From a virus, in IMG/VR virus record IMGVR_UViG_3300010224_000001, positions 1 to 64,000 of that record: 64,000 nucleotides of DNA. The stretch is one strand, 5' to 3'. The notes beneath the pieces were generated by a model. That model was not told where the DNA came from and searched no databases. It worked only from the letters and a program-made list of their open reading frames with translations. The translations under genes and the position numbers were made by a program. Shown one piece after another: positions 1 through 64,000 of this stretch; positions within the stretch are counted from its first letter, which is position 1, and every line of letters starts with the position of its first letter.

Positions 1-705
1 AACGTCAGCAGCTGCAGCTTCACCTTCAACGGTGTCAGCAACATTCACATCAGCCGGAGTCTCAACTTCAGTGGTTGCAACCACGCCATCGGTAGCCGGG
101 GTTTCTTCTACGGTAGCTGCGAGTGTATCGCCAGTAGCATCAACACCTTGGTCGACCGTGGCAGCAGCCGAGGCGTCGGCAGCAACGTCAGCGCCTGCGT
201 CCGTACCAGCGTCGACCACGGCACCGCTATCCACATCGGTGGTAACGTCAGCCGTAGTTTCACCAACCGACGGCTCAACCGAAGCGGCGGCGGCATCTTC
301 CAGCGGAGCATCAACCAGCGAGGTTTCAGCCAGCGGATCTGCCAGAGGTTCAGTATCGGCTACAACTTCTTCCGGGGTTTCTGCAGCCACATCCAGAGTG
401 GTCTCAACCACATCGCCAGTAGCGGTAGCTTCAGCAGTGGACGGATCAACCACCGTTTCAGCCGGAACGACGTCCACAAATGCGTCGCCATCTGCCGGAG
501 TGTCAACAGCCGGAGTTTCAGCCGGAACTTCAGCAACCACGTCAGCAGGGGTTTCGACGACAGCGTCAACTGGGGTTTCTGCGGTTACTTCATCGGTAGC
601 CGTGGCTTGAGTTTCATCCAGGACCACTGCATCTTGTTGGTCTTCTTCGCGGGCCACGTTCAGACGGCCATTCAGAAGACCACCATAGTTTGCATGCATA
701 CGCAT
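1..705 (-). CDS. Acidic low-complexity virion (head) protein, N-terminal part, truncated by the window edge
   Basis: Not in the ORF track. AGGAG RBS at 716-720, ATG at 705, frame open at both ends checked, down to base 1: MRMHANYGGLLNGRLNVAREEDQQDAVVLDETQATATDEVTAETPVDAVV... Very A/E/D/T/V/P-rich. The A-R-E motif resembles the S/A/G-x-E prohead protease site. Follows the inner-body genes. Confidence 0.8.
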   Translation of the reverse strand, partial: MRMHANYGGLLNGRLNVAREEDQQDAVVLDETQATATDEVTAETPVDAVVETPADVVAEVPAETPAVDTPADGDAFVDVVPAETVVDPSTAEATATGDVVETTLDVAAETPEEVVADTEPLADPLAETSLVDAPLEDAAAASVEPSVGETTADVTTDVDSGAVVDAGTDAGADVAADASAAATVDQGVDATGDTLAATVEETPATDGVVATTEVETPADVNVADTVEGEAAAADV

Positions 706-813
706 AGTTTTGTTACTCCTATTGCAATAGGTAATTAGAAATGATAGACTTCTTTCTACGCGGATGTCACTAGGATCCTAGAGAAGTCGCTATAGTATCT
801 AGACATGAGTCTA

Positions 814-1428
814 TCAAGCAAGAATATCGCCAAACAGGATATGGAGCGTTTGAATCATATCTTCAAAGCCACCCTCATGCGAGCACCAGCGTTGAAGCAC
901 ATCAATCAGTTTGACGTTACGAGCACGATTACTTTGCGGGTCAACGAAGAACGCTTTGATTTCTTCAGTCGGAATCGTGACATTGGTATTCAGATCAGAC
1001 AGCGTTAACAGAGGCAGCCAGTTCACTAACTGCATCTTGCGTTTACCAGTCATGATGAAAGCCAGAGTGTCTTCTAAGAACTCCGCATGCATCTCACCAG
1101 TTGACGGACCAGCGAACTGCGCCATCGTCCAGGTCTGGAAGTTATCTACACCGAAAGCATTCAACGCAACCAGCAGAACCTTTTGACGGTAATCGAAATC
1201 TAACACCGCATGATTGTAGCGCAACAGGTGCGACCAAATCTGTTCGATGTTGTGATTGACTTCAACTGGACTCTTCGGTGCTTGAAACATCTCCGGGTGG
1301 AATTGATGTGTCAGGACTTTTTCCTGATAAGGACGCAAGACTTGCTGTGGCGTTGCACCAAGGCTAGCACCAAGAAAGCCTCGCGGATAGATTCTGAACC
1401 CGTTAAAGACAGGAGCTTTATCAGGCAT
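814..1428 (-). CDS. Conserved phiKZ-like protein in the head-gene cluster (204 aa)
   Basis: AAGGAG RBS before the ATG at 1428 (MPDKAPVF), overlapping the upstream stop codon; ORF-track start 1470 is probably too long. Confidence 0.7.
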   Translation of the reverse strand: MPDKAPVFNGFRIYPRGFLGASLGATPQQVLRPYQEKVLTHQFHPEMFQAPKSPVEVNHNIEQIWSHLLRYNHAVLDFDYRQKVLLVALNAFGVDNFQTWTMAQFAGPSTGEMHAEFLEDTLAFIMTGKRKMQLVNWLPLLTLSDLNTNVTIPTEEIKAFFVDPQSNRARNVKLIDVLQRWCSHEGGFEDMIQTLHILFGDILA

Positions 1429-2335
1429 ATTGTTGCTCCTTCTGACGAATGTCTGCATCCAGGTTCTCAATACGACCTTGGATGTAATCGATCTGCTTAT
1501 CGAGCGAAGCGTCTTGCTTACCAGCGGCAGCGCGTTCCATCTTCAGTTTACGCAGCTCCAGAAGTTTCTTCTCTTCTTTAGCACGATTCAGACGATCGAC
1601 TTGCCATTCAGCAAAACGCATCTTGAAGTGATAGATCGGATTTAAGAACACCGGGATCAAGCCATGGCTAAACGGATCGATCTTCGATTCGCCAGCGGTA
1701 TGCGTCAGCGTCTTAGCGTTTTCTTCCGTTACCGTCACATCCGGAATTTGCTGCAGTTGCGATTCAATTGCCGAAACCGGTTTGGTCAACGTGGTCATGA
1801 TCGCGCAGAAGCGGATGAAGTTCTCTTTCAGGTAACGCACTTCAGCCGGAACCAGAGCAGCACCCAGATCGTTAGCAACAGCTTCACCTTGCGGATCTTC
1901 GATGTACGAGGTCTCGACCACCAGCACGTAGTTCAGATAACGACGAGCGAACTTGGAAGCTTCAGTGACCGTTTCTAACAGTTGCAGAACCGCTGACTTG
2001 TAATAGGTCAAACCGGCACCAGCAATCTCATCACCGTAGTTCTTATTCAGGATTTCTTCGATCATATCCAGAATAGCCACCATGTTCTTGAACGAATGTT
2101 CAACAGCAACGACCAGGTTCGTAGCAGCAGCCGGACGCACTTGGCGTTTATAGATCTCAAAGTCAGAACGCAGTTCAGGCGATTCAAACTTATGGTTATT
2201 GAAAATGCGCAGAGCTTGCTCATAAGCAGGCTGGGTCACAGTGGTGATTTCCAGACGCGTCATACGGCAATCTTCGAGTGCGGTGACTCGCGAGAAGCTT
2301 GGCAGTAAGGACTGGAGATAAGTCAGTGCTTTCAT
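1421..2335 (-). CDS. Virion head/inner-body protein (phiKZ gp90-like)
   Basis: 304 aa, AAGGA RBS, C-terminal coiled coil, gene order. Confidence 0.6.
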   Translation of the reverse strand: MKALTYLQSLLPSFSRVTALEDCRMTRLEITTVTQPAYEQALRIFNNHKFESPELRSDFEIYKRQVRPAAATNLVVAVEHSFKNMVAILDMIEEILNKNYGDEIAGAGLTYYKSAVLQLLETVTEASKFARRYLNYVLVVETSYIEDPQGEAVANDLGAALVPAEVRYLKENFIRFCAIMTTLTKPVSAIESQLQQIPDVTVTEENAKTLTHTAGESKIDPFSHGLIPVFLNPIYHFKMRFAEWQVDRLNRAKEEKKLLELRKLKMERAAAGKQDASLDKQIDYIQGRIENLDADIRQKEQQYA

Positions 2336-2392
2336 GTTGTGTAGGTCCTTTCACTTTACTCTTGGTGAGAAGAGTAAAGTGTAATAGTTTAA

Positions 2393-3697
2393 TTACAGAG
2401 TCGGCGAGTTACCGAGCTGATATGCTTTCAGGATATCCGAGACATCAGGACCATTGCCTTTATTGGATCCTTTGAGGTCACGCAGACGCACTTGGGTCGC
2501 AACCGGAATACCACGATGGTAGAACGTGACACGACCGTAGTCGTTATCGATCACTGCCAGAATCATCAGGTAGGTGCTCTTCATCATGCGCTGACGAATC
2601 TTGAAGTCAGACAGACGACCTTCCAGTTGCATCTCCAGCTCATCCGCAGTTTCTTGCGAAATCACAACCAGGTTAGAAGCCGAAGCGACCGTTGGGTTAC
2701 CGCTGATGATCGTAGCCAGTTCATTGCTACGTTGGATTTTGTTGACACGAGCCAACGTGCCAGTCTTATCACTTAAGATGTCACGACGGTATTGGTCAAC
2801 GATATCGCAGCACAGGACCAGGTCTTTCCAGAAGGCTAAACGACCCGATCGGAAACCATGCCAACGTTCTTTCCACGAGTTGTCTTGGCTGCCGGTTGAT
2901 AAGATATGAATGAGGTCCTTCGTCGGCATTGCACTTGCCAGCAGACGAATGCTGACTGGCATGTTAACTTTATTCTTACCTTCGACCAGTTCGATCGAGT
3001 AAGTCTTACCGACCGACAGGTTAGCCAGTTCAGTTAAGTCACGAGTGACATCGCTAAAGCCACCAACATTCGCGCCCGACTCAGTTTGATTCTCAGACTG
3101 CTCTTGTTCTTGACGAGCATTCCACAGGGTGTTGTTATTACCCGACGGCGGGACGTTAGGACGACGATTATCGTATTTCTTTTCCGGCGGCGCAGGCGGC
3201 AGATCTTTAACGCTGTTCCACAGACCGTTATTGCTCTCAATCGCCATATGGTTCGACGAGTTGCGTGCTGCGAAAGGCAGACCGTATGTATACGCTTCTT
3301 GCGAGAGCATCCATGCGGACGGGTCGACCGCTTGGCTATTCTTTTCTTGATGAGATTCCGAGACTGGGAACAGCCACGAATTACCCATCATAATGTTGTT
3401 CTTCGGATTACGCGTCGGATTAAGCGGATCGAGACGATCCATCACAGCGATAGCGCCCAGGCTATTGGTCAGAGCTGCAGCTTGCAGATAATAGCCGGAG
3501 AAGAGTGCCAGCAAGGATTGCTGAACATCACCCAAGCTGTCGTAGTGCATTACACTTTGGTCGATCAGCACGATCGGTTCGACACGAGCTGGCTCGGTAA
3601 AGCTAATCAGCGAATCGGAGGCGGCCATGCGCAGCCTGTTCCGGTTACTGAAGAACGCTGACAGACCGGTTTTTACCATATTGATAGTGCTATACAT
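2393..3697 (-). CDS. Virion head/inner-body protein (phiKZ gp89-like)
   Basis: 434 aa; motifs ARVEPIVLID, LSVGK, WKERW and AYQLGNSPTL; S/A-x-E sites in a central disordered linker; gene order. Confidence 0.65.
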   Translation of the reverse strand: MYSTINMVKTGLSAFFSNRNRLRMAASDSLISFTEPARVEPIVLIDQSVMHYDSLGDVQQSLLALFSGYYLQAAALTNSLGAIAVMDRLDPLNPTRNPKNNIMMGNSWLFPVSESHQEKNSQAVDPSAWMLSQEAYTYGLPFAARNSSNHMAIESNNGLWNSVKDLPPAPPEKKYDNRRPNVPPSGNNNTLWNARQEQEQSENQTESGANVGGFSDVTRDLTELANLSVGKTYSIELVEGKNKVNMPVSIRLLASAMPTKDLIHILSTGSQDNSWKERWHGFRSGRLAFWKDLVLCCDIVDQYRRDILSDKTGTLARVNKIQRSNELATIISGNPTVASASNLVVISQETADELEMQLEGRLSDFKIRQRMMKSTYLMILAVIDNDYGRVTFYHRGIPVATQVRLRDLKGSNKGNGPDVSDILKAYQLGNSPTL

Positions 3698-3730
3698 GAA
3701 TGTTCCTTTTTCTATTACAAGAGGTTTTAA

Positions 3731-4873
3731 ATGGCCGATTCTGTGTTAAGATCACCATACGTTTCTAACGAGCGGGTTGAATCCACAACTAAAGTCACAA
3801 CGGACGACGTCAACAGTTTATTCCGCTCGTCGCCGATGGGGCAAATCTCAACAGCCATTGGTGATAACTTCCGCGGTCTGAATCACCGACAAGCGCCGAG
3901 TCTCATACAAATTAATAAGGATTACTACGGGATGACGTTTTTTACTCGTCCCCGTCTTAATTTAACTGATGAAAATCTGCGTGCTTTACGCGTGTTGACG
4001 CCGCTTTTAAATACCGATCAATGGAGTTTACAACGGTATATTCGTTGTATGTTGGACCCGGTTAGTAACAAGAAAGACGTGACCAGTCCTCTGGTAGATC
4101 CACAGATGGCATTCATTCCTTTACTGACTAACTTGTTAGTAAGCCTGCCGGGTTGGCCTGATCCTGATATGGCGTATTCCACCTCAGCCGAAGGTGTGAT
4201 GAAAGAACAGTTTAACGTAGCTGACGGCACGACCAAGATCTTTCGCTCCGTTGACTTACGTGCTAACTTCCGTAATGTCCAGGGTGATCCAATCACTACG
4301 ATGTTCCATTACTGGCTTGAATACATCAACGGTGTGTATTTAGGTGAGATCATTCCTTATCCAGATTCCATTATTGAGAACGAAAAGGATTACGAAACGC
4401 GTATCTATCGTTTACTGTTAGATACGACGAAACGTTACGTCTATCGCATCGCTGCAACTGGCGCAGGCTTTCCGACATCGACCCCGTTAGGTGCTGCGTT
4501 TAACTACGAGGCGCCGCATCATGGCGGTACACCTTTAAATGAAGGATTGCAACAAGTCACCATCCCTTTCATTAATTCCGGCATCATGTATAACGACGAT
4601 ATCTTGATCTGGGAGTTTAACAAGACGACTGAATTGTTTAATCCCTCGTTGGCTGACATTACGCCGAGCGTTAGCGAAATCTCTGGTAAAGCAATTCCGA
4701 ATGATCAGCGTTCGCCGATCTATCAAAAGATTGCTATTGATGAGTTACCGCTGTTTAACTATCGCGGTTATCCTCGCGTTGATTTGGCTACCTATGAATT
4801 AGAATGGTTTGTGCGTAAGGAAGAATACCAAGAAATCTTACCAATCATTAAACAACAAGCAGCACAAGGTTAA
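3731..4873 (+). CDS. Virion structural protein, baseplate hub/tube-like (phiKZ gp88-like)
   Basis: 380 aa, GAGG RBS; motifs GMTFFTRPRLNL, GWPD and DYETRIYRL; divergent from the head genes as in phiKZ. Confidence 0.6.
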   Translation: MADSVLRSPYVSNERVESTTKVTTDDVNSLFRSSPMGQISTAIGDNFRGLNHRQAPSLIQINKDYYGMTFFTRPRLNLTDENLRALRVLTPLLNTDQWSLQRYIRCMLDPVSNKKDVTSPLVDPQMAFIPLLTNLLVSLPGWPDPDMAYSTSAEGVMKEQFNVADGTTKIFRSVDLRANFRNVQGDPITTMFHYWLEYINGVYLGEIIPYPDSIIENEKDYETRIYRLLLDTTKRYVYRIAATGAGFPTSTPLGAAFNYEAPHHGGTPLNEGLQQVTIPFINSGIMYNDDILIWEFNKTTELFNPSLADITPSVSEISGKAIPNDQRSPIYQKIAIDELPLFNYRGYPRVDLATYELEWFVRKEEYQEILPIIKQQAAQG

Positions 4874-4888
4874 TGAAGGAATTCAATT

Positions 4889-7849
4889 ATGGCAGATAAC
4901 ACAACAATTGGTGGCAGCTCAAGCTACAGTATTTCGGATTTAGTTTCTAACCTGACACAATACCGTTTTAACCCGGCCGCTATCCAGCGTGAGAGTTTAC
5001 GGATGGTGACTGCGGTGAGTAATGGCGAAATCGATTTTGTTGATCCGACTAACCCGGTCATTCTCTGTATGGAAGCTTCGGCTTCTGCAGTATCGGCGTT
5101 TATGGTCGAGCATGCGGTTGAATCACGGCGACGCTATCCGAAGCTGGCACAGACGCAAGAAGACTTGTATCTGCATATGTCGGATAAGGATTACGTCGAT
5201 CGCTTTGCAACTCCCGCTGCTGCTAAGTTTACTTTCTTAATCGAGAAAGAAAAGTTAATCGGTAGCTTAAAGGACGACCCGACTACTGGCTACAAGAAGA
5301 TTACGATTCCTAGGAATACGTACTTCGAGATCGCTGACATGCAGTTTGCGTTGCAGTATCCGATCGATATCAAACAGTTAGCACACGGTGGCTTGCAGAT
5401 TGTGTACGACACAACCAAGATGTCACCACTGCAATCGCTTGAGACGAATGAGATCGACTACGAGATTCGCACCAATGAAGAGGGTGACTGGGTAGCGTTT
5501 ACGGTGCCAACGAATCAGTTTAGCGTCATTGACAATTCTGACTCGATTAGTCCGGCGGCCGACTTCAGTATGAGGATGCGTTTTACGGATCTGTATTACT
5601 ACACTCGGGTTTATCACCAGAATGCAGATGGCACTTGGTCAGAAATCGCAACGACCCATTCGGATACGGTGTACGATATCAATACACCGACGGCTGTGTT
5701 ACAAGTGGTGGATAAGGTCTTAACGATTAAGATCCCGCAGATCTATGTAACGACCGGTCAGTTAAGCCGTAAGATCCGCGCTGAACTGTATCAAACGAAA
5801 GGTGCGATCAATATTGCGTTGGGTGAATATCCTTCCACCTCGCTGGCGATTGTCTGGAAGGCGTATGACCCTGCAGATATCACTACATATACTGCGCCAT
5901 TGTCTAACCTGACTGTCATCGCTTTCTCTGATGATACGGTGACTGCTGGTTCAAATGGATTGACGTTTGAAGAATTGCGCACCAACGTCATTCAGAATAC
6001 GACGGGTCCGATCGATGATTCGATTACGCCAGCGCAGATCGAGAAAGCCTTGAAGGATAAAGGTTACGATGTGGTGAAGAACATTGACCGCATCACTAAC
6101 CGTGTGTTCTTAGCAACACGCAGTATGCCTTCACCGACGGTTATCACGCCAACTACGGCAGCTACCACCGGCACTCAATTACTCACAGCAGCTTCTGCTA
6201 CCATCGAGACGTTGACATTCAATACGAATGAATTAGTTCAGTTGCCAACGGTGGTTGATAATACCACGAGTATTACGATCACGCCGGACACGATTTATCA
6301 AACGGTAAGCGGCATTACGCAACCGATTCAAAATTCCGACTTGCAAGCACTGCTAGCATTGCCAGCAGATAAACGTGCGCAAGCGATTACGGATGGCAAC
6401 TATTCGTTTGCACCATTCCATTATGTACTGGACATGACGAATAATGCTTTTGAGGCACGTCCTTACTATTTGGATAATCCTACCGTAGAATCGAAACTGT
6501 TTGTTCGTCAGAACGATACGACCTTGTTGCAAGTGTCTACTGATCGCTTCGATGTATTCCGTACTACAAATGGATATTCGATTATCATCTTGACAAAATC
6601 GAGTAGTGACTATCAAGCACTGGAAGACAGTCAGGTCTTTGCACAGTTAAGTTACATTCCGTACGGTGAACGTGATCGTGCTTATTTGAATGGTACGATG
6701 CTTAGTAAGACCAGTACAGGTGAGCGTTACTTCAGGTTTGATTTAGATGTTAACTTTAATGTTGACTCGAATGATAACATTGAGTTTACCAAGTTCACGA
6801 TGTACAACACAGATCCGCGGATTACTAAGTCGCCGTTGTATAACTCGTTTGACATTCTGTATTCGACGTCAGCAGTAATGCCTGCTACTTGGACTGCAAA
6901 TAGCGTTGATCAAAACATAGGCAAGTATCTTCTGCCATTGCAATCAGTAGGTATTGCGCAAGAGACCTTACGAGTTCGCTTGGGTTATGCTTTGTCGAAA
7001 CTGTGGTCACGTGCCAGAACCGTCATTGGTTCGACACCGTACAAGACTTATTCGGTAGACGTTCCTGCGTATTACAAAGACGACATCTATGAAACGGATG
7101 CAAACGGCTCGGCAGTGCAAATTGTTGATGGTGCTTTAGTTATCAACATCCTGCACCACAAAGGTGATCCGGTATTAGACACCGATGGCAATCAAGCGTA
7201 TGAACATCGCGCTGGTGACATCATGTACGACAATAGCGGAAATCCTGTTCCTGCCGATGCGCGTGGGTTGCAACGTCAAGTGGACTTATTCTTGTTAGAA
7301 GGCGCCTATTGGTTTGCAACTGACGCTACAAGCACTGACTATCGTCAACGGATGGTAAAGACGGTTGTGTCATGGTTGGTTAATGACTTGGGTTCGTTCA
7401 CAGGTCGCTTGCTTGATCAGACTACGATCTATTTCTATCCGAAGACTACTGCGGGTCTGATTCAGGTTCTGGTGGGTGATAGCATTCCGAAGTTTATTAA
7501 TGCTAATCAAACTTTTGTACTCACTCTGGCAGTAAGTAAACAAGTCTACACAAATCTGAACTTGCGCGATCGTTTGTCTAAAACTTCGATTGCGACGATT
7601 TCAGATGCGTTGACGCAAAAGACTGTTGCGATCTCTCAAATTGTCGAGAGCTTACGCAAGGTGTATTCAAACGATGTGATCGACGTTCAGTTAACTGGCT
7701 TGGGTGGAAGTGAAAACAACTACTCGGTAGTGACTGTGGTTGATGATACTGACCGTTTGAGTATTGCAAAACGTTTGACTGCATTAGCTGACGACACACT
7801 GGTTGTGGAAGAAGCAGTGACGATCAACTTTGTTCAGCACGACGCATAA
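4889..7849 (+). CDS. Large virion structural protein, probable baseplate wedge (phiKZ gp87-like)
   Basis: 986 aa, beta-rich; motifs DPTNP and LYLHMSDKDY; AGSNGLTFEELR resembles baseplate J/gp6 motifs; gene order. Confidence 0.6.
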   Translation: MADNTTIGGSSSYSISDLVSNLTQYRFNPAAIQRESLRMVTAVSNGEIDFVDPTNPVILCMEASASAVSAFMVEHAVESRRRYPKLAQTQEDLYLHMSDKDYVDRFATPAAAKFTFLIEKEKLIGSLKDDPTTGYKKITIPRNTYFEIADMQFALQYPIDIKQLAHGGLQIVYDTTKMSPLQSLETNEIDYEIRTNEEGDWVAFTVPTNQFSVIDNSDSISPAADFSMRMRFTDLYYYTRVYHQNADGTWSEIATTHSDTVYDINTPTAVLQVVDKVLTIKIPQIYVTTGQLSRKIRAELYQTKGAINIALGEYPSTSLAIVWKAYDPADITTYTAPLSNLTVIAFSDDTVTAGSNGLTFEELRTNVIQNTTGPIDDSITPAQIEKALKDKGYDVVKNIDRITNRVFLATRSMPSPTVITPTTAATTGTQLLTAASATIETLTFNTNELVQLPTVVDNTTSITITPDTIYQTVSGITQPIQNSDLQALLALPADKRAQAITDGNYSFAPFHYVLDMTNNAFEARPYYLDNPTVESKLFVRQNDTTLLQVSTDRFDVFRTTNGYSIIILTKSSSDYQALEDSQVFAQLSYIPYGERDRAYLNGTMLSKTSTGERYFRFDLDVNFNVDSNDNIEFTKFTMYNTDPRITKSPLYNSFDILYSTSAVMPATWTANSVDQNIGKYLLPLQSVGIAQETLRVRLGYALSKLWSRARTVIGSTPYKTYSVDVPAYYKDDIYETDANGSAVQIVDGALVINILHHKGDPVLDTDGNQAYEHRAGDIMYDNSGNPVPADARGLQRQVDLFLLEGAYWFATDATSTDYRQRMVKTVVSWLVNDLGSFTGRLLDQTTIYFYPKTTAGLIQVLVGDSIPKFINANQTFVLTLAVSKQVYTNLNLRDRLSKTSIATISDALTQKTVAISQIVESLRKVYSNDVIDVQLTGLGGSENNYSVVTVVDDTDRLSIAKRLTALADDTLVVEEAVTINFVQHDA

Positions 7850-7852
7850 CGC

Positions 7853-7895
7853 CATAATACCCTCTGTCCCTGGTTTGGGGACAGAGGGTATTATG
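7853..7895. terminator. Bidirectional hairpin between convergent genes
   Basis: 18-bp perfect stem CATAATACCCTCTGTCCC / GGGACAGAGGGTATTATG. Confidence 0.8.
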
Positions 7896-7899
7896 ATGC

Positions 7900-9303
7900 T
7901 TATTCAGAAGTCGGTGTGTTAGGAGCAACAGCAGCCATCATCTTCGCTTGCAGTTCATTCCAAGACGGCAGATAAGGCGCGCCATCTTGCAAAGCAGGGT
8001 CAGTCATTTGGTTAAGTTCGGTATTCTTAGTTTCCACCAAGAGTAAAACCAAACCAATCAACTTTAACAGTTGGCTCTTGAAGTCATTGATGTAGTTACC
8101 AATTTCATCAACGATATAGACGAAGCATTGATACACATCAAAGAGCTTAGTTGCAAAGCCATTGACTTCTTCATTCAAAAGAACCAGTTGATCCGAGAAA
8201 CGATCATAGTCAGCCACCAGGTCGGTTAACTTAGTGATCATGCCACGATAATCAGGGATCCTGTCTTTAAGGGTATTGAAACGATCAATCACACCTTCAA
8301 TACCGGAGTATTGCGCAGCTGCGCTAGCGGCAAACAGATAGTTGTCAACCGTCAGAGGCGTTTCACGACGCGAGCTGTAAGTCTTAGCATTGTTGCCTTC
8401 ATTACGCAAGCGGTCGGCGAGTTCCGAATACTTGACCATCGAACCATCGGGCAACTTGATCGATAATTCTTCAGGAGCATTAAACTTAGGAATCGCGTTG
8501 TTACCTGCGTTCTTCACGTCTTCAATATAAGCTTCGACTGAATTATCCCATGCATTGCAATGCGCAACCAGAAGATCCAAGTAATCCGAGAAGTGTTGAC
8601 CCAGGATGTAGTAGATGTCTTTATCCACCAAAGCCGAGAGTAAGCCAGCAGGTTGGGTAAAGCAATTCTTCAGAGAGTTAGCGACATACTCTTCACGGTT
8701 CTCGCCTGCCTTAGCCACAACGTCAGCATCAATCCAAGCTTCACCTTTCTCATTAAGCAGTTTAACTGCATCAGAGAAGTGCGTACCGAATGCTGCTAGG
8801 TTGCTGGTTAAGTTTACCCAGTTGTCTTTCATTTCTGGTGTAAACTTAACAGCCACATCATCCAGTCGATTCAAGCGCTCTTTGGTATTCTCCAGATAAC
8901 GTACCAAATCACTTTGCATGGTTTGGTCAATCTCTTCCAATACCGTCGTATAACGCGTCAGGCTTGTATGACGGCTGTAGTAGCCAATCGGACGGTTGTT
9001 ACCGAAGTTAGGTTTAAGTGCAATAGCTTCCGTTGCTAATGCTTGATTCATACCACGCGCATTGATGATATCGTCACGCAGGTAAGACCATTCATTATGA
9101 CGTGATTCTAAAGCAGAAGCTTGCACTTGAATTTCATCTTGTTCAGGCAGCAAGTCAGCAATGACACTCGGATCGACCGGTACTTCGGTAACCAGGTCAT
9201 CTTCCGGAATCTCAGAACCAAAGTTCAGGCTATCTTCGAAACCAGTAGGTTCTGGAGCCGGTGCATCATTGTAAATGAATGCATTAATATCAACGTCACT
9301 CAT
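7900..9303 (-). CDS. Virion head protein with acidic propeptide
   Basis: 467 aa; acidic N-terminus, A-L-E sites, helical body. Confidence 0.55.
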   Translation of the reverse strand: MSDVDINAFIYNDAPAPEPTGFEDSLNFGSEIPEDDLVTEVPVDPSVIADLLPEQDEIQVQASALESRHNEWSYLRDDIINARGMNQALATEAIALKPNFGNNRPIGYYSRHTSLTRYTTVLEEIDQTMQSDLVRYLENTKERLNRLDDVAVKFTPEMKDNWVNLTSNLAAFGTHFSDAVKLLNEKGEAWIDADVVAKAGENREEYVANSLKNCFTQPAGLLSALVDKDIYYILGQHFSDYLDLLVAHCNAWDNSVEAYIEDVKNAGNNAIPKFNAPEELSIKLPDGSMVKYSELADRLRNEGNNAKTYSSRRETPLTVDNYLFAASAAAQYSGIEGVIDRFNTLKDRIPDYRGMITKLTDLVADYDRFSDQLVLLNEEVNGFATKLFDVYQCFVYIVDEIGNYINDFKSQLLKLIGLVLLLVETKNTELNQMTDPALQDGAPYLPSWNELQAKMMAAVAPNTPTSE

Positions 9304-9306
9304 GTC

Positions 9307-9807
9307 TTACTCTCCAGCTTCGTCGTCCGGAGTGACATACTGGTAGAAAGCCGAAATCAGCTTAGCAATTTCTACCTTGTACTTGTTCAGGAAGCGCACT
9401 GTATCCAGTGACAGGACAAACAGACCACCTGAAACGATCGTGTTAAAGTCAAACGCTTCGATACGGTCTTGGTTAAGCAGACTTTCCAGTGATTGATTGA
9501 AATTAGCCTTGATCAGACACTGCGGATGAGCAGCGTAATAACGTTGCTTCCAGAATTGTTGAGTGAACTCGAGCGCCAGTTTAGCAGCGAAGATCACACC
9601 TTCGTTCAGTTCCGAGATACGTTCCACAGCTTGCGGATTGACTTGCTGCATGTAGTACTCAGCAATATCATCCACCGGCGTGCTAGGCAGCGGGGAAGTA
9701 GCAGCAACGACTTTAGCAACAGCCATGGCAACGATACGGCCTTGATCACCAGGAGCTTTGACGATCCGATGGATAGCGTCATTTAAAAAGATAGTACTAG
9801 CGGACAT
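9307..9807 (-). CDS. Hypothetical (probable virion) protein
   Basis: 166 aa, AAGGA RBS, tightly packed in the operon. Confidence 0.6.
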   Translation of the reverse strand: MSASTIFLNDAIHRIVKAPGDQGRIVAMAVAKVVAATSPLPSTPVDDIAEYYMQQVNPQAVERISELNEGVIFAAKLALEFTQQFWKQRYYAAHPQCLIKANFNQSLESLLNQDRIEAFDFNTIVSGGLFVLSLDTVRFLNKYKVEIAKLISAFYQYVTPDDEAGE

Positions 9808-9825
9808 GATGGATTCCTTTTAGTC

Positions 9826-11211
9826 TTACAAAGTGGATAGTTCAGCAGCACGCACAAACAGGGAATTACTAGCGAGTTGTTCTAGTTGTTTCTGTAGTTG
9901 CATACTCTTACGGTATTTCCGATAAGTCGGAATAATGAAATCAGCAATTGCTGTAGGCCAAGAACGACGATCCTTCACACCTTCTAAGAGTTCGTCGACA
10001 TCCTTAATGTCGTTAATGATGTCTTTGCGTTCTTGTTCACCCATGTTGCGGTTTTTAGTACGATTGACCATGTCGTTACGAATACGTTGGAAGCGTGCTT
10101 CGGCGCTATCGTAATTACCACTGCGTGTCTCGTCTAAACCACCCATCAATACAAACAGCGTCATTGGCGGGAACGTTAAGGTTAAACCTAACGCTAAGAT
10201 CTGTTTAAACATGTAAAGCGGTGTCGAGTCAAATGCGCGAGTACCACCAAACATTTTGTAGATCTTGAACTTCATTGTGATTGCGGCGCGACCTGCACCC
10301 ATGCGCACAGCAAATTGATCTGACAACTGTTCTTGTGCGGTCAAATCATAGATATTGCAACCGAGTTCACTACGGGACTCTTCCACACATTCCGTCAGTA
10401 CAGCAATCTCAATCACTTTCTTATCTGAAGTGCCAGCTAATGCTTTCGGATCTAAATCACGTAAGTTAAGCTTTTGCTTACAGGTGGTCAGAATGATTTC
10501 GCGCTCGTCTGCGGAGTGACTATTGTCCAGCTCAGAAGACACTTGTGACAACACTTGATTCGTCGACACCACACGGGAGAAGTATTCACAGTAAACAAAC
10601 AAGTGACCCACTTCATGAAGCAGCATAGCTGCACATTCTTCTGGCGTTAGAATCCAATCTTTGGGTAAGCGTTTGGCGCGCGTGAATTGATCAATCGGTA
10701 GATAGATCGTAGCGGGCAGTTCTGAGAATAAACCAGAGAGCCTGGCATTCTTCAAATCAACACCGCCTTTTACGACACCACTCTTCTCTCGCGTTAAGAT
10801 GAAGCGCCGAATAAACTCTTCATTCTGTTTGTATGCCCAACGCTTATCATTACGCAGCAAGGCGTGGTTGTGATACTCATCATGGATGCGTACGCCACCG
10901 TAGCGCTCACCGATGCTAACCCGAATATTCGAGTTAAAGGCTTGGTTAAGGATTGTCTCTAAACGTTGTTCGTGTTCACGCAATCTAACATCATCAGTAC
11001 GTGTGCGGGTGATCGAAGTCAATTCGTAATCACCAGCATCATTAACTGAATCAATGTAATCTGTTTCTTCTTTGACAAAGTCATCTTTAGAAACAAACTG
11101 CATATCGTTGATGACTTCAACGAGTGCGTTGAAAACTCTTGAATCCTGATGTTGTATTGTTTCTACTACAAGGTTTATCTGTTCTGGCGTGACCGATGTC
11201 GGGGCTTGCAT
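9826..11211 (-). CDS. Virion-associated HExxH zinc-metallopeptidase-like protein (phiKZ gp83/84 region)
   Basis: AMLLHEVGH motif, downstream EQLSDQFAVRMG, one hydrophobic segment. Confidence 0.65.
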   Translation of the reverse strand: MQAPTSVTPEQINLVVETIQHQDSRVFNALVEVINDMQFVSKDDFVKEETDYIDSVNDAGDYELTSITRTRTDDVRLREHEQRLETILNQAFNSNIRVSIGERYGGVRIHDEYHNHALLRNDKRWAYKQNEEFIRRFILTREKSGVVKGGVDLKNARLSGLFSELPATIYLPIDQFTRAKRLPKDWILTPEECAAMLLHEVGHLFVYCEYFSRVVSTNQVLSQVSSELDNSHSADEREIILTTCKQKLNLRDLDPKALAGTSDKKVIEIAVLTECVEESRSELGCNIYDLTAQEQLSDQFAVRMGAGRAAITMKFKIYKMFGGTRAFDSTPLYMFKQILALGLTLTFPPMTLFVLMGGLDETRSGNYDSAEARFQRIRNDMVNRTKNRNMGEQERKDIINDIKDVDELLEGVKDRRSWPTAIADFIIPTYRKYRKSMQLQKQLEQLASNSLFVRAAELSTL

Positions 11212-11363
11212 GGCAGAACTTCTTTCTGAAGAATAAGGAATAAAAGTATAATTAACCGAGCATCTTTATAATCTGGTTAAGAACAGCAAAACCAAAAAAT
11301 AATAACCAGACTGCTCACCTCTGGGGATTCATACTGATATTCAACTAATTACCGAACAAGTAT

Positions 11364-13061
11364 ATGGCAAGAGAAATTAAGTTCACTCGTGAAGAACTTT
11401 TAGGCATCGAATGTCGTCATGCTGTACACTGCGGACGTCCTGATGGAACAGAACGCGACTTGCACATGGTTAAGCAAATTGTGCATTTGAAAGATGGTCG
11501 TAGCTTTCCTCGTTTCTTTCCTCGTTGGGATTTCAAACGTAGTTTTTGGGTAACCAAGAAAGGTTTACAAAAGCATAAAGAAAAGAAAGAATCAGAAAAG
11601 ATGGAAAACTTGATGCACTTTGAGTGCGTCGAGAGTGATCTGGTGTATCGTATCAAACAAGCACTGAACATCTATGGCGGTCAAAATAATTCACTGAAAG
11701 CGCTGGCACGGAGTCCTTATCTGTACGGCACTGACGTGACTTCAACTGCCATCTTGAAGAAGTCGTATTTCGATAATTTCCCTAATGTCAATTCACCAAT
11801 GACTATGGCGGCAACCGATACGGAAACCGACATGATTAGGGGGACGGAAGAAATCATCATGCAGACGATCTCGTTTAAAGATCGTATCTTCACTGCAATT
11901 AAGAAAGATTTCTTAAACGGCTTCTCAAATCCGATTGACCAGCTACAAAAGAAACTTGAATTCTATCTTGGTGATGACGTTAAGAAGCGTAACATCAAGT
12001 GGGAAGTCAAGCTGGTTGATACTGCAGCAGAAATTGTTGTTGAAGTCTTAAATAAAGCACACGAATGGTCCCCTGACTTCTTGGCGATTTGGAACATCGA
12101 ATTCGACATGAAGAAGATGCTCGAGGCATTGGAAGCAGCAGGCTTAGATCCTGCTGACGTATTCTCCGATCCTAGTGTTCCTTACGAGTATCGCAAATTC
12201 AACTTTAAACTGGGACCAGCGCAGAAGATTAAATCGGATGGTACAGCGACTCCGTTAACTCCTTCGCAACGTTGGCACTCTGTCACGACTCCGGCAAGCT
12301 TTACGATTATTGACGCGATGTGTGCTTATCGTCATATTCGTACAGGCGCACAAGAGCTTCCGAGCTATGGCTTGGATTACGTGATGGATAAAGAGGTTAG
12401 TCGGAATAAGCTGAAGTTTGAAGAAGCAGAAGGCTACCAAGAAGGTGCATGGCATACGTTCATGCAGCAGTTCTATCCACTCGAATACGTGATCTATAAC
12501 GTGTTTGACTGTGTGGGTATGGAAATCTTGGATGAGAAGACACAAGACTTAGCGATCTCACTGTCCATGTTTTCCGGTATGTCTGACTATGCGATTTTCA
12601 ACTCACAACCGAAGCGTCTGTGCAACGACTTCCACTTCTATCTGTTAGAAGAAAAGAGCGTGCTCGGTACGACTTCGGATCAGATGGAACACGAGTACGA
12701 CAAGTTAGTGGTGAGTGGTAAAGGTTGGATCACCATGCTACCTGCACACCAGGTGGTGGATAACGGTCTAAAGTGTGTAGTGGAATATGCGAATGTTCCA
12801 ACTAACTTCCGTGGACACGTGGGCGACCTTGACGTTGAAGGTTCCTATCCGAATGCTGGCATGTGCTACAACATTTCTCGTTCTACTACCAAACGTGAAA
12901 TCATCCAGATTCAAGGTGTGACGGAAGAAATGCGGCGTCGACAAGGTGTGAACTTATCGGGCGGCTACGTCAATGCTGTTGAATTCTGTCAAGGCGTGTT
13001 TAAATTACCAGGCTTAGAACAAATGCTTGCCGCATACCTGCGCGAACATCCGCAGGGTTAG
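11364..13061 (+). CDS. Split family-B DNA polymerase, 3'-5' exonuclease plus motif-A subunit (phiKZ gp82-like)
   Basis: ExoI DTETD, ExoII WNIEFD, ExoIII YNVFD, PolB motif A DLDVEGSYP near the C-terminus. Confidence 0.85.
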   Translation: MAREIKFTREELLGIECRHAVHCGRPDGTERDLHMVKQIVHLKDGRSFPRFFPRWDFKRSFWVTKKGLQKHKEKKESEKMENLMHFECVESDLVYRIKQALNIYGGQNNSLKALARSPYLYGTDVTSTAILKKSYFDNFPNVNSPMTMAATDTETDMIRGTEEIIMQTISFKDRIFTAIKKDFLNGFSNPIDQLQKKLEFYLGDDVKKRNIKWEVKLVDTAAEIVVEVLNKAHEWSPDFLAIWNIEFDMKKMLEALEAAGLDPADVFSDPSVPYEYRKFNFKLGPAQKIKSDGTATPLTPSQRWHSVTTPASFTIIDAMCAYRHIRTGAQELPSYGLDYVMDKEVSRNKLKFEEAEGYQEGAWHTFMQQFYPLEYVIYNVFDCVGMEILDEKTQDLAISLSMFSGMSDYAIFNSQPKRLCNDFHFYLLEEKSVLGTTSDQMEHEYDKLVVSGKGWITMLPAHQVVDNGLKCVVEYANVPTNFRGHVGDLDVEGSYPNAGMCYNISRSTTKREIIQIQGVTEEMRRRQGVNLSGGYVNAVEFCQGVFKLPGLEQMLAAYLREHPQG

Positions 13062-13068
13062 GTCATAG

Positions 13069-13120
13069 GACTAGACCATAGGGGATTACCCTATGGTCTA
13101 GTCACTAGCCTTATGACGTC
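13069..13120. terminator. Bidirectional hairpin between convergent genes
   Basis: GACTAGACCATAGGG-gatta-CCCTATGGTCTAGTC, followed by TTATGACGTC. Confidence 0.8.
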
Positions 13121-13129
13121 TTAACGTTA

Positions 13130-13903
13130 TTACAGGCCGAAATACGACAGCGCGCGTTGACGACCTTCTTCGGTAATCAAGCGATTGTTCAGCACATTCG
13201 GCAGACCTGACTGTTTAATAGCCAGACGACGGCTCTTAACAGGTGCCAGTGCGACAAACATATTCGTCAGGTGCCGGAAGTGCATCTGTGCAGCTTTCGG
13301 TAAGTTCATACCGTTGACAAAGCGGAACACACTGTGCGGTGCAAATACCGTGTCCAGATGTTTCTCGATCACTGCCAGGAAGAAGTCCATCACGTCTTTA
13401 GACTCTTCTGCCGGAGCATTGATGGCTGCAACCAGAGCGCGATACAAACTGGCTTGGACAACTGCACCCTGTTGCAGAGTTAGAGCAACTTTCTTGTTCA
13501 GCATCGCTTCAACATAATGCTTCAGTTCCTCGTAAGCAATCTTAGCGCCGACGCTCTTAAACGGATTCTCACTGAAGTCAAGAGGCTTAGCAGACGAGAC
13601 TGCTACGGGCGTAGGTGCTGCTGCCACAGGTGCTTGTGCTTTCACCAGAGGGACCGCGTCCGCAACCGAGGGTTCCGCTGATTGTTCTGACTTCGGCGCA
13701 TACAGCACCGGCTGTGCGACTTCCTTAACCACCTGCATCGTACCAACCGGATCGCTCACATCAAAACTGATGTGCGTTCCTACGATATCGCTGCCAGAAG
13801 CTGCTTCCGGAGCATTTGTATTTTGTTCAGTCACAGGAGTTTCCTTAACTTGTTGCTTGCCGTTGTTACCAGACATACGGACGTGTCGATTGTTTTTACT
13901 CAT
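13130..13903 (-). CDS. Conserved hypothetical protein (phiKZ gp81 position)
   Basis: Disordered A/P-rich N-terminus and helical C-terminal domain; lies between the vRNAP subunit and the polymerase exonuclease gene. Confidence 0.65.
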   Translation of the reverse strand: MSKNNRHVRMSGNNGKQQVKETPVTEQNTNAPEAASGSDIVGTHISFDVSDPVGTMQVVKEVAQPVLYAPKSEQSAEPSVADAVPLVKAQAPVAAAPTPVAVSSAKPLDFSENPFKSVGAKIAYEELKHYVEAMLNKKVALTLQQGAVVQASLYRALVAAINAPAEESKDVMDFFLAVIEKHLDTVFAPHSVFRFVNGMNLPKAAQMHFRHLTNMFVALAPVKSRRLAIKQSGLPNVLNNRLITEEGRQRALSYFGL

Positions 13904-13949
13904 GATCAAATCTACCTAGAGAGTTTAGTCATAGTTTATTAACTATTTC

Positions 13950-15254
13950 TTAGAATAACGCTTCTTTGTAGTTCATTCTAGCCAGGGTCAGCGCTTTACC
14001 GTGTGCTGCTTTCATGTACAACAGCATCATGGTGGAACCATAGTCAGAAATCGCACTGGATGCACCAGTTGGGTTTTCAGCTAAACGAGGACCTGCGCAG
14101 CATTTGCAAATATCGGTCTTGTCTAACCAGCAATACATCGGGCTACGCACTAATACCCAGCTGTTAAGATAAGTGGGTAATACTTCATCAGTTAACTTGA
14201 TTGGTCCATCCACGCCATTGATGGTGAAGTTCAAATAGCGTTTGCTGTTTGAATTATTCAAGTAAATCCGACGGCCTAAGTTCGTACCGCAATCATCCAC
14301 TGTAATGTTAATGTTGGAAGACGCACGCAGCAGCCATTTCACTGACTCACCACCTAACATGGTTTGGTGACCGCGGTTATACGAACCGGCGCGCAGAATG
14401 TTATTCATCGACGGGAACTTATTCACATCCCAACCTTCAATCAGAGACTTCTGAATCAGGTCAATGTTAACACCATCAGACAGGCCAGCTTCCGCACCCA
14501 GCATCAAGAACTTCTTAGACCGCACCACTTCATACGACTTCTTACTGATCATGAAGTTAGTTGAGTCATCATCACCTAACCATTTACGGTCATGCTCTTG
14601 CAGTTTCTTAGCAATGATAGCACCGACCTCACCGGTATGCAGGCGATCTTTGTATTGCTCAACTAATTCATTACGCAATTCAATCGTACCAGGCGCTTGG
14701 GTTAAACTCTTCTCGGTAGCTGCAGGCACACACATACTTGCAAACTCATCGATGAAGAACATCGCATCGGCAAACTTCAGATACTCGTCCACATAAATCC
14801 ATTTGGGATTACGTTCAGTATTTGAAGCAGGCGTATCTTGCAAGCGCGGTAAGATCAGCGACTCAAGATCTGAGGGCATAAATCTACCAGTGATATACGG
14901 CACCTTAGCGCCGAATGGATACACTAGAGTGACGCAGTTCGCTAACAGATTACCGTAATTGGTTTCGACTGATTTCGTTAAGTTAATAACGTCACCAGCT
15001 TTTAACTGAATCCGGTCTTTGATATAGAACGGCGCTTGACCAACAGGAGCGTCGTCTAGAGGTGTTAGCTTCGATCCATTGTTCGGATCAACAAAGAAGT
15101 GACCCGACGGTGTTTGCACGATACGGTAAGCGTACGGATCTTTTTTCCAATCATCAGGACCTTCTTGAATCATGGTAAAGGCTGAGAACACCCAGGCACG
15201 TCGTCTGTATAACTCCGCCTTCATCGCGGCTAAAAAGAAAGCTAATCGATTCAT
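13950..15254 (-). CDS. Virion RNA polymerase beta' middle subunit (phiKZ gp80-like)
   Basis: Bridge-helix region RAGSYNRGHQTMLGG, DDCGT, zinc motif VRSPMYC...ICKCCAG. Confidence 0.9.
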   Translation of the reverse strand: MNRLAFFLAAMKAELYRRRAWVFSAFTMIQEGPDDWKKDPYAYRIVQTPSGHFFVDPNNGSKLTPLDDAPVGQAPFYIKDRIQLKAGDVINLTKSVETNYGNLLANCVTLVYPFGAKVPYITGRFMPSDLESLILPRLQDTPASNTERNPKWIYVDEYLKFADAMFFIDEFASMCVPAATEKSLTQAPGTIELRNELVEQYKDRLHTGEVGAIIAKKLQEHDRKWLGDDDSTNFMISKKSYEVVRSKKFLMLGAEAGLSDGVNIDLIQKSLIEGWDVNKFPSMNNILRAGSYNRGHQTMLGGESVKWLLRASSNINITVDDCGTNLGRRIYLNNSNSKRYLNFTINGVDGPIKLTDEVLPTYLNSWVLVRSPMYCWLDKTDICKCCAGPRLAENPTGASSAISDYGSTMMLLYMKAAHGKALTLARMNYKEALF

Positions 15255-16075
15255 GGCTTAAACTCAATGTTAATTTTGTTGACACGCGCCATCACAGCAA
15301 CAATGGTATCCGGATTAGAAATGTATTCTTCCAAATGGTCTTTGATGGTTTGGGTAGGATTACCTGCGCAATCTCCCGACACTAACGCAATACCATACAT
15401 CTCTTCCGCAATCTGGTCAGGCGGCATCTGTTCAAAGTCACTACCAATCACACCGGCATAAACAGTGTATGGCATCCCGACGTCGCTACCATGGCGCAGC
15501 ATTGTACCAATCCGTACCGGCATCCCTTCTGGAAGATAAGCACTGTAAGTCTGGAACAGAGCAATTTTCTCTTGACGATCGACGTCAAATAATGCTTCAT
15601 CCATTTCTTCTTCAGCCAAGTCAACAATCTTCGCCATGAAGCTAGGTGAGACTGAAACAACGTAATGTAACAACACGTCTTGCTGGTACGGTGCAACAAT
15701 CGCCATCAGATCACAGAAGCGTTCGCGAATGTTCGAATCGGCTTGGGCAATCGCAACGATATGTTTACGTTCTTCATGGTCAGGTAAATCCACAATACCA
15801 CTGATGATATCGCCTAACATCTTTAGGCTGGTTTCTTCAGTAAAGGTAATGGCATGCATTCGCAAGACTTGATGACCGTGCGCGCGCAGTAGATTATTCA
15901 ACTGGAACATCACATCACCAGCATCGACCATTCCTTCTTCCAGAATGATTTGTTCGATCGCGTCTTCATAACCTTCCAAACCGATCTTATCTAACGCATC
16001 GCAAATCACTTGATATTCGTTACGTTGCTCTGGCGGTGCAGCTTGTTTGAGGTAATCACTTAAAAGCTCTAACAT
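15251..16075 (-). CDS. Conserved core protein (phiKZ gp79-like)
   Basis: 274 aa, acidic and helical; ATGA overlap with the vRNAP gene. Confidence 0.65.
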   Translation of the reverse strand: MLELLSDYLKQAAPPEQRNEYQVICDALDKIGLEGYEDAIEQIILEEGMVDAGDVMFQLNNLLRAHGHQVLRMHAITFTEETSLKMLGDIISGIVDLPDHEERKHIVAIAQADSNIRERFCDLMAIVAPYQQDVLLHYVVSVSPSFMAKIVDLAEEEMDEALFDVDRQEKIALFQTYSAYLPEGMPVRIGTMLRHGSDVGMPYTVYAGVIGSDFEQMPPDQIAEEMYGIALVSGDCAGNPTQTIKDHLEEYISNPDTIVAVMARVNKINIEFKP

Positions 16076-16272
16076 AAAGCTAACCCGTAATTAATTATTA
16101 AAAAAATACTTGAAGGAAACATCCTGTGGCCAAATGGCGGCCAAATAGCCACCATGTTTACACTTATAACTCTGTAGACCTATTTTCATTAAATAGGACA
16201 GACCACTACATGCAAAGTCAGATGATCTGGCTTTCTTTATCAGATTTTTAAAAAGAATTTAAGGACGACGTA

Positions 16273-16764
16273 ATGAGCAACAACACCCTGAATCAAGCAT
16301 TAGGTAACATTTATCCGAATAATCCTGATCCGCGTAAGGATCCGGCGTTGCAAGGTCCGAGTAACAATTGGGAATCCCTGCAAGGTCAATACAACATTCA
16401 TGCGAGTATGTTTGTTAGTTATCATCGCATGACCTCAATGCTGTTAGCACCCCAAGTCCAAGCGAATTTAAAAGACATTGCTAAGACTGCGAACTTAGTG
16501 AAGGGTCTGTCTGCTGACGTCCAGATGCTGAATACTAAAACCCAACGTGTTTATCGTAAGCATGCTGGTAAGACTGGCTTCACCGAAGATATCGATGAGA
16601 ACTTCTCCATCATCCAGATCTTCCAAGAATACGCAGCACTGATCGATCAGCACCAGTTGTTGGTTCTGCCTGTTGTTGCCGAATTAAATGAGCATTTGAA
16701 TTACGCTCTGAATCAGATTCAATTAGCGCAAGCTAGTCAACCGCAAACTGTAGCTCCGGTTTAA
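16273..16764 (+). CDS. Hypothetical helical protein
   Basis: 163 aa, AAGGA RBS. Confidence 0.7.
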   Translation: MSNNTLNQALGNIYPNNPDPRKDPALQGPSNNWESLQGQYNIHASMFVSYHRMTSMLLAPQVQANLKDIAKTANLVKGLSADVQMLNTKTQRVYRKHAGKTGFTEDIDENFSIIQIFQEYAALIDQHQLLVLPVVAELNEHLNYALNQIQLAQASQPQTVAPV

Positions 16765-16782
16765 TTCATAACAGATAAAAGG

Positions 16783-18354
16783 ATGTCCATGGACAACAAT
16801 AACGGCGACTTGCCTGAAATCGACACAAGTGCTCCTGCTCAAGAGCAAGATAACACCACACCAATAACGGACGCTGCTAACAGTGACGCTGCTGTTACTG
16901 ACGAAAGTGCACCCGCTAGTGATGCGGACACTACCGAAGAACAAGAAGTCGTTCTACTCGAACCGCGTCCTGAACTGAACAATGCAGAAATCGATCATCA
17001 GATCTTCCTGCCGATTGAATCGTGGGACGATGATGCTATCACGTTACCGCTTCCTCCGGAAACGACGGAACGTGTAACTGAATACACGAAGAAGCTCCCC
17101 AACGAAAACATTGGCGCAACCGAACAAGGTCGTGAATGGGCTGAAGCACTGCAACAAGGTATGCGTGCTGGTGTGTATCGTGACTACGCAGGTGGTTCGG
17201 CACAACGCCCTGAAGCCCAATGGCGTCAGCAAGTTAAAGCTGAAGCGAAAGTCCTGATTGCCGGTCGCCCGAAGATTGGTGACGACAGCCCAATGTTAAC
17301 TGGCGCCCGTGGTGTGATGCAAGTTAACGCCATGCTGGGCCGCGGTAGCATTGTGCAGATTCCACTGTGGCATTCTGGTTTCTGGATCACAATCAAAGCA
17401 CCGAAAGAAGGTCGTCTGCTGGAGATGTGGCAGCGTATGGCAGAAGAGAAGATCATGCTGGGGCGTGTGACTCACGGTCTGGCTTTCGCTAACCACGCTG
17501 TCTTTACTGCTTCGAACTTGATCGATCTGGTGGTGGAACATATCTACGAGCATACCGTAAAAGATGTTTCTAATACGGAACTGCGTGAGATGATTTCTAC
17601 CCTTGACGTGAATACTCTGGCTTGGGGTATGGCTTGCGCGATCTGGCCGCGGGGTTTCCAATATACGCGTTCGATCCTGGATCCAAAAGGTCAAGTCCTC
17701 GAGACCATCAAAGAGAAACTGAACGTCGCTTATCTGCATTTTGTCGATACCGCTTCCATTGATGATTATCAACGCAATCACATGGCTAATCGTTCAGTGC
17801 AATCGATGAGCAAGATCGCCATTGACACGTATCGTGAACGCTTCACCCGTGGTAAGCCGAAGACTTATGAATTAGCACCGAACGTGCTTGTGACGTTGGC
17901 TGTGCCGAACATTAACGATTACGTGAATGCCGGTCAAGCTTGGGTGAACGAAACCGTAGCAATGATTAACGGTGCGTTTACGGATGAAGAAGATCAAGAT
18001 GCACGTAACACTAAGATCCTGGATCAAGCGCGCGCAACATCGATGCGTCAATATCGTCACTGGGTGAAAGCTTTCGAATTCCCATCCCTGGGTAAGACGA
18101 TGGAAGATCCAGAAACGATTACGATGGAATGCGATTCACTCTCGGGCGATGATGAGCTGCGTAAACGCTTCTTTGAAGTGGTGCGTGAGTTCATCTCTGA
18201 ATCGACCATCGCCATCATTGCAACGCCGTTGGCTAGCAACGTTGAGAAAGAACGCACGACTCCGCGTTTCCCGTGGCTGTTGCAAATGGATCCGATCTCA
18301 ACTTTTTTTACCCTACTCGACCAAAAAGTGTATCAGATCAGACAGAGGCTGTAA
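16783..18354 (+). CDS. Conserved core protein (phiKZ gp77-like), possible tail/baseplate assembly chaperone
   Basis: 523 aa, acidic N-terminus, IPLWHSGFWITI motif; DPISTFF near the C-terminus lies over a slippery T7 run. Confidence 0.7.
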   Translation: MSMDNNNGDLPEIDTSAPAQEQDNTTPITDAANSDAAVTDESAPASDADTTEEQEVVLLEPRPELNNAEIDHQIFLPIESWDDDAITLPLPPETTERVTEYTKKLPNENIGATEQGREWAEALQQGMRAGVYRDYAGGSAQRPEAQWRQQVKAEAKVLIAGRPKIGDDSPMLTGARGVMQVNAMLGRGSIVQIPLWHSGFWITIKAPKEGRLLEMWQRMAEEKIMLGRVTHGLAFANHAVFTASNLIDLVVEHIYEHTVKDVSNTELREMISTLDVNTLAWGMACAIWPRGFQYTRSILDPKGQVLETIKEKLNVAYLHFVDTASIDDYQRNHMANRSVQSMSKIAIDTYRERFTRGKPKTYELAPNVLVTLAVPNINDYVNAGQAWVNETVAMINGAFTDEEDQDARNTKILDQARATSMRQYRHWVKAFEFPSLGKTMEDPETITMECDSLSGDDELRKRFFEVVREFISESTIAIIATPLASNVEKERTTPRFPWLLQMDPISTFFTLLDQKVYQIRQRL

Positions 18355-18827
18355 ACAATCGTATCATTGATCACGTCTTGCATCCGCAGTTTGGTACAGA
18401 CGTGACCTTTGATACGTTTCTTAATAGTTTACAAACACTGTTGAAAGAAGCACCTAAAGTAGTAGCCAGTGATGCCCAGCTCCTGATGATTGAACATTAT
18501 CATAAGGAGTTTGGGATTGCAGAGTATAGCGACCAAACAATGCAGTTACATCCATTGAATCACGTCGCGATGCATCCCGCAGAGGATCCTATCACTGGCT
18601 CCTTTTTGGTCGAGACACTAAAGCGGTTTGCGAATCTTAAAGTCGGCGATATCTTCCACATCTCTTTAGAAAGTTTCCTTAACCTTCCACACGACATGTG
18701 TGAACTGTTATTTGAAATTGCTGAACCGATGCAGAAAGAAACCATCGATAAGGAAGATAAGATCTTAAGTAATATTGAGCGCTCTTCATTATTACTTGAT
18801 CAACGCGGTAATCCGTTTCGTAATTAA
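18300..18827 (+). CDS. Conserved ORF in the -1 frame, probably a frameshift extension of the upstream gene
   Basis: Open from 18273, no RBS before the GTG at 18273, first ATG only at about 18486; C-terminal motif FHISLESFLNLP. Confidence 0.6.
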   Translation, partial: NFFYPTRPKSVSDQTEAVNNRIIDHVLHPQFGTDVTFDTFLNSLQTLLKEAPKVVASDAQLLMIEHYHKEFGIAEYSDQTMQLHPLNHVAMHPAEDPITGSFLVETLKRFANLKVGDIFHISLESFLNLPHDMCELLFEIAEPMQKETIDKEDKILSNIERSSLLLDQRGNPFRN

Positions 18828-18848
18828 CTTCACAAGGAACTACTAACC

Positions 18849-19334
18849 ATGTCGCTGCCAAACAATGTTGTGATGATGTTGCCTACGGACAATATCTTGC
18901 ATTCAGAAGCACAGTGGTTAGTATGTCCTACTAATGCTGTCGGTACAATGGGGGCTGGTCTAGCTAAATATTTTAGTTTGGCTATCCCTAACTTGTTGAG
19001 GGAGTATAAGAAGCATTGTAAGTTGCATGAACCTATTCGCATGCAGCACTTTGTCTTTGATCCGCCTGAGTTTGGAGCGAGGAAGGTTTATTGTTTCCAC
19101 ACTAAATGCGACTGGCGCGAATACTCTTCATTACGCACCATTCAAGCTGGTCTTAAACAGTTAGGGCATTGGTTAAAGACAATGAGTAAAGAATTGTGTC
19201 TTGACTCTATCGCTATCCCGGCATTAGGTTGTGGTCGTGGTCAATTAGACTGGGAAGAAGTATTGCCCTTGTTAATTGAGTTAGCGAGTGAAGTTCCGGC
19301 TGTTGCGTTTTATCTGTATCCTCCAAAAGAGTAG
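18849..19334 (+). CDS. Macrodomain ADP-ribosylhydrolase (DarG/TARG1-like)
   Basis: CPTNAVGTMGAGLA, FHTKCDWR and IAIPALGCGRGQLDW motifs. Confidence 0.88.
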   Translation: MSLPNNVVMMLPTDNILHSEAQWLVCPTNAVGTMGAGLAKYFSLAIPNLLREYKKHCKLHEPIRMQHFVFDPPEFGARKVYCFHTKCDWREYSSLRTIQAGLKQLGHWLKTMSKELCLDSIAIPALGCGRGQLDWEEVLPLLIELASEVPAVAFYLYPPKE

Positions 19335-19341
19335 AATCAAG

Positions 19342-19412
19342 CAAAAAAAAAAGACGTCATAAGACATCTCCCATACTCTACCTTGACGGGTAGAGTATGG
19401 GAATTATGTCGA
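19342..19412. terminator. Bidirectional terminator
   Basis: Stem TCCCATACTCTACC / GGTAGAGTATGGGA; on the minus strand followed by TTATGACGTC and a long T run. Confidence 0.85.
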
Positions 19413-19416
19413 CTAC

Positions 19417-20958
19417 TTAGATCAGACTCATGTAATAGCGCTTCTCATTTGAGAGTGCTCGACCAGCTAACAATCTATCTTTCTCTTCGTGGTAATCGAT
19501 GTGTTTAATGATATCTTCACACACCACATAGCCAAATTCTGGCGTCCAACCATCTTTTGGTTTACGGAGACGTCCGAAACCTTGAACATTACCTTGTGTG
19601 CTTCGGATCATGTGCGACAAAATCACAGTCGCCAGCATCGGGATATCTAAACCAGTACCCGCAGAACCTACGGTGCTTACACTGATCTCTGCTTCTTTGA
19701 TATCCTCATCCGCATCATCTTCTACAAAGCGACGAATATCTTTGCGTGGATAATGTTGCTTAAGCCAATTCACGAAACGGGTACACATGTCAATACTTGC
19801 AAAGTAGAATAGACATCTCTGACCTGGCAAGTAGTTACGAATGTAAGTTTCCTCCATAAAGGTGCGGTGCATAATGAAGTAGTTCTCAAGCACCTTAGGC
19901 TGCTTAATAATGCTCTCCTCAAACGCAAAGTGCGAATAAGAAGAGTTACCAGGCATATTGGTTTTGATCTTTTCTGGATTCCTAAACTTGTACATCAAGT
20001 AATACGACTTGACATACTTGTCATACTCACCACCAATGTAACGCTGCTCAAATGGATACGCCACCTTCATCATGTTAGCGACGAAAGGATTATCCGACAA
20101 TAACGTAGCCGAGAGCGACAACGAGCGTTCTACGTTGGTGTAAAGATCCAGTTTAAAGTTGAAATGGAAATCTTCGTGGACTTCGTCAATCAGACGAATA
20201 CCGGCTCTGACATGAGCAAAGAAATCTTGCGGTAAGCAAGGATAGCCCATGTCGAGGATTTGCGTGTAATGCAGTTCGTAAAGACGAATCCAGTTACGAT
20301 AGACTGCATTGGAGATAACGATAAACTTGTATGGTAGATCTCCTTGCGCCGCCATGTTTAATAATGAGATTAACTGGTTACCGGCATTCTTACCATAGAT
20401 CGCGCACACTTCTTTATTCTTGATATTGTACGCTTTCTTAATCTCATTCACCCATTGCGTAATATACTTGGGTTTAAGAATTGCAACTGCACGTTTATTG
20501 TAGTGAAAGATACTACGTAGCGCACAGAATGTTTTACCCTTGCCTGTCTGCAGATCCACTAAACGCGAGCGTGGGCCTTCATCACGCACGATATAGTCAA
20601 TCACAGGCACTTGATAGTCGCGTGGCTCTACGGCGTCGCTAGCAAGCTCAAAACCGACTTCTGGTTGAATGGTGAGCGGAACTCTGCTCCAATGCACCAT
20701 AGTGTCGTTAATGTGATACCGCTTTAAATGCTCCTTAAACTTTTCAAACAGGTTAATGTGAAAACGGTGCTCGTTACGGTAACGAGTCGACGCCGCATAT
20801 ACTTTATCAGCCACCCGCACGGCAGGACCCCGCCGTTGGGGTCTCCACGACCACTGAATTAGTGATCGTGCAAAGTCATCAACGGCGGGTCGTGCGCGAG
20901 GGTTGATGCCACTCACAACAAAATGGTGGGTAGCAACACTTACGCGCAGTTCTATCAT
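19417..20958 (-). CDS. SF2 DExH helicase (phiKZ gp75-like)
   Basis: Q motif PRDYQ, Walker A QTGKGKT, DEVH, SAT, GTGLDIP, QGFGRLR. Confidence 0.92.
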   Translation of the reverse strand: MIELRVSVATHHFVVSGINPRARPAVDDFARSLIQWSWRPQRRGPAVRVADKVYAASTRYRNEHRFHINLFEKFKEHLKRYHINDTMVHWSRVPLTIQPEVGFELASDAVEPRDYQVPVIDYIVRDEGPRSRLVDLQTGKGKTFCALRSIFHYNKRAVAILKPKYITQWVNEIKKAYNIKNKEVCAIYGKNAGNQLISLLNMAAQGDLPYKFIVISNAVYRNWIRLYELHYTQILDMGYPCLPQDFFAHVRAGIRLIDEVHEDFHFNFKLDLYTNVERSLSLSATLLSDNPFVANMMKVAYPFEQRYIGGEYDKYVKSYYLMYKFRNPEKIKTNMPGNSSYSHFAFEESIIKQPKVLENYFIMHRTFMEETYIRNYLPGQRCLFYFASIDMCTRFVNWLKQHYPRKDIRRFVEDDADEDIKEAEISVSTVGSAGTGLDIPMLATVILSHMIRSTQGNVQGFGRLRKPKDGWTPEFGYVVCEDIIKHIDYHEEKDRLLAGRALSNEKRYYMSLI

Positions 20959-22959
20959 TTATTGTCCAAGTGTTTCGTTGGGCATTAAGATGCAATCAAA
21001 TGGATGGTCAATCCGGTTGGTTACGAGATAGCTGTCTGGCGACTTGATGAGTTCAGCTTGATCTTCGTATGCCATTGCCACACCTTGACTACGGTATTCC
21101 ATGGTCTTGGATTGGACACTCACACTCATGCGTGTCCATGGCTTAGGCAAACTATAATCGTTATCCTCGGCAGAAACAATCATGGTGGAATACATGATCA
21201 CTTCAATCAAGGCTGCATTCACATCGAGCTTCCAGTTCACGTAATCCAGCAGTTCCTGCAACATCTTTTCAGGCACCACTGCTTTATCACGCTTACGCAT
21301 TTCACTGACACGCGACTCCAACATCTTGGCCACGTTATCCACGTGATCGCTGTTGTTAAAGTGTTTCTGTGGCAGGATGATGAAAGTATCTTCCCAATCC
21401 CAACCAGACATGTCAATGCAATACTCTTCGTCAGCCGTAATCGTCCAGCGCTGACCGCGAATGTACTCCAGCATCTCATAGGTAAAGCTACCCATTCGAC
21501 CATTTACCGACACTTTCACGTTTTCGTTGTCTGCGACTTTACCATCAAACGTCAAGAACGTAATCGAATCGAGTTCGGTATAGTGACGTTCATGCAAGTC
21601 ACGCACGCTCTCTACCGACAACACATCCATCAGACCTTGAGCCTGCTCAGGCGCAATCACAATCTGCACTCGCTTGTCTTTAATCGAACCCGACAGCAAG
21701 TACGAACTGTTATCGCGACCCACCTTGACATACTTAGATTCCATACCCGTCAGCTTGATTTTGTCAAGCGTTGCGTTGGTATCCAAGTGTTTACTAGACA
21801 GCAGGTTTTGTGAAGCCTGCTTTGCCATGTAGGTCGAAGCCAACTGACCAATGTTAGTACGTTCCGGCACAGCCAGTGACAAGTCACCGAAACAGGTCGA
21901 ACAAATACCAACTGGATCAGGATGCGCACAGAACAGCGGTGAACGAATCTTGATGCGCTGACCGATGAGGTTCTTGGACTTTGGTGTGATGGGATGCAAC
22001 TTGCCATTGGCACCTAAGAACAATTTACCATGGAACACTCGCAAGTCACTTGGACGCACTTGGTTACCATTATCATCGTTTTCAGCGTCACGCATCGTCC
22101 ATTCGAGATACCGCACCGTACCACAATCCCCATGATGCAGATTCTGAACAGTTTGTGACACGAACTGCAAACGGCGTGAGAAGTACTCGGATTGTTTCAG
22201 CGCCTCAGCTGCGTAGTACGACGCTTTCGCTGCGGAGCGAGACTCAACCATAGAGTCATACAGCGAACGAATACCTTCAGCATAGCCACGGGTGATTGGC
22301 ATACGGAAGATACGTGAGTTCATGTCCGTTAGCGCGCCACGAGCTGTGATACATTGCAGCACTTGACCAGGCTTGAGCAGACCAGAACGGAAGTCACGCG
22401 CAATCGGATTGTGGCGCAGACGGCTTTGATCCGCCAATACGTTAGCCACTACGTCGTAGGCATTACTCACGGCTTCAGACGTTCTGGTCATGTTGGCGTT
22501 CACATCGAAGATCTCAGGCTCGTCCAACACTTCCATCACGTCCAGCAAATCCAGACGTCCTGCAAATTCACCGGTACGAGCAGTCACCTCCACGTATTGC
22601 TTATTACCGATTACCGCTGCCATGGCTGTCAGATCAGGATCAAGCTTAACCCGTGCCGAACCGTAGGTGTCATACACTGCCCACATACACGCGCCAAGCT
22701 GACCCAAATCCACACTTACCGAAAAGCGCCGTTTACTGGTGAAGAACCGCAAGTGATGTGCTTGCAGCAACGGCGTTTCTGGATAGTTGCGATGGAAGTC
22801 CCAAGCGTACGTACTGTAGATAGTTTCATAAGCGTTGGTTGCGAATTCCCCATCATCAAAGATAAGGACGAATCGACCCGTGAGAATGTCCCACAGTTCA
22901 GTTGCCTGATAGTTGAGCAAATCTCGCGCTTTAATGCGTGGTAAGACTTGTTCCGACAT
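20959..22959 (-). CDS. Non-virion RNA polymerase beta' C-terminal subunit (phiKZ gp74-like)
   Basis: GYAEG...ESRSAAKA...SEYFSRRLQ bridge helix, GDCGT, RSPLFC...ICSTCFG, trigger loop QNLLSSKH. Confidence 0.92.
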   Translation of the reverse strand: MSEQVLPRIKARDLLNYQATELWDILTGRFVLIFDDGEFATNAYETIYSTYAWDFHRNYPETPLLQAHHLRFFTSKRRFSVSVDLGQLGACMWAVYDTYGSARVKLDPDLTAMAAVIGNKQYVEVTARTGEFAGRLDLLDVMEVLDEPEIFDVNANMTRTSEAVSNAYDVVANVLADQSRLRHNPIARDFRSGLLKPGQVLQCITARGALTDMNSRIFRMPITRGYAEGIRSLYDSMVESRSAAKASYYAAEALKQSEYFSRRLQFVSQTVQNLHHGDCGTVRYLEWTMRDAENDDNGNQVRPSDLRVFHGKLFLGANGKLHPITPKSKNLIGQRIKIRSPLFCAHPDPVGICSTCFGDLSLAVPERTNIGQLASTYMAKQASQNLLSSKHLDTNATLDKIKLTGMESKYVKVGRDNSSYLLSGSIKDKRVQIVIAPEQAQGLMDVLSVESVRDLHERHYTELDSITFLTFDGKVADNENVKVSVNGRMGSFTYEMLEYIRGQRWTITADEEYCIDMSGWDWEDTFIILPQKHFNNSDHVDNVAKMLESRVSEMRKRDKAVVPEKMLQELLDYVNWKLDVNAALIEVIMYSTMIVSAEDNDYSLPKPWTRMSVSVQSKTMEYRSQGVAMAYEDQAELIKSPDSYLVTNRIDHPFDCILMPNETLGQ

Positions 22960-23021
22960 TACTTTCTTCTCCTTTCTACCACCTGATCAATGTCTCCACT
23001 AACCAGGTGGCTGAAGCATTA

Positions 23022-25220
23022 TTACAGGACCGCTGCGCTCAGCGCCGAGTCGTTATCGTATTTCCAGGTAGGCTTAAACGGTTTGTACGCAAAAGCCCAG
23101 CCGCCACATTGTGCAATGTGTTTGACCAACTGCAGAGGTCTTGCACCACCCAACGGCACCTTCTTCCGATCAACCGCAAGGTCAATGTTAGTCGGTTTAT
23201 CTGCCCGCAGGATCGAACGCACGATTTCCTTGTGAGCAGCCAAGTTGTTATTACGGTCAAGAATCTCAGCCGCAACACGACCACCTGCATACGACAACAG
23301 GATTCGGATTTCAGCTTCACCGAAAGAACGCGTAGGATTATGACGGATCGGTTTCGAGTACTTATCCTGATTCGACATGGTTGCCAACACGCCGTAGTGC
23401 TGCGTCGTGGCTGTCGACACTGCAGACCAGCTATCTGCAATCTTCTCCAGCATCAGGATATGCATCGGACCAATTCGAATCTTTTCACGCGTGGTGATGT
23501 GATTGCCAAACGGATCGATGTATTTCACAGGACCCCACAGCGGCGGATAGAATTCCTCGATGTCCGCCACCATGTTCTTGAACTCTAGCTTATGGTCTGT
23601 GCGAATATGCAGCACCAGGTAATTCTCATGCAACACATGCTTCAGGTGACTGATAGGCGTGGCGCCATGTCGTCCTTCAGCAAACACTGCATGTTGTTCT
23701 GGTACGGTGATCGCATAGTAACCCAGCAGGTAATTCCATGCCTGATTGAGTTTATCTGGCTCAGTTTGCTGGATATGCAAAAGCTGTTGTTCAACCGCTC
23801 TTTCTGTTCGATATAGGTCCTTCGTAATGCCAAGTTGAAGCCTTACGGTTCTGAGCACATCTCGACTAGCTGAGTTAATATACTGCTCATATAGCCTTGA
23901 TATAATCATTCGGTTGATAGTCGAGCCAGGGTCAAACACGAAGTCCGCCACGTTGCCATGTTCATCAACTGGCATTTCTTCACGCTTACCTACTCGGCAA
24001 ACCACGCCTTTACCACCGAAGTCGTCCGTGAACTTATTGCCGATGTTCGGGATGTTGATGTACTCGATCACAAACGTGATGTGCCAATCATCCAGCGGCA
24101 CTTTCTTGTTCACTTTCTGAGCACGCATTTCCAGCGGACCTACTACCGAAATTGCTTCCACACACAGACGATGCAGTTCGTTCGACAGCTTCAGTTTATC
24201 GCCATACTTCGATTCCCATTGACGATTCAGGTCGTAAATCTTTTGATAGAATACACGACGCGCTTTGTCGTACTTGGTGCTCTGACCTTCCATGGTAGGC
24301 GGTGTGCCTGCATGGTTAGTATGAACATCGTGATTGATGCGGATATCTATGACGCGGCCACCACCACCAGCTGCATACACGCATTTGTCAAACAAGAAGT
24401 CCACACGCTGTGTTGCTTTCCGACTCATTTCGACCGGAGCTAACAACTTGTGTTTCTTATTGTTTTGCTCATACGGCCTTAAGACCATCAAGAGACCATC
24501 GTTGCGGATCGTCTCACCGATGTCGGGATAAGATTTGTAATTATCCTCATCACCGTAGATGTTGAGCGGATAAGAATTCGAACCGAACTCTACCACTCGA
24601 GTCTCATACGTGCGGAACGCAAACTTGTGCAAGACGTCTTCATTAATCAGAATACCGTCTTCCGAGGTGGCCGGGTGAGTCATCATCACAACGTTAGCCA
24701 TCACGCCGTAACGATACTCACCGCCTGGCGTCACGCCGGGTGAATCTAAAAACTTAGTTCCTTTACGAATAAAGTTTCCTGTGAAGATTTCGCTAATTGC
24801 AGGCTGCGCAACATACTTCCAACCGATATACGGGTGGAATGAGCAATACTCACTCAGCGACACCATACCGAATTCACCAGTATCGGTGTCTTCGTAAATG
24901 ATCACTGTTTGAGGATTCATCTTAATTGCATCAGCACCTTCCATGTTCTCATTGTAACGTGGAATGACTGCAATCAAACGACCGTTACCAGGCATCTTGA
25001 CCGAGAAGGTCGTTTCTGCCAGGTTCGCTACTTCCATACCAGTTTGGATCATGCGTTCGCTCAGACCGTTAACCACGACCAACTGGCCAAGGTTATTTGC
25101 GTTCATTTGCTTACGCGGAGAAGAAGTACCACCAGGCATGAAGTTAAGGCCGAGCACTGATTGTGTTTCTGGATAGTGCTGGTTTTCTTGTACCTGGATC
25201 TTCTTGATTTTCATACTCAT
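23022..25220 (-). CDS. Non-virion RNA polymerase beta C-terminal subunit (phiKZ gp71-73-like), uninterrupted
   Basis: SSPRKQM, TSEDGILI, GNKFTDDFGGKGVV, STINRM, RSFGEAEIR. Confidence 0.92.
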   Translation of the reverse strand: MSMKIKKIQVQENQHYPETQSVLGLNFMPGGTSSPRKQMNANNLGQLVVVNGLSERMIQTGMEVANLAETTFSVKMPGNGRLIAVIPRYNENMEGADAIKMNPQTVIIYEDTDTGEFGMVSLSEYCSFHPYIGWKYVAQPAISEIFTGNFIRKGTKFLDSPGVTPGGEYRYGVMANVVMMTHPATSEDGILINEDVLHKFAFRTYETRVVEFGSNSYPLNIYGDEDNYKSYPDIGETIRNDGLLMVLRPYEQNNKKHKLLAPVEMSRKATQRVDFLFDKCVYAAGGGGRVIDIRINHDVHTNHAGTPPTMEGQSTKYDKARRVFYQKIYDLNRQWESKYGDKLKLSNELHRLCVEAISVVGPLEMRAQKVNKKVPLDDWHITFVIEYINIPNIGNKFTDDFGGKGVVCRVGKREEMPVDEHGNVADFVFDPGSTINRMIISRLYEQYINSASRDVLRTVRLQLGITKDLYRTERAVEQQLLHIQQTEPDKLNQAWNYLLGYYAITVPEQHAVFAEGRHGATPISHLKHVLHENYLVLHIRTDHKLEFKNMVADIEEFYPPLWGPVKYIDPFGNHITTREKIRIGPMHILMLEKIADSWSAVSTATTQHYGVLATMSNQDKYSKPIRHNPTRSFGEAEIRILLSYAGGRVAAEILDRNNNLAAHKEIVRSILRADKPTNIDLAVDRKKVPLGGARPLQLVKHIAQCGGWAFAYKPFKPTWKYDNDSALSAAVL

Positions 25221-25277
25221 CCTTTTCTTCGCAGATCAGAACATTATCGCTGAACCACTTATTCTTGGTTCTTATTA

Positions 25278-25299
25278 GTGATATATAACTACATTTTTT
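25278..25299 (-). promoter_or_regulatory. Early (virion RNAP) promoter candidate
   Basis: AAAAAATGTAGTTATATATCAC on the minus strand, resembling the phiKZ early TATATTAC motif; upstream of nvRNAP beta. Confidence 0.7.
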
Positions 25300-25334
25300 C
25301 TAGTCACTTTTTGTTATTGAAAAGGATCAATATC

Positions 25335-25673
25335 ATGACGATTGATGATTTGATGGTGTCCGATGGACCGAGCGCCTATTATGATAGTGGAATGATGAAT
25401 GTTTTTGAAGACCACATGACCTACTTCAGAACTCATCCGCTTACCCAATATAAAGAAGTTGATCCCGCATTAGCTTACCAATACGAGTACGATCTGAGAG
25501 GTTTGTTTCAAGAACTAGGTATTAGTCAGCATTTACATTACCTCGTTATGCGTATGAATGGTTTCAATACTTACAACGACAAGCTGGGCGATATGCTCTT
25601 ACTGATGATTCCTAATCCAGCAATTGTGGATCAGGTGAAACAATCATACTTTAGTAAGAACCGTACCACCTAA
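25335..25673 (+). CDS. Small conserved protein, T4 gp53/LysM-like baseplate wedge candidate
   Basis: AAGGA RBS before MTIDDLMV; LHYLVMRMNG...LMIP pattern. Confidence 0.55.
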   Translation: MTIDDLMVSDGPSAYYDSGMMNVFEDHMTYFRTHPLTQYKEVDPALAYQYEYDLRGLFQELGISQHLHYLVMRMNGFNTYNDKLGDMLLLMIPNPAIVDQVKQSYFSKNRTT

Positions 25674-25721
25674 TATTGCATCCCAATCTTTTTTAACTAA
25701 AAAGAAACTTCATGAAGTAAA

Positions 25722-25770
25722 GAGAGAAAACACGGTTCCTATTACTAGGGCCGTGTTTTCTCGTCTTATG
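25722..25770. terminator. Hairpin between convergent genes
   Basis: GAGAAAACACGGTTCCT...AGGGCCGTGTTTTCTC, followed by TTATG. Confidence 0.75.
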
Positions 25771-25782
25771 GGCGGTTATTGA

Positions 25783-27360
25783 TTAGTAGGGACGGCGTTG
25801 CTGCCACGGCAGATTACCTTGAGGAACATTGGGCGTGTTCATCGGCTGCGGTGCCATTTGCTGCGGATAAACCATACCCGGCACAGGCATACCAGGATAA
25901 ACCATACCAGGCATCATCTGACCAGGATACATCATTTGGCCAGGGTACATACCAGGAACAGGCATCATGCCCGGCATCATTTGGCCAGGGTACATCATCA
26001 CCTGACCGGCCAGTTGCGGAGCTGCCATGGCTGCACCGGCGATGGCTGGATTGGAACGCAGGATGTCTGCTGCTGACGTACCACCACCAGCCGGTGGCGC
26101 ACTCGGTTGTGCAGTTGGTTGCGGGACACCCGGTTGCCATGCAGGAGCAGCCGGAACGAATACACCATTCACCCATTGACCTGCCATGGGCGGCTGTTGC
26201 ATCGGCGGTTGCTGAGGTGCGGTATTCCACGGCAGACCTTGCGGCGGTTGCACAACTGGTGCCGGTTGCGCGACTGGTGCTTGAACCGGAGCCGGTTGCG
26301 CTGCTTGCTGTACCGGCGCTTGTGTCACTAACGGAGCAGGAGAACCCATGCGCGGGATATCACGCACTTGCGGCCACAGCGCATCGATGTCGTCTTTGAA
26401 CACTTCTGCCCAGTCCGAATCGAAACGCAATTTCTCGATACCGTCGATTGCGCCAGTGAACAGATCAATGATATCGTTCAGACGCGAAGCCAGTGCCATG
26501 AACGAATGCATGAGTGCATCCAGACCTGGTGCCATCATCGAGTTACTGCCGTAGTTGTAAGCTTCCGGTTCAGCGATTTGCGGAATCAGATAACCCAGCA
26601 GATTCATCAGCGGTACACGATCTTTCTGACGCACTTCGACGTCATAAATCACACGACCAGACTTTGCGCCAGCTTCTTTCTTCGGGCTCTTATGACCGGA
26701 TTCCTTGGCATGTTGACGATCCGTCTCATCCTTGGACCATTTCACCAGTTCATCGTACAGCGGGAAGTTAACCACAGCCACACGCGTAAAGCTCTTGAGT
26801 TGCTTGGTGGTCTTATCTTTAACCGTACCTGCTTTCTTCAGGTAGATGTGGGTGATTGCTTGTTGCGTTTGCCGAGCAGGCATGTTTGCAATCAAGCCTT
26901 CCCATTTCTTCACCGTGGTAGCATCCGCATCTGCCACCAGACTCAGATACTGAGCTTGGTCCATCGACAGCGTAGTGTGACGCTTCTCGGACGCATTCAG
27001 CTCGAGCAGTTCCAGCATGATGTCCGCAATGGTACGATTCAGACGAACCACGGCCATACTACGGAAGAATGCCAGTTGTTCGCTTTCTGATTCCAGAATG
27101 TTTTCCGACAACAGATGCATGACCAAGCGATCATTGATGTGCGGACTCTTCAGTTGTTCCGGAATCGGAATCACTGCCTGGTGTCCATTCTTCGTGGCCG
27201 GATGAACTTCACCTTTGGCGTCGATCAGCCGAACGAATCCATCTTTGGTAACATCCATACCTACCGCTTTGAACATCGAACGGTAGATATCGTTAATAAC
27301 ATCCTTCATAGGGACTCCATTATGCTTATTATTTCGAAGCGTAAGTTGTAAATCCACCAC
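25783..27360 (-). CDS. Nucleus-block core protein (phiKZ gp70-like) with a P/Q/M/G-rich repeat tail
   Basis: Directly after picA; folded N-terminal domain plus a ~190-aa low-complexity tail; likely start at the MKDVIND methionine (GGAG RBS). Confidence 0.7.
   Translation of the reverse strand: MVDLQLTLRNNKHNGVPMKDVINDIYRSMFKAVGMDVTKDGFVRLIDAKGEVHPATKNGHQAVIPIPEQLKSPHINDRLVMHLLSENILESESEQLAFFRSMAVVRLNRTIADIMLELLELNASEKRHTTLSMDQAQYLSLVADADATTVKKWEGLIANMPARQTQQAITHIYLKKAGTVKDKTTKQLKSFTRVAVVNFPLYDELVKWSKDETDRQHAKESGHKSPKKEAGAKSGRVIYDVEVRQKDRVPLMNLLGYLIPQIAEPEAYNYGSNSMMAPGLDALMHSFMALASRLNDIIDLFTGAIDGIEKLRFDSDWAEVFKDDIDALWPQVRDIPRMGSPAPLVTQAPVQQAAQPAPVQAPVAQPAPVVQPPQGLPWNTAPQQPPMQQPPMAGQWVNGVFVPAAPAWQPGVPQPTAQPSAPPAGGGTSAADILRSNPAIAGAAMAAPQLAGQVMMYPGQMMPGMMPVPGMYPGQMMYPGQMMPGMVYPGMPVPGMVYPQQMAPQPMNTPNVPQGNLPWQQRRPY
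25860..26003 (-). repeat. Degenerate coding repeats (M)MYPGQ / MPG
   Basis: Repeated GGATAAACCATACC and CATCATTTGGCCAGGGTACAT units. Confidence 0.85.
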
Positions 27361-27397
27361 TACCCTAGATCAGAGTAGTGGTGGCAAGATGGACTAA

Positions 27398-29014
27398 TTA
27401 GTAGCTAGTACGACCAGACGGCAGGAAGAACTGAGTACCAGATGCGACAGTGCTGTCAGGCTGCAGAACGCTATTCTTCAGCTCACTGAATTGACCAGCC
27501 AGATTGTTCAGGTTCTGGCGATTGCGCGTGATGATCGGCGCAGTCATCGAGTTGGCATACGCAGGCATGACATAGTCAACCGGCGGATAACCATCCAGGC
27601 TCAGACTGATCCAGATTTCACCCATCAGGTGAGCGGTCACTGCAATCTCGTAACCGATACCATTGTTGTAGGTGATATCGTTCAGCAGGTGAATGCGGAA
27701 TTGTTCCTTCAGCAGTTCAGCCTGTTGTGCCATTCCGTCAATGCCAGGAATCAACGAGTCAACCGATGTATGCATCATGAACGGCATGCCGCCAGGACCG
27801 CGATTGGTTGCATGCAGTGAGATGCCACCGATCAGCAAGTTAGCCATCATGGACGGCATGCTGTTGGCAATCATGTTTGCGACCATTGTCGGACGATCTG
27901 CACCATGCCAACCTTCCGTTGCATTCGCTTGGTGGAAGTCTTCGCCAGGTGCACCCATACCCACCACTTCCGGACGACCACGCCAGAACACTTTCGTGAT
28001 CTGATCCGACAATACGTTTTGATCCAAATCAATCAAGTCCTTGAACTGGAATTGATTGGTCGAACCCGTACCACGGATACTTGACATCATGCGCATGAAC
28101 GGATCGCGATTGACAGTTTGGTCAGCCACAGAGGCTGCTGCCAAATCGTAAGCCGCGCTATGACGGTTCTGTTCTCGCGCCAACACATCGCCAGAGACCA
28201 GACCAGCAATGATAGTCGCCAGGTAGTTATTGTGGTTGGTGTGCGCAAAGCTCGACTTCACCGGTGTACTGGTTTGCTGAGCCCGCAGATCCACAACTTC
28301 CACTGCGCCACTTGCCAGATCAGGAACGTGCAAGACATTGATCGCACCAATCACATCTTGCGGACGCATCCGCATCTGCACCCTGGTATCAACATCGCCC
28401 TGATACTGGTAATTAGCCAGCACTTGACTTGCGTTCGACAGCACAGTGCGCGGCATCATTCCCATCGGCGTCATCTCGCTAACCACTCGAGTTTCATACA
28501 CCGCGTTGACGATCATGTACATTTCCGGTGCAATGTTACCGGCGGCACTTACACCCATCACGTCTGTATAACCAGTCAAAATGAACGTCTGCGCTCCCAT
28601 GCCGATCGTGTGCGCACGCAGGTGCATCACCCACGATACCCGCTGTTCATTCCAACCATTCGCAATTTGCACGATTGACTCGTACTGTGCCGTCGGCTGG
28701 ATGAAGTTGCTGGATGCAGGCGCCACGAGTTCTGGCGTCAGACTGAAATGCTGATCTGTGCTAGCTTTACCATTACGAATATCGTTTTGGTATTGATGGT
28801 AAGACTGTGCCACGATGTTTTGAATCTCGTTGGCATTGTCCGGATTATAGTTAGCAACCCACGGCCGTTGGTATTGTTGATTATACGTGCCAGTCGGGAT
28901 CATTGCCAGAGAAACGATTTCGATTTTGGCAATTTTATTCTGAGGTACGAATTGCGCATTCGGAACATTCTCGCCATCGTACGAGTCGTAAAAGCTGGCA
29001 TTGAGCGTTTGCAT
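27398..29014 (-). CDS. picA: Phage nucleus protein importer PicA/Imp1 (phiKZ gp69-like)
   Basis: 538 aa, immediately downstream of the gp68 homolog; motifs TGTYNQQYQRP, IANGW, LTGYTD and MRPQDV. Confidence 0.78.
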   Translation of the reverse strand: MQTLNASFYDSYDGENVPNAQFVPQNKIAKIEIVSLAMIPTGTYNQQYQRPWVANYNPDNANEIQNIVAQSYHQYQNDIRNGKASTDQHFSLTPELVAPASSNFIQPTAQYESIVQIANGWNEQRVSWVMHLRAHTIGMGAQTFILTGYTDVMGVSAAGNIAPEMYMIVNAVYETRVVSEMTPMGMMPRTVLSNASQVLANYQYQGDVDTRVQMRMRPQDVIGAINVLHVPDLASGAVEVVDLRAQQTSTPVKSSFAHTNHNNYLATIIAGLVSGDVLAREQNRHSAAYDLAAASVADQTVNRDPFMRMMSSIRGTGSTNQFQFKDLIDLDQNVLSDQITKVFWRGRPEVVGMGAPGEDFHQANATEGWHGADRPTMVANMIANSMPSMMANLLIGGISLHATNRGPGGMPFMMHTSVDSLIPGIDGMAQQAELLKEQFRIHLLNDITYNNGIGYEIAVTAHLMGEIWISLSLDGYPPVDYVMPAYANSMTAPIITRNRQNLNNLAGQFSELKNSVLQPDSTVASGTQFFLPSGRTSY

Positions 29015-29031
29015 GATGTAAAACTCCTTTA

Positions 29032-30687
29032 CTAGAATGACCGTGTGGCCAATGCGATGATTAATTGTGCTAACCGATTACGAATGTCTGCAGGCACGGA
29101 ATAGCGACGACCACCCTGATGACCAGGGATAGCTTGTGCCATTTGTGCAGGAAGCGTCAGCACCCAGTTGTACTTGATAAGCATTTGCCAAAGTTCGTCG
29201 ATAGCATCGACGGCTTCGCACGGCTTCTTACTTGGCCGTTGGTTTTCATATTGCTGTTGCTTACCCGATGGACGCGGGACATGCGGGAACAATTCGATCA
29301 GTTTTTCTCGATTCTCTTTGGTCAAAGCCAGTGGCGATTCAAACGCACCACCTTGAGCAACATCTCGATTTTCCATGACGTTAGCAGATAGCAAAGCTGC
29401 TAAATCATAGTAACCACGATGCCACAATGCTGTAGTTGCCGCTGCCATCAGCGAGAGGATTTGTTCTTTCTCCAAATACTCTACACCGCGGGGCGGGAAC
29501 ACGCATTCCATATCGAACTCAGTGCTATCGAGTTCTTTGGGATTACCTTGCACTTCTTTTGCGACCACCCATTGCAGCAGTACAATTTGTGGATCACGCA
29601 GAATCGAATTACGCAGACGTTGCACTGACGTCATTGTGGTTTGCAGCAGTTGTGGTAAATGTTCACCACTGAGCAGATACGAGATGTGCTCAACGTTACG
29701 GCAGTATTCATTCAGCATCACCACATCACCCGAAGTAATGGGTTCTTTGATCTTGATCAACTCAAGATTCGATGCTTTATTATCACGATCGTTATCGCGA
29801 GTGTTACCTTCAGGATTTTTATCCTTAATGGTTTCACTCACAGTCTTATCGTACTGCCGCATCAGTTGTGTGATAAATCCCCAGATCGATGCGACCAGAG
29901 AGAATTTATTGTTGCGTCCATTCACCGTTACCAGCGACAGACGGCGCACAACTACGTTACCTGTGATCCACGGTACGAAGTCTTCAGAACTCACATACCC
30001 GGCCACCACACCACGGTCCAGCCGATCCGATGGAATGTAATGATTGATATACGCCAGCAGGCGTTTATAATCATCCAGCTTTTCGATCGTGGATTTAGTC
30101 AAGAGCCGCAGCGAATACAGTTCCTTCAGATTGTTGTCGACAGTACGTTTTGCAACGTCCATGAAACGACCCCAGACTGGGAACATACAACGCAACGTCA
30201 CTACGAGGAAGATCAAACCCCAATAATCTTCTTCGAGATAAGTCGACTCACGCGGCCATTCCCGACTCCCGTACTGCTCGCTCGCTTTCATATTGTCTTC
30301 CATCGTCGGATATACCTTGGCGTCGGAAGGAATACGAATGTCGCTCTTCATCTTGACCCAATACGCCACGTCCTTATGCGAATGATAGCTTAACAGCTTC
30401 TCTATCAAAGGACGCAGGCTATAGATCAGATCTTCAAAACTCATGCTGTCTTCAAACGTCTGATTAATCTCCTTGTAAATAGCAAAGATTTCATCTTGTT
30501 TTTGACGCGGTAAATACTCCCAATAACGATTGATTTCATTAAAGAGATCGGCATCGCGAATACCGATTTCACCGTACCCTAGATTTGCAGGCGTTTGTCG
30601 ATTAATTTCAAAGGACTTGATGTCCCAAAGTAATTGTTCGTTGTTATGGGATAAAACGGCGTTCGAATCTTTTATCGATAGCCTCAC
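29032..30687 (-). CDS. Non-virion RNA polymerase promoter-specificity subunit (phiKZ gp68-like)
   Basis: LSHNNEQLLW and LFNEINRYWEYL...QDEIFAIYKEI resemble the recalled gp68 N-terminus; GTG start with AGGAG RBS. Confidence 0.82.
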   Translation of the reverse strand: MRLSIKDSNAVLSHNNEQLLWDIKSFEINRQTPANLGYGEIGIRDADLFNEINRYWEYLPRQKQDEIFAIYKEINQTFEDSMSFEDLIYSLRPLIEKLLSYHSHKDVAYWVKMKSDIRIPSDAKVYPTMEDNMKASEQYGSREWPRESTYLEEDYWGLIFLVVTLRCMFPVWGRFMDVAKRTVDNNLKELYSLRLLTKSTIEKLDDYKRLLAYINHYIPSDRLDRGVVAGYVSSEDFVPWITGNVVVRRLSLVTVNGRNNKFSLVASIWGFITQLMRQYDKTVSETIKDKNPEGNTRDNDRDNKASNLELIKIKEPITSGDVVMLNEYCRNVEHISYLLSGEHLPQLLQTTMTSVQRLRNSILRDPQIVLLQWVVAKEVQGNPKELDSTEFDMECVFPPRGVEYLEKEQILSLMAAATTALWHRGYYDLAALLSANVMENRDVAQGGAFESPLALTKENREKLIELFPHVPRPSGKQQQYENQRPSKKPCEAVDAIDELWQMLIKYNWVLTLPAQMAQAIPGHQGGRRYSVPADIRNRLAQLIIALATRSF

Positions 30688-30740
30688 AAAGTTCTCCTTT
30701 TCTTGTTACAAAAAACTACACTTCGATACTGCTCCTACTG

Positions 30741-30763
30741 ATGATATATGTCTCAAGTTTTTT
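30741..30763 (-). promoter_or_regulatory. Early promoter candidate
   Basis: AAAAAACTTGAGACATATATCAT on the minus strand, upstream of the gp68-picA operon. Confidence 0.7.
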
Positions 30764-30780
30764 TAAATTTATCGAGAGGA

Positions 30781-30822
30781 CATAATGGGTGTAGAAGCGC
30801 GAACGCCTCTACACCCATTATG
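30781..30822. terminator. Hairpin downstream of chmC
   Basis: CATAATGGGTGTAGA...TCTACACCCATTATG. Confidence 0.75.
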
Positions 30823-30834
30823 GAAGATTAGTTA

Positions 30835-31677
30835 TTAATACGGAATTTCATCATCGTAGTCTTCAGTAGTCACTGCCGTGCGCGCCGCCGGTACCGGAGC
30901 AGAACCACCGCCCGAATTGCCACCGCCATTGCCGCCGTAGTTACCGCGGTTATTGTTACCGCCACCATTGTTGTTACGTTGGTAATTGTTACCGCCACCG
31001 CCGCCGCCGTTACCACCTTTCGCACCTTGCTGCCATTTCGGTGCCGGAGCAGGTTTGTACTTCTCAGGTTCCAGCAGTTTCAGGATTTGCGACAGCATGT
31101 CCATTTGGTAGATCTGCGACAGGATATCGTAGTACGCTTTCGCATACATCGTCGACACCTCAGCCTTGCTCAGAAGGTTACCTTCCTGATTACGGAATTG
31201 GAACTTCTGTGCATCGCGCGTTTCGAAATGGAACACAATGTTCGGACGCTTCGGTGCAGTCAGCAAGATGTACATAACGCCATCTGCGTCTTTACCGATA
31301 AACAGTTGCGCCTCAACGCGTGGCGTGTCTTGACGTTTACCGCCATAACCAAACCAGTTCAGACCTTCAACGACTTTCTTGACTTCGCCACGCGATTTCA
31401 GCACTTGGTCATAGATAGCCATGAATGCAAAGAACACCGGCATCGGCATACTAGTGGTAATACGACCGTTGTCGTTTTCTTTGTCTTGCGGATCATTCGT
31501 CCATACCGTTACACGCACGTTCGAACCAACCACATCAAAACCGAACGACGACCACGCACCTTGCACACCTTCAACAGCTGTGGAAAGCGAAAGTTTAGAC
31601 CAGTCGACGGGAGCCTTTGGACGCTTGTCTTCAGTCGCGCCGTTGTTACCGCCGCGGTTATTTGGATAATCAGCCAT
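30835..31677 (-). CDS. chmC: Nucleus-associated RNA-binding protein ChmC (phiKZ gp67-like)
   Basis: 280 aa; beta-rich (Whirly-like) core plus a G/N-rich disordered tail; directly upstream of the gp68 homolog as in other chimalliviruses. Confidence 0.75.
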   Translation of the reverse strand: MADYPNNRGGNNGATEDKRPKAPVDWSKLSLSTAVEGVQGAWSSFGFDVVGSNVRVTVWTNDPQDKENDNGRITTSMPMPVFFAFMAIYDQVLKSRGEVKKVVEGLNWFGYGGKRQDTPRVEAQLFIGKDADGVMYILLTAPKRPNIVFHFETRDAQKFQFRNQEGNLLSKAEVSTMYAKAYYDILSQIYQMDMLSQILKLLEPEKYKPAPAPKWQQGAKGGNGGGGGGNNYQRNNNGGGNNNRGNYGGNGGGNSGGGSAPVPAARTAVTTEDYDDEIPY

Positions 31678-31751
31678 TTTGTTTTCTTCCTTCCAGCGGA
31701 TGAAGTTTTATAGTGAAATTCTGACTCAATCTATATCAGTGCTAGGTATTT

Positions 31752-32615
31752 TTACACCAAGACAGATTGCATCAGGGTTTTATGAGCAGGATCTTTCAGT
31801 TCGTTAATTCCTGATTCAATCGTAGCTCTGGAGGTCACGCTACTCCAATGACGTCTAGTAGCGATCTCAATTATTGCTTTACGTAACGACACACTCATCG
31901 GTTTAAAGATCTCTGCATCGCCAAACACTTGGATCAAATCCTCACGGAAAGGAATCATTGCAAGTCCAGTTCCGCTGTGATATTTGGTATACCATTTAGA
32001 ACTCGACTTAAATGCACCGGTGTGGGATTCAAGCAAGGTCAAGCCACTGAAGTCTTTATGAGAAAGTAAGTCGTAAGCGTAGTGCGTAATGATTGCAGTA
32101 CGACCAGCACGACTTCCCTTCAAATGAAGATCAAACTCCATAAACCTATCCTTTTGGTGATGACGGAAAGCCGTCATCACCGCTTCTTGGAGTTCGTTAT
32201 AACGAGTTTGTTTGTCAGTAGGTGTTGATTCAGATCTCAGTAAAGCTTTTGGGTAATGTTTCGAAAGATCCTTGTACTTACTTAAGTAGTAAGTGACTCT
32301 GGGGGCTTTTCGATCCAAGTAGTGTCGAAGGACATCTGGAATGATTTCCATCTCTTCCAAAATACCATCGAACACTTCTTTTGGTGTGATTGTTTCAGAT
32401 AAGCCTTTGGGCAGGCTATTGAAGAAGTTCCTGAACAATGTACGTAAGTTGATCCATAAATCCGTATACTTCAGAATCGGTGGCTCGTGTGGTTGCGGAT
32501 AGATATCTGGATGGATACCCACCGCGCTTTCTAAAGCTAAGCTCGTAGCAATCGAAAGAGGAAATTGTCCTTTTACACGATGGGCTGGGTCGTCAAACTG
32601 TTCTAATTGATTCAT
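31752..32615 (-). CDS. Conserved core protein (phiKZ gp66-like), possibly a degenerate PIN/5'-nuclease fold
   Basis: SIATSLALE, LWINLRTLFRN, THYAYDLL, LLESHTG, WYTK. Confidence 0.6.
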   Translation of the reverse strand: MNQLEQFDDPAHRVKGQFPLSIATSLALESAVGIHPDIYPQPHEPPILKYTDLWINLRTLFRNFFNSLPKGLSETITPKEVFDGILEEMEIIPDVLRHYLDRKAPRVTYYLSKYKDLSKHYPKALLRSESTPTDKQTRYNELQEAVMTAFRHHQKDRFMEFDLHLKGSRAGRTAIITHYAYDLLSHKDFSGLTLLESHTGAFKSSSKWYTKYHSGTGLAMIPFREDLIQVFGDAEIFKPMSVSLRKAIIEIATRRHWSSVTSRATIESGINELKDPAHKTLMQSVLV

Positions 32616-33820
32616 GCGAATAATTCCTCAAATAGACTTTGCGCTTTATCCATCACAGCACCACTAGCGCCTTTTGCAGCCATTCGTTCTAACACGGTTG
32701 GTGCAAGATTACTTGGCGTAATAGCAGGCGGTATGTACAAATCATCCGTTTCAACCAGTTCTGAAACTTCTTCCTCATCTTTACTTTGTTGGGGATCTTT
32801 CGTCCAGCCAATCAAAGGATGCTCTAAAATCAGAACATTCAAATTAGTAAAGATAGGATTGTTAGACGCAGCCCGCACACGCACATAAGAATCATCAGGG
32901 ATGGTCTTAACAGCGGCTCGAATCTTAGCAAAGGTTTCTTCAAGAGGTAAGTCACCACAGTCCACCGTTAAGTAAACCATTGCGTTCTTATTCTCGACAA
33001 ACGTTACGTCCCAATCTCGCGGACCACGTTTGTAAGCGCGGATATGACCTTTGGGAGATTCATAACCATGACCTAAGCGATCAAACGAGCCATGCACGTA
33101 AATCCGATCATGTTCTTTGTGGGTATGATCATGACCGATAAAGATAAGTTCTTTGACTAATGCCAAGTACGCATCTTCATCATGTTTCGGTGCATTGACG
33201 TGCGCAGGTAACTGGAAACGAAATTGCCCGTGCATCACTGCAAAGTCAACTTGTTCCAAACCTTTTACTCGCATTAGGTCACGTGCATCTTGCAATGTCT
33301 TATCTGGACCACCTGGCAGGTCGTCTGGGACAAACAAGAAGTGAGCATCAAATTCTGGGAAATACTCGATCGACAGAGTATTAATGTAATGCAATTGAGC
33401 ACCAATCTGAGCAATCTCGTTAATCACAACGAAACGTTTAGATTGTTGCCAATCATGACTACTCGTACCTTCTAATACAAACAGATGAATGTTGTATTTC
33501 TTGCATAACCGCAGAAGATAAGTAATGAACATGTCTGCCACAATGGTGTCAGGATCATTGAGCATTAACAAATCGTCAAAGAAGTCTCCCGCAAGGATAA
33601 TGATATCCAGTGCTGCAGTCTCTGCATTTTCTGGAATCGCATCCATCAAATTACGGGAGATGTGTGCTGAAGGTGTACGTGAGTGACCGAAGTGTAAGTC
33701 ACTCATGGACAGAATGTTAAGAATCCCTGGCTTAGTGCGAGGGAAGGCCGCTTTGACTGCAGCGGCTGCAGGGTCAAGCATCGATGGGTTCGAATTCGTC
33801 GTTGTCAGCTGGTCGCTCAT
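32612..33820 (-). CDS. sbcD: SbcD/Mre11-like metallophosphoesterase nuclease
   Basis: SDLHFG, AGDFFD, GTSSHD, MHG, GHDH, GSFDR. Confidence 0.9.
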   Translation of the reverse strand: MSDQLTTTNSNPSMLDPAAAAVKAAFPRTKPGILNILSMSDLHFGHSRTPSAHISRNLMDAIPENAETAALDIIILAGDFFDDLLMLNDPDTIVADMFITYLLRLCKKYNIHLFVLEGTSSHDWQQSKRFVVINEIAQIGAQLHYINTLSIEYFPEFDAHFLFVPDDLPGGPDKTLQDARDLMRVKGLEQVDFAVMHGQFRFQLPAHVNAPKHDEDAYLALVKELIFIGHDHTHKEHDRIYVHGSFDRLGHGYESPKGHIRAYKRGPRDWDVTFVENKNAMVYLTVDCGDLPLEETFAKIRAAVKTIPDDSYVRVRAASNNPIFTNLNVLILEHPLIGWTKDPQQSKDEEEVSELVETDDLYIPPAITPSNLAPTVLERMAAKGASGAVMDKAQSLFEELFA

Positions 33821-34400
33821 TTTGGGCAGCTTGCGCAGTAGCTACTTGACCTGTTCCTGCAAACAGATTCTCAGGAATCAGAGGTCGGTTATAACGTTTG
33901 AAAATTTCATTCCAACGTTTGATGTAATCAGACTCGTCACGTTTACCATTGCTAATCAGATTAACGCGACGTTCCAGTTCGGTGTCCATGTAGTTTTGGA
34001 AAGCTACCGGACCTTGTTTAGCAATCATGTTAGCACGGGCCAACATATCAGAGATACTCGGCACGGTACGAGACGGATCTTTGCTATCGAAAGGTTTGAT
34101 GGCTTCCATATCAAACAACGGCGGCACACGATACAACTCAGCATTATTGTGGTCAACAATAACAACTTCCTTTTGCGCACCACCAGCTAAGCGACGCCAG
34201 GTGTCAACATTGGCACCATGATCAGCATACAGCTGTACTTCGTCACCTACAAACATCGGTAAGAATACTGCAACGAAACGTCGTTCTTCCATACGCACCA
34301 AATCTTGATCTTTCACATCGATAAGGACATTACCGATGTCAATGATTTCTTCAGTGAGTTTACGTTCAGTAAAAGAGATGTTTTGGTTTGAATTAGTCAT
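33774..34400 (-). CDS. Conserved core hypothetical protein
   Basis: 208 aa; motifs FLPMF, LYRVPPL and WNEIFKRY. Confidence 0.7.
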   Translation of the reverse strand: MTNSNQNISFTERKLTEEIIDIGNVLIDVKDQDLVRMEERRFVAVFLPMFVGDEVQLYADHGANVDTWRRLAGGAQKEVVIVDHNNAELYRVPPLFDMEAIKPFDSKDPSRTVPSISDMLARANMIAKQGPVAFQNYMDTELERRVNLISNGKRDESDYIKRWNEIFKRYNRPLIPENLFAGTGQVATAQAAQNERPADNDEFEPIDA

Positions 34401-34414
34401 GTTGATCTCGTGAA

Positions 34415-34828
34415 TTAACCGGAGCTTCCCGTATTATTAAGGTTCAGAATTTTTTCGAACTTTGAATCGACAAATGATGCTAAATAAGCCGCATCACGCT
34501 GTTGACCATCTTCAACGACAGAGATAGTTAAGCGTAATGTAACCTTGTTAGAGGGGTTGGTAGCAGTATCATCAGTCACCACAACGGTAGCGATCTGATA
34601 GTAACGGCCGAGGTAAGATTCCAACGAGCTACGCATGTCTTGCTTTAAGCTATCCATGTCGTGCATGTTACGCTGCAATATACCTTGGACGTTTGCAATA
34701 CGTCCTTTATAAAGGTTAGATTGATTTACATCAGAAGCATAGAACTGCGCTAACAGTAAATCAATCTTTTCATACGGTGAAGTAATCCAGCCTTTGGCTG
34801 ACAGACTCGGAACAGGAATAGTTGCCAT
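34415..34828 (-). CDS. Conserved core protein, gp25/GPW-like fold candidate
   Basis: Start MATIPVPSLSAKGW; SDVNQSNLY motif; alpha-alpha-beta-beta-beta pattern. Confidence 0.6.
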   Translation of the reverse strand: MATIPVPSLSAKGWITSPYEKIDLLLAQFYASDVNQSNLYKGRIANVQGILQRNMHDMDSLKQDMRSSLESYLGRYYQIATVVVTDDTATNPSNKVTLRLTISVVEDGQQRDAAYLASFVDSKFEKILNLNNTGSSG

Positions 34829-34887
34829 GACATTTTCTTCTAGAATGAACAAAAAAATAAAGCCACATAATCTGGCTTTTCTAGAAG

Positions 34888-34942
34888 ACGGCATAAAAAA
34901 ACATACCCAACACTCTTGGATTTCTCCTTAAGTGTTGGGTAG
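34888..34942 (-). terminator. Intrinsic terminator
   Basis: TACCCAACACT...AGTGTTGGGTA stem followed by T7 and ATGCCGTC. Confidence 0.8.
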
Positions 34943-34947
34943 TTCGA

Positions 34948-35586
34948 TTACAACATTCCGCCTGTTGCTGAGACTGGATCTTCCAAACCAGTGCCCATGA
35001 GATGCTCAACGCGCTCCCAGGTACTGAGAATAGCATCTTGTTTCACGATACCTAACGCGACATCGCCTTCCAAGATTTCTTCGTCCGTTTGGATCCAGTA
35101 TTTAAAGCTACCTTCCGGATCTTCCGCACTTGGAGGAACATCCACAATGACACCATTCATGACGCGATCGTAGTCGTAATGCCCACGACCAATGTCTTGC
35201 GGCCACATGTCGATATAGCTACCCGAATAACCATCACACATCTGTGCATGGAATTTCCCACGCACCATCGGATTAGCCATAATGAAACGTTGCATTTTTG
35301 CCTGTGCTTGTTGAATATGCGCAAGCTGATCCAAGTAGATAACACGATCTTCTTGGAAATGCGTCGTAACTTTTCGTAGTGCTGCTTGCGCCATTCGCAT
35401 TGCGGTTTCACTACTGAACCGCTCATACGACTGCATCGCCCGCTGTGCCCAATCTGATGCCGCATCACCGATGTAGTTTCTCAACGACATCACTTGGTTT
35501 TGCAGATACTGCACAGTGCTAGGATGACGCTCGCCTGACATGTGAGCCTTGAATGCATGACTACCTCCATGCACCACAGCTACCAT
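34948..35586 (-). CDS. Conserved nucleus-block protein (phiKZ gp59/Imp3 position)
   Basis: 212 aa, AAGGAG RBS; motifs MQRFIMANP, DGYS and YDYDRVMNG; follows nvRNAP beta' N-terminal subunit. Confidence 0.6.
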   Translation of the reverse strand: MVAVVHGGSHAFKAHMSGERHPSTVQYLQNQVMSLRNYIGDAASDWAQRAMQSYERFSSETAMRMAQAALRKVTTHFQEDRVIYLDQLAHIQQAQAKMQRFIMANPMVRGKFHAQMCDGYSGSYIDMWPQDIGRGHYDYDRVMNGVIVDVPPSAEDPEGSFKYWIQTDEEILEGDVALGIVKQDAILSTWERVEHLMGTGLEDPVSATGGML

Positions 35587-35617
35587 ACATTTCTCCTTTC
35601 CTACTTTTACTACTGTA

Positions 35618-37114
35618 TCACGCTTGCAACAACGCCTTCATCCGTTCGAACTTGACTGGGTCAACTGGGTCTGAATCGCCATGATCAATCCAATTGGCAA
35701 TCTGCGAGACGACTGGTTTTGGTTTTGCATTTGATCCAGACATCTTGCGTGGCTCAGACGGTTCGAGCATGCTCTTATGCGGAGCAAGCGGTTCGACTTC
35801 GTCAGCAGTCCAGTTGTCAATCAAGAGCGTACCATTCATCTCGTCGCCATCGAAGTCAGCATTGTACGATCGAACGGTCTGAATACTCATCGAGATCGTC
35901 GGATCATTCGTATCTGTCTTGACTTTGGTGATGAACACGCGCTGCATCGATCCGCGTTCCAGAGAAGGATTCCGCTGGAAGATAACGGGCAGACCCATGT
36001 AAGGGCTCTCAGCAATGAGTTCCTTAAACAGTTCATCGAGCAGTGGATGATAACGCTGGGCGTAATTGTTCAGCAGACGAATTACTCCGTTGGGCGTATA
36101 GCCACGTTTGAACAACTTGTTCGTCAAGTGCAACCGCAGCAAACCAATACCAACACCCCAAGAGACATGAAGTTCCTCTTGATGGTGATCTGCGGTGAGT
36201 GACGAAATCACAGACCGGAAACTAAAGAAGCAGCGCGTACCATACACGTGTTTGCGTAGGATACCTTCTTTCTTTGCCAGACTGTTGCGATAGAAATCTT
36301 GATAGTAAGCTGCAAGTTGAGCAATTGCACGCACCACACGATTCTCACGTGCACCAAGCGACAAGCCAAGGAGCGGATCATCCAGACCCATCATCGACTT
36401 AATTGCATTCACAGCACCATCAACGATCGGATCGCGGAAGGTAGACAAGTTGGTGTTTTCAATCACCAACAACGCACGATTCGGCAGAGGTAGGAAATCA
36501 ACAAAGATACAATCGTGGTATTCGATCAGAATCTGCTGAATCTTCTCCATTGGAGCATATTGACCTTTACCAGTACGCTTCTCCTTTCGAAAATCGCGAA
36601 TGGTCAACAACTTGTTAATGATGACATCGAATTCTTTAACGAAGTTGTTGTAACCACGCTTAATGTTGAGCGCTTTGACTTGCTCTAACACTTTGGGTGG
36701 TTTAGGTGGTGGTTGATATCCCGTATCGCACAGATACTGAATCACATTAAACTTGCCCTTCTTAAAGTGATTCGACAGCATCGTCCACACCATCGGGTTC
36801 ATGAGTTTAATCATACCCGTCGGTGTTTGCAACCAGATCAAGGACTGCAGATCTTGATCCAAAGAGCTTTCAACTACCGTGTTACATTCTGGACAAACAA
36901 TCCCTTTGTGGAATTCACCAACTAAGTGTCCACCTTCACATTGCGGAACGTTAGACAAAACATCGTTCGGCTTGTAACGTGTGAAGATCTTGTTGTCAAA
37001 TGCTGCTCGAGCTTCCCTACGATGGTTATTGAACTTATTGATGATAATTGGTTCTTGGCGACTTCCTTGATAGAAGCGTTTATCCAAGTTTTCCAAAACC
37101 ATGTGAGTACCGAT
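35618..37114 (-). CDS. Non-virion RNA polymerase beta' N-terminal catalytic subunit (phiKZ gp55-56.1-like), uninterrupted
   Basis: Zinc ribbon CEGGH...CPECNT, KKEGILRKHVYG, RNPSL, catalytic NADFDGD; start at ATG 37102 or more likely ATC 37114. Confidence 0.95.
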   Translation of the reverse strand: MGTHMVLENLDKRFYQGSRQEPIIINKFNNHRREARAAFDNKIFTRYKPNDVLSNVPQCEGGHLVGEFHKGIVCPECNTVVESSLDQDLQSLIWLQTPTGMIKLMNPMVWTMLSNHFKKGKFNVIQYLCDTGYQPPPKPPKVLEQVKALNIKRGYNNFVKEFDVIINKLLTIRDFRKEKRTGKGQYAPMEKIQQILIEYHDCIFVDFLPLPNRALLVIENTNLSTFRDPIVDGAVNAIKSMMGLDDPLLGLSLGARENRVVRAIAQLAAYYQDFYRNSLAKKEGILRKHVYGTRCFFSFRSVISSLTADHHQEELHVSWGVGIGLLRLHLTNKLFKRGYTPNGVIRLLNNYAQRYHPLLDELFKELIAESPYMGLPVIFQRNPSLERGSMQRVFITKVKTDTNDPTISMSIQTVRSYNADFDGDEMNGTLLIDNWTADEVEPLAPHKSMLEPSEPRKMSGSNAKPKPVVSQIANWIDHGDSDPVDPVKFERMKALLQA

Positions 37115-37167
37115 GGCAACCTCCGTTGGAACATTAAAACGTATTGGTTTTTCTTATCGTCAATAGG

Positions 37168-37202
37168 AAAAAAAAGTAGAGCCCCGAAGGACTCTACTTT
37201 TT
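37168..37202 (-). terminator. Intrinsic terminator of chmA
   Basis: GTAGAGTCC-TTCG-GGGCTCTAC followed by a T run. Confidence 0.88.
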
Positions 37203-37225
37203 AGACTCGTTTCCGAGTGGTTCGA

Positions 37226-39160
37226 TTACCAGCGCGGGACCGAGTTCATCGGACGTGCGCCGCCAAACGTCTGCGACATGCCGCCCATGCCAGCACCTGC
37301 GAAGCCCGACGTGAAGCCGGTCATCAGTGCGCCTTGGCCAGCCAGGTTGGCCGAAGCGCGCTGGTGCCAGCGTGCGTCTTGACCACTGGTCACGGCGCGG
37401 ATCTGCAGGCCGGTCGCAGCGATTGCTTTATCGAGCGAGGTCAGGAAGTCAGCGTGGAAGGTGATACGACGAGCAAAGCCCGTGAAGACTGCATTGCTTG
37501 CGCATGCTTCGATCATCTTACGACGCAGTGCCAGGTTGACGCTCATCGGACGGCTGGTGTTGACGAACGTATCGGTCCATTGACGGCCGACGGTTGCGTC
37601 TTCAGCGCCGAAGCGGTTCAGCATCCACACCAGGTCGATGTTGCGGATGTCGTGCTTGACGTTTTCCTGGTCCATGTAGTAACCCAGATGGATACGATCT
37701 TCCGAATCCGTCAGGATCTTACGGCTGGTGGCGTTGAAGAAGTTGCTGAAGTGGTTGTTCGTCAGCGCATCTGCAGCGTGCACCAGGGCACGGTATGCCA
37801 GACCATCGATCTCACGTGCTGCCACGAAGATACGGTTGTACCAGGTCGAATCACCGGCTTCCGGCACGTCCAGCGACAGCGCGATACCTTGACGGACCAG
37901 TGCTGCCATGATGCCGTAGAACTCACGCTCAGTGAAGGTCTGCGGATCGGTCGTGTTGATGCGATCGACTTTACCGTCAGCACCCGGCAGACGTGCTTCG
38001 TAGTTCAGGGCGCCGATGTCTTTCGGATCGAAGCCCGGACGACGCGAACCGAATGCGTTCGGTGCCAGGTGGGCAGGCAGGAACTGCTGCATCCACGGCT
38101 GGCTACGATCCAGCAGCGGGACGGCGGTCGACAGTGCCAGCAGCTGCGTGGCGTTGTTGATCTCGTCTTCCGACTCGACTTGCGTCAGCACGAGCTGAGC
38201 CGAGTACAGCTGGGTTTCGTTGGCGTTGCGCGGCATTGCAGCGGCCCACGGATTCGACTGGTCGACGACCGGATCGTAGTTCAGGACCACGAAGCCAGAC
38301 AGGGTCGAGTACACTTCAACACGGTCGGTGTTGTCGGTGAAGTTCGACTGGTTGTTCTGGTTGTTCGGGACCGAACGGAAGTCGATCTGGATGTCGGCAC
38401 GAACCGGGAAGCCCAGCGTGTCAACCACTTCCGGCTGATGGTAGTTAGCGCGGATCTGCAGGGTGTTGTCCTTGCCGACCTGTGCCAGGTTGAGGTAGGT
38501 GAACTGCTCGGAACGAGTAATGATCTCGTTGAAAGCTGCGGTCACTGCGTTGGCTGCCAGTTGACGAACCACTGCTTTGTCGGTGATGTTGAAATCACGC
38601 GGCACGACTTCAGCGTCAGCGTAGTGCAGGTTGCGAGCTTGCGGGAACATCTCGCGCATTTTCGCACCGTAGTAATCCAGCATCACGTTGTCGATCAGAT
38701 CGCCAGTGACTTTCTGGATGTCGTAGGTGCTGCCGCCCCAGACTTCGGTCTTTTCCGAAGCTTGTGCCGAGTCACCTTCCAGGACCAGAGCGTGGTAGCC
38801 GAAGCCCAGATCCGGATGCGCCTTGTCTTGCAGAACCACCAGGATCGACGAAGCGGCGATGTTGTTGGTGGTCTTGTAATCCAGCGGGAGCAGTTCCCAG
38901 TTGAAGTTCTTCATGGCCGGAGTGTTCTTGTACTCTTCGGTCAGTGCAGTCAGCAGCTGGTTCAGGATCTCCGACGAAGCGTGACGCGACATCGGCGAAC
39001 CAAATCGTCCCATTTGACCACGCAGACCGCGCGGGCCAGCACCGCGACCTTGATCTTGCTGCGGGGGCTGTTGGAAGGTGGTTTGCTGCGTCTGCTGCTG
39101 GAAACCTTGAGTGTTACCCTGCGGAGCGTTGGCGTTGGTGTTGAAAGAACCAGTTTTCAT
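37226..39160 (-). CDS. chmA: Chimallin, phage nuclear shell protein
   Basis: 644 aa immediately upstream of nvRNAP beta' N; motifs GFPVRADI, QLLAL, DIGALNYE, RIHLGYY, DIRNID and TGFARRITF; strongly biased codon usage. Confidence 0.92.
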   Translation of the reverse strand: MKTGSFNTNANAPQGNTQGFQQQTQQTTFQQPPQQDQGRGAGPRGLRGQMGRFGSPMSRHASSEILNQLLTALTEEYKNTPAMKNFNWELLPLDYKTTNNIAASSILVVLQDKAHPDLGFGYHALVLEGDSAQASEKTEVWGGSTYDIQKVTGDLIDNVMLDYYGAKMREMFPQARNLHYADAEVVPRDFNITDKAVVRQLAANAVTAAFNEIITRSEQFTYLNLAQVGKDNTLQIRANYHQPEVVDTLGFPVRADIQIDFRSVPNNQNNQSNFTDNTDRVEVYSTLSGFVVLNYDPVVDQSNPWAAAMPRNANETQLYSAQLVLTQVESEDEINNATQLLALSTAVPLLDRSQPWMQQFLPAHLAPNAFGSRRPGFDPKDIGALNYEARLPGADGKVDRINTTDPQTFTEREFYGIMAALVRQGIALSLDVPEAGDSTWYNRIFVAAREIDGLAYRALVHAADALTNNHFSNFFNATSRKILTDSEDRIHLGYYMDQENVKHDIRNIDLVWMLNRFGAEDATVGRQWTDTFVNTSRPMSVNLALRRKMIEACASNAVFTGFARRITFHADFLTSLDKAIAATGLQIRAVTSGQDARWHQRASANLAGQGALMTGFTSGFAGAGMGGMSQTFGGARPMNSVPRW

Positions 39161-39249
39161 AACGTTTTCCTTTTTTTCCTTTTAATAACATTGAAGTTTG
39201 TCGACAAACAAACGTTATACACAACGAATCTATCCGTCATGTCAGTTTG

Positions 39250-39272
39250 GTGATATAGGTCTAAAAATGTTT
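39250..39272 (-). promoter_or_regulatory. Early promoter candidate for chmA
   Basis: AAACATTTTTAGACCTATATCAC on the minus strand. Confidence 0.72.
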
Positions 39273-39516
39273 ACAACCATGTGGGATTAAATTACAACAT
39301 AGGGTCATACGGCATAGGACCCAAAGGCGCGTTCATCACCTTTCTATAACATAGGGTGTTAGTCGTAATTTTTTACCTGTCACACCTCACTTCCGCATCC
39401 CTAGTTACATCGTTGTGCATGTTATATCCTGCCTCAGTAAAAAAAACTTTGGCTTCCTGCGTCAATCGTATGTTAGAGCTTATTTCTTTATATTAACCTT
39501 TTTTGCATGTGCTGCC

Positions 39517-40629
39517 ATGTATAGTCTTTTCCAGAATTATGATCAAAAAGAATATGGCATTGTCAGGTTGACTGAATGGAAATACATGCATGATTGCTTA
39601 CGGCGCAATCTTGTTGCTATTTTAGAATACTACCAGAATACTAGTGTTTCAGTTGCGTCTGATCATCTATTAGTGCAACTGCTTCAGTCCATCGCAATTC
39701 CTCATTCGTTAAGCATTGAGCGCTACTATGCTAACATTGCACCCTTAGCGTTAACTCTTGCATTTCCCTTTCACCTCACGTCACCAATTAGTACAGGTCG
39801 TCCTTTTAATGGGGTGTTCTACGGTAAAGGTAATCGAGAAGTCATCATCGCTGTTGATGAGTATTTTGATCCAGTCATTGCTGACAAGAATTGGAGAGCC
39901 TTAACACCAGTCAAAGTGTTACGTCATCCTTTTACCGATCTACGCCTTAACATACCAGACGGTACTGTTAAAAGTCAAGAGCAAGGGATTGTTGTTATTA
40001 CAATTAACATTCCCATGTTGGCAGTTCAGTATCGTGCTTTCCGCCGAGAAGAAATGTTAAGGGTTGAGTCTGGTGTAGTCGATGCGGAACGTAACATCAT
40101 GCAGTTCGTCATGATGTATCCGTTATCGAATCTCCTCATGACACATTTGGATCAAGCGTTATTTAATCGATTCAACCATCTGTTCCAAGACTTACCTGTA
40201 CATACTGGCAGAAGCTATCATCCGTTTCATTTAACTGATTATAGTCGTCGAGTAACTGACATCCACAAGAAACTGTTGGGTATCATGGAAAACTCCAACT
40301 ATAACTTCGGTGCTACCTTAGCGTTTATCCCTGGGGCTGTGCAAAATGATATGGAACGGGCCATGTTACTACCTGATATTGTTCCCACTAGACAGGTGTT
40401 ATGGTCGTTGGTTTTAGCGCGTTTACCTGCGTTACTCTTCTTAATTAGCTCAGCAAAGTACGGAGCTAAGATGCGTAACCAAATGGAAGTTGATCAGATT
40501 GTAGAAACTTTCTTGAGATTAAAACGTCAACGTGTATTTGAATCAACCCTACCTGGCGAACTCTATAAAGAAACCATGCAACTGATTGATTCAATTACTA
40601 CTTTAAGCAATAACCCAAAAACCGAATAG
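39517..40629 (+). CDS. Conserved core (virion) protein (phiKZ gp52-like)
   Basis: Start MYSLFQ; motifs HLLVQLL, VITINIPMLAVQY and TRQVLW; divergent from chmA. Confidence 0.65.
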   Translation: MYSLFQNYDQKEYGIVRLTEWKYMHDCLRRNLVAILEYYQNTSVSVASDHLLVQLLQSIAIPHSLSIERYYANIAPLALTLAFPFHLTSPISTGRPFNGVFYGKGNREVIIAVDEYFDPVIADKNWRALTPVKVLRHPFTDLRLNIPDGTVKSQEQGIVVITINIPMLAVQYRAFRREEMLRVESGVVDAERNIMQFVMMYPLSNLLMTHLDQALFNRFNHLFQDLPVHTGRSYHPFHLTDYSRRVTDIHKKLLGIMENSNYNFGATLAFIPGAVQNDMERAMLLPDIVPTRQVLWSLVLARLPALLFLISSAKYGAKMRNQMEVDQIVETFLRLKRQRVFESTLPGELYKETMQLIDSITTLSNNPKTE

Positions 40630-40636
40630 GACCATC

Positions 40637-42013
40637 ATGAAACGACATTTTCGTCCCTTCTTAGCCGACAATGGATTCCTCTCATTAGAAGAAGAAGCCA
40701 TGTTAATGACTGAGATTGCTGACTGTGAAAACAATTCAGACAACGCAATCGCTACCGCTGATCGTGTATTAGAAGTACAACGTGGTATGGATGATGTTGG
40801 TATCATTCTTGCTACGATGCCTGATCCGACTTCTGTAGAAGAACAACTGGCTCGCGCAGTGGCTGATATGGCAGTGGCTGGCACTGACATCGATCCTACT
40901 ATTCTGTTGCCGGATGTTTCTGATCCATTAGAGATGGTGGCTACGGAAGATAACGGCGCAATGATTCTTCACCCGAATCATCCACAAAGTTCGGAGCGCG
41001 TTAAAGATCCTAGTCTTATCCAGAAAATGATTAATGCCTTGGCTGAAGTCTGGGAAGCTATCAAACAAGCTTTGGCTGAGGCTTGGAAGAGTGTCAAGCA
41101 ACATTACAACAGCGTATTCGGTGCAGTTGAAGCCGCGCAGCGTAATGTCAAAGAACTGTTAGCTAAGTATACGGAACTGGGTAGCGTAGAACCTACAGAT
41201 CACCGTCCAATTGTGATCTTTGATTCTGGCGACACTTTCCGTGTTGGCGGTAAGATGCTGCTGGGTGAAGATCGCTTTAAGGCCGTAGAGCGTTTAAATA
41301 GTTTTGCCATGAGCCTGTACGGTATTGCTCCAAAGAAAGTATTAAACATTGGTAAGCATATCGAAAACGCATTCCGTTCTTTTGATCCGAATCGTTTAGA
41401 TGACTTCACTAAGAGATTCTCTCACGACATGGGTGAACTCTTTGAAGATTATGCGAAAACCTTTACTTCGGATTATCTGCCGGATGCACACAACGGTCAA
41501 GGTAATGTCACTTTAACCAGTGCACCACTGTTAGGTAACTTCCAAGCGACGATCACTGTACCTGGACCTTTGGCGAATAAAGAAGTCGAAGATCCGATGG
41601 AGATCATCACTTACGTAAGTAAAGTACGTGCCAGTATCTCGAAGATGGATACGAATGTTAAAGACAATCACGCAGGTCTTAGCATTCCGATTCAAAATTC
41701 GGATGTCTATCGTTATAGCCTGATGGGTGTAGCTAAAATCATCAACATCATGCTTGACTATAAGAGTGGTAGCGTGGCTAATCAGTTAGCTATGCAATCA
41801 ACTGCGATTGAGAAAGCAACCAGTATGGCGATTGATCACGCAAAACGTTCGACTGATCCAGAAGCATTTGCAGTCGTCAAGCGTGTACTGCCGATCAATA
41901 GCGCTTATGCGAACTGGGCAAGTCAGCCGATGATGAAAGTGTTAGGTCAACTCATTCGTGTCGTCAATGCCGATATTCGCGTGGCACGTTTAGCTCTGCA
42001 TCATTTCAAGTAA
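40637..42013 (+). CDS. Internal head protein of the phiKZ-type head paralog family
   Basis: Acidic propeptide with S-L-E and A-T-E sites, then the W-rich amphipathic helix EVWEAIKQALAEAWK. Confidence 0.65.
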   Translation: MKRHFRPFLADNGFLSLEEEAMLMTEIADCENNSDNAIATADRVLEVQRGMDDVGIILATMPDPTSVEEQLARAVADMAVAGTDIDPTILLPDVSDPLEMVATEDNGAMILHPNHPQSSERVKDPSLIQKMINALAEVWEAIKQALAEAWKSVKQHYNSVFGAVEAAQRNVKELLAKYTELGSVEPTDHRPIVIFDSGDTFRVGGKMLLGEDRFKAVERLNSFAMSLYGIAPKKVLNIGKHIENAFRSFDPNRLDDFTKRFSHDMGELFEDYAKTFTSDYLPDAHNGQGNVTLTSAPLLGNFQATITVPGPLANKEVEDPMEIITYVSKVRASISKMDTNVKDNHAGLSIPIQNSDVYRYSLMGVAKIINIMLDYKSGSVANQLAMQSTAIEKATSMAIDHAKRSTDPEAFAVVKRVLPINSAYANWASQPMMKVLGQLIRVVNADIRVARLALHHFK

Positions 42014-42016
42014 ACA

Positions 42017-42067
42017 TCATAGTTCCCACTACTCTCCAATGTACCGGAGAGTAGTGGGGTTATGACC
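42017..42067. terminator. Bidirectional hairpin
   Basis: CCCACTACTCTCC...GGAGAGTAGTGGG flanked by CATAG and TTATGACC. Confidence 0.8.
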
Positions 42068-44214
42068 TAGTAATAGTCCATTACTAGTTGACGAAGGTCT
42101 GTGTGATTGATATACACACCAAGAGTTTCAAGGATCAAATAGAACATCGCTGTCGCTTTGTGAATAATCTTGCGAATATTCATTGCCTGCATGATTTCAT
42201 CAGGAATACCTTGTGCTTTAACAATATTTGCCGGGATGAGTAACGTCGAAATATTATTCTTGTTAGTCTTCACCAGCCATTGTCGCATTGCGATTGCCAT
42301 CTCTTGATCTTGCAGCTGATCAAGCCATGCATTCATCTTAGCCTTGGTATCAAGTTCGACCGAAACAGTAATCACTCGATAAGGTGGTGGTAATGTTTGA
42401 CCGTAGCGCTTACCAAACACTTCATTCCAAAGACTATACTGCAAGTAGTTCGTTGCGTCAGCGCCTTGCTTATATGCTTCAGCAACGTTAATACGGCTAA
42501 TCTTCAAGAAGCGGAAATCACCAGTACGAATTGCGTGTTCAATTGATCGCTCAATATCAGCAACCTCTTTGGCTTTTTCCAAAGCACTCACTTTACCTGT
42601 TGTACGAATCTGGGTCATGATGTCCACCATCATGTTCTCAGCTTTCTGCACAATTTCTTTAGGCACGTTAGAGGACTTCAAGTGCACACCTTTAATCTCA
42701 GTCTTAAACTTAGAGTAAAGGTTACCTTCTTGCATGCTAATCTGAGCAAAGTAATGCTTACCCAGCTGTGTCAGAACGAATGCATCGAACTTATACTCGT
42801 TCTTCATCGAGATCTGGAAGCGACGATCTTTCTCAACACCAGCATTAGCTGACATCGTTCCCAACACGTGAATGATGGTTTGCGAAGTCAAGAAGATCAT
42901 CGCAGTCGATACAGCATTTGCCGTATCATTAAACACCACACCACCACAGTACCAATCCACCCACTCTTGGACCGTAAAGATGGTCGAGTCAGTATCAGAT
43001 GCTAACACTACACGTCGAATACTAAACGGCAGCATTGCAATCGATGCAGGAATGTTATCTGTTGCCCAGAAAGTTTGAACAATGTGAACGTAATCATTGA
43101 CGACGTTTGCAATGTTCTTTACGACAGTAGCCAGAATCGCATACTTCTCAGGCGCTTCTTTCTTGATATCATTCATGGTCTTACCCAGCATAAAGCTCGT
43201 GCAAATCTGCATCGCGAGCGAATGATACGCTTCAGGGTAAGTGTGGATCGTTTCATCAGGCGTAGGATCAGGCGTATCCACATACTGAATCAAACGAGTC
43301 ATGAACGTACGAGCAAACTGATCATTGAAGACACGTAAGTGATAGAAGTCACCTGTGTAAACAAAGGCTGCACGTTGCAATGGTTGCAGTCGCTCAACCA
43401 AATGACGCAGCTTGATCATGGACTTCGGATCAGTCCAGTAAAGCTTAGTCGAGTACTCGATGGTCTGCATGGTTTCATCCACAGTGGGATAATGCAGATT
43501 GTACAACGTCATCGTTTTCTCTAACCGCACATAGTCCGTGTGGTTGATAATTGAGATGATATTGTTGCGAGTAATATCAAGTGACCAATAATGTCGGTTA
43601 CCACTTAAGAACCGTTCGTTATTGGTATTACCATACGCTGCGGTTTGACGGCAGTTAGAAGTCAGTGTGCTGTGTGCAGTGCGGTTGTATAATGGGTTGT
43701 GGGCATTAACGTGTGCACCAGAGACAGCGTTGTTGGACAGCTTACGGCCAGTTTGTTCAGAGTGCTTAAACTTGTAGTTAAAACTATTCTTACCTTCTTC
43801 CATCTCAGCTTTGAACATCGCCTTCTTAGCGATCTTACGGCGATCCACGTTCCGCTGCTGGAAACCCACAAGTGGCGACTTCCGTATGTGGGCGCCGAGA
43901 TAGGTGGTAAAGGTTGGTGCAACAATATCTTGATTGACCTGGATTTCACGCAAGTATTCACTAAACGTGGAAACCTCAATACTGCGGTCACCCGTGTCAA
44001 TATGTCGTTCAAGGAAACTAACTTGTGGATCTTTAAATTCAAACTCGCCGCCTGGGCGAATCTTGTTTAAAACAAATTCCTTACAGAATTCTGGTGATTG
44101 TCCAGTCATAATGGATAGATGCGCGACTTGATCATCTAGCCAATGCTTCTGCATGTTGATATCTCGTTTATAGTGATCTTTGCTATAAAAGAAAGGATTA
44201 TCGTAAGCACCCAT
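42067..44214 (-). CDS. Split family-B DNA polymerase, palm/fingers subunit (phiKZ gp50-like)
   Basis: Motif B Q...KLSNNAVSG, LTSNCR, motif C SDTDS, KHYFA, EIKGVHL. Confidence 0.9.
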   Translation of the reverse strand: MGAYDNPFFYSKDHYKRDINMQKHWLDDQVAHLSIMTGQSPEFCKEFVLNKIRPGGEFEFKDPQVSFLERHIDTGDRSIEVSTFSEYLREIQVNQDIVAPTFTTYLGAHIRKSPLVGFQQRNVDRRKIAKKAMFKAEMEEGKNSFNYKFKHSEQTGRKLSNNAVSGAHVNAHNPLYNRTAHSTLTSNCRQTAAYGNTNNERFLSGNRHYWSLDITRNNIISIINHTDYVRLEKTMTLYNLHYPTVDETMQTIEYSTKLYWTDPKSMIKLRHLVERLQPLQRAAFVYTGDFYHLRVFNDQFARTFMTRLIQYVDTPDPTPDETIHTYPEAYHSLAMQICTSFMLGKTMNDIKKEAPEKYAILATVVKNIANVVNDYVHIVQTFWATDNIPASIAMLPFSIRRVVLASDTDSTIFTVQEWVDWYCGGVVFNDTANAVSTAMIFLTSQTIIHVLGTMSANAGVEKDRRFQISMKNEYKFDAFVLTQLGKHYFAQISMQEGNLYSKFKTEIKGVHLKSSNVPKEIVQKAENMMVDIMTQIRTTGKVSALEKAKEVADIERSIEHAIRTGDFRFLKISRINVAEAYKQGADATNYLQYSLWNEVFGKRYGQTLPPPYRVITVSVELDTKAKMNAWLDQLQDQEMAIAMRQWLVKTNKNNISTLLIPANIVKAQGIPDEIMQAMNIRKIIHKATAMFYLILETLGVYINHTDLRQLVMDYY

Positions 44215-44279
44215 TGTTCACTACTCCTTTTCGGTTCAAACTATAAAGGACAGTGATAAAAAAATCAAAAAAAAAAATG

Positions 44280-44328
44280 ACGTCATAAAAAAACCCGAGA
44301 AGACCACCCCGAAGGGCAGCCCTCTCGG
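44280..44328 (-). terminator. Intrinsic terminator with UUCG loop
   Basis: CCGAGAGGGCTGCCC-TTCG-GGGTGGTCTTCTCGG, then G-T7-ATGACGT. Confidence 0.85.
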
Positions 44329-44700
44329 AAAGTCCAACTTTTGGCGCTCCGCCAAAACAGATAGAGTAACAACCTCAATGCCTAGCAAGTAAACCACCTT
44401 GTACTAGTTTATCAATAGATCAACCCATGATTAGAAAGGAGGAAAGACTCATGAGGATCACACTTCAAGACTAGTTCAATTTCTTTTACTTACGCCGTGT
44501 CTCTGCTGGAAGTCACAGCAACTAGATATTTCAATTGTTACGCTATAGCGTTGATCCCGAAGGACCTCGACCTCAGTTCAACCATCGCGAATCTCCCTGA
44601 AGCTAACCCGGACCACGCCATGTCCGCACTGGCCATTGTATATGGAAGCTGAGTAAAAAAATCTTCAACTACCCGTATTCGGAATGACCGACCGAATTCT
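44287..44700 (-). ncRNA. Candidate structured non-coding RNA
   Basis: Gap of ~410 nt with no credible ORF; consecutive hairpins, G-U pairs and UUCG loops on the minus strand; ends at a terminator. Confidence 0.45.
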
Positions 44701-45114
44701 TTATACCGTAATTGTAGAGCCAGTTTTAACACGCATGTTAACTGCTTTGAAACCATTTGATGCGAGAGCATTACGGATCGCGAGTTGATCGCTTGCACTT
44801 ACATTTTCAATTTCAAATACAACCGTTGAACGTGTGACAAGTTCGACCGAATCATCAATGACCCATGGTCTGCCAATAACACGAGTTGCGCCAGAGACAG
44901 TGCGCAGCTTTAAGTAGCTATAGGCAGTAGGATCATCTGGAGTCGAAGCAGGAAGACGCGGATACACTTTGATGTGCATCGCACGAGTGTCAATGTAGCT
45001 TCGTGCTGTTTCTTCATCGAGAATTGCCAACACGACCACGTTCTGAAAATCATTGCCTATCTCAGCAACTGGATAGACGTTGAATGAGTAAGTGCTCTGT
45101 AATGCGAAGTCCAT
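44701..45114 (-). CDS. Conserved core beta-barrel-like protein (phiKZ gp49-like)
   Basis: 137 aa, AAGGGAG RBS; motifs HIKVYPRLP, DDPTAYSY and VIGRPWV. Confidence 0.7.
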   Translation of the reverse strand: MDFALQSTYSFNVYPVAEIGNDFQNVVVLAILDEETARSYIDTRAMHIKVYPRLPASTPDDPTAYSYLKLRTVSGATRVIGRPWVIDDSVELVTRSTVVFEIENVSASDQLAIRNALASNGFKAVNMRVKTGSTITV

Positions 45115-45133
45115 GTTCGGACACTCCCTTAAA

Positions 45134-45523
45134 TTAATTTTGGTATTGTTTCAGACAAACGTCGTTACCAATCATAATGTAAGGGAGATAATCCTTGTAT
45201 GTCAAACCACCCAGCGTGCCTGTGTCATCCATTCTCGTCTGGATCTGGACAAGAGCGGCATATGCAGCTTTATGGATGCGTACTTTAAACTCAGCAGGAA
45301 TAGCATCCATTGACGGATAGACCGTAAGAAACCTGAAACGACTTAAGTCAAGTATCTCACGGTCATACATGTCAATTGGGTTATTCACGTTTAAGATCTC
45401 GAATAACTGATGCAGTAATTCTAAAGCATCCCGATGATCTATCTGGACATTAATGGCTTGACTAAATATACTGATCAAGTCCGAAGTCGGGAAAATCACC
45501 TGGGGAGGACTGGACGGAAACAT
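45134..45523 (-). CDS. Hypothetical protein, paralog array member 7
   Basis: AAGGAG RBS before the ATG at 45523 (MFPSSPPQVIFPT). Confidence 0.7.
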   Translation of the reverse strand: MFPSSPPQVIFPTSDLISIFSQAINVQIDHRDALELLHQLFEILNVNNPIDMYDREILDLSRFRFLTVYPSMDAIPAEFKVRIHKAAYAALVQIQTRMDDTGTLGGLTYKDYLPYIMIGNDVCLKQYQN

Positions 45524-46001
45524 TAAAGTTATCTCCTTGGCGCGCAGTGTATTCCGGTGTAGGGCTAGCTGGACTAAACCATTTCTCCACAAGCTCTACC
45601 GCAACCGTGGTACCGACATAGCACTTGAATTTGTAAGGGAAGAAACCGAGATGGTAAATTGCTTCATTACGGAAACGCTGAATCACTTGTTTACCGAAAC
45701 GCACAGTCACATTGGCTAACTCTAAATGTAACGGTGTATACTGCAATACTTCAACGACTTCACCGTCGACAACTTCACAATGCAACAGACTAGCGATATC
45801 GTTGTATGCCATGGAAGCAAGTTCTAGTTCGGCTTCATTCTCCTGTTGAATAGTTTCGATAACTTGACTGACCATTTTGTTAATGTTCGGCTTAACAGAA
45901 TAGCCAAGGTTGCGCTGATATTGCTGAAGGACATTCTGCCATTCAACATGAAAATTCTGAATCAGATCAGCGATGTCTAAAACAAGGATTTGAGGGAGCA
46001 T
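45462..46001 (-). CDS. Hypothetical protein, paralog array member 6
   Basis: Likely start MLPQILVLD; C-terminal IYHLGFFPYKF motif. Confidence 0.7.
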   Translation of the reverse strand: MLPQILVLDIADLIQNFHVEWQNVLQQYQRNLGYSVKPNINKMVSQVIETIQQENEAELELASMAYNDIASLLHCEVVDGEVVEVLQYTPLHLELANVTVRFGKQVIQRFRNEAIYHLGFFPYKFKCYVGTTVAVELVEKWFSPASPTPEYTARQGDNFNVSVQSSPGDFPDFGLDQYI

Positions 46002-46017
46002 TTGATCTTGGTAACCG

Positions 46018-46407
46018 TCAAGAAGTTGGAGTGAACGCGAGCGTGTATTCATTTATCATTCTCTTGTAAGAATATTTGGCATAGGGTTGGGAGAACAAAC
46101 CGCTATCCTCCATCAATTGATACATCTCCCAAGCAAAAGCGTGAAGAGCACTATACATTAATGTATTGGCCCACTTCTCTTCCTCGGGAGACACCCATGC
46201 TGGATTTTCGATAAGCCAACCTGGTTCCAGAATATGTAACACTGTCTTATCGATTTCTTGTGGAATGTTTTCACTTGCAAAAGCTGCAAACAACAACGAC
46301 ATCGCTACGTCAATATCGATCGTAGGTAGTTCTGGATGACTTAAGGACTGGCGCAACTTTAAGATCGGTTCCTTAAAGTCAATCAAGTAAACGCGCGGTT
46401 GCGCCAT
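46018..46407 (-). CDS. Hypothetical protein, paralog array member 5
   Basis: 129 aa, AAGGA RBS. Confidence 0.7.
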   Translation of the reverse strand: MAQPRVYLIDFKEPILKLRQSLSHPELPTIDIDVAMSLLFAAFASENIPQEIDKTVLHILEPGWLIENPAWVSPEEEKWANTLMYSALHAFAWEMYQLMEDSGLFSQPYAKYSYKRMINEYTLAFTPTS

Positions 46408-46451
46408 GATTTCTTCATCCTTTCTGAATCATCTTTACAACGACTCTGTGA

Positions 46452-46913
46452 CTAAAACCAGAACAATTGCACATACTTCCTGGCTTGTAAGATCACGGAA
46501 TCACCCATCCATTGCATGTTCTCGATATCGCAAATGTATTTAGAAAACACGTCAACGTGCTCATCTATCATACTGGTAACTTTCTGTGATATCTCGGAAC
46601 AAACCATCTCGATGAGAAACTCATTGGTTAACTCATCGTGCGAATGGAGTGCTAAACGATAATCTTCCGATTGCTCGTATAACTGTAATGTATGGTTAAG
46701 AATTTTCTTTTCCTTACCCATCATGTCTTGCGTGGGATCGGAATCGATATCATCTACTAATAGATGACTGATATACTCGGGATCGGCATACTCGTTTAGG
46801 TATGCCTTGACCAAGCCAGTTACACCTTCAGGATAAAACAGAAAGAGCTTTTCAAACTTCTCGTAATCTTTCAATCCACCTGAAGGCAGTACTAGATAAA
46901 TCGGCGTTGACAT
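46452..46913 (-). CDS. Hypothetical protein, paralog array member 4
   Basis: 153 aa, GAGG RBS. Confidence 0.7.
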   Translation of the reverse strand: MSTPIYLVLPSGGLKDYEKFEKLFLFYPEGVTGLVKAYLNEYADPEYISHLLVDDIDSDPTQDMMGKEKKILNHTLQLYEQSEDYRLALHSHDELTNEFLIEMVCSEISQKVTSMIDEHVDVFSKYICDIENMQWMGDSVILQARKYVQLFWF

Positions 46914-46924
46914 ACAACTTCCTC

Positions 46925-47347
46925 TTAAACGAAGTTTGTACCTACTGGGAATCTAACAGCTAAGGTATTGGGTGGCATGTATTCATAGTCACAATCCAGA
47001 GCTAACTCGGTATAAGCAAAATTCGGGAAATGTGCTGCGATTGCATCAACAACCAACTTAGGTATCTCAATACTTAAGTGATCAGCGATATTTTTTGTCA
47101 CGCCTTGACTAATCAATAGCTGATGAATCACTTCGGTCTGACTGGCTTCGTGAAAAGCTGCCTTGATATCTTTGATTACCAAAGTCATTAGCTGCGTTGG
47201 ATCGTAATCCGCAAAGATGTTGTAATTGTAGAGCGGACTGATACATCCGCTTTTTAAAAACTCGGCCAGCATTTGCCGTAATGTCAACTTCAATTCTACA
47301 ATCGCTTCATCAATGTTGATATACGCAACTACTGCGTATGGATTCAT
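46925..47347 (-). CDS. Hypothetical protein, paralog array member 3
   Basis: 140 aa, ATGA overlap with the upstream gene. Confidence 0.7.
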   Translation of the reverse strand: MNPYAVVAYINIDEAIVELKLTLRQMLAEFLKSGCISPLYNYNIFADYDPTQLMTLVIKDIKAAFHEASQTEVIHQLLISQGVTKNIADHLSIEIPKLVVDAIAAHFPNFAYTELALDCDYEYMPPNTLAVRFPVGTNFV

Positions 47348-48087
47348 TTCCAGGTTCCGTCAGCCATTCGCTTGGTCCAGTCGTAAATACGGAAATCGCC
47401 CTTCTGTTCTAAGTGCAATTCTAAAGGACTAGCGAGAGTGAGATCGTGCATCATGAACTCATTATCTCCCATGAAAGATTTGATGCGCTGGAATACATCC
47501 AAGAACGTATCAAACAAGTCGTTTGAGATCTTCACCAACATCGGATGATTCTTAATGTTGGGCATTTCCTTAGCCTGATCAATGAAGTAAGGCTCAAGGA
47601 TATCTTCGATTTTCAGTTCACCTATTTTGCTATAGGTTAGCTTTGAGTAGACAAAGTTGTGGATGATGTCGTGAACAATCTTGGCTCCATGCAGGGGAAA
47701 GATTGGTTGTAAAGAAGCTCTTACGGTATCGCGATGCGACAATACTAACTTGTTATCATTCATACCGTCCACCACATCCCATGGTGCGCCAATCACATCC
47801 TTCAGGCTACTGATAGGATAGTAGACATAGCGATAGCTTGGGCTAAGCGGCCAGTAATGCATTTGACCAGAGACAGGAGCCAGGTCCTCGATCACTTCTA
47901 ACAAGTATGGTTTACCGGCAGTCAAAACGGGTTCGAGTTTATCCGGCAAATAGATACCTTCAGGATAAGGCGGAAGCCATCCCTGTAAAGCGCTCTCAAT
48001 AAAACTTGCCATCTCTTGCGTACCAATGATGCACAAGCGCTTTGTTTGTACGCTTTCAGTTACATCTTGGTTGGTGCGGTTAATCAA
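47344..48087 (-). CDS. Conserved core protein (phiKZ gp42-like), paralog array member 2
   Basis: TTG start with AGGAG RBS; C-terminal GDFRIYDW. Confidence 0.7.
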   Translation of the reverse strand: MINRTNQDVTESVQTKRLCIIGTQEMASFIESALQGWLPPYPEGIYLPDKLEPVLTAGKPYLLEVIEDLAPVSGQMHYWPLSPSYRYVYYPISSLKDVIGAPWDVVDGMNDNKLVLSHRDTVRASLQPIFPLHGAKIVHDIIHNFVYSKLTYSKIGELKIEDILEPYFIDQAKEMPNIKNHPMLVKISNDLFDTFLDVFQRIKSFMGDNEFMMHDLTLASPLELHLEQKGDFRIYDWTKRMADGTWK

Positions 48088-48109
48088 TCTCAGCTCCTAA
48101 TGGGCAACG

Positions 48110-48565
48110 TTAATACCAGGGTTGATTCACGAAGTGAAAGTGCGTACCTGGTTCACATTGAAATTCAATAAAGAGTGAACCACAGCTGCGGCGCACTACA
48201 TATTTTAAAGGTTGTTCAGAAGAAGGTACTGGAACTGGCAAAGCTTTCATTACTAATTCTTCGACTATATCGCCAGTGCCGATGTGATTGTTAAATACTT
48301 CAGCCCATTCAAGATCATAGAAGTCGTCCTTATTAACGATGTCCATGTAGTAGTATTCGCAGAGCCAGCTGCAAATCACCCAATCAATGAATTGATCTTT
48401 TTGGCTTTTTCGACCTTCTTGAAAATTCCTCCAATTCCAAGTCTTGTCCACTTTAGTTCCGTCACCCAACCATGGGTAAAAGTCAACTAAGTCGATTAAG
48501 ATGGAATCAATATATTCAACTATTGCCGAGCAGTTTAGTATCCACACTGCACGTGTTTGGCTCAT
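48110..48565 (-). CDS. Hypothetical protein, paralog array member 1
   Basis: 151 aa, AAGGGA RBS. Confidence 0.7.
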   Translation of the reverse strand: MSQTRAVWILNCSAIVEYIDSILIDLVDFYPWLGDGTKVDKTWNWRNFQEGRKSQKDQFIDWVICSWLCEYYYMDIVNKDDFYDLEWAEVFNNHIGTGDIVEELVMKALPVPVPSSEQPLKYVVRRSCGSLFIEFQCEPGTHFHFVNQPWY

Positions 48566-48631
48566 GACACCATCCCTTCATTTTACGCATACGATTATTG
48601 TGTTAAGTTTTTTTGTGCCTAAAAGCTACGA

Positions 48632-48695
48632 GGCGTCATAAAAAAAGAAGTCACCTACCTTTATTCTCTCACAGCAAGAAGATAAAGGTAGGTGA
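48632..48695 (-). terminator. Intrinsic terminator
   Basis: TCACCTACCTTTAT...ATAAAGGTAGGTGA stem, then CTTC-T7-ATGACGCC. Confidence 0.85.
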
Positions 48696-49179
48696 TACAT
48701 TCCAACCATTGGGTTCGACATGTTGATAAGGGTAGTCTCGAGCCTACTGACTTATCTAGTCTCTTCGCCAATGGTTGGGTGTACGTTTCACTATTGCTTA
48801 CTAGTCACTGCCGTAGTTACTAAAGGTCTACACAGCGTAGGCTGGAGTAACGAACCGGCTTACATAACTGTAAGAGAGATTACGGATAGTAATCTATTCA
48901 CCGACGTATCGGCTTGATTGAGTATTGTCAAAAAAGTTAGCTTACACATTCCCGAAACATGTGCCAACCATGCATCAATAACCTTACCGATGTCTTCTCA
49001 GACTGAGAATATACATCCATCGGGCAAAGATTGGGTATTACGATATCAATGGATGCTGCATCCAATACGAACAGGTCGTATTCGATCGGAGTGCAAACTC
49101 TGTCAAACAGAGCAGAGAGAGCTGCCATTTGACTAGCGAAACTCTCTCTGTATCCAAGACCAATGATGTGCAATGGATC
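48696..49179 (-). ncRNA. Candidate structured non-coding RNA or long 3' trailer of phuZ
   Basis: ~480 nt of densely packed inverted repeats between the phuZ stop codon and the terminator. Confidence 0.45.
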
Positions 49180-50205
49180 TTAGAGAACCATACCGTCGTC
49201 GTCACCAGCAGCAACCAGAGCATCCGGCGCGCGGCGCTTGGTAACGATGTTGGCTTCACATTCCTTAGCCTTGGCATCCAGCTCGGCTTTGATCTGCGGG
49301 AAGGAACCTTCGGTGATCACGAAGTAGACCGATTTGCTCATCAGAACATTCGGACCCTGGCCGTTGTCTTCCATATCCGGCAGAATGCCGACTTTATGGT
49401 AATCCGGCGTTTTCTTCAGATAAGAAGTACCACCCGCTGGAACCAGAGTCGCCACACTGATCGGTTGACCCAGCTTGTCGATTTCTTCGCCCACCGATTG
49501 ATCCTTGGATTCACGCACGAAGATCGTGAATGCCGACAGCTGCGGTTCACGGGTCTTGACAACGTTCGTATAGTCGAACAAGTTCTCCAGATCCTTGCCA
49601 TCGATACGATGGTTGCGTGCCGAGAACAACACAGCCAGATATTGGACAGCCGATGCCATCGTTTCGTCGACTTTGGCTTCGGTCATGGTCGGCGAATTCT
49701 GCAGATACAGCATGTTCACCGGCAGACCATACTTCTTGACTTGACCTTCATACGACTGGATAGTGCGCAGCGTATTCTGGATTTCGGCCAGATCGATTGT
49801 ACCGCCCACAGTCAATGCCAGACGCGGAGCGCGGGCAGCCATCAAACGACCCATGATCAGTGGAGCGATCACCGAACCAGTACCGCCACAACCCGAGGAC
49901 AGCGTGATGTTGAAATCCAGCGGTTTGTGCAAATGCATGATCTCAGGTACAGCGGCCTTGATCGGCTCGATGTTTTCGGTGCGCAGCTTACCCGAACCAT
50001 TCAGGCCAGGAATCACGTACTTGTCGAGATTCTCCGCACCAGGAATCGCCATGTTGGCCAGGCTGGTGTCGATTGCCACGATGTCGATGTCGGCCATGAT
50101 GTCGCTGTTGTACACCATCGCGGACAGCTGGGAAGCGATGTTGATCGCCGTGCCGCCGCAAGCGTAAATGCGGATCTTACCTTTTTGTTGAACGATGTTA
50201 TCCAT
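49180..50205 (-). CDS. phuZ: Phage tubulin PhuZ
   Basis: IYACGGTAINI, IDTS, GSGK.R, tubulin signature SGCGGTGS, T7 loop NHRIDGKD, acidic tail DDDGMVL. Confidence 0.95.
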   Translation of the reverse strand: MDNIVQQKGKIRIYACGGTAINIASQLSAMVYNSDIMADIDIVAIDTSLANMAIPGAENLDKYVIPGLNGSGKLRTENIEPIKAAVPEIMHLHKPLDFNITLSSGCGGTGSVIAPLIMGRLMAARAPRLALTVGGTIDLAEIQNTLRTIQSYEGQVKKYGLPVNMLYLQNSPTMTEAKVDETMASAVQYLAVLFSARNHRIDGKDLENLFDYTNVVKTREPQLSAFTIFVRESKDQSVGEEIDKLGQPISVATLVPAGGTSYLKKTPDYHKVGILPDMEDNGQGPNVLMSKSVYFVITEGSFPQIKAELDAKAKECEANIVTKRRAPDALVAAGDDDGMVL

Positions 50206-50276
50206 GGAGCATTCCTTCTATTTGGTTGTTAGAAAAACGATTGGTGTCTCAAGGACACTTTATAATGTTGCTCTGT

Positions 50277-50318
50277 AAAAATACACCCAACCAATGCAAA
50301 GCACACTAGTTGGGTGTA
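50277..50318 (-). terminator. Hairpin with U-tract between the 815-aa gene and phuZ
   Basis: TACACCCAACTAGTGT...GCATTGGTTGGGTGTA followed by TTTTT. Confidence 0.65.
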
Positions 50319-50323
50319 GCTAA

Positions 50324-52771
50324 TTAGTAAGGTTCGTTGTTAATGCTGATACCTTTCTTGAAACCGAGTTCGTAACCTTGCCAGATACCGTACAGATAGG
50401 AACCAAATTGACGGTCGCTGATCTGACGGAAGCTAACCCCTGGATTAACAATTTGATGTTGCTTAACCAGTTCGGTACGTTTGGAGGCTGCGTAATTCTC
50501 AGCAGGCAAATCACCATGTTGATAAACGATGCAGATTTCTTCAAATCCCACAAACTTACCGTCGACAAAGCTGTCGAGATCGCCAAAAGTAAGAGTAACA
50601 ACTTCGTCGACAGGATTGGGATTAATAGAGAACATGTTACGAAGAACGTCTACCACAGCTGAGCTGGTTTGACGAGACAGGCTAAGGATGAGAATCTCTT
50701 TCTTACCGTTGTTCTTAGCCTGAACGATACCGAGCGGTTTGACTTTACGGATCAGACCAGCCGGGATACCTTCAATGACTTCATACGCGTCTTCATCGAA
50801 ACGATGTTCGTCAGGCGCATACTTCGGCATCGGGCTGACGGGACCACCGCCAAAACCACGACCAACGCCGCCTTCAGGCGACGGGAAATCGCGGCCTGCA
50901 CCTGCCGGATACAGCGATGCGCGAACACGTTCTTCATTTTCACGAGTGATCGTATCACGCGGACTGCGAAGATTCTCACGCATATTGGCGAAGTTACCGC
51001 CGAACGGTTGCGGCATAGCCTGGGAGAACAGCGGTGCTCCGCGGAAAGCTCGCGCAGGCGCAGGCGGAGCACCAAACGGAAAGCGCGGCGATTGGAACAT
51101 ACCAGCCGAACCCGGATCGTTGAAAGGTAGACCCATATCTGGACCTGGGAACAGCAAACCGCTTTTATCCAGCGGAGAATGGAAGCGATTAGGTAGAGGT
51201 CCATACACACCACCGTGACGCATGGTCATCTGGATTTGATTCAAGGCTGCTTTGATTTCATTTTGCGTCTGAGCAACGCCATGGAATCGTTCCCACACCG
51301 GTTTCAGAGCCGCTTCGATCTGCTGTTGCAGGCTCGGCGATTCAACTTCTTTGGTTTCTTGCTGTTCATTTTGATCTTGATTCATTTTGGCTTCCTGTTG
51401 AGTTGGATTGGTGTTATTAGGATTTTTAAGTACTTCGAGGCGCTGTTTCATACCACGGAAATCATTAACGATAAGACCCAAGGTCATATCGTAAGCGTTC
51501 GGATACTTAGGATCGCGTGCCATAACAGTTGTGTAGCTATAGCGACCGTCCGTATTGGCAGAAATATGGTCACGAAGATATCGACCAATTTCACTACTGA
51601 AGATATCTTTATCGCCCAGCAAGTATACTTCACAATCTTCGTTGTAGTACCTACCAAGTTGATTGACGTCGTAATTGGCAACTGCAACACCCAGTGCTGT
51701 ATGTTCAATAACGATGTCAACCTCTTTGTCGATCAGAACTTCAATAGGGCTGCTACTGTAGTTACTGTAATTCAGATCGAGCAAACGAAGAACATTGGTA
51801 GCTTCATGACCGTAGACGAAGATGATTTTACGTGCGATAGTGTTATCCGGCACAGATTCTTCCTCGACTTCTTTCTCAGGAGCAGGATGTTGTTTGACGA
51901 CTTTCTCAGCAACACGAAGAGCTTCTTTCAAAGCCGACATATGGGGTCCGTGCTGCGCGTGACCTGGCCCTGTGTAAACATGATTGACAATCAACAAATG
52001 TACAGAGTCCTGACGAGCTGTAGCCAGAAGTCGGATGTGGAAATTTTCGATCGTTTGGTTTGAGAAACACGTGTCGTCGACAAGCAATACGTACTCGTTA
52101 AACTTCGTATGGCGCTCCGAGATTTCTTTGAAAGCATTGTTGATATCTTCATCTGAGTGCTCCGGAATCAGATAGTAATCATCGCGATCATGCACGAATG
52201 CGAAGCCAGCATCAGGATTACTTGATTGATCGATCCGGGCGAGATTAAGCAAAAGATTGCTAGCCTGACCAATAGCGATGATCACCTTGCGAGGAATGTC
52301 ACGATCAACCTTGCCATCTTGACCATACTTCCATTCCGGATTATCGGGAACCTCAATCGCTGTTTGGTTACATTGTCGAATTACATTAGCCATGGAGTCA
52401 ACGATTTTAGCGCGCAGAGCATTGAGATCATCATGATGGGCAACGATAAACAACAAATAGCTTTTGCTAATGTAATTTTCTTCTTTCATGTGATGGTGAT
52501 TGATATCTGAGATCCATTTTTCGTAATTAACGTAGTCGTTAGGACCTTGTTTATTAACTACGTAAACAATCAAGGCATCTTCACCACCAAATTTGCCAAC
52601 CTCTTCCAAGAAAGACTCTTCCGAAGGTGCACTAATTTGACCCAGCCGAACCATAATCGGAAATTCAACATCGTCGAAGTGAAACGTTTTATGAGGAGGA
52701 ACTGTTTTAAGCACAGCTGCTGCCGCAACATCGCCAATGCCTACAAACAGAACTTTGTTGATCTTGCTCAT
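50324..52771 (-). CDS. 815-aa protein with repeated degenerate PhuZ/tubulin-like domains, a coiled coil and a P/G/F-rich linker
   Basis: AAAGGA RBS; four alpha/beta units starting KVLFVGIG, KVIIAIG, KIIFVYG and KEILILSL. Confidence 0.6.
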   Translation of the reverse strand: MSKINKVLFVGIGDVAAAAVLKTVPPHKTFHFDDVEFPIMVRLGQISAPSEESFLEEVGKFGGEDALIVYVVNKQGPNDYVNYEKWISDINHHHMKEENYISKSYLLFIVAHHDDLNALRAKIVDSMANVIRQCNQTAIEVPDNPEWKYGQDGKVDRDIPRKVIIAIGQASNLLLNLARIDQSSNPDAGFAFVHDRDDYYLIPEHSDEDINNAFKEISERHTKFNEYVLLVDDTCFSNQTIENFHIRLLATARQDSVHLLIVNHVYTGPGHAQHGPHMSALKEALRVAEKVVKQHPAPEKEVEEESVPDNTIARKIIFVYGHEATNVLRLLDLNYSNYSSSPIEVLIDKEVDIVIEHTALGVAVANYDVNQLGRYYNEDCEVYLLGDKDIFSSEIGRYLRDHISANTDGRYSYTTVMARDPKYPNAYDMTLGLIVNDFRGMKQRLEVLKNPNNTNPTQQEAKMNQDQNEQQETKEVESPSLQQQIEAALKPVWERFHGVAQTQNEIKAALNQIQMTMRHGGVYGPLPNRFHSPLDKSGLLFPGPDMGLPFNDPGSAGMFQSPRFPFGAPPAPARAFRGAPLFSQAMPQPFGGNFANMRENLRSPRDTITRENEERVRASLYPAGAGRDFPSPEGGVGRGFGGGPVSPMPKYAPDEHRFDEDAYEVIEGIPAGLIRKVKPLGIVQAKNNGKKEILILSLSRQTSSAVVDVLRNMFSINPNPVDEVVTLTFGDLDSFVDGKFVGFEEICIVYQHGDLPAENYAASKRTELVKQHQIVNPGVSFRQISDRQFGSYLYGIWQGYELGFKKGISINNEPY

Positions 52772-52848
52772 GATAAATCCTTTCTAATTGATTTTTAGAT
52801 GTGCGATGTGAGTGAAATGCTATGACTTACTGTCCGCATCTCAGGATA

Positions 52849-52870
52849 ATGATATATACCTTTAAAAATC
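52849..52870 (-). promoter_or_regulatory. Early promoter candidate
   Basis: GATTTTTAAAGGTATATATCAT on the minus strand. Confidence 0.68.
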
Positions 52871-52881
52871 TAGGAGTAGGT

Positions 52882-53691
52882 ATGAATCCGATTACAAAAG
52901 CGCTAGACGAAGTGACCATGCGCATTCCAAAGCAGATTTTGGAAAAGGTCTTTATTGAACCTTCTCAGGGCTGGCGTAACGTACCTGCCAACAATGTGAA
53001 GGAATTGATTAAACAAAAAGTGATCCATCCACGTGTTCTGGTGGATTGCAATTTAGTAGGTGGTGCAGAAATCAAAGTACCGCTCGATGATGTTCCATTT
53101 GAAGTCACTGAGAATGATTACACGCACATCTACCGTATTCCTAAATCGAAAACCAATGGTCGTTCGATTGTCAGTGTGTTAGACGTGTCGTACGGTACGA
53201 TGTATCAAACGTTAGCCTTTAATGGTAACGGTAATAATCGTGGTGGTGCAGCACTGCAATTAGGTGCAGCGGTAATGGAAGCACAAGTGCGTCCTGCTCA
53301 CGTCAATACTGCTCGTGTGACATTAGTTGGTGAAAACACTGTAATGGTGCAAGACAGTGTTATGATTACGACTAACTTATATTTACGTTGTGTGATTGAA
53401 CACGACGAATACATGTCGCACTTAAAGCCACGTAGTTATCGTCAGTTTGCTGAACTTGTTCGCTTAGCTGTACAAGCTTACATCTACAATCAGTACAGCA
53501 TCATGATGGACATGGCTGAACTGCAAGGCGGTATGCAGTTAAATAGCTTTAAAACCACCGTTGATAAGTACGAGAATTCTGAAGATGAATATCAAACGTA
53601 CTTAACTGAGAAATGGCAAAAGATCGACTTCATGAACGATGATGAAAAGATGAAGCGATTTGTTGGTCTGTTGGTTGGTGGTGCTCGTTAA
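52882..53691 (+). CDS. Conserved core virion protein (phiKZ gp32-like)
   Basis: AGGAG RBS; motifs IPKQIL, RVLVDCNLVGG, LVGENTV and QAYIYN. Confidence 0.65.
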   Translation: MNPITKALDEVTMRIPKQILEKVFIEPSQGWRNVPANNVKELIKQKVIHPRVLVDCNLVGGAEIKVPLDDVPFEVTENDYTHIYRIPKSKTNGRSIVSVLDVSYGTMYQTLAFNGNGNNRGGAALQLGAAVMEAQVRPAHVNTARVTLVGENTVMVQDSVMITTNLYLRCVIEHDEYMSHLKPRSYRQFAELVRLAVQAYIYNQYSIMMDMAELQGGMQLNSFKTTVDKYENSEDEYQTYLTEKWQKIDFMNDDEKMKRFVGLLVGGAR

Positions 53692-53693
53692 GC

Positions 53694-53756
53694 AAAAAAA
53701 AAGAAGAGATGTCATAGAGACGTATACCCCAGAAGGGTATACGTCTCTTATGGCGT
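53694..53756. terminator. Bidirectional terminator
   Basis: AGAGACGTATACCC-cagaa-GGGTATACGTCTCT, with TATG motifs on both sides. Confidence 0.85.
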
Positions 53757-53758
53757 TA

Positions 53759-54469
53759 TTACGCTTCTTGTGTTTGCGCGTTTTCGATTGCGTTGCGAGC
53801 TGATTGACGACGGCGATTGTGATTCGACTTCATGTTAGCTTGCGAGCGTTTCGGATGATCTTGCTTGGGATCTTTCGATTCCGGTTTCAGCAGTGGGATA
53901 CCGTCACCCACTTCGAAGCTCGTGCTCTTGTCGAGTTCGGCTTGTTGCTGGATCTGCTCGTGGAAATGGGTAGTGAGCAGCCAGAACTTGACGAACTTTT
54001 CCAGCACTTTGCCACGGTAACCGTCTTTGATCTTCCAGCCTTCGATTTCACCCATCATGAGCGGATTCAGAACAGCGAAGCGATTAGCTGCAGCCCAGAA
54101 GTTATCCGAAGCCACAACAACACACTGGTCGATGTTCGAGAACGGCGAGAACGGTACACCTGTTTTCAATTCCACCGGATACGACAGTGCGACCACGCCG
54201 TATGGAGTGCCTTGAGCGATCACTGGACGCTGAGCTGGATTGCCCTTGGAGGTCGAACCCCAGTTGATCGAGAAGGCGAACGTTTCACCTGGATTCATCA
54301 TCAGACGATGTTCTGGATTGAAAACAATGCCAGAAAGATCGTTGGTGTTGGAGCGATTGGTCCAACCAGGACGTGCCGTAATCCGACGTTCGATCGAACG
54401 GAAGATCTGGCTGAAGACACGATGGTGGCTCATGTCGGTGATATCTTTAATACGACCCATGCGTTGCAT
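53759..54469 (-). CDS. Hypothetical protein with basic C-terminal tail
   Basis: 236 aa, AAGGAG RBS. Confidence 0.7.
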   Translation of the reverse strand: MQRMGRIKDITDMSHHRVFSQIFRSIERRITARPGWTNRSNTNDLSGIVFNPEHRLMMNPGETFAFSINWGSTSKGNPAQRPVIAQGTPYGVVALSYPVELKTGVPFSPFSNIDQCVVVASDNFWAAANRFAVLNPLMMGEIEGWKIKDGYRGKVLEKFVKFWLLTTHFHEQIQQQAELDKSTSFEVGDGIPLLKPESKDPKQDHPKRSQANMKSNHNRRRQSARNAIENAQTQEA

Positions 54470-54509
54470 TTGGACTCTCCTTTATTTTCTATTAACGACT
54501 TTGTTTGAA

Positions 54510-54782
54510 TTAGTTCGGTTTGAGTTTGTAGTACTTGTTGAGATCAGGACCTTTGATAGGTTCGACGTATTTCCAGCCGCTGGTATCAACATTGCGACCC
54601 GTGGCGATGTCACCGCTCTTACACCATTTCTTGGCATCTGGCTGCCATTGCAGGACGATGAATCCTTGCGAGCGACCATCGTAATCAATTTCATCGAGCC
54701 AGTGGTGTCCGGCTTCTGTGATGAGAATACCAGGCGGGACAGGTTCCGGCTTCGGTTTCAGAAAGTCAGGAACTTTTGTCAT
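54510..54782 (-). CDS. Hypothetical protein
   Basis: 90 aa, GGAGG RBS, TAATG coupling. Confidence 0.7.
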   Translation of the reverse strand: MTKVPDFLKPKPEPVPPGILITEAGHHWLDEIDYDGRSQGFIVLQWQPDAKKWCKSGDIATGRNVDTSGWKYVEPIKGPDLNKYYKLKPN

Positions 54783-54982
54783 TATCCGCCTCCCATAACT
54801 TCGAGTTCGATCAGGCCTTCCCAGCGCACTACTTCGCTCTCGAAGTCTTGTTTCGAATTATAGATAACGATAAAGTGATCTCCGCGTTCATCCACATCGT
54901 AATGGTCGACCTGCGCTTCTACAATCACTTTATTCCAGACGTCTTCCGACATCGGAAACTTAACTTCAACATCACGAGCCAT
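54782..54982 (-). CDS. Hypothetical acidic protein
   Basis: 66 aa, AGGAG RBS. Confidence 0.7.
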   Translation of the reverse strand: MARDVEVKFPMSEDVWNKVIVEAQVDHYDVDERGDHFIVIYNSKQDFESEVVRWEGLIELEVMGGG

Positions 54983-55042
54983 TTTGTTATTCTCCTATGC
55001 TAGTTACTAGCGCATAACCTATTACACGCTAGTATTTTTAGA

Positions 55043-55729
55043 TTAAAGCAGAAAGCTGATGTTGTAGCTTTCGCCAGCAATTTGTGGATTGCCGAACAAG
55101 AAGTTCAGATCATCCATACAACGAATTTCTTTGGTATTGAATTTGCCAAAGGTGGGGAAACGATGAGATGCGTCTTCAGCTGCTACTGCAACCATTTGTT
55201 CCAACGCCTGACTATCGTAGTACACCTTCAGCGGTGCATCTGGATCGAGAATCTCACCATCTTGATTAAGAGTACAGGTGATGTAAACATTCCCGTATTC
55301 AGTCGCAATAGCAGCATACTGAATGACTTGATCCAGAGCGATATTGGATACCCACAGATACGCGACGATGTTCCCGGCGTATAACGCAGCAGCTTGGAAT
55401 TCATCATAACGCATTCTGCGAATATGTGGCCGGTGTAACACCTCGTACATAAAAACCTCCCCCAACCGTGGTGGTGGCGGGGGAGTGTACAAAGGTGGTA
55501 ACACAGCCATTTGTTCTTCGTAAACTTCTGGCGTTACGATTGAACTGAAATTATCGATCGGTTTACGATGTTCTTTCACCGGTTCGATCTTAACTTCGAT
55601 AACTTCAGGTACAATTGGTTCCGCCAGTTCTTCAATTACTTTTTCCTGCACTACTTCACTGATTGGTTCCTCAAAGCTGAGGTCATCAGGATATAGCATA
55701 CCCGAAAGTACAAAGGCAGCAAGTAACAT
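55043..55729 (-). CDS. Hypothetical protein with N-terminal hydrophobic signal and poly-Pro linker
   Basis: 228 aa, AAGGA RBS. Confidence 0.65.
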   Translation of the reverse strand: MLLAAFVLSGMLYPDDLSFEEPISEVVQEKVIEELAEPIVPEVIEVKIEPVKEHRKPIDNFSSIVTPEVYEEQMAVLPPLYTPPPPPRLGEVFMYEVLHRPHIRRMRYDEFQAAALYAGNIVAYLWVSNIALDQVIQYAAIATEYGNVYITCTLNQDGEILDPDAPLKVYYDSQALEQMVAVAAEDASHRFPTFGKFNTKEIRCMDDLNFLFGNPQIAGESYNISFLL

Positions 55730-55821
55730 GATAATATCCTTCCCTCTAGCGACATGCGTAATAACGCGTTATAATTGGTTGTTCGAAAAAACATCATTAC
55801 CAATGTCGCCATCCCTAATAC

Positions 55822-56067
55822 TCACTTGGGTAAAGCAATGTTGGCATCGTTGGCAATTACAATCATTTCTGCAATTGCTTGATTGACATCTTCGATACAT
55901 TTTGCATCGATTGATTTTTGTAACAGAATACTTACTGCGAGGAGCGTTTCAATCTGTTTAGTTTCGTTGAAGATGGCGACGCTAATCTTTACAGCTTTAC
56001 GTTGCTCTTGAACTAAATCAAAATGCAAGCGTAGCTGGTGGTATCTGCGCTGATCTTTCATGAACAT
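55822..56067 (-). CDS. Hypothetical protein
   Basis: 81 aa, helical. Confidence 0.55.
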   Translation of the reverse strand: MFMKDQRRYHQLRLHFDLVQEQRKAVKISVAIFNETKQIETLLAVSILLQKSIDAKCIEDVNQAIAEMIVIANDANIALPK

Positions 56068-56075
56068 CCCGTATG

Positions 56076-56390
56076 TTAACTCGGCAACCCTTTAAAGAGA
56101 AACCGATAATTCGTTTTACCTTTGCAAAAGCAAAGCAACAGACGACCTAGGAAGGACTGGACTAGAAGCTTATATAGTTTTTGTACAACATTGTCCAACG
56201 GCATGATTCCTTTCGTAAGAACGATATTTTTGATGAAGGTATACAAGCCAACAATTCTCAGACAGAATTTGTCCAGGAATTCGTCGAGATTGTTCAAGAT
56301 ACTGATTCTCTCGGCTTCTACTTTGGCTTGCGTCCAGCTGATGGGTTTGCCAGTCAGCCTTGCTTTCAAATAAAAATAAATGGCTTTCAT
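56076..56390 (-). CDS. Hypothetical protein
   Basis: 104 aa; N-terminus KPISWTQAKVEA resembles KPMGWKEAQAEA in the 57339 gene. Confidence 0.6.
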   Translation of the reverse strand: MKAIYFYLKARLTGKPISWTQAKVEAERISILNNLDEFLDKFCLRIVGLYTFIKNIVLTKGIMPLDNVVQKLYKLLVQSFLGRLLLCFCKGKTNYRFLFKGLPS

Positions 56391-56460
56391 TTTGCTCTAA
56401 AAAATAATTACAAAAAGACAACTAGAAGAACGGGGCGTCCCCCGCTCTTCTGAGTCACAC

Positions 56461-56568
56461 TTACATCAACGTGCCGTTGTATACGTTAACGGCAACGAAG
56501 ATGCCGATAGCAAGCAGTAGTCCGACTAATGCCTGCATACCAGTAGCATGGTAACGTGGCGTCGACAT
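56461..56568 (-). CDS. Small single-pass membrane protein (35 aa)
   Basis: ATG right after the upstream stop; ALVGLLLAIGIFVAV. Confidence 0.55.
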   Translation of the reverse strand: MSTPRYHATGMQALVGLLLAIGIFVAVNVYNGTLM

Positions 56569-56569
56569 G

Positions 56570-57280
56570 TTAAGCCGCAGCCGGGGTGGCAACCATTTCG
56601 ACGTTGTACGGCGTGATGGTTTTCTTGGTGAACAGGTTACCCACCGCATTAGCTGCTTTCACAGCCAGGTCCTTGGATGCGATTGCGCCACGCACCAGCA
56701 GGTCTTTGGCGCCGACAGCACCACGGATTGCCAGGTCGCCGACTTTCTGGAAGATGGTCGGAGCAGTGGTTTGGTTGGTCTCGATCGTGGCTTCGGTGAC
56801 GGTGACGTCAGCCGGGATTTCGACCGTGACATTGGTGGCAGTGGTTTCGGTCAGACCGTGAACCATGTTGGCATTGCGGCCGCGGGTCAGGACCAGAGCA
56901 GCGACAGCAGCGACGATGGCGGCCAGAGTCAGGCCGACGACGACCTTGTGTTCGACGACGTACACCTTGGTGACGGTGAACTTGTTGACGACGAACGCTT
57001 TGGCGCGCTTCCAGAACGATTCTTTCTGTTCGTTGTTGAGCTGCTGTTCCGCACCCTTGGCGTCGCCGTCGAAGACCAGGCCGAGTTCAGCCGTCATTTC
57101 CTTCATCTCGGAAACCAGCTCGGCCTTCTTGGCTTCGTCGGTTTCGGCTTCGATCTTGACATGCAGCGCCAGGATGGCTTCGCGCACGGCTTTGAGGGAG
57201 GCTTTGATGTTTTGTTTCACGGCTTGATCCTTGGCGTTGTCTTCAGCTTTGGCGTTGTTTTGGTTTGCGTTGTTGTTCAT
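56570..57280 (-). CDS. Early membrane protein with coiled coil, one TM helix and a T-rich linker
   Basis: Start MNNNANQ; VVVGLTLAAIVAAVAALVL; optimised codons. Confidence 0.75.
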   Translation of the reverse strand: MNNNANQNNAKAEDNAKDQAVKQNIKASLKAVREAILALHVKIEAETDEAKKAELVSEMKEMTAELGLVFDGDAKGAEQQLNNEQKESFWKRAKAFVVNKFTVTKVYVVEHKVVVGLTLAAIVAAVAALVLTRGRNANMVHGLTETTATNVTVEIPADVTVTEATIETNQTTAPTIFQKVGDLAIRGAVGAKDLLVRGAIASKDLAVKAANAVGNLFTKKTITPYNVEMVATPAAA

Positions 57281-57338
57281 GATGTTCTTTCTGATTTTAA
57301 AAGATTGGAGATTGGTTGATTGGTTGGAGCTTTTCGAT

Positions 57339-57749
57339 TTACGCGGTTGCCGCGTCGGACGGTGCCGGGACATCTTTCAGCTCCTTGTTGTTGAACTTCT
57401 CGTAGACCGTGATGACGGCGGCCAGGATCAGACCAGCGATCAGGACGAACAGCGTGGCTTTGAACATGACCTTGGCCAGCTGCCAGCCGATGTACAGCGC
57501 GACGATGCCGCAGGCCAGGTTGATCAGTTGCACCAGGGCGTACTTGACCGGAGTTTTCGGGTCAGCCACGCTGATGTCATTGCCGTCGGCGCCGACGAGT
57601 TCGACTTCCGGCTGCTCTTTCTTCAGAGTGACTTCGGCGTTCATCGCGGCGGCTTCAGCCTGGGCTTCTTTCCAACCCATCGGTTTCAGTTCGATCAGTT
57701 TGCCGACCATGACAGCGACGGTATCGATGATGTTTTTCAGTTGGTTCAT
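57339..57749 (-). CDS. Early membrane protein (2 TM)
   Basis: AAAGGA RBS before MNQLKNII. Confidence 0.75.
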   Translation of the reverse strand: MNQLKNIIDTVAVMVGKLIELKPMGWKEAQAEAAAMNAEVTLKKEQPEVELVGADGNDISVADPKTPVKYALVQLINLACGIVALYIGWQLAKVMFKATLFVLIAGLILAAVITVYEKFNNKELKDVPAPSDAATA

Positions 57750-57783
57750 GATGTTTCCTTTCAGATTAAATAAACTACGGGAA

Positions 57784-58119
57784 TTATGCCAGCGAGAAAT
57801 TCTCTGCTTGGCTTTGTGGCTGTTGTTCAGCCATGTTCTTGAAGATTGTTGCCGCATCAAGGAAAATCGATCCAATGATGCTAACAACATCCAGTACTAC
57901 CAGTGAACGGAAGATGCTGAGCATGATTGCATAATCCGGCAAGAAGAATGTGAACAGAATCCACGCCGCATACGTCACTAACCGACCAGCGGTGGTACGG
58001 TCAAGTTGATCGTTCTTACCAGCTTCTGCATTCTTAGCACAGCGCTTAATAAGACCCCAAGTATTGCGATAGCTCGCAATACCCAGACTCTTTACCAAAT
58101 ACCACAGCTCTTTAAACAT
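57784..58119 (-). CDS. Small membrane protein
   Basis: 111 aa, hydrophobic C-terminal half. Confidence 0.7.
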   Translation of the reverse strand: MFKELWYLVKSLGIASYRNTWGLIKRCAKNAEAGKNDQLDRTTAGRLVTYAAWILFTFFLPDYAIMLSIFRSLVVLDVVSIIGSIFLDAATIFKNMAEQQPQSQAENFSLA

Positions 58120-58121
58120 GG

Positions 58122-58427
58122 TTATTCCGGAAACGCAGCAGTGAAGCGCGAACCGCCCAGGAACTTCTCACCGTTTTCCAGAACACTGAACAGAACGCTC
58201 GAGAAGAACAGACCGAAGGCGAAGGTGTACAGCGCTTTGGTCAGCAGCAGCGGCGCGAAGTAAACCATCAGCAGCAGAACCACCGGAACCATGAAGTGGA
58301 TGGCGCGTTCGACTTGAGCAACCGAAGCTTTCTCGGTAACTTTGCTGTGCATGAAGCCCGCGACACGCGTCACAGCGTGATCGTAAATCAGGTTGATGGC
58401 TTTCAGCAGCGAGATGATGAATTTCAT
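58122..58427 (-). CDS. Small membrane protein (2 TM)
   Basis: AAGGAG RBS, 101 aa. Confidence 0.72.
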   Translation of the reverse strand: MKFIISLLKAINLIYDHAVTRVAGFMHSKVTEKASVAQVERAIHFMVPVVLLLMVYFAPLLLTKALYTFAFGLFFSSVLFSVLENGEKFLGGSRFTAAFPE

Positions 58428-58482
58428 GACAATACTCCTTAAAGATTATTGATATTAAAAACTACGGAAGGTACAGCAGGTG

Positions 58483-58824
58483 TTACACGTTGACGGGTTT
58501 CGTGGTGTCGAAGTAGGAACCAAACGTCTTCGATTCCACACCTTTCAATGCCATGAAAACTTCCGCAACAGTGGTGATGATACGGATTGCCAGCGACAGC
58601 TTGAGCCAGAACACCGAGATGGCGACCAGGTATTGCGGGACGGTAGCGATCAGCGACATCACGAAGATGACGCGGATCATGATGCCGAAAGTGGTGGTGT
58701 AGTAGTTCAGGTTTTCTTCGGTAGCCATGTCGATCATCGGACCGACGAGGAAATCGACGACGTTGTCGAGGATGATCATCAGGATTTTGAAGATGGCTTG
58801 GGTGATGTTTTTAATAGCGTTCAT
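58483..58824 (-). CDS. Small membrane protein
   Basis: GGAG RBS, 113 aa, hydrophobic. Confidence 0.72.
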   Translation of the reverse strand: MNAIKNITQAIFKILMIILDNVVDFLVGPMIDMATEENLNYYTTTFGIMIRVIFVMSLIATVPQYLVAISVFWLKLSLAIRIITTVAEVFMALKGVESKTFGSYFDTTKPVNV

Positions 58825-58848
58825 GATAAGCTCCGGTAAATGTTTAAG

Positions 58849-59124
58849 TTAAGCGATCAGGGCACGAGCATCGTCGTAGTCCCAGATGAACCAGCAGGTA
58901 ATCGAGAAGATGACAAATGCGAACGGTGCACCGACTTGAGCGCACAGATAAAAGAAGCCAGCGGTGAACAGCGACATTACTATCCAAGAAGCCGTACCGA
59001 TGAAACCGGTTTTAGCTTCGCAGATGTTACTGAACGAGCCACGAATGATCATGGCAATTGCCAGCAAGGGCGTCTTGATGAGAAAGACGATAACCTTGAT
59101 GATGAGAGCTTTAAATTGTGCCAC
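58849..59124 (-). CDS. Small membrane protein (3 TM)
   Basis: AAGGAG RBS, GTG start. Confidence 0.72.
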   Translation of the reverse strand: MAQFKALIIKVIVFLIKTPLLAIAMIIRGSFSNICEAKTGFIGTASWIVMSLFTAGFFYLCAQVGAPFAFVIFSITCWFIWDYDDARALIA

Positions 59125-59191
59125 GATATTCTCCTTAAAAAGTTTCAGTTAAAGTAGCGAATTTAATTCATCTCTACTTCTCTTCATGCTA

Positions 59192-59214
59192 GTTATATAT
59201 ACCCGAAACTTTTT
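59192..59214 (-). promoter_or_regulatory. Early promoter candidate
   Basis: AAAAAGTTTCGGGTATATATAAC on the minus strand. Confidence 0.68.
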
Positions 59215-59232
59215 AGCTCCACATTTTCTTTG

Positions 59233-59544
59233 TTAGCAAATGTTCTTGACCGTAATATCGCCGTTATGATCGAGTTCACGGAAGTAGTGGACTTCCATCA
59301 TAAGCGAGTATTCGCACATCCAACGCGAATCGGCGCCTTTGAGTTTCGTGAGGTGGTTGATGGTGGATGGCTTAACTGAAACACACATCTCCTTGTTGTC
59401 GTGCGTGTATACGAAGTCCATCGGACCGATGTTGGTGAACTCGCTGATTTGATCGAGAGTATAGGTTTCAAAAGAATTCGGAATCTTGACAGCAACCGTG
59501 AACAGGTTTTTCAAAGACAAGAGACCGTGGGCGATGATGTTCAT
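59233..59544 (-). CDS. Hypothetical protein
   Basis: 103 aa, AAAGGA RBS. Confidence 0.65.
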   Translation of the reverse strand: MNIIAHGLLSLKNLFTVAVKIPNSFETYTLDQISEFTNIGPMDFVYTHDNKEMCVSVKPSTINHLTKLKGADSRWMCEYSLMMEVHYFRELDHNGDITVKNIC

Positions 59545-59627
59545 GAGGTAATCCTTTCAAGTTAATATTTGACAACAGGTTGGCAGACACATTAGAGAGG
59601 GATCTTAGCCCTCTGTGATGTATCCGA

Positions 59628-59927
59628 TTAATAGCAATCGAATGCGATCTTGGTCATGCTGGTAATCAAGACCGCCATGTCTTCAGGACCTTGCTCGACA
59701 CGATAGCCTGCTGCGCGGATAGCTGCCCACCCATGGATGTTGATACGACCATAGGTGGTGAGATGTTCTTCGCACAGTTCGGTAACACGATCGACCTTTT
59801 CCTTCAGGTAGCTAGGAAGTTCTTCGTAGACATCGTAGCTGGTGATAAATTGCATCTTCGGATGATTCACTCCGAGAACGATTTCGTCTGCATCGAGTTC
59901 ACGGATAGCTTGGATGAGATCTTGCAT
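59628..59927 (-). CDS. Hypothetical protein
   Basis: 99 aa, AAAGGA RBS. Confidence 0.65.
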   Translation of the reverse strand: MQDLIQAIRELDADEIVLGVNHPKMQFITSYDVYEELPSYLKEKVDRVTELCEEHLTTYGRINIHGWAAIRAAGYRVEQGPEDMAVLITSMTKIAFDCY

Positions 59928-59949
59928 TTTGATTTAGTTCCTTTATTAA

Positions 59950-60435
59950 TTATTGATAACGCGGACCGAAGAATTCGAGCAGGTCGTGTTGACTGATACC
60001 TTTATTTTGCATTTTAGACAGAGGATGATCCGCATCGAGTACGAAGATAGCTGGGCGATCTGCTTTACCACGCAGCCTTACTTCAACTCCGAGCATAACG
60101 CTCTCTGCATGGTTAGGCATGCTGTTGGCAATCACCCCCCGAAATTTACCTTCGCAGTCTACGTTGAAGTTCTCGACGTAAAACTTGAAGTCTTTGAAAT
60201 CCACTTCCACCCAGATACCAACCGAGAACGGTACTTCGCGGCCGATTACCGGAATCGGCATGACGGTACGGATGAAGTAACGATCACCGACCCGGCACAG
60301 GTCATCACCGGCGTGCGCAAGCGTTTGTTTCTCTTCTTCGCTCAGTTTCACATAAGCGTCTGGACGAAGAAACTGCGGCTCCAGATTCGTGGTTTCTTTA
60401 CCGCAGCAAGCACATTTTTGTTTACGCATTTCCAT
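59950..60435 (-). CDS. DUF2199-like protein
   Basis: CACCG, DDLC, YFIR...IPVIG, GIWVEV, RP...HPL...Q..GI pattern. Confidence 0.75.
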   Translation of the reverse strand: MEMRKQKCACCGKETTNLEPQFLRPDAYVKLSEEEKQTLAHAGDDLCRVGDRYFIRTVMPIPVIGREVPFSVGIWVEVDFKDFKFYVENFNVDCEGKFRGVIANSMPNHAESVMLGVEVRLRGKADRPAIFVLDADHPLSKMQNKGISQHDLLEFFGPRYQ

Positions 60436-60610
60436 GATTAATTCCTTTCAAATCTTTATTAGTTATTAACAACTTAAAAGTTTTCTTAATAAAAACTTCA
60501 TTTACAGAAAATATAATTGCTGAGTATTTAGTTCACTTTTTTTATTCCAATTGGAAATACAGACTCTTCGATGAAGGCGATTAAGCCCTCATCGAAAAGA
60601 ACTGACTGTG

Positions 60611-60922
60611 TTAAATTGCGTAACCGAGGATGCGCAAGTCATCCCGCACATCCACCTGCAGAGTCGTGGCTTTATCACTGATGCCGCTGCTGACCTTGTA
60701 GCCGTAACCCATGATTCGCCACCAACCACCACCCAGCTGGTACAGCTTGGCGCCGCTCATGGTGAGAATCGGTTCGTTGTTTCGCAAAGCCCAGTGAGCG
60801 CCCTGGCTGAAGTCGAGGTTCGGGTTGTTCTGGAATTCACGAGCACCGTATACCAACAACAGCACCTGCTCTTTCTTCAGTTGCAGTTTGATGGAGGTGC
60901 TGTGACGATTCTTTTTCAGCAT
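60611..60922 (-). CDS. Hypothetical protein
   Basis: AAAGGA RBS before MLKKNRH. Confidence 0.65.
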   Translation of the reverse strand: MLKKNRHSTSIKLQLKKEQVLLLVYGAREFQNNPNLDFSQGAHWALRNNEPILTMSGAKLYQLGGGWWRIMGYGYKVSSGISDKATTLQVDVRDDLRILGYAI

Positions 60923-60965
60923 GATAAATCCTTTCATTATTAAATACTTGTTAAACAGCTATTAT

Positions 60966-61364
60966 TTAATGACAAAATCTTAATTGTTTTGCTACTAAAT
61001 TGTTCTTGCGATAAAAGTCAATACTACCGTTCTCTCCTTCAACGGCATTAACATTAGGGAATTCTCGAGTTACAGTCTTGACTAGAATGCTTCCCAAACC
61101 AATCTTTCGATGTTCTTCTTTTACAAAAGTGTGGATTGTCATGTCATTCTCGAGCAAGCAGATAGCGACTGGAATTACATCTCCTTCATCAGTTTTTCCG
61201 TGACCAATAAGAACTACCTTCTTGACTTCCCCATTCATTGCTTTAGATAAAGCAGGCATAAGCTGCCAACCCAAAATGAACAAATTGGCTACTAGGGCCA
61301 TTGCAGCAAGAACATCATCAGGTTGATCATTGATGAAGTAATAACCCTTTGGTAATGTATTCAT
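60966..61364 (-). CDS. GNAT-family acetyltransferase
   Basis: Motif A FVKEEHRKIGLGSILV and motif B SIDFYRKN. Confidence 0.75.
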   Translation of the reverse strand: MNTLPKGYYFINDQPDDVLAAMALVANLFILGWQLMPALSKAMNGEVKKVVLIGHGKTDEGDVIPVAICLLENDMTIHTFVKEEHRKIGLGSILVKTVTREFPNVNAVEGENGSIDFYRKNNLVAKQLRFCH

Positions 61365-61436
61365 TATCCTTTCTTCCTTAAAGATAAGTTCACTCACTAT
61401 CCCGCTGTATGTCAACGAGATAGTAAGTTACTTGTC

Positions 61437-61829
61437 TTAGTGCGACATACCGTCACCCAGCCAGTAGATCGAACCAGTCTGAGTCAGCACCCGACGCGAT
61501 GCTTTATCGTAACCGATGATCCTGGTAGTAGCACCTTGACCATCAGCGTACTTGATCGTACGGTTCAGGCAGTTGTCGAAGTCTTGATCAACGATACTGC
61601 TGTCGAAACTCCAGCCTTCGAAGATATGAGTCTTGACGACTTTACCACCCAGCTTCAGGTCACGCCGCCATTCGTTCAGTGGTTTCTTGTGACGATTCAA
61701 GAAAGCCACCGTCGCGTTCTTGAACTCCTTGGCACCGTAGTCGTTTTGACCCAGATGCGTTTTGGCGTACAGAACCATGATGTCTTCTTCGCTCATCTCG
61801 AGCAGGTCTTGCATTTTATCTTTGCTCAT
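61437..61829 (-). CDS. Hypothetical protein
   Basis: 130 aa; C-terminal TQTGSIYWLG motif common in small phage proteins. Confidence 0.7.
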   Translation of the reverse strand: MSKDKMQDLLEMSEEDIMVLYAKTHLGQNDYGAKEFKNATVAFLNRHKKPLNEWRRDLKLGGKVVKTHIFEGWSFDSSIVDQDFDNCLNRTIKYADGQGATTRIIGYDKASRRVLTQTGSIYWLGDGMSH

Positions 61830-61871
61830 TTTAGTTCCTTGTTAAAAGCTTGTTGAACAACGGAAAAAATG

Positions 61872-62231
61872 TTACTTGTACGAATCCGGAATTGCGAAGA
61901 TGTGTTGAAGCTGTTCCAGAGTCTGAACGACTCCTTCGGAACCCAGACCAGCTTTCTTCCAGCTTTGACAGATCGCCAAGCTATCTTCGGCCTGATACAT
62001 GATCGCACTAGCCAAGCGGAATACCATTAAATTACCAGTCTTCGTTTTCAGAAGAAAACCTTCGTAGCCGCCGAAAGAATACACAGATTGCATCTGACCG
62101 ACTTCGAGATTTTTCAGAGTATCACTCTTAAGTGCCTTGAGTGCAGTTTCATCGATGTGCACCGCGAAGCCGCTGTTAGCGAATCGCTCCGTGAATGCGT
62201 TATCTGCTGCGACGGAAGTTTTGTTTACCAT
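61872..62231 (-). CDS. Hypothetical protein
   Basis: 119 aa, AAGGAG RBS. Confidence 0.7.
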   Translation of the reverse strand: MVNKTSVAADNAFTERFANSGFAVHIDETALKALKSDTLKNLEVGQMQSVYSFGGYEGFLLKTKTGNLMVFRLASAIMYQAEDSLAICQSWKKAGLGSEGVVQTLEQLQHIFAIPDSYK

Positions 62232-62253
62232 GATTTACTCCTTTGACCATTAA

Positions 62254-62277
62254 AGCCCAGTCTACGTAGACTGGGCT
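62254..62277. terminator. Perfect 24-bp palindrome
   Basis: AGCCCAGTCTACGTAGACTGGGCT. Confidence 0.6.
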
Positions 62278-62285
62278 ATTTACAT

Positions 62286-62615
62286 TTAAGCAGCTTCGGT
62301 TTTCTCAATCCGTTCTTCGATAGCTGCGGCCGATACGCCAATCACGAAGCCCATCGAGCAGAGAATCAAGAATGGTTTCAATTGAAAACCACCAATTACG
62401 AGCGCTGCAACTTGAGACATGAAGAGGTATGTTCCGCCGAACGACAAGAGAGCCGCCGTCAGGAAGATGGCGAACAAATACCAGCAGTAAACAACTTTGT
62501 CAGCCTTCGGCATTTCCGAGAACGACTTCTCTTCCTTAGCTTTCTTAGCCCGAAGCACATTGATACGAGCAGCATTGATGGTTTTCTTGATGAAGGCAGT
62601 GATCTTAGCAAACAT
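62286..62615 (-). CDS. Small early membrane protein
   Basis: AAGGAG RBS; basic N-terminus plus 2-3 TM segments. Confidence 0.72.
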   Translation of the reverse strand: MFAKITAFIKKTINAARINVLRAKKAKEEKSFSEMPKADKVVYCWYLFAIFLTAALLSFGGTYLFMSQVAALVIGGFQLKPFLILCSMGFVIGVSAAAIEERIEKTEAA

Positions 62616-62679
62616 GGTAAACTCCTTTTATTGATATTAACAACGAAAATGAATAGCATCATTGGTACTATTCACACTA

Positions 62680-62700
62680 GTTATATATAACTGAAAAAAT
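62680..62700 (-). promoter_or_regulatory. Early promoter candidate
   Basis: ATTTTTTCAGTTATATATAAC on the minus strand. Confidence 0.7.
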
Positions 62701-62752
62701 CTAGTGCCACATTAGAAAAAGAAAGAACAAGAGGGGTTTCCCCCTCCTGTCT

Positions 62753-62878
62753 TTATTTCTTACTTGGGAACTTCTTATCCAGGTATGCAATGTACTCGTT
62801 CCACATCCGATCCGCGTCACCCATGACTGCACGGAAGCTTTCCACAAAACCATTCATAAAAGCCATTACGTATTTCAT
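62753..62878 (-). CDS. Small early protein (41 aa)
   Basis: Not in the ORF track; AAAGGA RBS, MKYVMAFMNGFVESFRAVMGDADRMWNEYIAYLDKKFPSKK; own promoter-like motif at ~62929-62954 and terminator at ~62727-62750. Confidence 0.6.
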   Translation of the reverse strand: MKYVMAFMNGFVESFRAVMGDADRMWNEYIAYLDKKFPSKK

Positions 62879-63006
62879 CTTCATTCCTTTAAAGTTGATA
62901 TTTGAGCGAATAGTTTCTGCTATTCAAATTCAATATACGTAATTGAAATTTTTTAGTTCAATATTCAAACATACGGCATAAAGTCCAGCCTTAGGCCGGA
63001 CCTTTT

Positions 63007-63282
63007 TTAGTTCTGAGAATCTTGTATTGCGTTACGAATCCATGCTAACAGCTGAATGGGTTCATTTTGGTATATAGCAGCTATGTGGATTGCATTCAGT
63101 TCATCAGTAGAATACAACTCTTTGCAGATTTGATAACGATGGAAACCAGTAACCGCTCCATCAGAACCTTTTCCCTGATTAGTACAAAGCATCCATACTT
63201 TCTTCCCATGAATCTCAGTTTCAGCAAACTTAAATGGGCGTGTGGCCGGGAGCACACCTTTACATTGATTATCAGATAACAT
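63007..63282 (-). CDS. Hypothetical protein
   Basis: 91 aa, AGGGG RBS, followed by a hairpin and TTATGCCGT. Confidence 0.55.
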   Translation of the reverse strand: MLSDNQCKGVLPATRPFKFAETEIHGKKVWMLCTNQGKGSDGAVTGFHRYQICKELYSTDELNAIHIAAIYQNEPIQLLAWIRNAIQDSQN

Positions 63283-63843
63283 TGTTACCCCTATAGTTTT
63301 TACTTACCCAAAAGGGTTTTCCCCCTTTTGCATTAGAGTCGGATCCCTTCGGGGCTCCTCCTAAGGAGAGGCCCCCTTTCCCCCAAGACCTTTATTCTTG
63401 TTTCTACTATCTTCTTCGTTCTCCACCGTCGAACTCGAAGTTACGCTCGCTTACTCGCTAATTAATAAAGATCATGAGTATTTTTTTACTTTTAGGAAAT
63501 TAATTGAAACAAAGCAATACTTATCGACCCGAGAGGGTCTTTTAAAAGAAAATTTTTTAAGAAGAATAACGAGCCCCTTGAAGGGCTCTTTTCTAGGAAT
63601 AGTAAGATTTTAACCTACAAGAAAACAGACTAGGTATAGATAGGTTTTAAACTCACTCAATCTACCCTAAGGGTAAAGAGATTAAAAAATGTGATATAAA
63701 GGGGCGCGACCGGGGCGGCAGGCAACGGGTCGGGGTGCGGGTGGCGGCAGGCATGCCCCATACTGTGACTGCCATTTTGTATTTGCCTTTCTGGTGTACA
63801 TGGCAACATGGCTGATGTCATCTAATTCAAAAGGATTCCTGTT

Positions 63844-64000
63844 ATGAAAAATCTGTTTAGTACAATTTTAGGTTTACCTTCTCGTTATGCCGTTGTTTTG
63901 GAATCGGAAGATGTGCTGACCGACTCGACCCCACAGGTTGTCTTCACTGGTCCGTTAGCGGATGTCTTTACGCAAGCATTGGATCAAGTTTTAGCTAAGG
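63844..64000 (+). CDS. N-terminus of a probable virion protein, truncated by the window edge
   Basis: AAAGGA RBS; MKNLFSTILGLPSRYAVVLESEDVLTDSTPQVVFTGPLADVFTQALDQVLAK. Confidence 0.65.
   Translation, partial: MKNLFSTILGLPSRYAVVLESEDVLTDSTPQVVFTGPLADVFTQALDQVLAK

What the first reader, a model, noticed from the sequence alone, without database searches (positions are those of the whole stretch)
44287..44700. Structured ncRNA candidate with an anti-Shine-Dalgarno loop upstream of the DNA polymerase gene
Seen: a ~410-nt gap in an otherwise tightly packed operon folds into serial hairpins on the minus strand. These are CTCAG...CTGAG enclosing GGAC/GTCC, GGTCC-UUCG-GGATC, ACGC-TATA-GCGT, TGCTG/CAGCA, TTTTGGCG/CGCCAAAA and a UUCG terminator. 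A ~110-nt interrupted rod (44385-44493) has G-U pairs that favour the minus strand, and its terminal loop exposes UUUCCUCCUUU (44435-44445), the complement of a perfect SD sequence and a near copy of the 16S 3' end. On the plus strand the same bases form a perfect RBS and a 7-codon minigene (MRITLQD*, 44451-44474). Inference: a trans-acting sRNA that pairs with ribosome-binding sites, for host shut-off or phage mRNA handling at the nucleus, or a minigene/antisense pair.
Basis: partly seen in the sequence, partly recalled or inferred. Interest (0 to 1): 0.72.

Follow-up and report, generated by a model that had tools for sequence, protein, structure and literature searches.

The report
Jumbo-phage RNA mirroring ribosome-binding sites
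The gene-free stretch in front of the DNA polymerase gene of this giant phage encodes a folded non-coding RNA of about 370 bases, also found in related phages, whose exposed loop mirrors the ribosome-docking signal of about ten of the phage's own genes, so it probably controls their translation, though no transcript or target has been shown.

Summary
Window 44215-44700 is a 486-nt ORF-poor gap between the SH3DP gene and the divergent family-B DNA polymerase gene of a 322.6-kb phiKZ-like phage. On the minus strand it reads: T-run promoter-like site, about 330 nt of stems, and the phage's own terminator type.

The same slot is 380-700 nt in 40 of 77 related loci. Burkholderia phage FLC9 has the element there. 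Ralstonia phages RP12 and FLC1-1B carry it one gene further upstream.

Compensatory changes support the fold in relatives: 27 of 51 rod pairs in one clade and 24 of 79 in another. G-U pairs fix the strand. No Rfam family matches.

The shared hallmark is a pyrimidine hairpin loop with a UUUCCU core. Exact CCUCC is not general (10 of 30).

In ten genomes, each phage's RNA complements its own genes' ribosome-binding regions better than those of relatives (permutation p about 1e-4). Here 10 of 384 genes carry UAGAAAGGA.

My best reading is an anti-RBS riboregulator of the RNAIII kind (0.5). A mimic of the host 16S tail is the main rival. The antisense minigene is not conserved (3 of 25). No transcript evidence exists.

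The scan met this family before in at least five other genomes.

The parts
44701..45114 (-). Upstream gene: 137-aa SH3DP protein (SH3-fold domain associated with phage DNA polymerases).
   Evidence: Pfam PF20287 E 4.3e-33 and phrog_3235.
44653..44663 (-). Promoter-like T-run GAUUUUUUUAC, proposed start of the RNA (inferred).
   Evidence: Read. ATTTTTTTAC/T sites are few in the 322.6-kb genome and several lie just before genes. Relatives have a T-run plus TAC/TAT at the same end of the gap. phiKZ early promoters are AT/T-rich (passages of PMC8244752). No start site has been mapped.
44287..44655 (-). Proposed non-coding RNA of about 370 nt, running from the T-run to the end of the terminator U-run.
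   Evidence: Fold. No Rfam match. No tRNA or tmRNA. Longest sense ORF in the gap is 53 aa, runs through the terminator, and no ribosome-binding site was looked for.
44572..44653 (-). 5' domain closed by CUCAG/CUGAG.
   Evidence: Clade B has a like-placed domain closed by CACAC/GUGUG that encloses two hairpins.
44553..44566 (-). Hairpin GGUCC-UUCG-GGAUC.
   Evidence: One low-depth contig variant (44565 C>T on the plus strand) turns G.U into A-U. The depth is below 5, so it may be an error.
44540..44551 (-). Hairpin ACGC-UAUA-GCGU.
44358..44545 (-). Long interrupted rod with a side hairpin (UGCUG...CAGCA).
   Evidence: MFE and centroid structures. Full-length but weak match to the covariance model of the clade-B rod: 10.8 bits, E 0.0057 in 3 kb.
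44418..44459 (-). Apical hairpin GAUC-stem-loop-stem-UUGAUC.
   Evidence: The same GAUC...UUGAUC frame is invariant in clade B.
44431..44448 (-). Exposed 18-nt loop GUCUUUCCUCCUUUCUAA, the anti-RBS element.
   Evidence: Unpaired in MFE and centroid. All 10 gene starts with at least 10 nt of exact complement to the RNA match this loop. CCUCCUUUCU is also the 16S 3' tail of Caballeronia.
44339..44357 (-). Hairpin UUUUGGCG-GAG-CGCCAAAA.
44280..44329 (-). Terminator: a 16-pair UUCG hairpin, then U7 and AUGACGU.
   Evidence: TTTATG[AC]CGT occurs 23 times in the genome and, by eye, nearly always directly after a GC-rich inverted repeat. The same module ends the gap in relatives.
44255..44266 (-). 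Second T-run GAUUUUUUUAUC, the likely promoter of the DNA polymerase gene itself (inferred).
   Evidence: Relatives have a T-run plus TAT/TAC at this place.
44218..44256 (-). Leader hairpin of the DNA polymerase mRNA that pairs its own SD (AAGGAG, 44224-44229) with GUCCUUU.
   Evidence: MFE and centroid structures.
42067..44214 (-). Downstream gene: 715-aa divergent family-B DNA polymerase.
   Evidence: Pfam PF20286 E 6.8e-235 and phrog_2927.

Best explanation
The gap holds an independent gene for a structured non-coding RNA of about 370 nt on the minus strand. It starts at a T-run promoter-like site and ends at the phage's own kind of terminator. It belongs to an undescribed family found just upstream of the DNA polymerase gene in one branch of phiKZ-like (nucleus-forming) jumbo phages.

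The long rod presents an 18-nt pyrimidine loop, GUCUUUCCUCCUUUCUAA. I propose that this loop base-pairs with the purine-rich ribosome-binding region, signature (U)UAGAAAGGA(G), of about ten of the phage's own mRNAs. Pairing would keep 30S subunits off those mRNAs and so set the timing or level of their translation. This is the mode of action of Staphylococcus aureus RNAIII and other sRNAs with C-rich loops.

Shown here: the conserved slot, the conserved fold, the strand, the conserved loop motif, and complementarity specific to each phage's own genome. Inferred: transcription, pairing in the cell, and repression.
For: (1) The slot is conserved. The distance from the SH3DP stop to the DNA polymerase start is 380-700 nt in 40 of 77 loci, including this window. 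Most lack an ORF over 60 aa; for example L055 has 502 nt with a longest ORF of 25 aa. FLC9 has 536 nt with z -4.25. RP12 and FLC1-1B have the element one gene further upstream.

(2) The fold is conserved. In the clade-B rod, 93.0% of cells are paired against 79.6% in shuffles, and 27 of 51 pairs have changes on both sides. None of 500 shuffles reached this, and slid controls gave 29-47% paired with 7-10 such pairs. In clade A, 97.9% are paired and 24 of 79 pairs are compensatory, against 40-47% and 2-6 pairs when slid.

(3) The strand is fixed. There are 48 G-U cells against 5 A-C cells, and the terminator points the same way.

(4) The loop is conserved. UUUCCU occurs 17 times, in 14 of 30 representatives. 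Shuffles gave 4.4 +/- 2.0 occurrences and at most 11 representatives in any of 500 shuffles; equal lengths of DNA polymerase coding sequence gave 1. UCCUUU, UUCCUU and UUUCCU are the only shared words besides the T-runs, in 13-16 of 23 lineage groups. The tract sits in a terminal hairpin loop in 19 of 25 lineages.

(5) Matching is specific to each phage's own genome. Counting gene starts with at least 10 nt of exact complement to the RNA, across ten genomes, the own-genome sum is 73 against 33 expected from cross pairs. Permutation p is 0.00016, and the backwards control gives 21 (p 0.86). For this window the count is 10 of 384, against 2 for the reversed control and 1-4 when this RNA is tested on nine other genomes.

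(6) The signatures are lineage-specific. TAGAAAGGA-N3-10-ATG occurs 11 times in this genome (10 before genes) and 6 times in ten other genomes together.

(7) FLC9 separates the RNA from the ribosome. C precedes AAGGA in 52% of 102 gene starts. AACAAGGA is the top word, in 26 genes. This mirrors the loop UCCUUGUUU but not the Burkholderia-type 16S tail CCUCCUUUCC.
Against: No transcript has been seen and no RNA run holds the stretch. The promoter is only a motif.

The own-genome enrichment is carried by seven of the ten genomes and is weak or absent in three. Counts against the reversed control are G002 2 vs 5, G006 3 vs 1 and G003 6 vs 3. The sense-strand controls show a small composition effect (p 0.03-0.04).

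A test using only loop mirrors from 25 lineages as decoys on this genome's gene starts did not single out the window's own loop. It shared about eighth place for matches of 9 nt or more and fourth for 10 nt or more.

In this window the signature UAGAAAGGAG could simply be a long Shine-Dalgarno sequence for a host 16S tail of the CCUCCUUUCU(A) type. The host is unknown. RP12's loop equals the Ralstonia 16S tail UCCUUUAAG.

Homology of the window's RNA to relatives is weak at model level: 10.8 bits, ranked third behind two plain hairpins, and no cross-clade hits with default filters.

Gene starts were called by my own crude rule. The ten candidate target genes form no recognisable class: one is an RNA polymerase beta subunit and the rest are unknown.
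Confidence: 0.5

Rival explanations
1. The RNA mimics the host 16S rRNA 3' tail. The loop copies the ribosome's anti-SD tail and acts globally. It would either titrate Shine-Dalgarno sites of all mRNAs (host shut-off) or act as a decoy for proteins or nucleases that recognise that tail. On this reading the 'signature' in phage genes is only an extended SD for the host ribosome.
For: The window's loop holds CCUCCUUUCU, identical to the Caballeronia 16S end; 9 of these letters match Burkholderia and 8 match Ralstonia. RP12's loop UUCCUUUAAG matches the Ralstonia-specific tail CUCCUUUAAG in 9 of 10 letters, and RP12's top RBS words (TTAAAGGA, TAAAGGAA) fit both.
Against: In FLC9 and its clade the invariant loop is CCUUGUUU and the gene signature is AAACAAGGA. 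The Burkholderia-type tail (CCUCCUUUCC) has U where the loop has G, so the signature fits the RNA and not the ribosome. B. cenocepacia stands in here for B. glumae. Loops of clade C (UUUCCCCCUCUUUCC) and clade B (CUUUCCUCUCC, AUCCUUUUU) are not 16S-like. Exact CCUCC is not enriched.
Confidence: 0.2
2. The RNA is a protein sponge or scaffold. The pyrimidine loops, one to three per RNA, would bind a host or phage protein that prefers C/U-rich single strands, such as ribosomal protein S1, a cold-shock or KH-domain protein, Rho, or the neighbouring SH3-fold protein. This is analogous to CsrB/RsmZ binding CsrA.
For: Clades A and C show two or three pyrimidine loops per RNA. The loops are large (10-19 nt) and sit on long rods. 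The gene sits between two replication genes.
Against: A protein site should not change in step with the leaders of the phage's own genes, yet it does. No binding partner is indicated by any search. SH3DP is also present in phages that lack the RNA.
Confidence: 0.15
3. The element is a cis-acting leader or attenuator of the DNA polymerase gene. The structured stretch would be a long 5' leader whose terminator is read through under some condition.
For: It lies directly upstream of the polymerase gene in most lineages. In clade A, invariant segments of the RNA (CUCCU and UGUAACGACCUGUA) could pair with the polymerase SD and leader.
Against: A strong 16-pair terminator is followed by a second T-run like the one before the RNA. 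In RP12 and FLC1-1B another gene lies between the RNA and the polymerase gene. Duplex energies between the RNA and the polymerase leader are no better than for shuffled leaders in 37 lineages (z from -3.5 to +1.7, no trend). The clade-A pairs never vary, so they prove nothing.
Confidence: 0.06
4. The plus strand is what functions: a 7-codon minigene (MRITLQD*) behind a perfect RBS, with or without an antisense partner.
For: AAAGGAGGAAA, then ATG and a stop, at 44435-44474. The plus strand has the same fold z-score.
Against: An ATG 4-11 nt after the antisense SD-like word occurs in 3 of 25 related hairpins, and the peptides are unrelated. The G-U bias favours the other strand by 48 to 5. All neighbouring genes and the terminator are on the minus strand.
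Confidence: 0.02
5. There is no RNA function. The gap would be a spacer with a terminator and promoter, or the remains of a lost gene or intron.
For: The fold z-score of the single sequence is modest. Phages further off manage with shorter gaps: PA7 200 nt, Phabio 89, Goslar 298, RSL2 110.
Against: Compensatory changes occur in two clades, a loop motif is conserved, and length is conserved without a reading frame. There is no intron match in Rfam, and the polymerase gene has its own start and RBS.
Confidence: 0.04

Closest known systems
Staphylococcus aureus RNAIII (Rfam RF00503) and other sRNAs with C-rich loops (RsaE/RoxS type).
   Same: A large, many-hairpin regulatory RNA whose exposed C/U-rich hairpin loops pair with Shine-Dalgarno regions of several target mRNAs.
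   Different: No sequence or structure match: nothing in Rfam reaches threshold. This RNA is phage-encoded, has no embedded peptide gene, occurs in phages of Gram-negative soil and plant bacteria, and its proposed targets are the phage's own genes. Neither pairing nor repression has been shown.
Small RNAs of phiKZ-like phages mapped by ONT-cappable-seq, such as 201phi2-1 sRNA005 and the phiKZ sRNA upstream of gp182 (PMC11512511, passages read).
   Same: Non-coding RNAs of giant phages that are conserved by position and bounded by phage promoters and terminators.
   Different: Those were filtered to under 250 nt, are mostly 5'-UTR derived, and lie at another locus (a tail gene). PA7 (genus Phikzvirus) and Phabio, the nearest records fetched here, have only 200 and 89 nt in the polymerase slot. 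The supplementary sRNA tables could not be opened.
3' tail of 16S rRNA (the anti-Shine-Dalgarno sequence).
   Same: The loop contains CCUCCUUUCU, the same letters as the 16S end of Caballeronia. RP12's loop shares UCCUUUAAG with the Ralstonia 16S end.
   Different: The letters sit in a hairpin loop of a 370-nt phage RNA, not at a 3' end. Other lineages have loops that depart from any 16S tail read here.
Large phage-associated structured RNAs of unknown function (GOLLD, ROOL).
   Same: Long, highly structured, ORF-free RNAs carried by phages and known only from comparative analysis.
   Different: No match to any Rfam family, and GOLLD and ROOL are, as I recall, in Rfam. This RNA is smaller, rod-like, and has a clear candidate pairing element.

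Membership tests
Any Rfam 15 family (including RNAIII, 6S RNA, group I/II introns, GOLLD, ROOL, tmRNA, RNase P) | Score at or above the family's gathering threshold. | tested here: not met
   No matches in the 64-kb window. In E-value mode on 44100-44800 there were 6 chance-level matches, the best at E 0.22 and far below gathering. No matches in 16 related loci totalling 135 kb.
Pre-DNA-polymerase structured RNA of phiKZ-like phages (undescribed; defined in this report) | An ORF-poor gap of about 380-700 nt just upstream of the divergent family-B DNA polymerase gene, after the SH3DP gene. | tested here: met
   The window has 486 nt. 40 of 77 loci fall in this range.
Pre-DNA-polymerase structured RNA of phiKZ-like phages (undescribed; defined in this report) | A T-run promoter-like start, and an end at a hairpin plus UUUAUG(A/C)CG terminator on the polymerase strand. 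| tested here: met
   The function of the T-run is inferred.
Pre-DNA-polymerase structured RNA of phiKZ-like phages (undescribed; defined in this report) | A long rod topped by a pyrimidine-rich terminal loop with a UUUCCU/UCCUUU core. | tested here: met
   Window loop GUCUUUCCUCCUUUCUAA. The tract is in a terminal loop in 19 of 25 lineages. Motif enrichment is shown.
Pre-DNA-polymerase structured RNA of phiKZ-like phages (undescribed; defined in this report) | Detectable homology of sequence and structure to other members (covariance model). | tested here: inconclusive
   The clade-B rod model aligns full-length to 44358-44545(-), placing GAUC, the loop and UUGAUC in register. The score is only 10.8 bits (E 0.0057 in 3 kb, 0.18 in 95 kb). 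Other clades are not found. The closest relatives (DNA polymerase 74% and 63% identical) could not be fetched.
Base-pairing anti-Shine-Dalgarno riboregulators (functional class) | An exposed single-stranded C/U-rich element. | tested here: met
   The loop is unpaired in both MFE and centroid structures.
Base-pairing anti-Shine-Dalgarno riboregulators (functional class) | Complementarity to ribosome-binding regions of particular mRNAs beyond the generic SD core. | tested here: inconclusive
   10 of 384 gene starts have at least 10 nt of complement, against 2 for the reversed control. The own-versus-cross permutation gives p 0.00016 over ten genomes. However, the loop-decoy test was not discriminating, and a host 16S tail could explain the signature in this phage.
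Base-pairing anti-Shine-Dalgarno riboregulators (functional class) | Expressed as a discrete RNA, with an effect on target translation. | not testable with these tools
   No RNA run holds the stretch.
Self-splicing intron between SH3DP and the DNA polymerase | An intron core fold, with exons that join into one reading frame. | tested here: not met
   No intron model matches even at E up to 10. SH3DP ends at a stop codon. The polymerase has its own AAGGAG and ATG, and alignments of relatives begin at residues 1-15 in most loci.

The most novel reading that the evidence does not exclude
One branch of nucleus-forming jumbo phages uses a 'private' ribosome-binding code. A set of 10-26 phage genes carries a lineage-specific leader word: UAGAAAGGA here, AAACAAGGA in FLC9 and UUAAAGGAAAG in RP12. 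That word would be read not only by the ribosome but also by a dedicated phage RNA whose loop imitates, and in FLC9 out-matches, the 16S rRNA tail. The RNA would then be a phage-made surrogate anti-Shine-Dalgarno. It could gate when this regulon is translated, or escort these mRNAs before they meet ribosomes outside the phage nucleus.
Probability: 0.25. Interest if true: 0.85.

Novelty: new variant of a known kind. Interest (0 to 1): 0.68.

Why it matters
Well-supported structured RNAs longer than 300 nt with no known family are rare, and almost nothing is known about RNA regulators in nucleus-forming jumbo phages. The 2026 review says only that phiKZ expresses non-coding RNAs (PMC13282480, one passage).

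This element offers three things:
- a fold supported by compensatory changes;
- an obvious functional loop;
- a testable regulon, namely genes whose leaders mirror that loop.

The family is present in the cultured phages FLC9, RP12 and FLC1-1B, so the idea can be tested at once. If the loop does compete with the ribosome's own tail for phage messages, it would be a new way for a virus to time its translation. It would also explain lineage-specific leader words such as AAACAAGGA in FLC9.

Tried and rejected
**Rfam and tRNA scans.** Nothing was found.

**Nucleotide search of the gap against 50,697 phage records.** No match.

**Covariance model R1 of the clade-B rod.**
- With default filters over 764 kb it found only its own six sequences.
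- With filters off, most top hits were plain hairpins. The only long hits in a polymerase gap were the window (10.8 bits) and L048 (12.8 bits).
- Cross-clade homology therefore rests on position, architecture and the loop motif, not on a model score.

**Is the DNA polymerase leader the target?** RNAduplex energies for 37 lineages were no better than for shuffled leaders. One search timed out and was repeated with fewer shuffles.

**Loop-only decoy test on this genome.** Not discriminating. The general RBS profile of this genome shows only A-rich flanks around AGGA.

**Antisense minigene.** Not conserved.

**Group I intron reading.** Rejected. The polymerase has its own start.

**'TTTTATGCCGTC is the polymerase promoter'.** This was my first idea. 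I rejected it because the word follows a hairpin almost everywhere in the genome, so it belongs to the terminator.

**Sequencing runs.**
- No RNA holder was listed.
- Four laid runs gave only short contigs of 150-240 nt, mostly 99+% identical at low depth, plus an unrelated 36-nt piece.
- One run, guessed to be RNA (X7), has a single 185-nt contig at 44443-44627. This shows neither expression nor its absence.

**Functional class of the ten candidate target genes.** One is an RNA polymerase beta subunit (phrog_3015). Three match PHROGs of unknown function, six match nothing, and none matches Pfam.

**Literature.** Searches (listings only) found no description of this RNA. I read passages of PMC11512511, PMC8244752 and PMC13282480.

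**Clade A control.** The 'further pair types' measure did not exceed shuffles (57 against 57.5; 339 of 500), so that clade has few independent lineages.
Full report
**Where we are.** The window is the first 64 kb of a 322,570-bp virus record with direct terminal repeats. The genes around the finding lie on the minus strand:
- a 137-aa SH3DP protein (PF20287, E 4.3e-33) at 44701-45114;
- a 715-aa divergent family-B DNA polymerase (PF20286, E 6.8e-235) at 42067-44214;
- a phiKZ-type internal head protein nearby.

The phage is a distant member of the phiKZ-like, nucleus-forming jumbo phages. Its polymerase matches 306 phage records, and the best is Burkholderia phage FLC9 at 46.9% identity. The finding is the 486-nt gap between these two genes (44215-44700).

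**The observation.** The plus strand reads a perfect SD followed by a 7-codon ORF.
- The last hairpin is a 16-pair stem followed by U7.
- The whole gap folds at -150.6 kcal/mol with z -2.70, and 1 of 100 shuffles folds as well.
- The 360-nt core has z -2.46.
- The plus strand has the same z (-2.73) at a much weaker energy.

The single sequence therefore gives a modest signal and does not fix the strand. Rfam gives nothing at gathering thresholds in the window. With permissive settings on 44100-44800 the best E-value is 0.22. There is no tRNA or tmRNA.

**Relatives.** The gap has no nucleotide match among 50,697 phage records. A profile of 23 polymerases found 212 relatives in IMG/VR, and 80 loci were kept.
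- In 77 loci with both genes, counting this window, the SH3DP-to-polymerase distance is 380-700 nt in 40. It is 150-379 nt in 19, under 150 in 5, and over 700 in 13, of which several hold an extra ORF of over 100 aa.
- Most of the 380-700-nt gaps have no ORF over about 60 aa. Examples are L055 (502 nt, longest ORF 25 aa) and L030 (506 nt, 39 aa).
- FLC9 has a 536-nt gap there with z -4.25.
- Phages further off have short gaps: PA7 200 nt, Phabio 89, Goslar 298, RSL2 110.
- In RP12 and FLC1-1B the slot itself is short. A gap of 437 or 426 nt with the same features lies one gene further upstream.

**Ends of the element.** In every clade the gap ends with a GC-rich hairpin followed directly by UUUUAUG(C/A)CG(U).
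- In this genome TTTATG[AC]CGT occurs 23 times. By eye it nearly always follows an inverted repeat directly. It is therefore the phage's terminator signature and not a promoter, as I first thought.
- The gap begins with a T-run plus TAC/TAT: GAUUUUUUUAC here, UUUUUUAUCCG in clade B, UUUUUUUACUGGG in clade C.
- A second such T-run lies between the terminator and the polymerase gene.
- phiKZ early promoters are described as AT/T-rich (passages of PMC8244752).
- I infer two separate transcription units. No start site has been mapped.

**Conserved structure.** Three clades are alignable along the whole gap.
- *Clade B* (six sequences, the closest available to the window). RNAalifold finds 102 pairs, and 49 have a change on both sides. 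For its 190-nt rod, 93.0% of cells pair against 79.6% in shuffles. 27 of 51 pairs have compensatory changes, and none of 500 shuffles reaches any of the five measures. Sliding the partners by 1-3 columns gives 29-47% pairing and 7-10 such pairs.
- *Clade A* (nine sequences including FLC9, about three independent lineages). 97.9% pair and 24 of 79 pairs are compensatory, against 40-47% and 2-6 pairs when slid. One measure, further pair types, does not beat shuffles.
- *Clade C* (four sequences). 21 of 89 pairs have changes on both sides.
- *Strand.* In the clade-B rod, 48 cells are G-U and 5 are A-C. The structure is 93.0% paired on the polymerase strand and 78.7% on the other. The RNA is therefore on the window's minus strand.

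**Does the window's RNA belong to this family?** A covariance model of the clade-B rod (R1) aligns full-length to 44358-44545(-). It puts GCG-AAGU, GAUC, the pyrimidine loop and UUGAUC in register. The score is only 10.8 bits, with E 0.0057 in 3 kb, and it ranks third behind two plain hairpins. In 95 kb the E-value is 0.18. With default filters the model finds no other clade. Membership therefore rests on the same slot, the same ends, the same order of parts (a 5' domain closed by a 5-bp stem, then a rod with a side hairpin, then an apical hairpin) and the loop motif. Homology at model level is not shown.

**The loop.** Apart from the T-runs, the only words shared widely among 23 lineage groups are UCCUUU (16 groups), UUCCUU (15) and UUUCCU (13).
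- In 30 representatives (11.8 kb, excluding terminator and leader) UUUCCU occurs 17 times, in 14 representatives. Shuffles give 4.4 +/- 2.0, and equal lengths of polymerase coding sequence give 1.
- Exact CCUCC occurs in 10 of 30 against 6.7 in shuffles, so it is not enriched. GGAGG is depleted (5 against 11.5).
- The tract sits in a terminal hairpin loop in 19 of 25 lineages by a strict test on 77-nt windows.
- Clades A and C show two or three such loops per RNA.
But the conserved unit is a UUUCCU/UCCUUU pyrimidine loop rather than CCUCC itself.

**What the loop could pair with.** I fetched nine further genomes in 20-kb pieces and called genes with a simple rule. The commonest 8-mers before starts are lineage-specific and mirror the RNA:
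- *FLC9:* AACAAGGA (26 genes), AAACAAGG (19), ACAAGGAG (16) and ACAAGGAA (16), against the loop GGGUUUCUUCCUUGUUUCCC.
- *RP12:* TAAAGGAA (11), AAAGGAAA (10) and TTAAAGGA (9), against the loop UUUCUUUCCUUUAAG.
- *This phage:* AGAAAGGA (13), GAAAGGAG (10) and TAGAAAGG (9), against the loop CUCCUUUCUAAU.

Next I counted gene starts (-24 to -1) with at least 10 nt of exact complement to an RNA.
- The ten own-genome cells hold 10, 16, 10, 4, 2, 6, 6, 6, 3 and 10, a sum of 73. The mean cross cell is 3.34.
- Permuting RNAs among genomes gives p 0.00016. The complement read backwards gives 21 (p 0.86).
- The sense strand gives 20 (p 0.03), a small composition effect.
- Three genomes (G002, G003, G006) show little or nothing.

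In this genome all 10 matches are to the apical loop. TAGAAAGGA-N3-10-ATG occurs 11 times here: 10 before genes on the minus strand, and once at the RNA gene's own antisense. It occurs 6 times in ten other genomes together, and the backwards control gives 0 here. The ten genes include an RNA polymerase beta subunit (phrog_3015) and the 815-aa gene upstream of phuZ. The rest are unknown. A cruder test, using only loop mirrors from 25 lineages as decoys on this genome, did not single out the own loop.

**Ribosome tail or private code?** I read 16S 3' ends from replicons in the plasmid collection:
- E. coli: CCUCCUUA
- Ralstonia: CCUCCUUUAAG
- Caballeronia: CCUCCUUUCUC
- Burkholderia cenocepacia: CCUCCUUUCCAG

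The window's loop contains CCUCCUUUCU, identical to the Caballeronia end. RP12's loop shares UCCUUUAAG with its host genus. In these two phages the loop looks like a copy of the host 16S tail, and the gene signature could be a long SD.

FLC9 breaks the tie. C precedes AAGGA in 52% of 102 gene starts, whereas A is commonest in the other five genomes tested. That C pairs with the G of the loop UCCUUGUUU. It faces a U in the Burkholderia-type tail, with B. cenocepacia used as a proxy for B. glumae. Clade B and C loops are also unlike any 16S tail read here.

I therefore favour pairing of the RNA with the phage's own leaders (0.5) over a pure 16S mimic (0.2). A protein sponge (0.15) cannot be excluded.

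**Other readings.**
- *A cis leader of the polymerase gene is unlikely.* There is a strong terminator, a second T-run, an intervening gene in RP12 and FLC1-1B, and no excess complementarity to the polymerase leader in 37 lineages.
- *The plus-strand minigene is not conserved* (3 of 25).
- *An intron is excluded* by Rfam and by the polymerase's own start.

**Expression.** No RNA run holds the stretch. Laid contigs were short, at low depth, and mostly near-identical to the window. Nothing can be said about transcription.

**Known or new?** Searches of the paper library found no description of this RNA (listings only).
- The 201phi2-1 study reports 11 sRNAs under 250 nt at other places (passages).
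- The 2026 review says only that phiKZ expresses non-coding RNAs (one passage).
- Supplements were closed.
- The scan itself has met this family in at least five other genomes and came to a similar reading. That is not independent evidence. The one claim I reused was tested here.

I class it as a new variant of a known kind: an anti-SD riboregulator in principle, but a new family that is large, phage-encoded, and possibly tied to a lineage-specific leader code.

Noticed in passing
window 48600-49140 (-): A second ORF-poor stretch, behind phuZ, is even more strongly structured: 541 nt, -170.4 kcal/mol, z -6.20, and none of 100 shuffles folds as well. It ends in the same hairpin-U7-AUGACG terminator.
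   Followed up: partly
whole genome G000, e.g. window 34897, 44289, 48643, 62982 (-): The phage's terminator signature is a GC-rich hairpin followed directly by TTTATG(A/C)CGT. It occurs at 23 sites in 322.6 kb, almost all after an inverted repeat. The same word ends the gap in distant relatives.
   Followed up: partly
window 44218-44256 (-): The DNA polymerase leader can fold into a local hairpin that pairs its own SD (AAGGAG) with GUCCUUU. This may be a translational operator of the polymerase gene, independent of the RNA.
   Followed up: no
FLC9 record (W01; L089-L105): FLC9 genes have an unusual leader word, AAACAAGGA. C precedes AAGGA in 52% of 102 gene starts, against A in five other genomes tested. 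ACAAGGAG-N3-10-ATG occurs 16 times, against 2-5 in four other phages. G005 (the genome of L021) shares this word.
   Followed up: partly
L001 and clade A alignment A4, columns 466-479 with 567-578: In clade A an invariant segment just before the terminator (UGUAACGACCUGUA) is complementary, over 12 pairs, to an invariant segment of the polymerase leader (UGUAGGUCGACA). Neither side varies, so this is untested.
   Followed up: no
clade B loci L005-L010, between rod and terminator; genome G001: Clade B keeps a single-stranded GUGAUAUCC(U/C)AAG segment. AGGATATC and AAGGATAT are among the commonest 8-mers before gene starts in G001 (7 genes each). This hints at a second anti-leader element outside the apical loop.
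   Followed up: partly
L002 2004-2440 (RP12); L169 (Ralstonia 16S end): RP12's loop UUCCUUUAAG matches the Ralstonia-specific 16S 3' tail CUCCUUUAAG in 9 of 10 letters. This tail differs from those of E. coli, Caballeronia and Burkholderia.
   Followed up: partly
G000: 234692-235947 and 21 other stretches: 23 stretches of at least 250 nt are not covered by any ORF of 80 aa or more. The longest is 1256 nt. Some may hold further non-coding RNAs or small genes.
   Followed up: no
window 43700-45200 in runs X1, X5, X6, X7: Short contigs, mostly 99+% identical to this phage, occur in root and soil metagenome runs from four studies. The phage or a very close strain therefore recurs in plant-associated soils.
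   Followed up: partly
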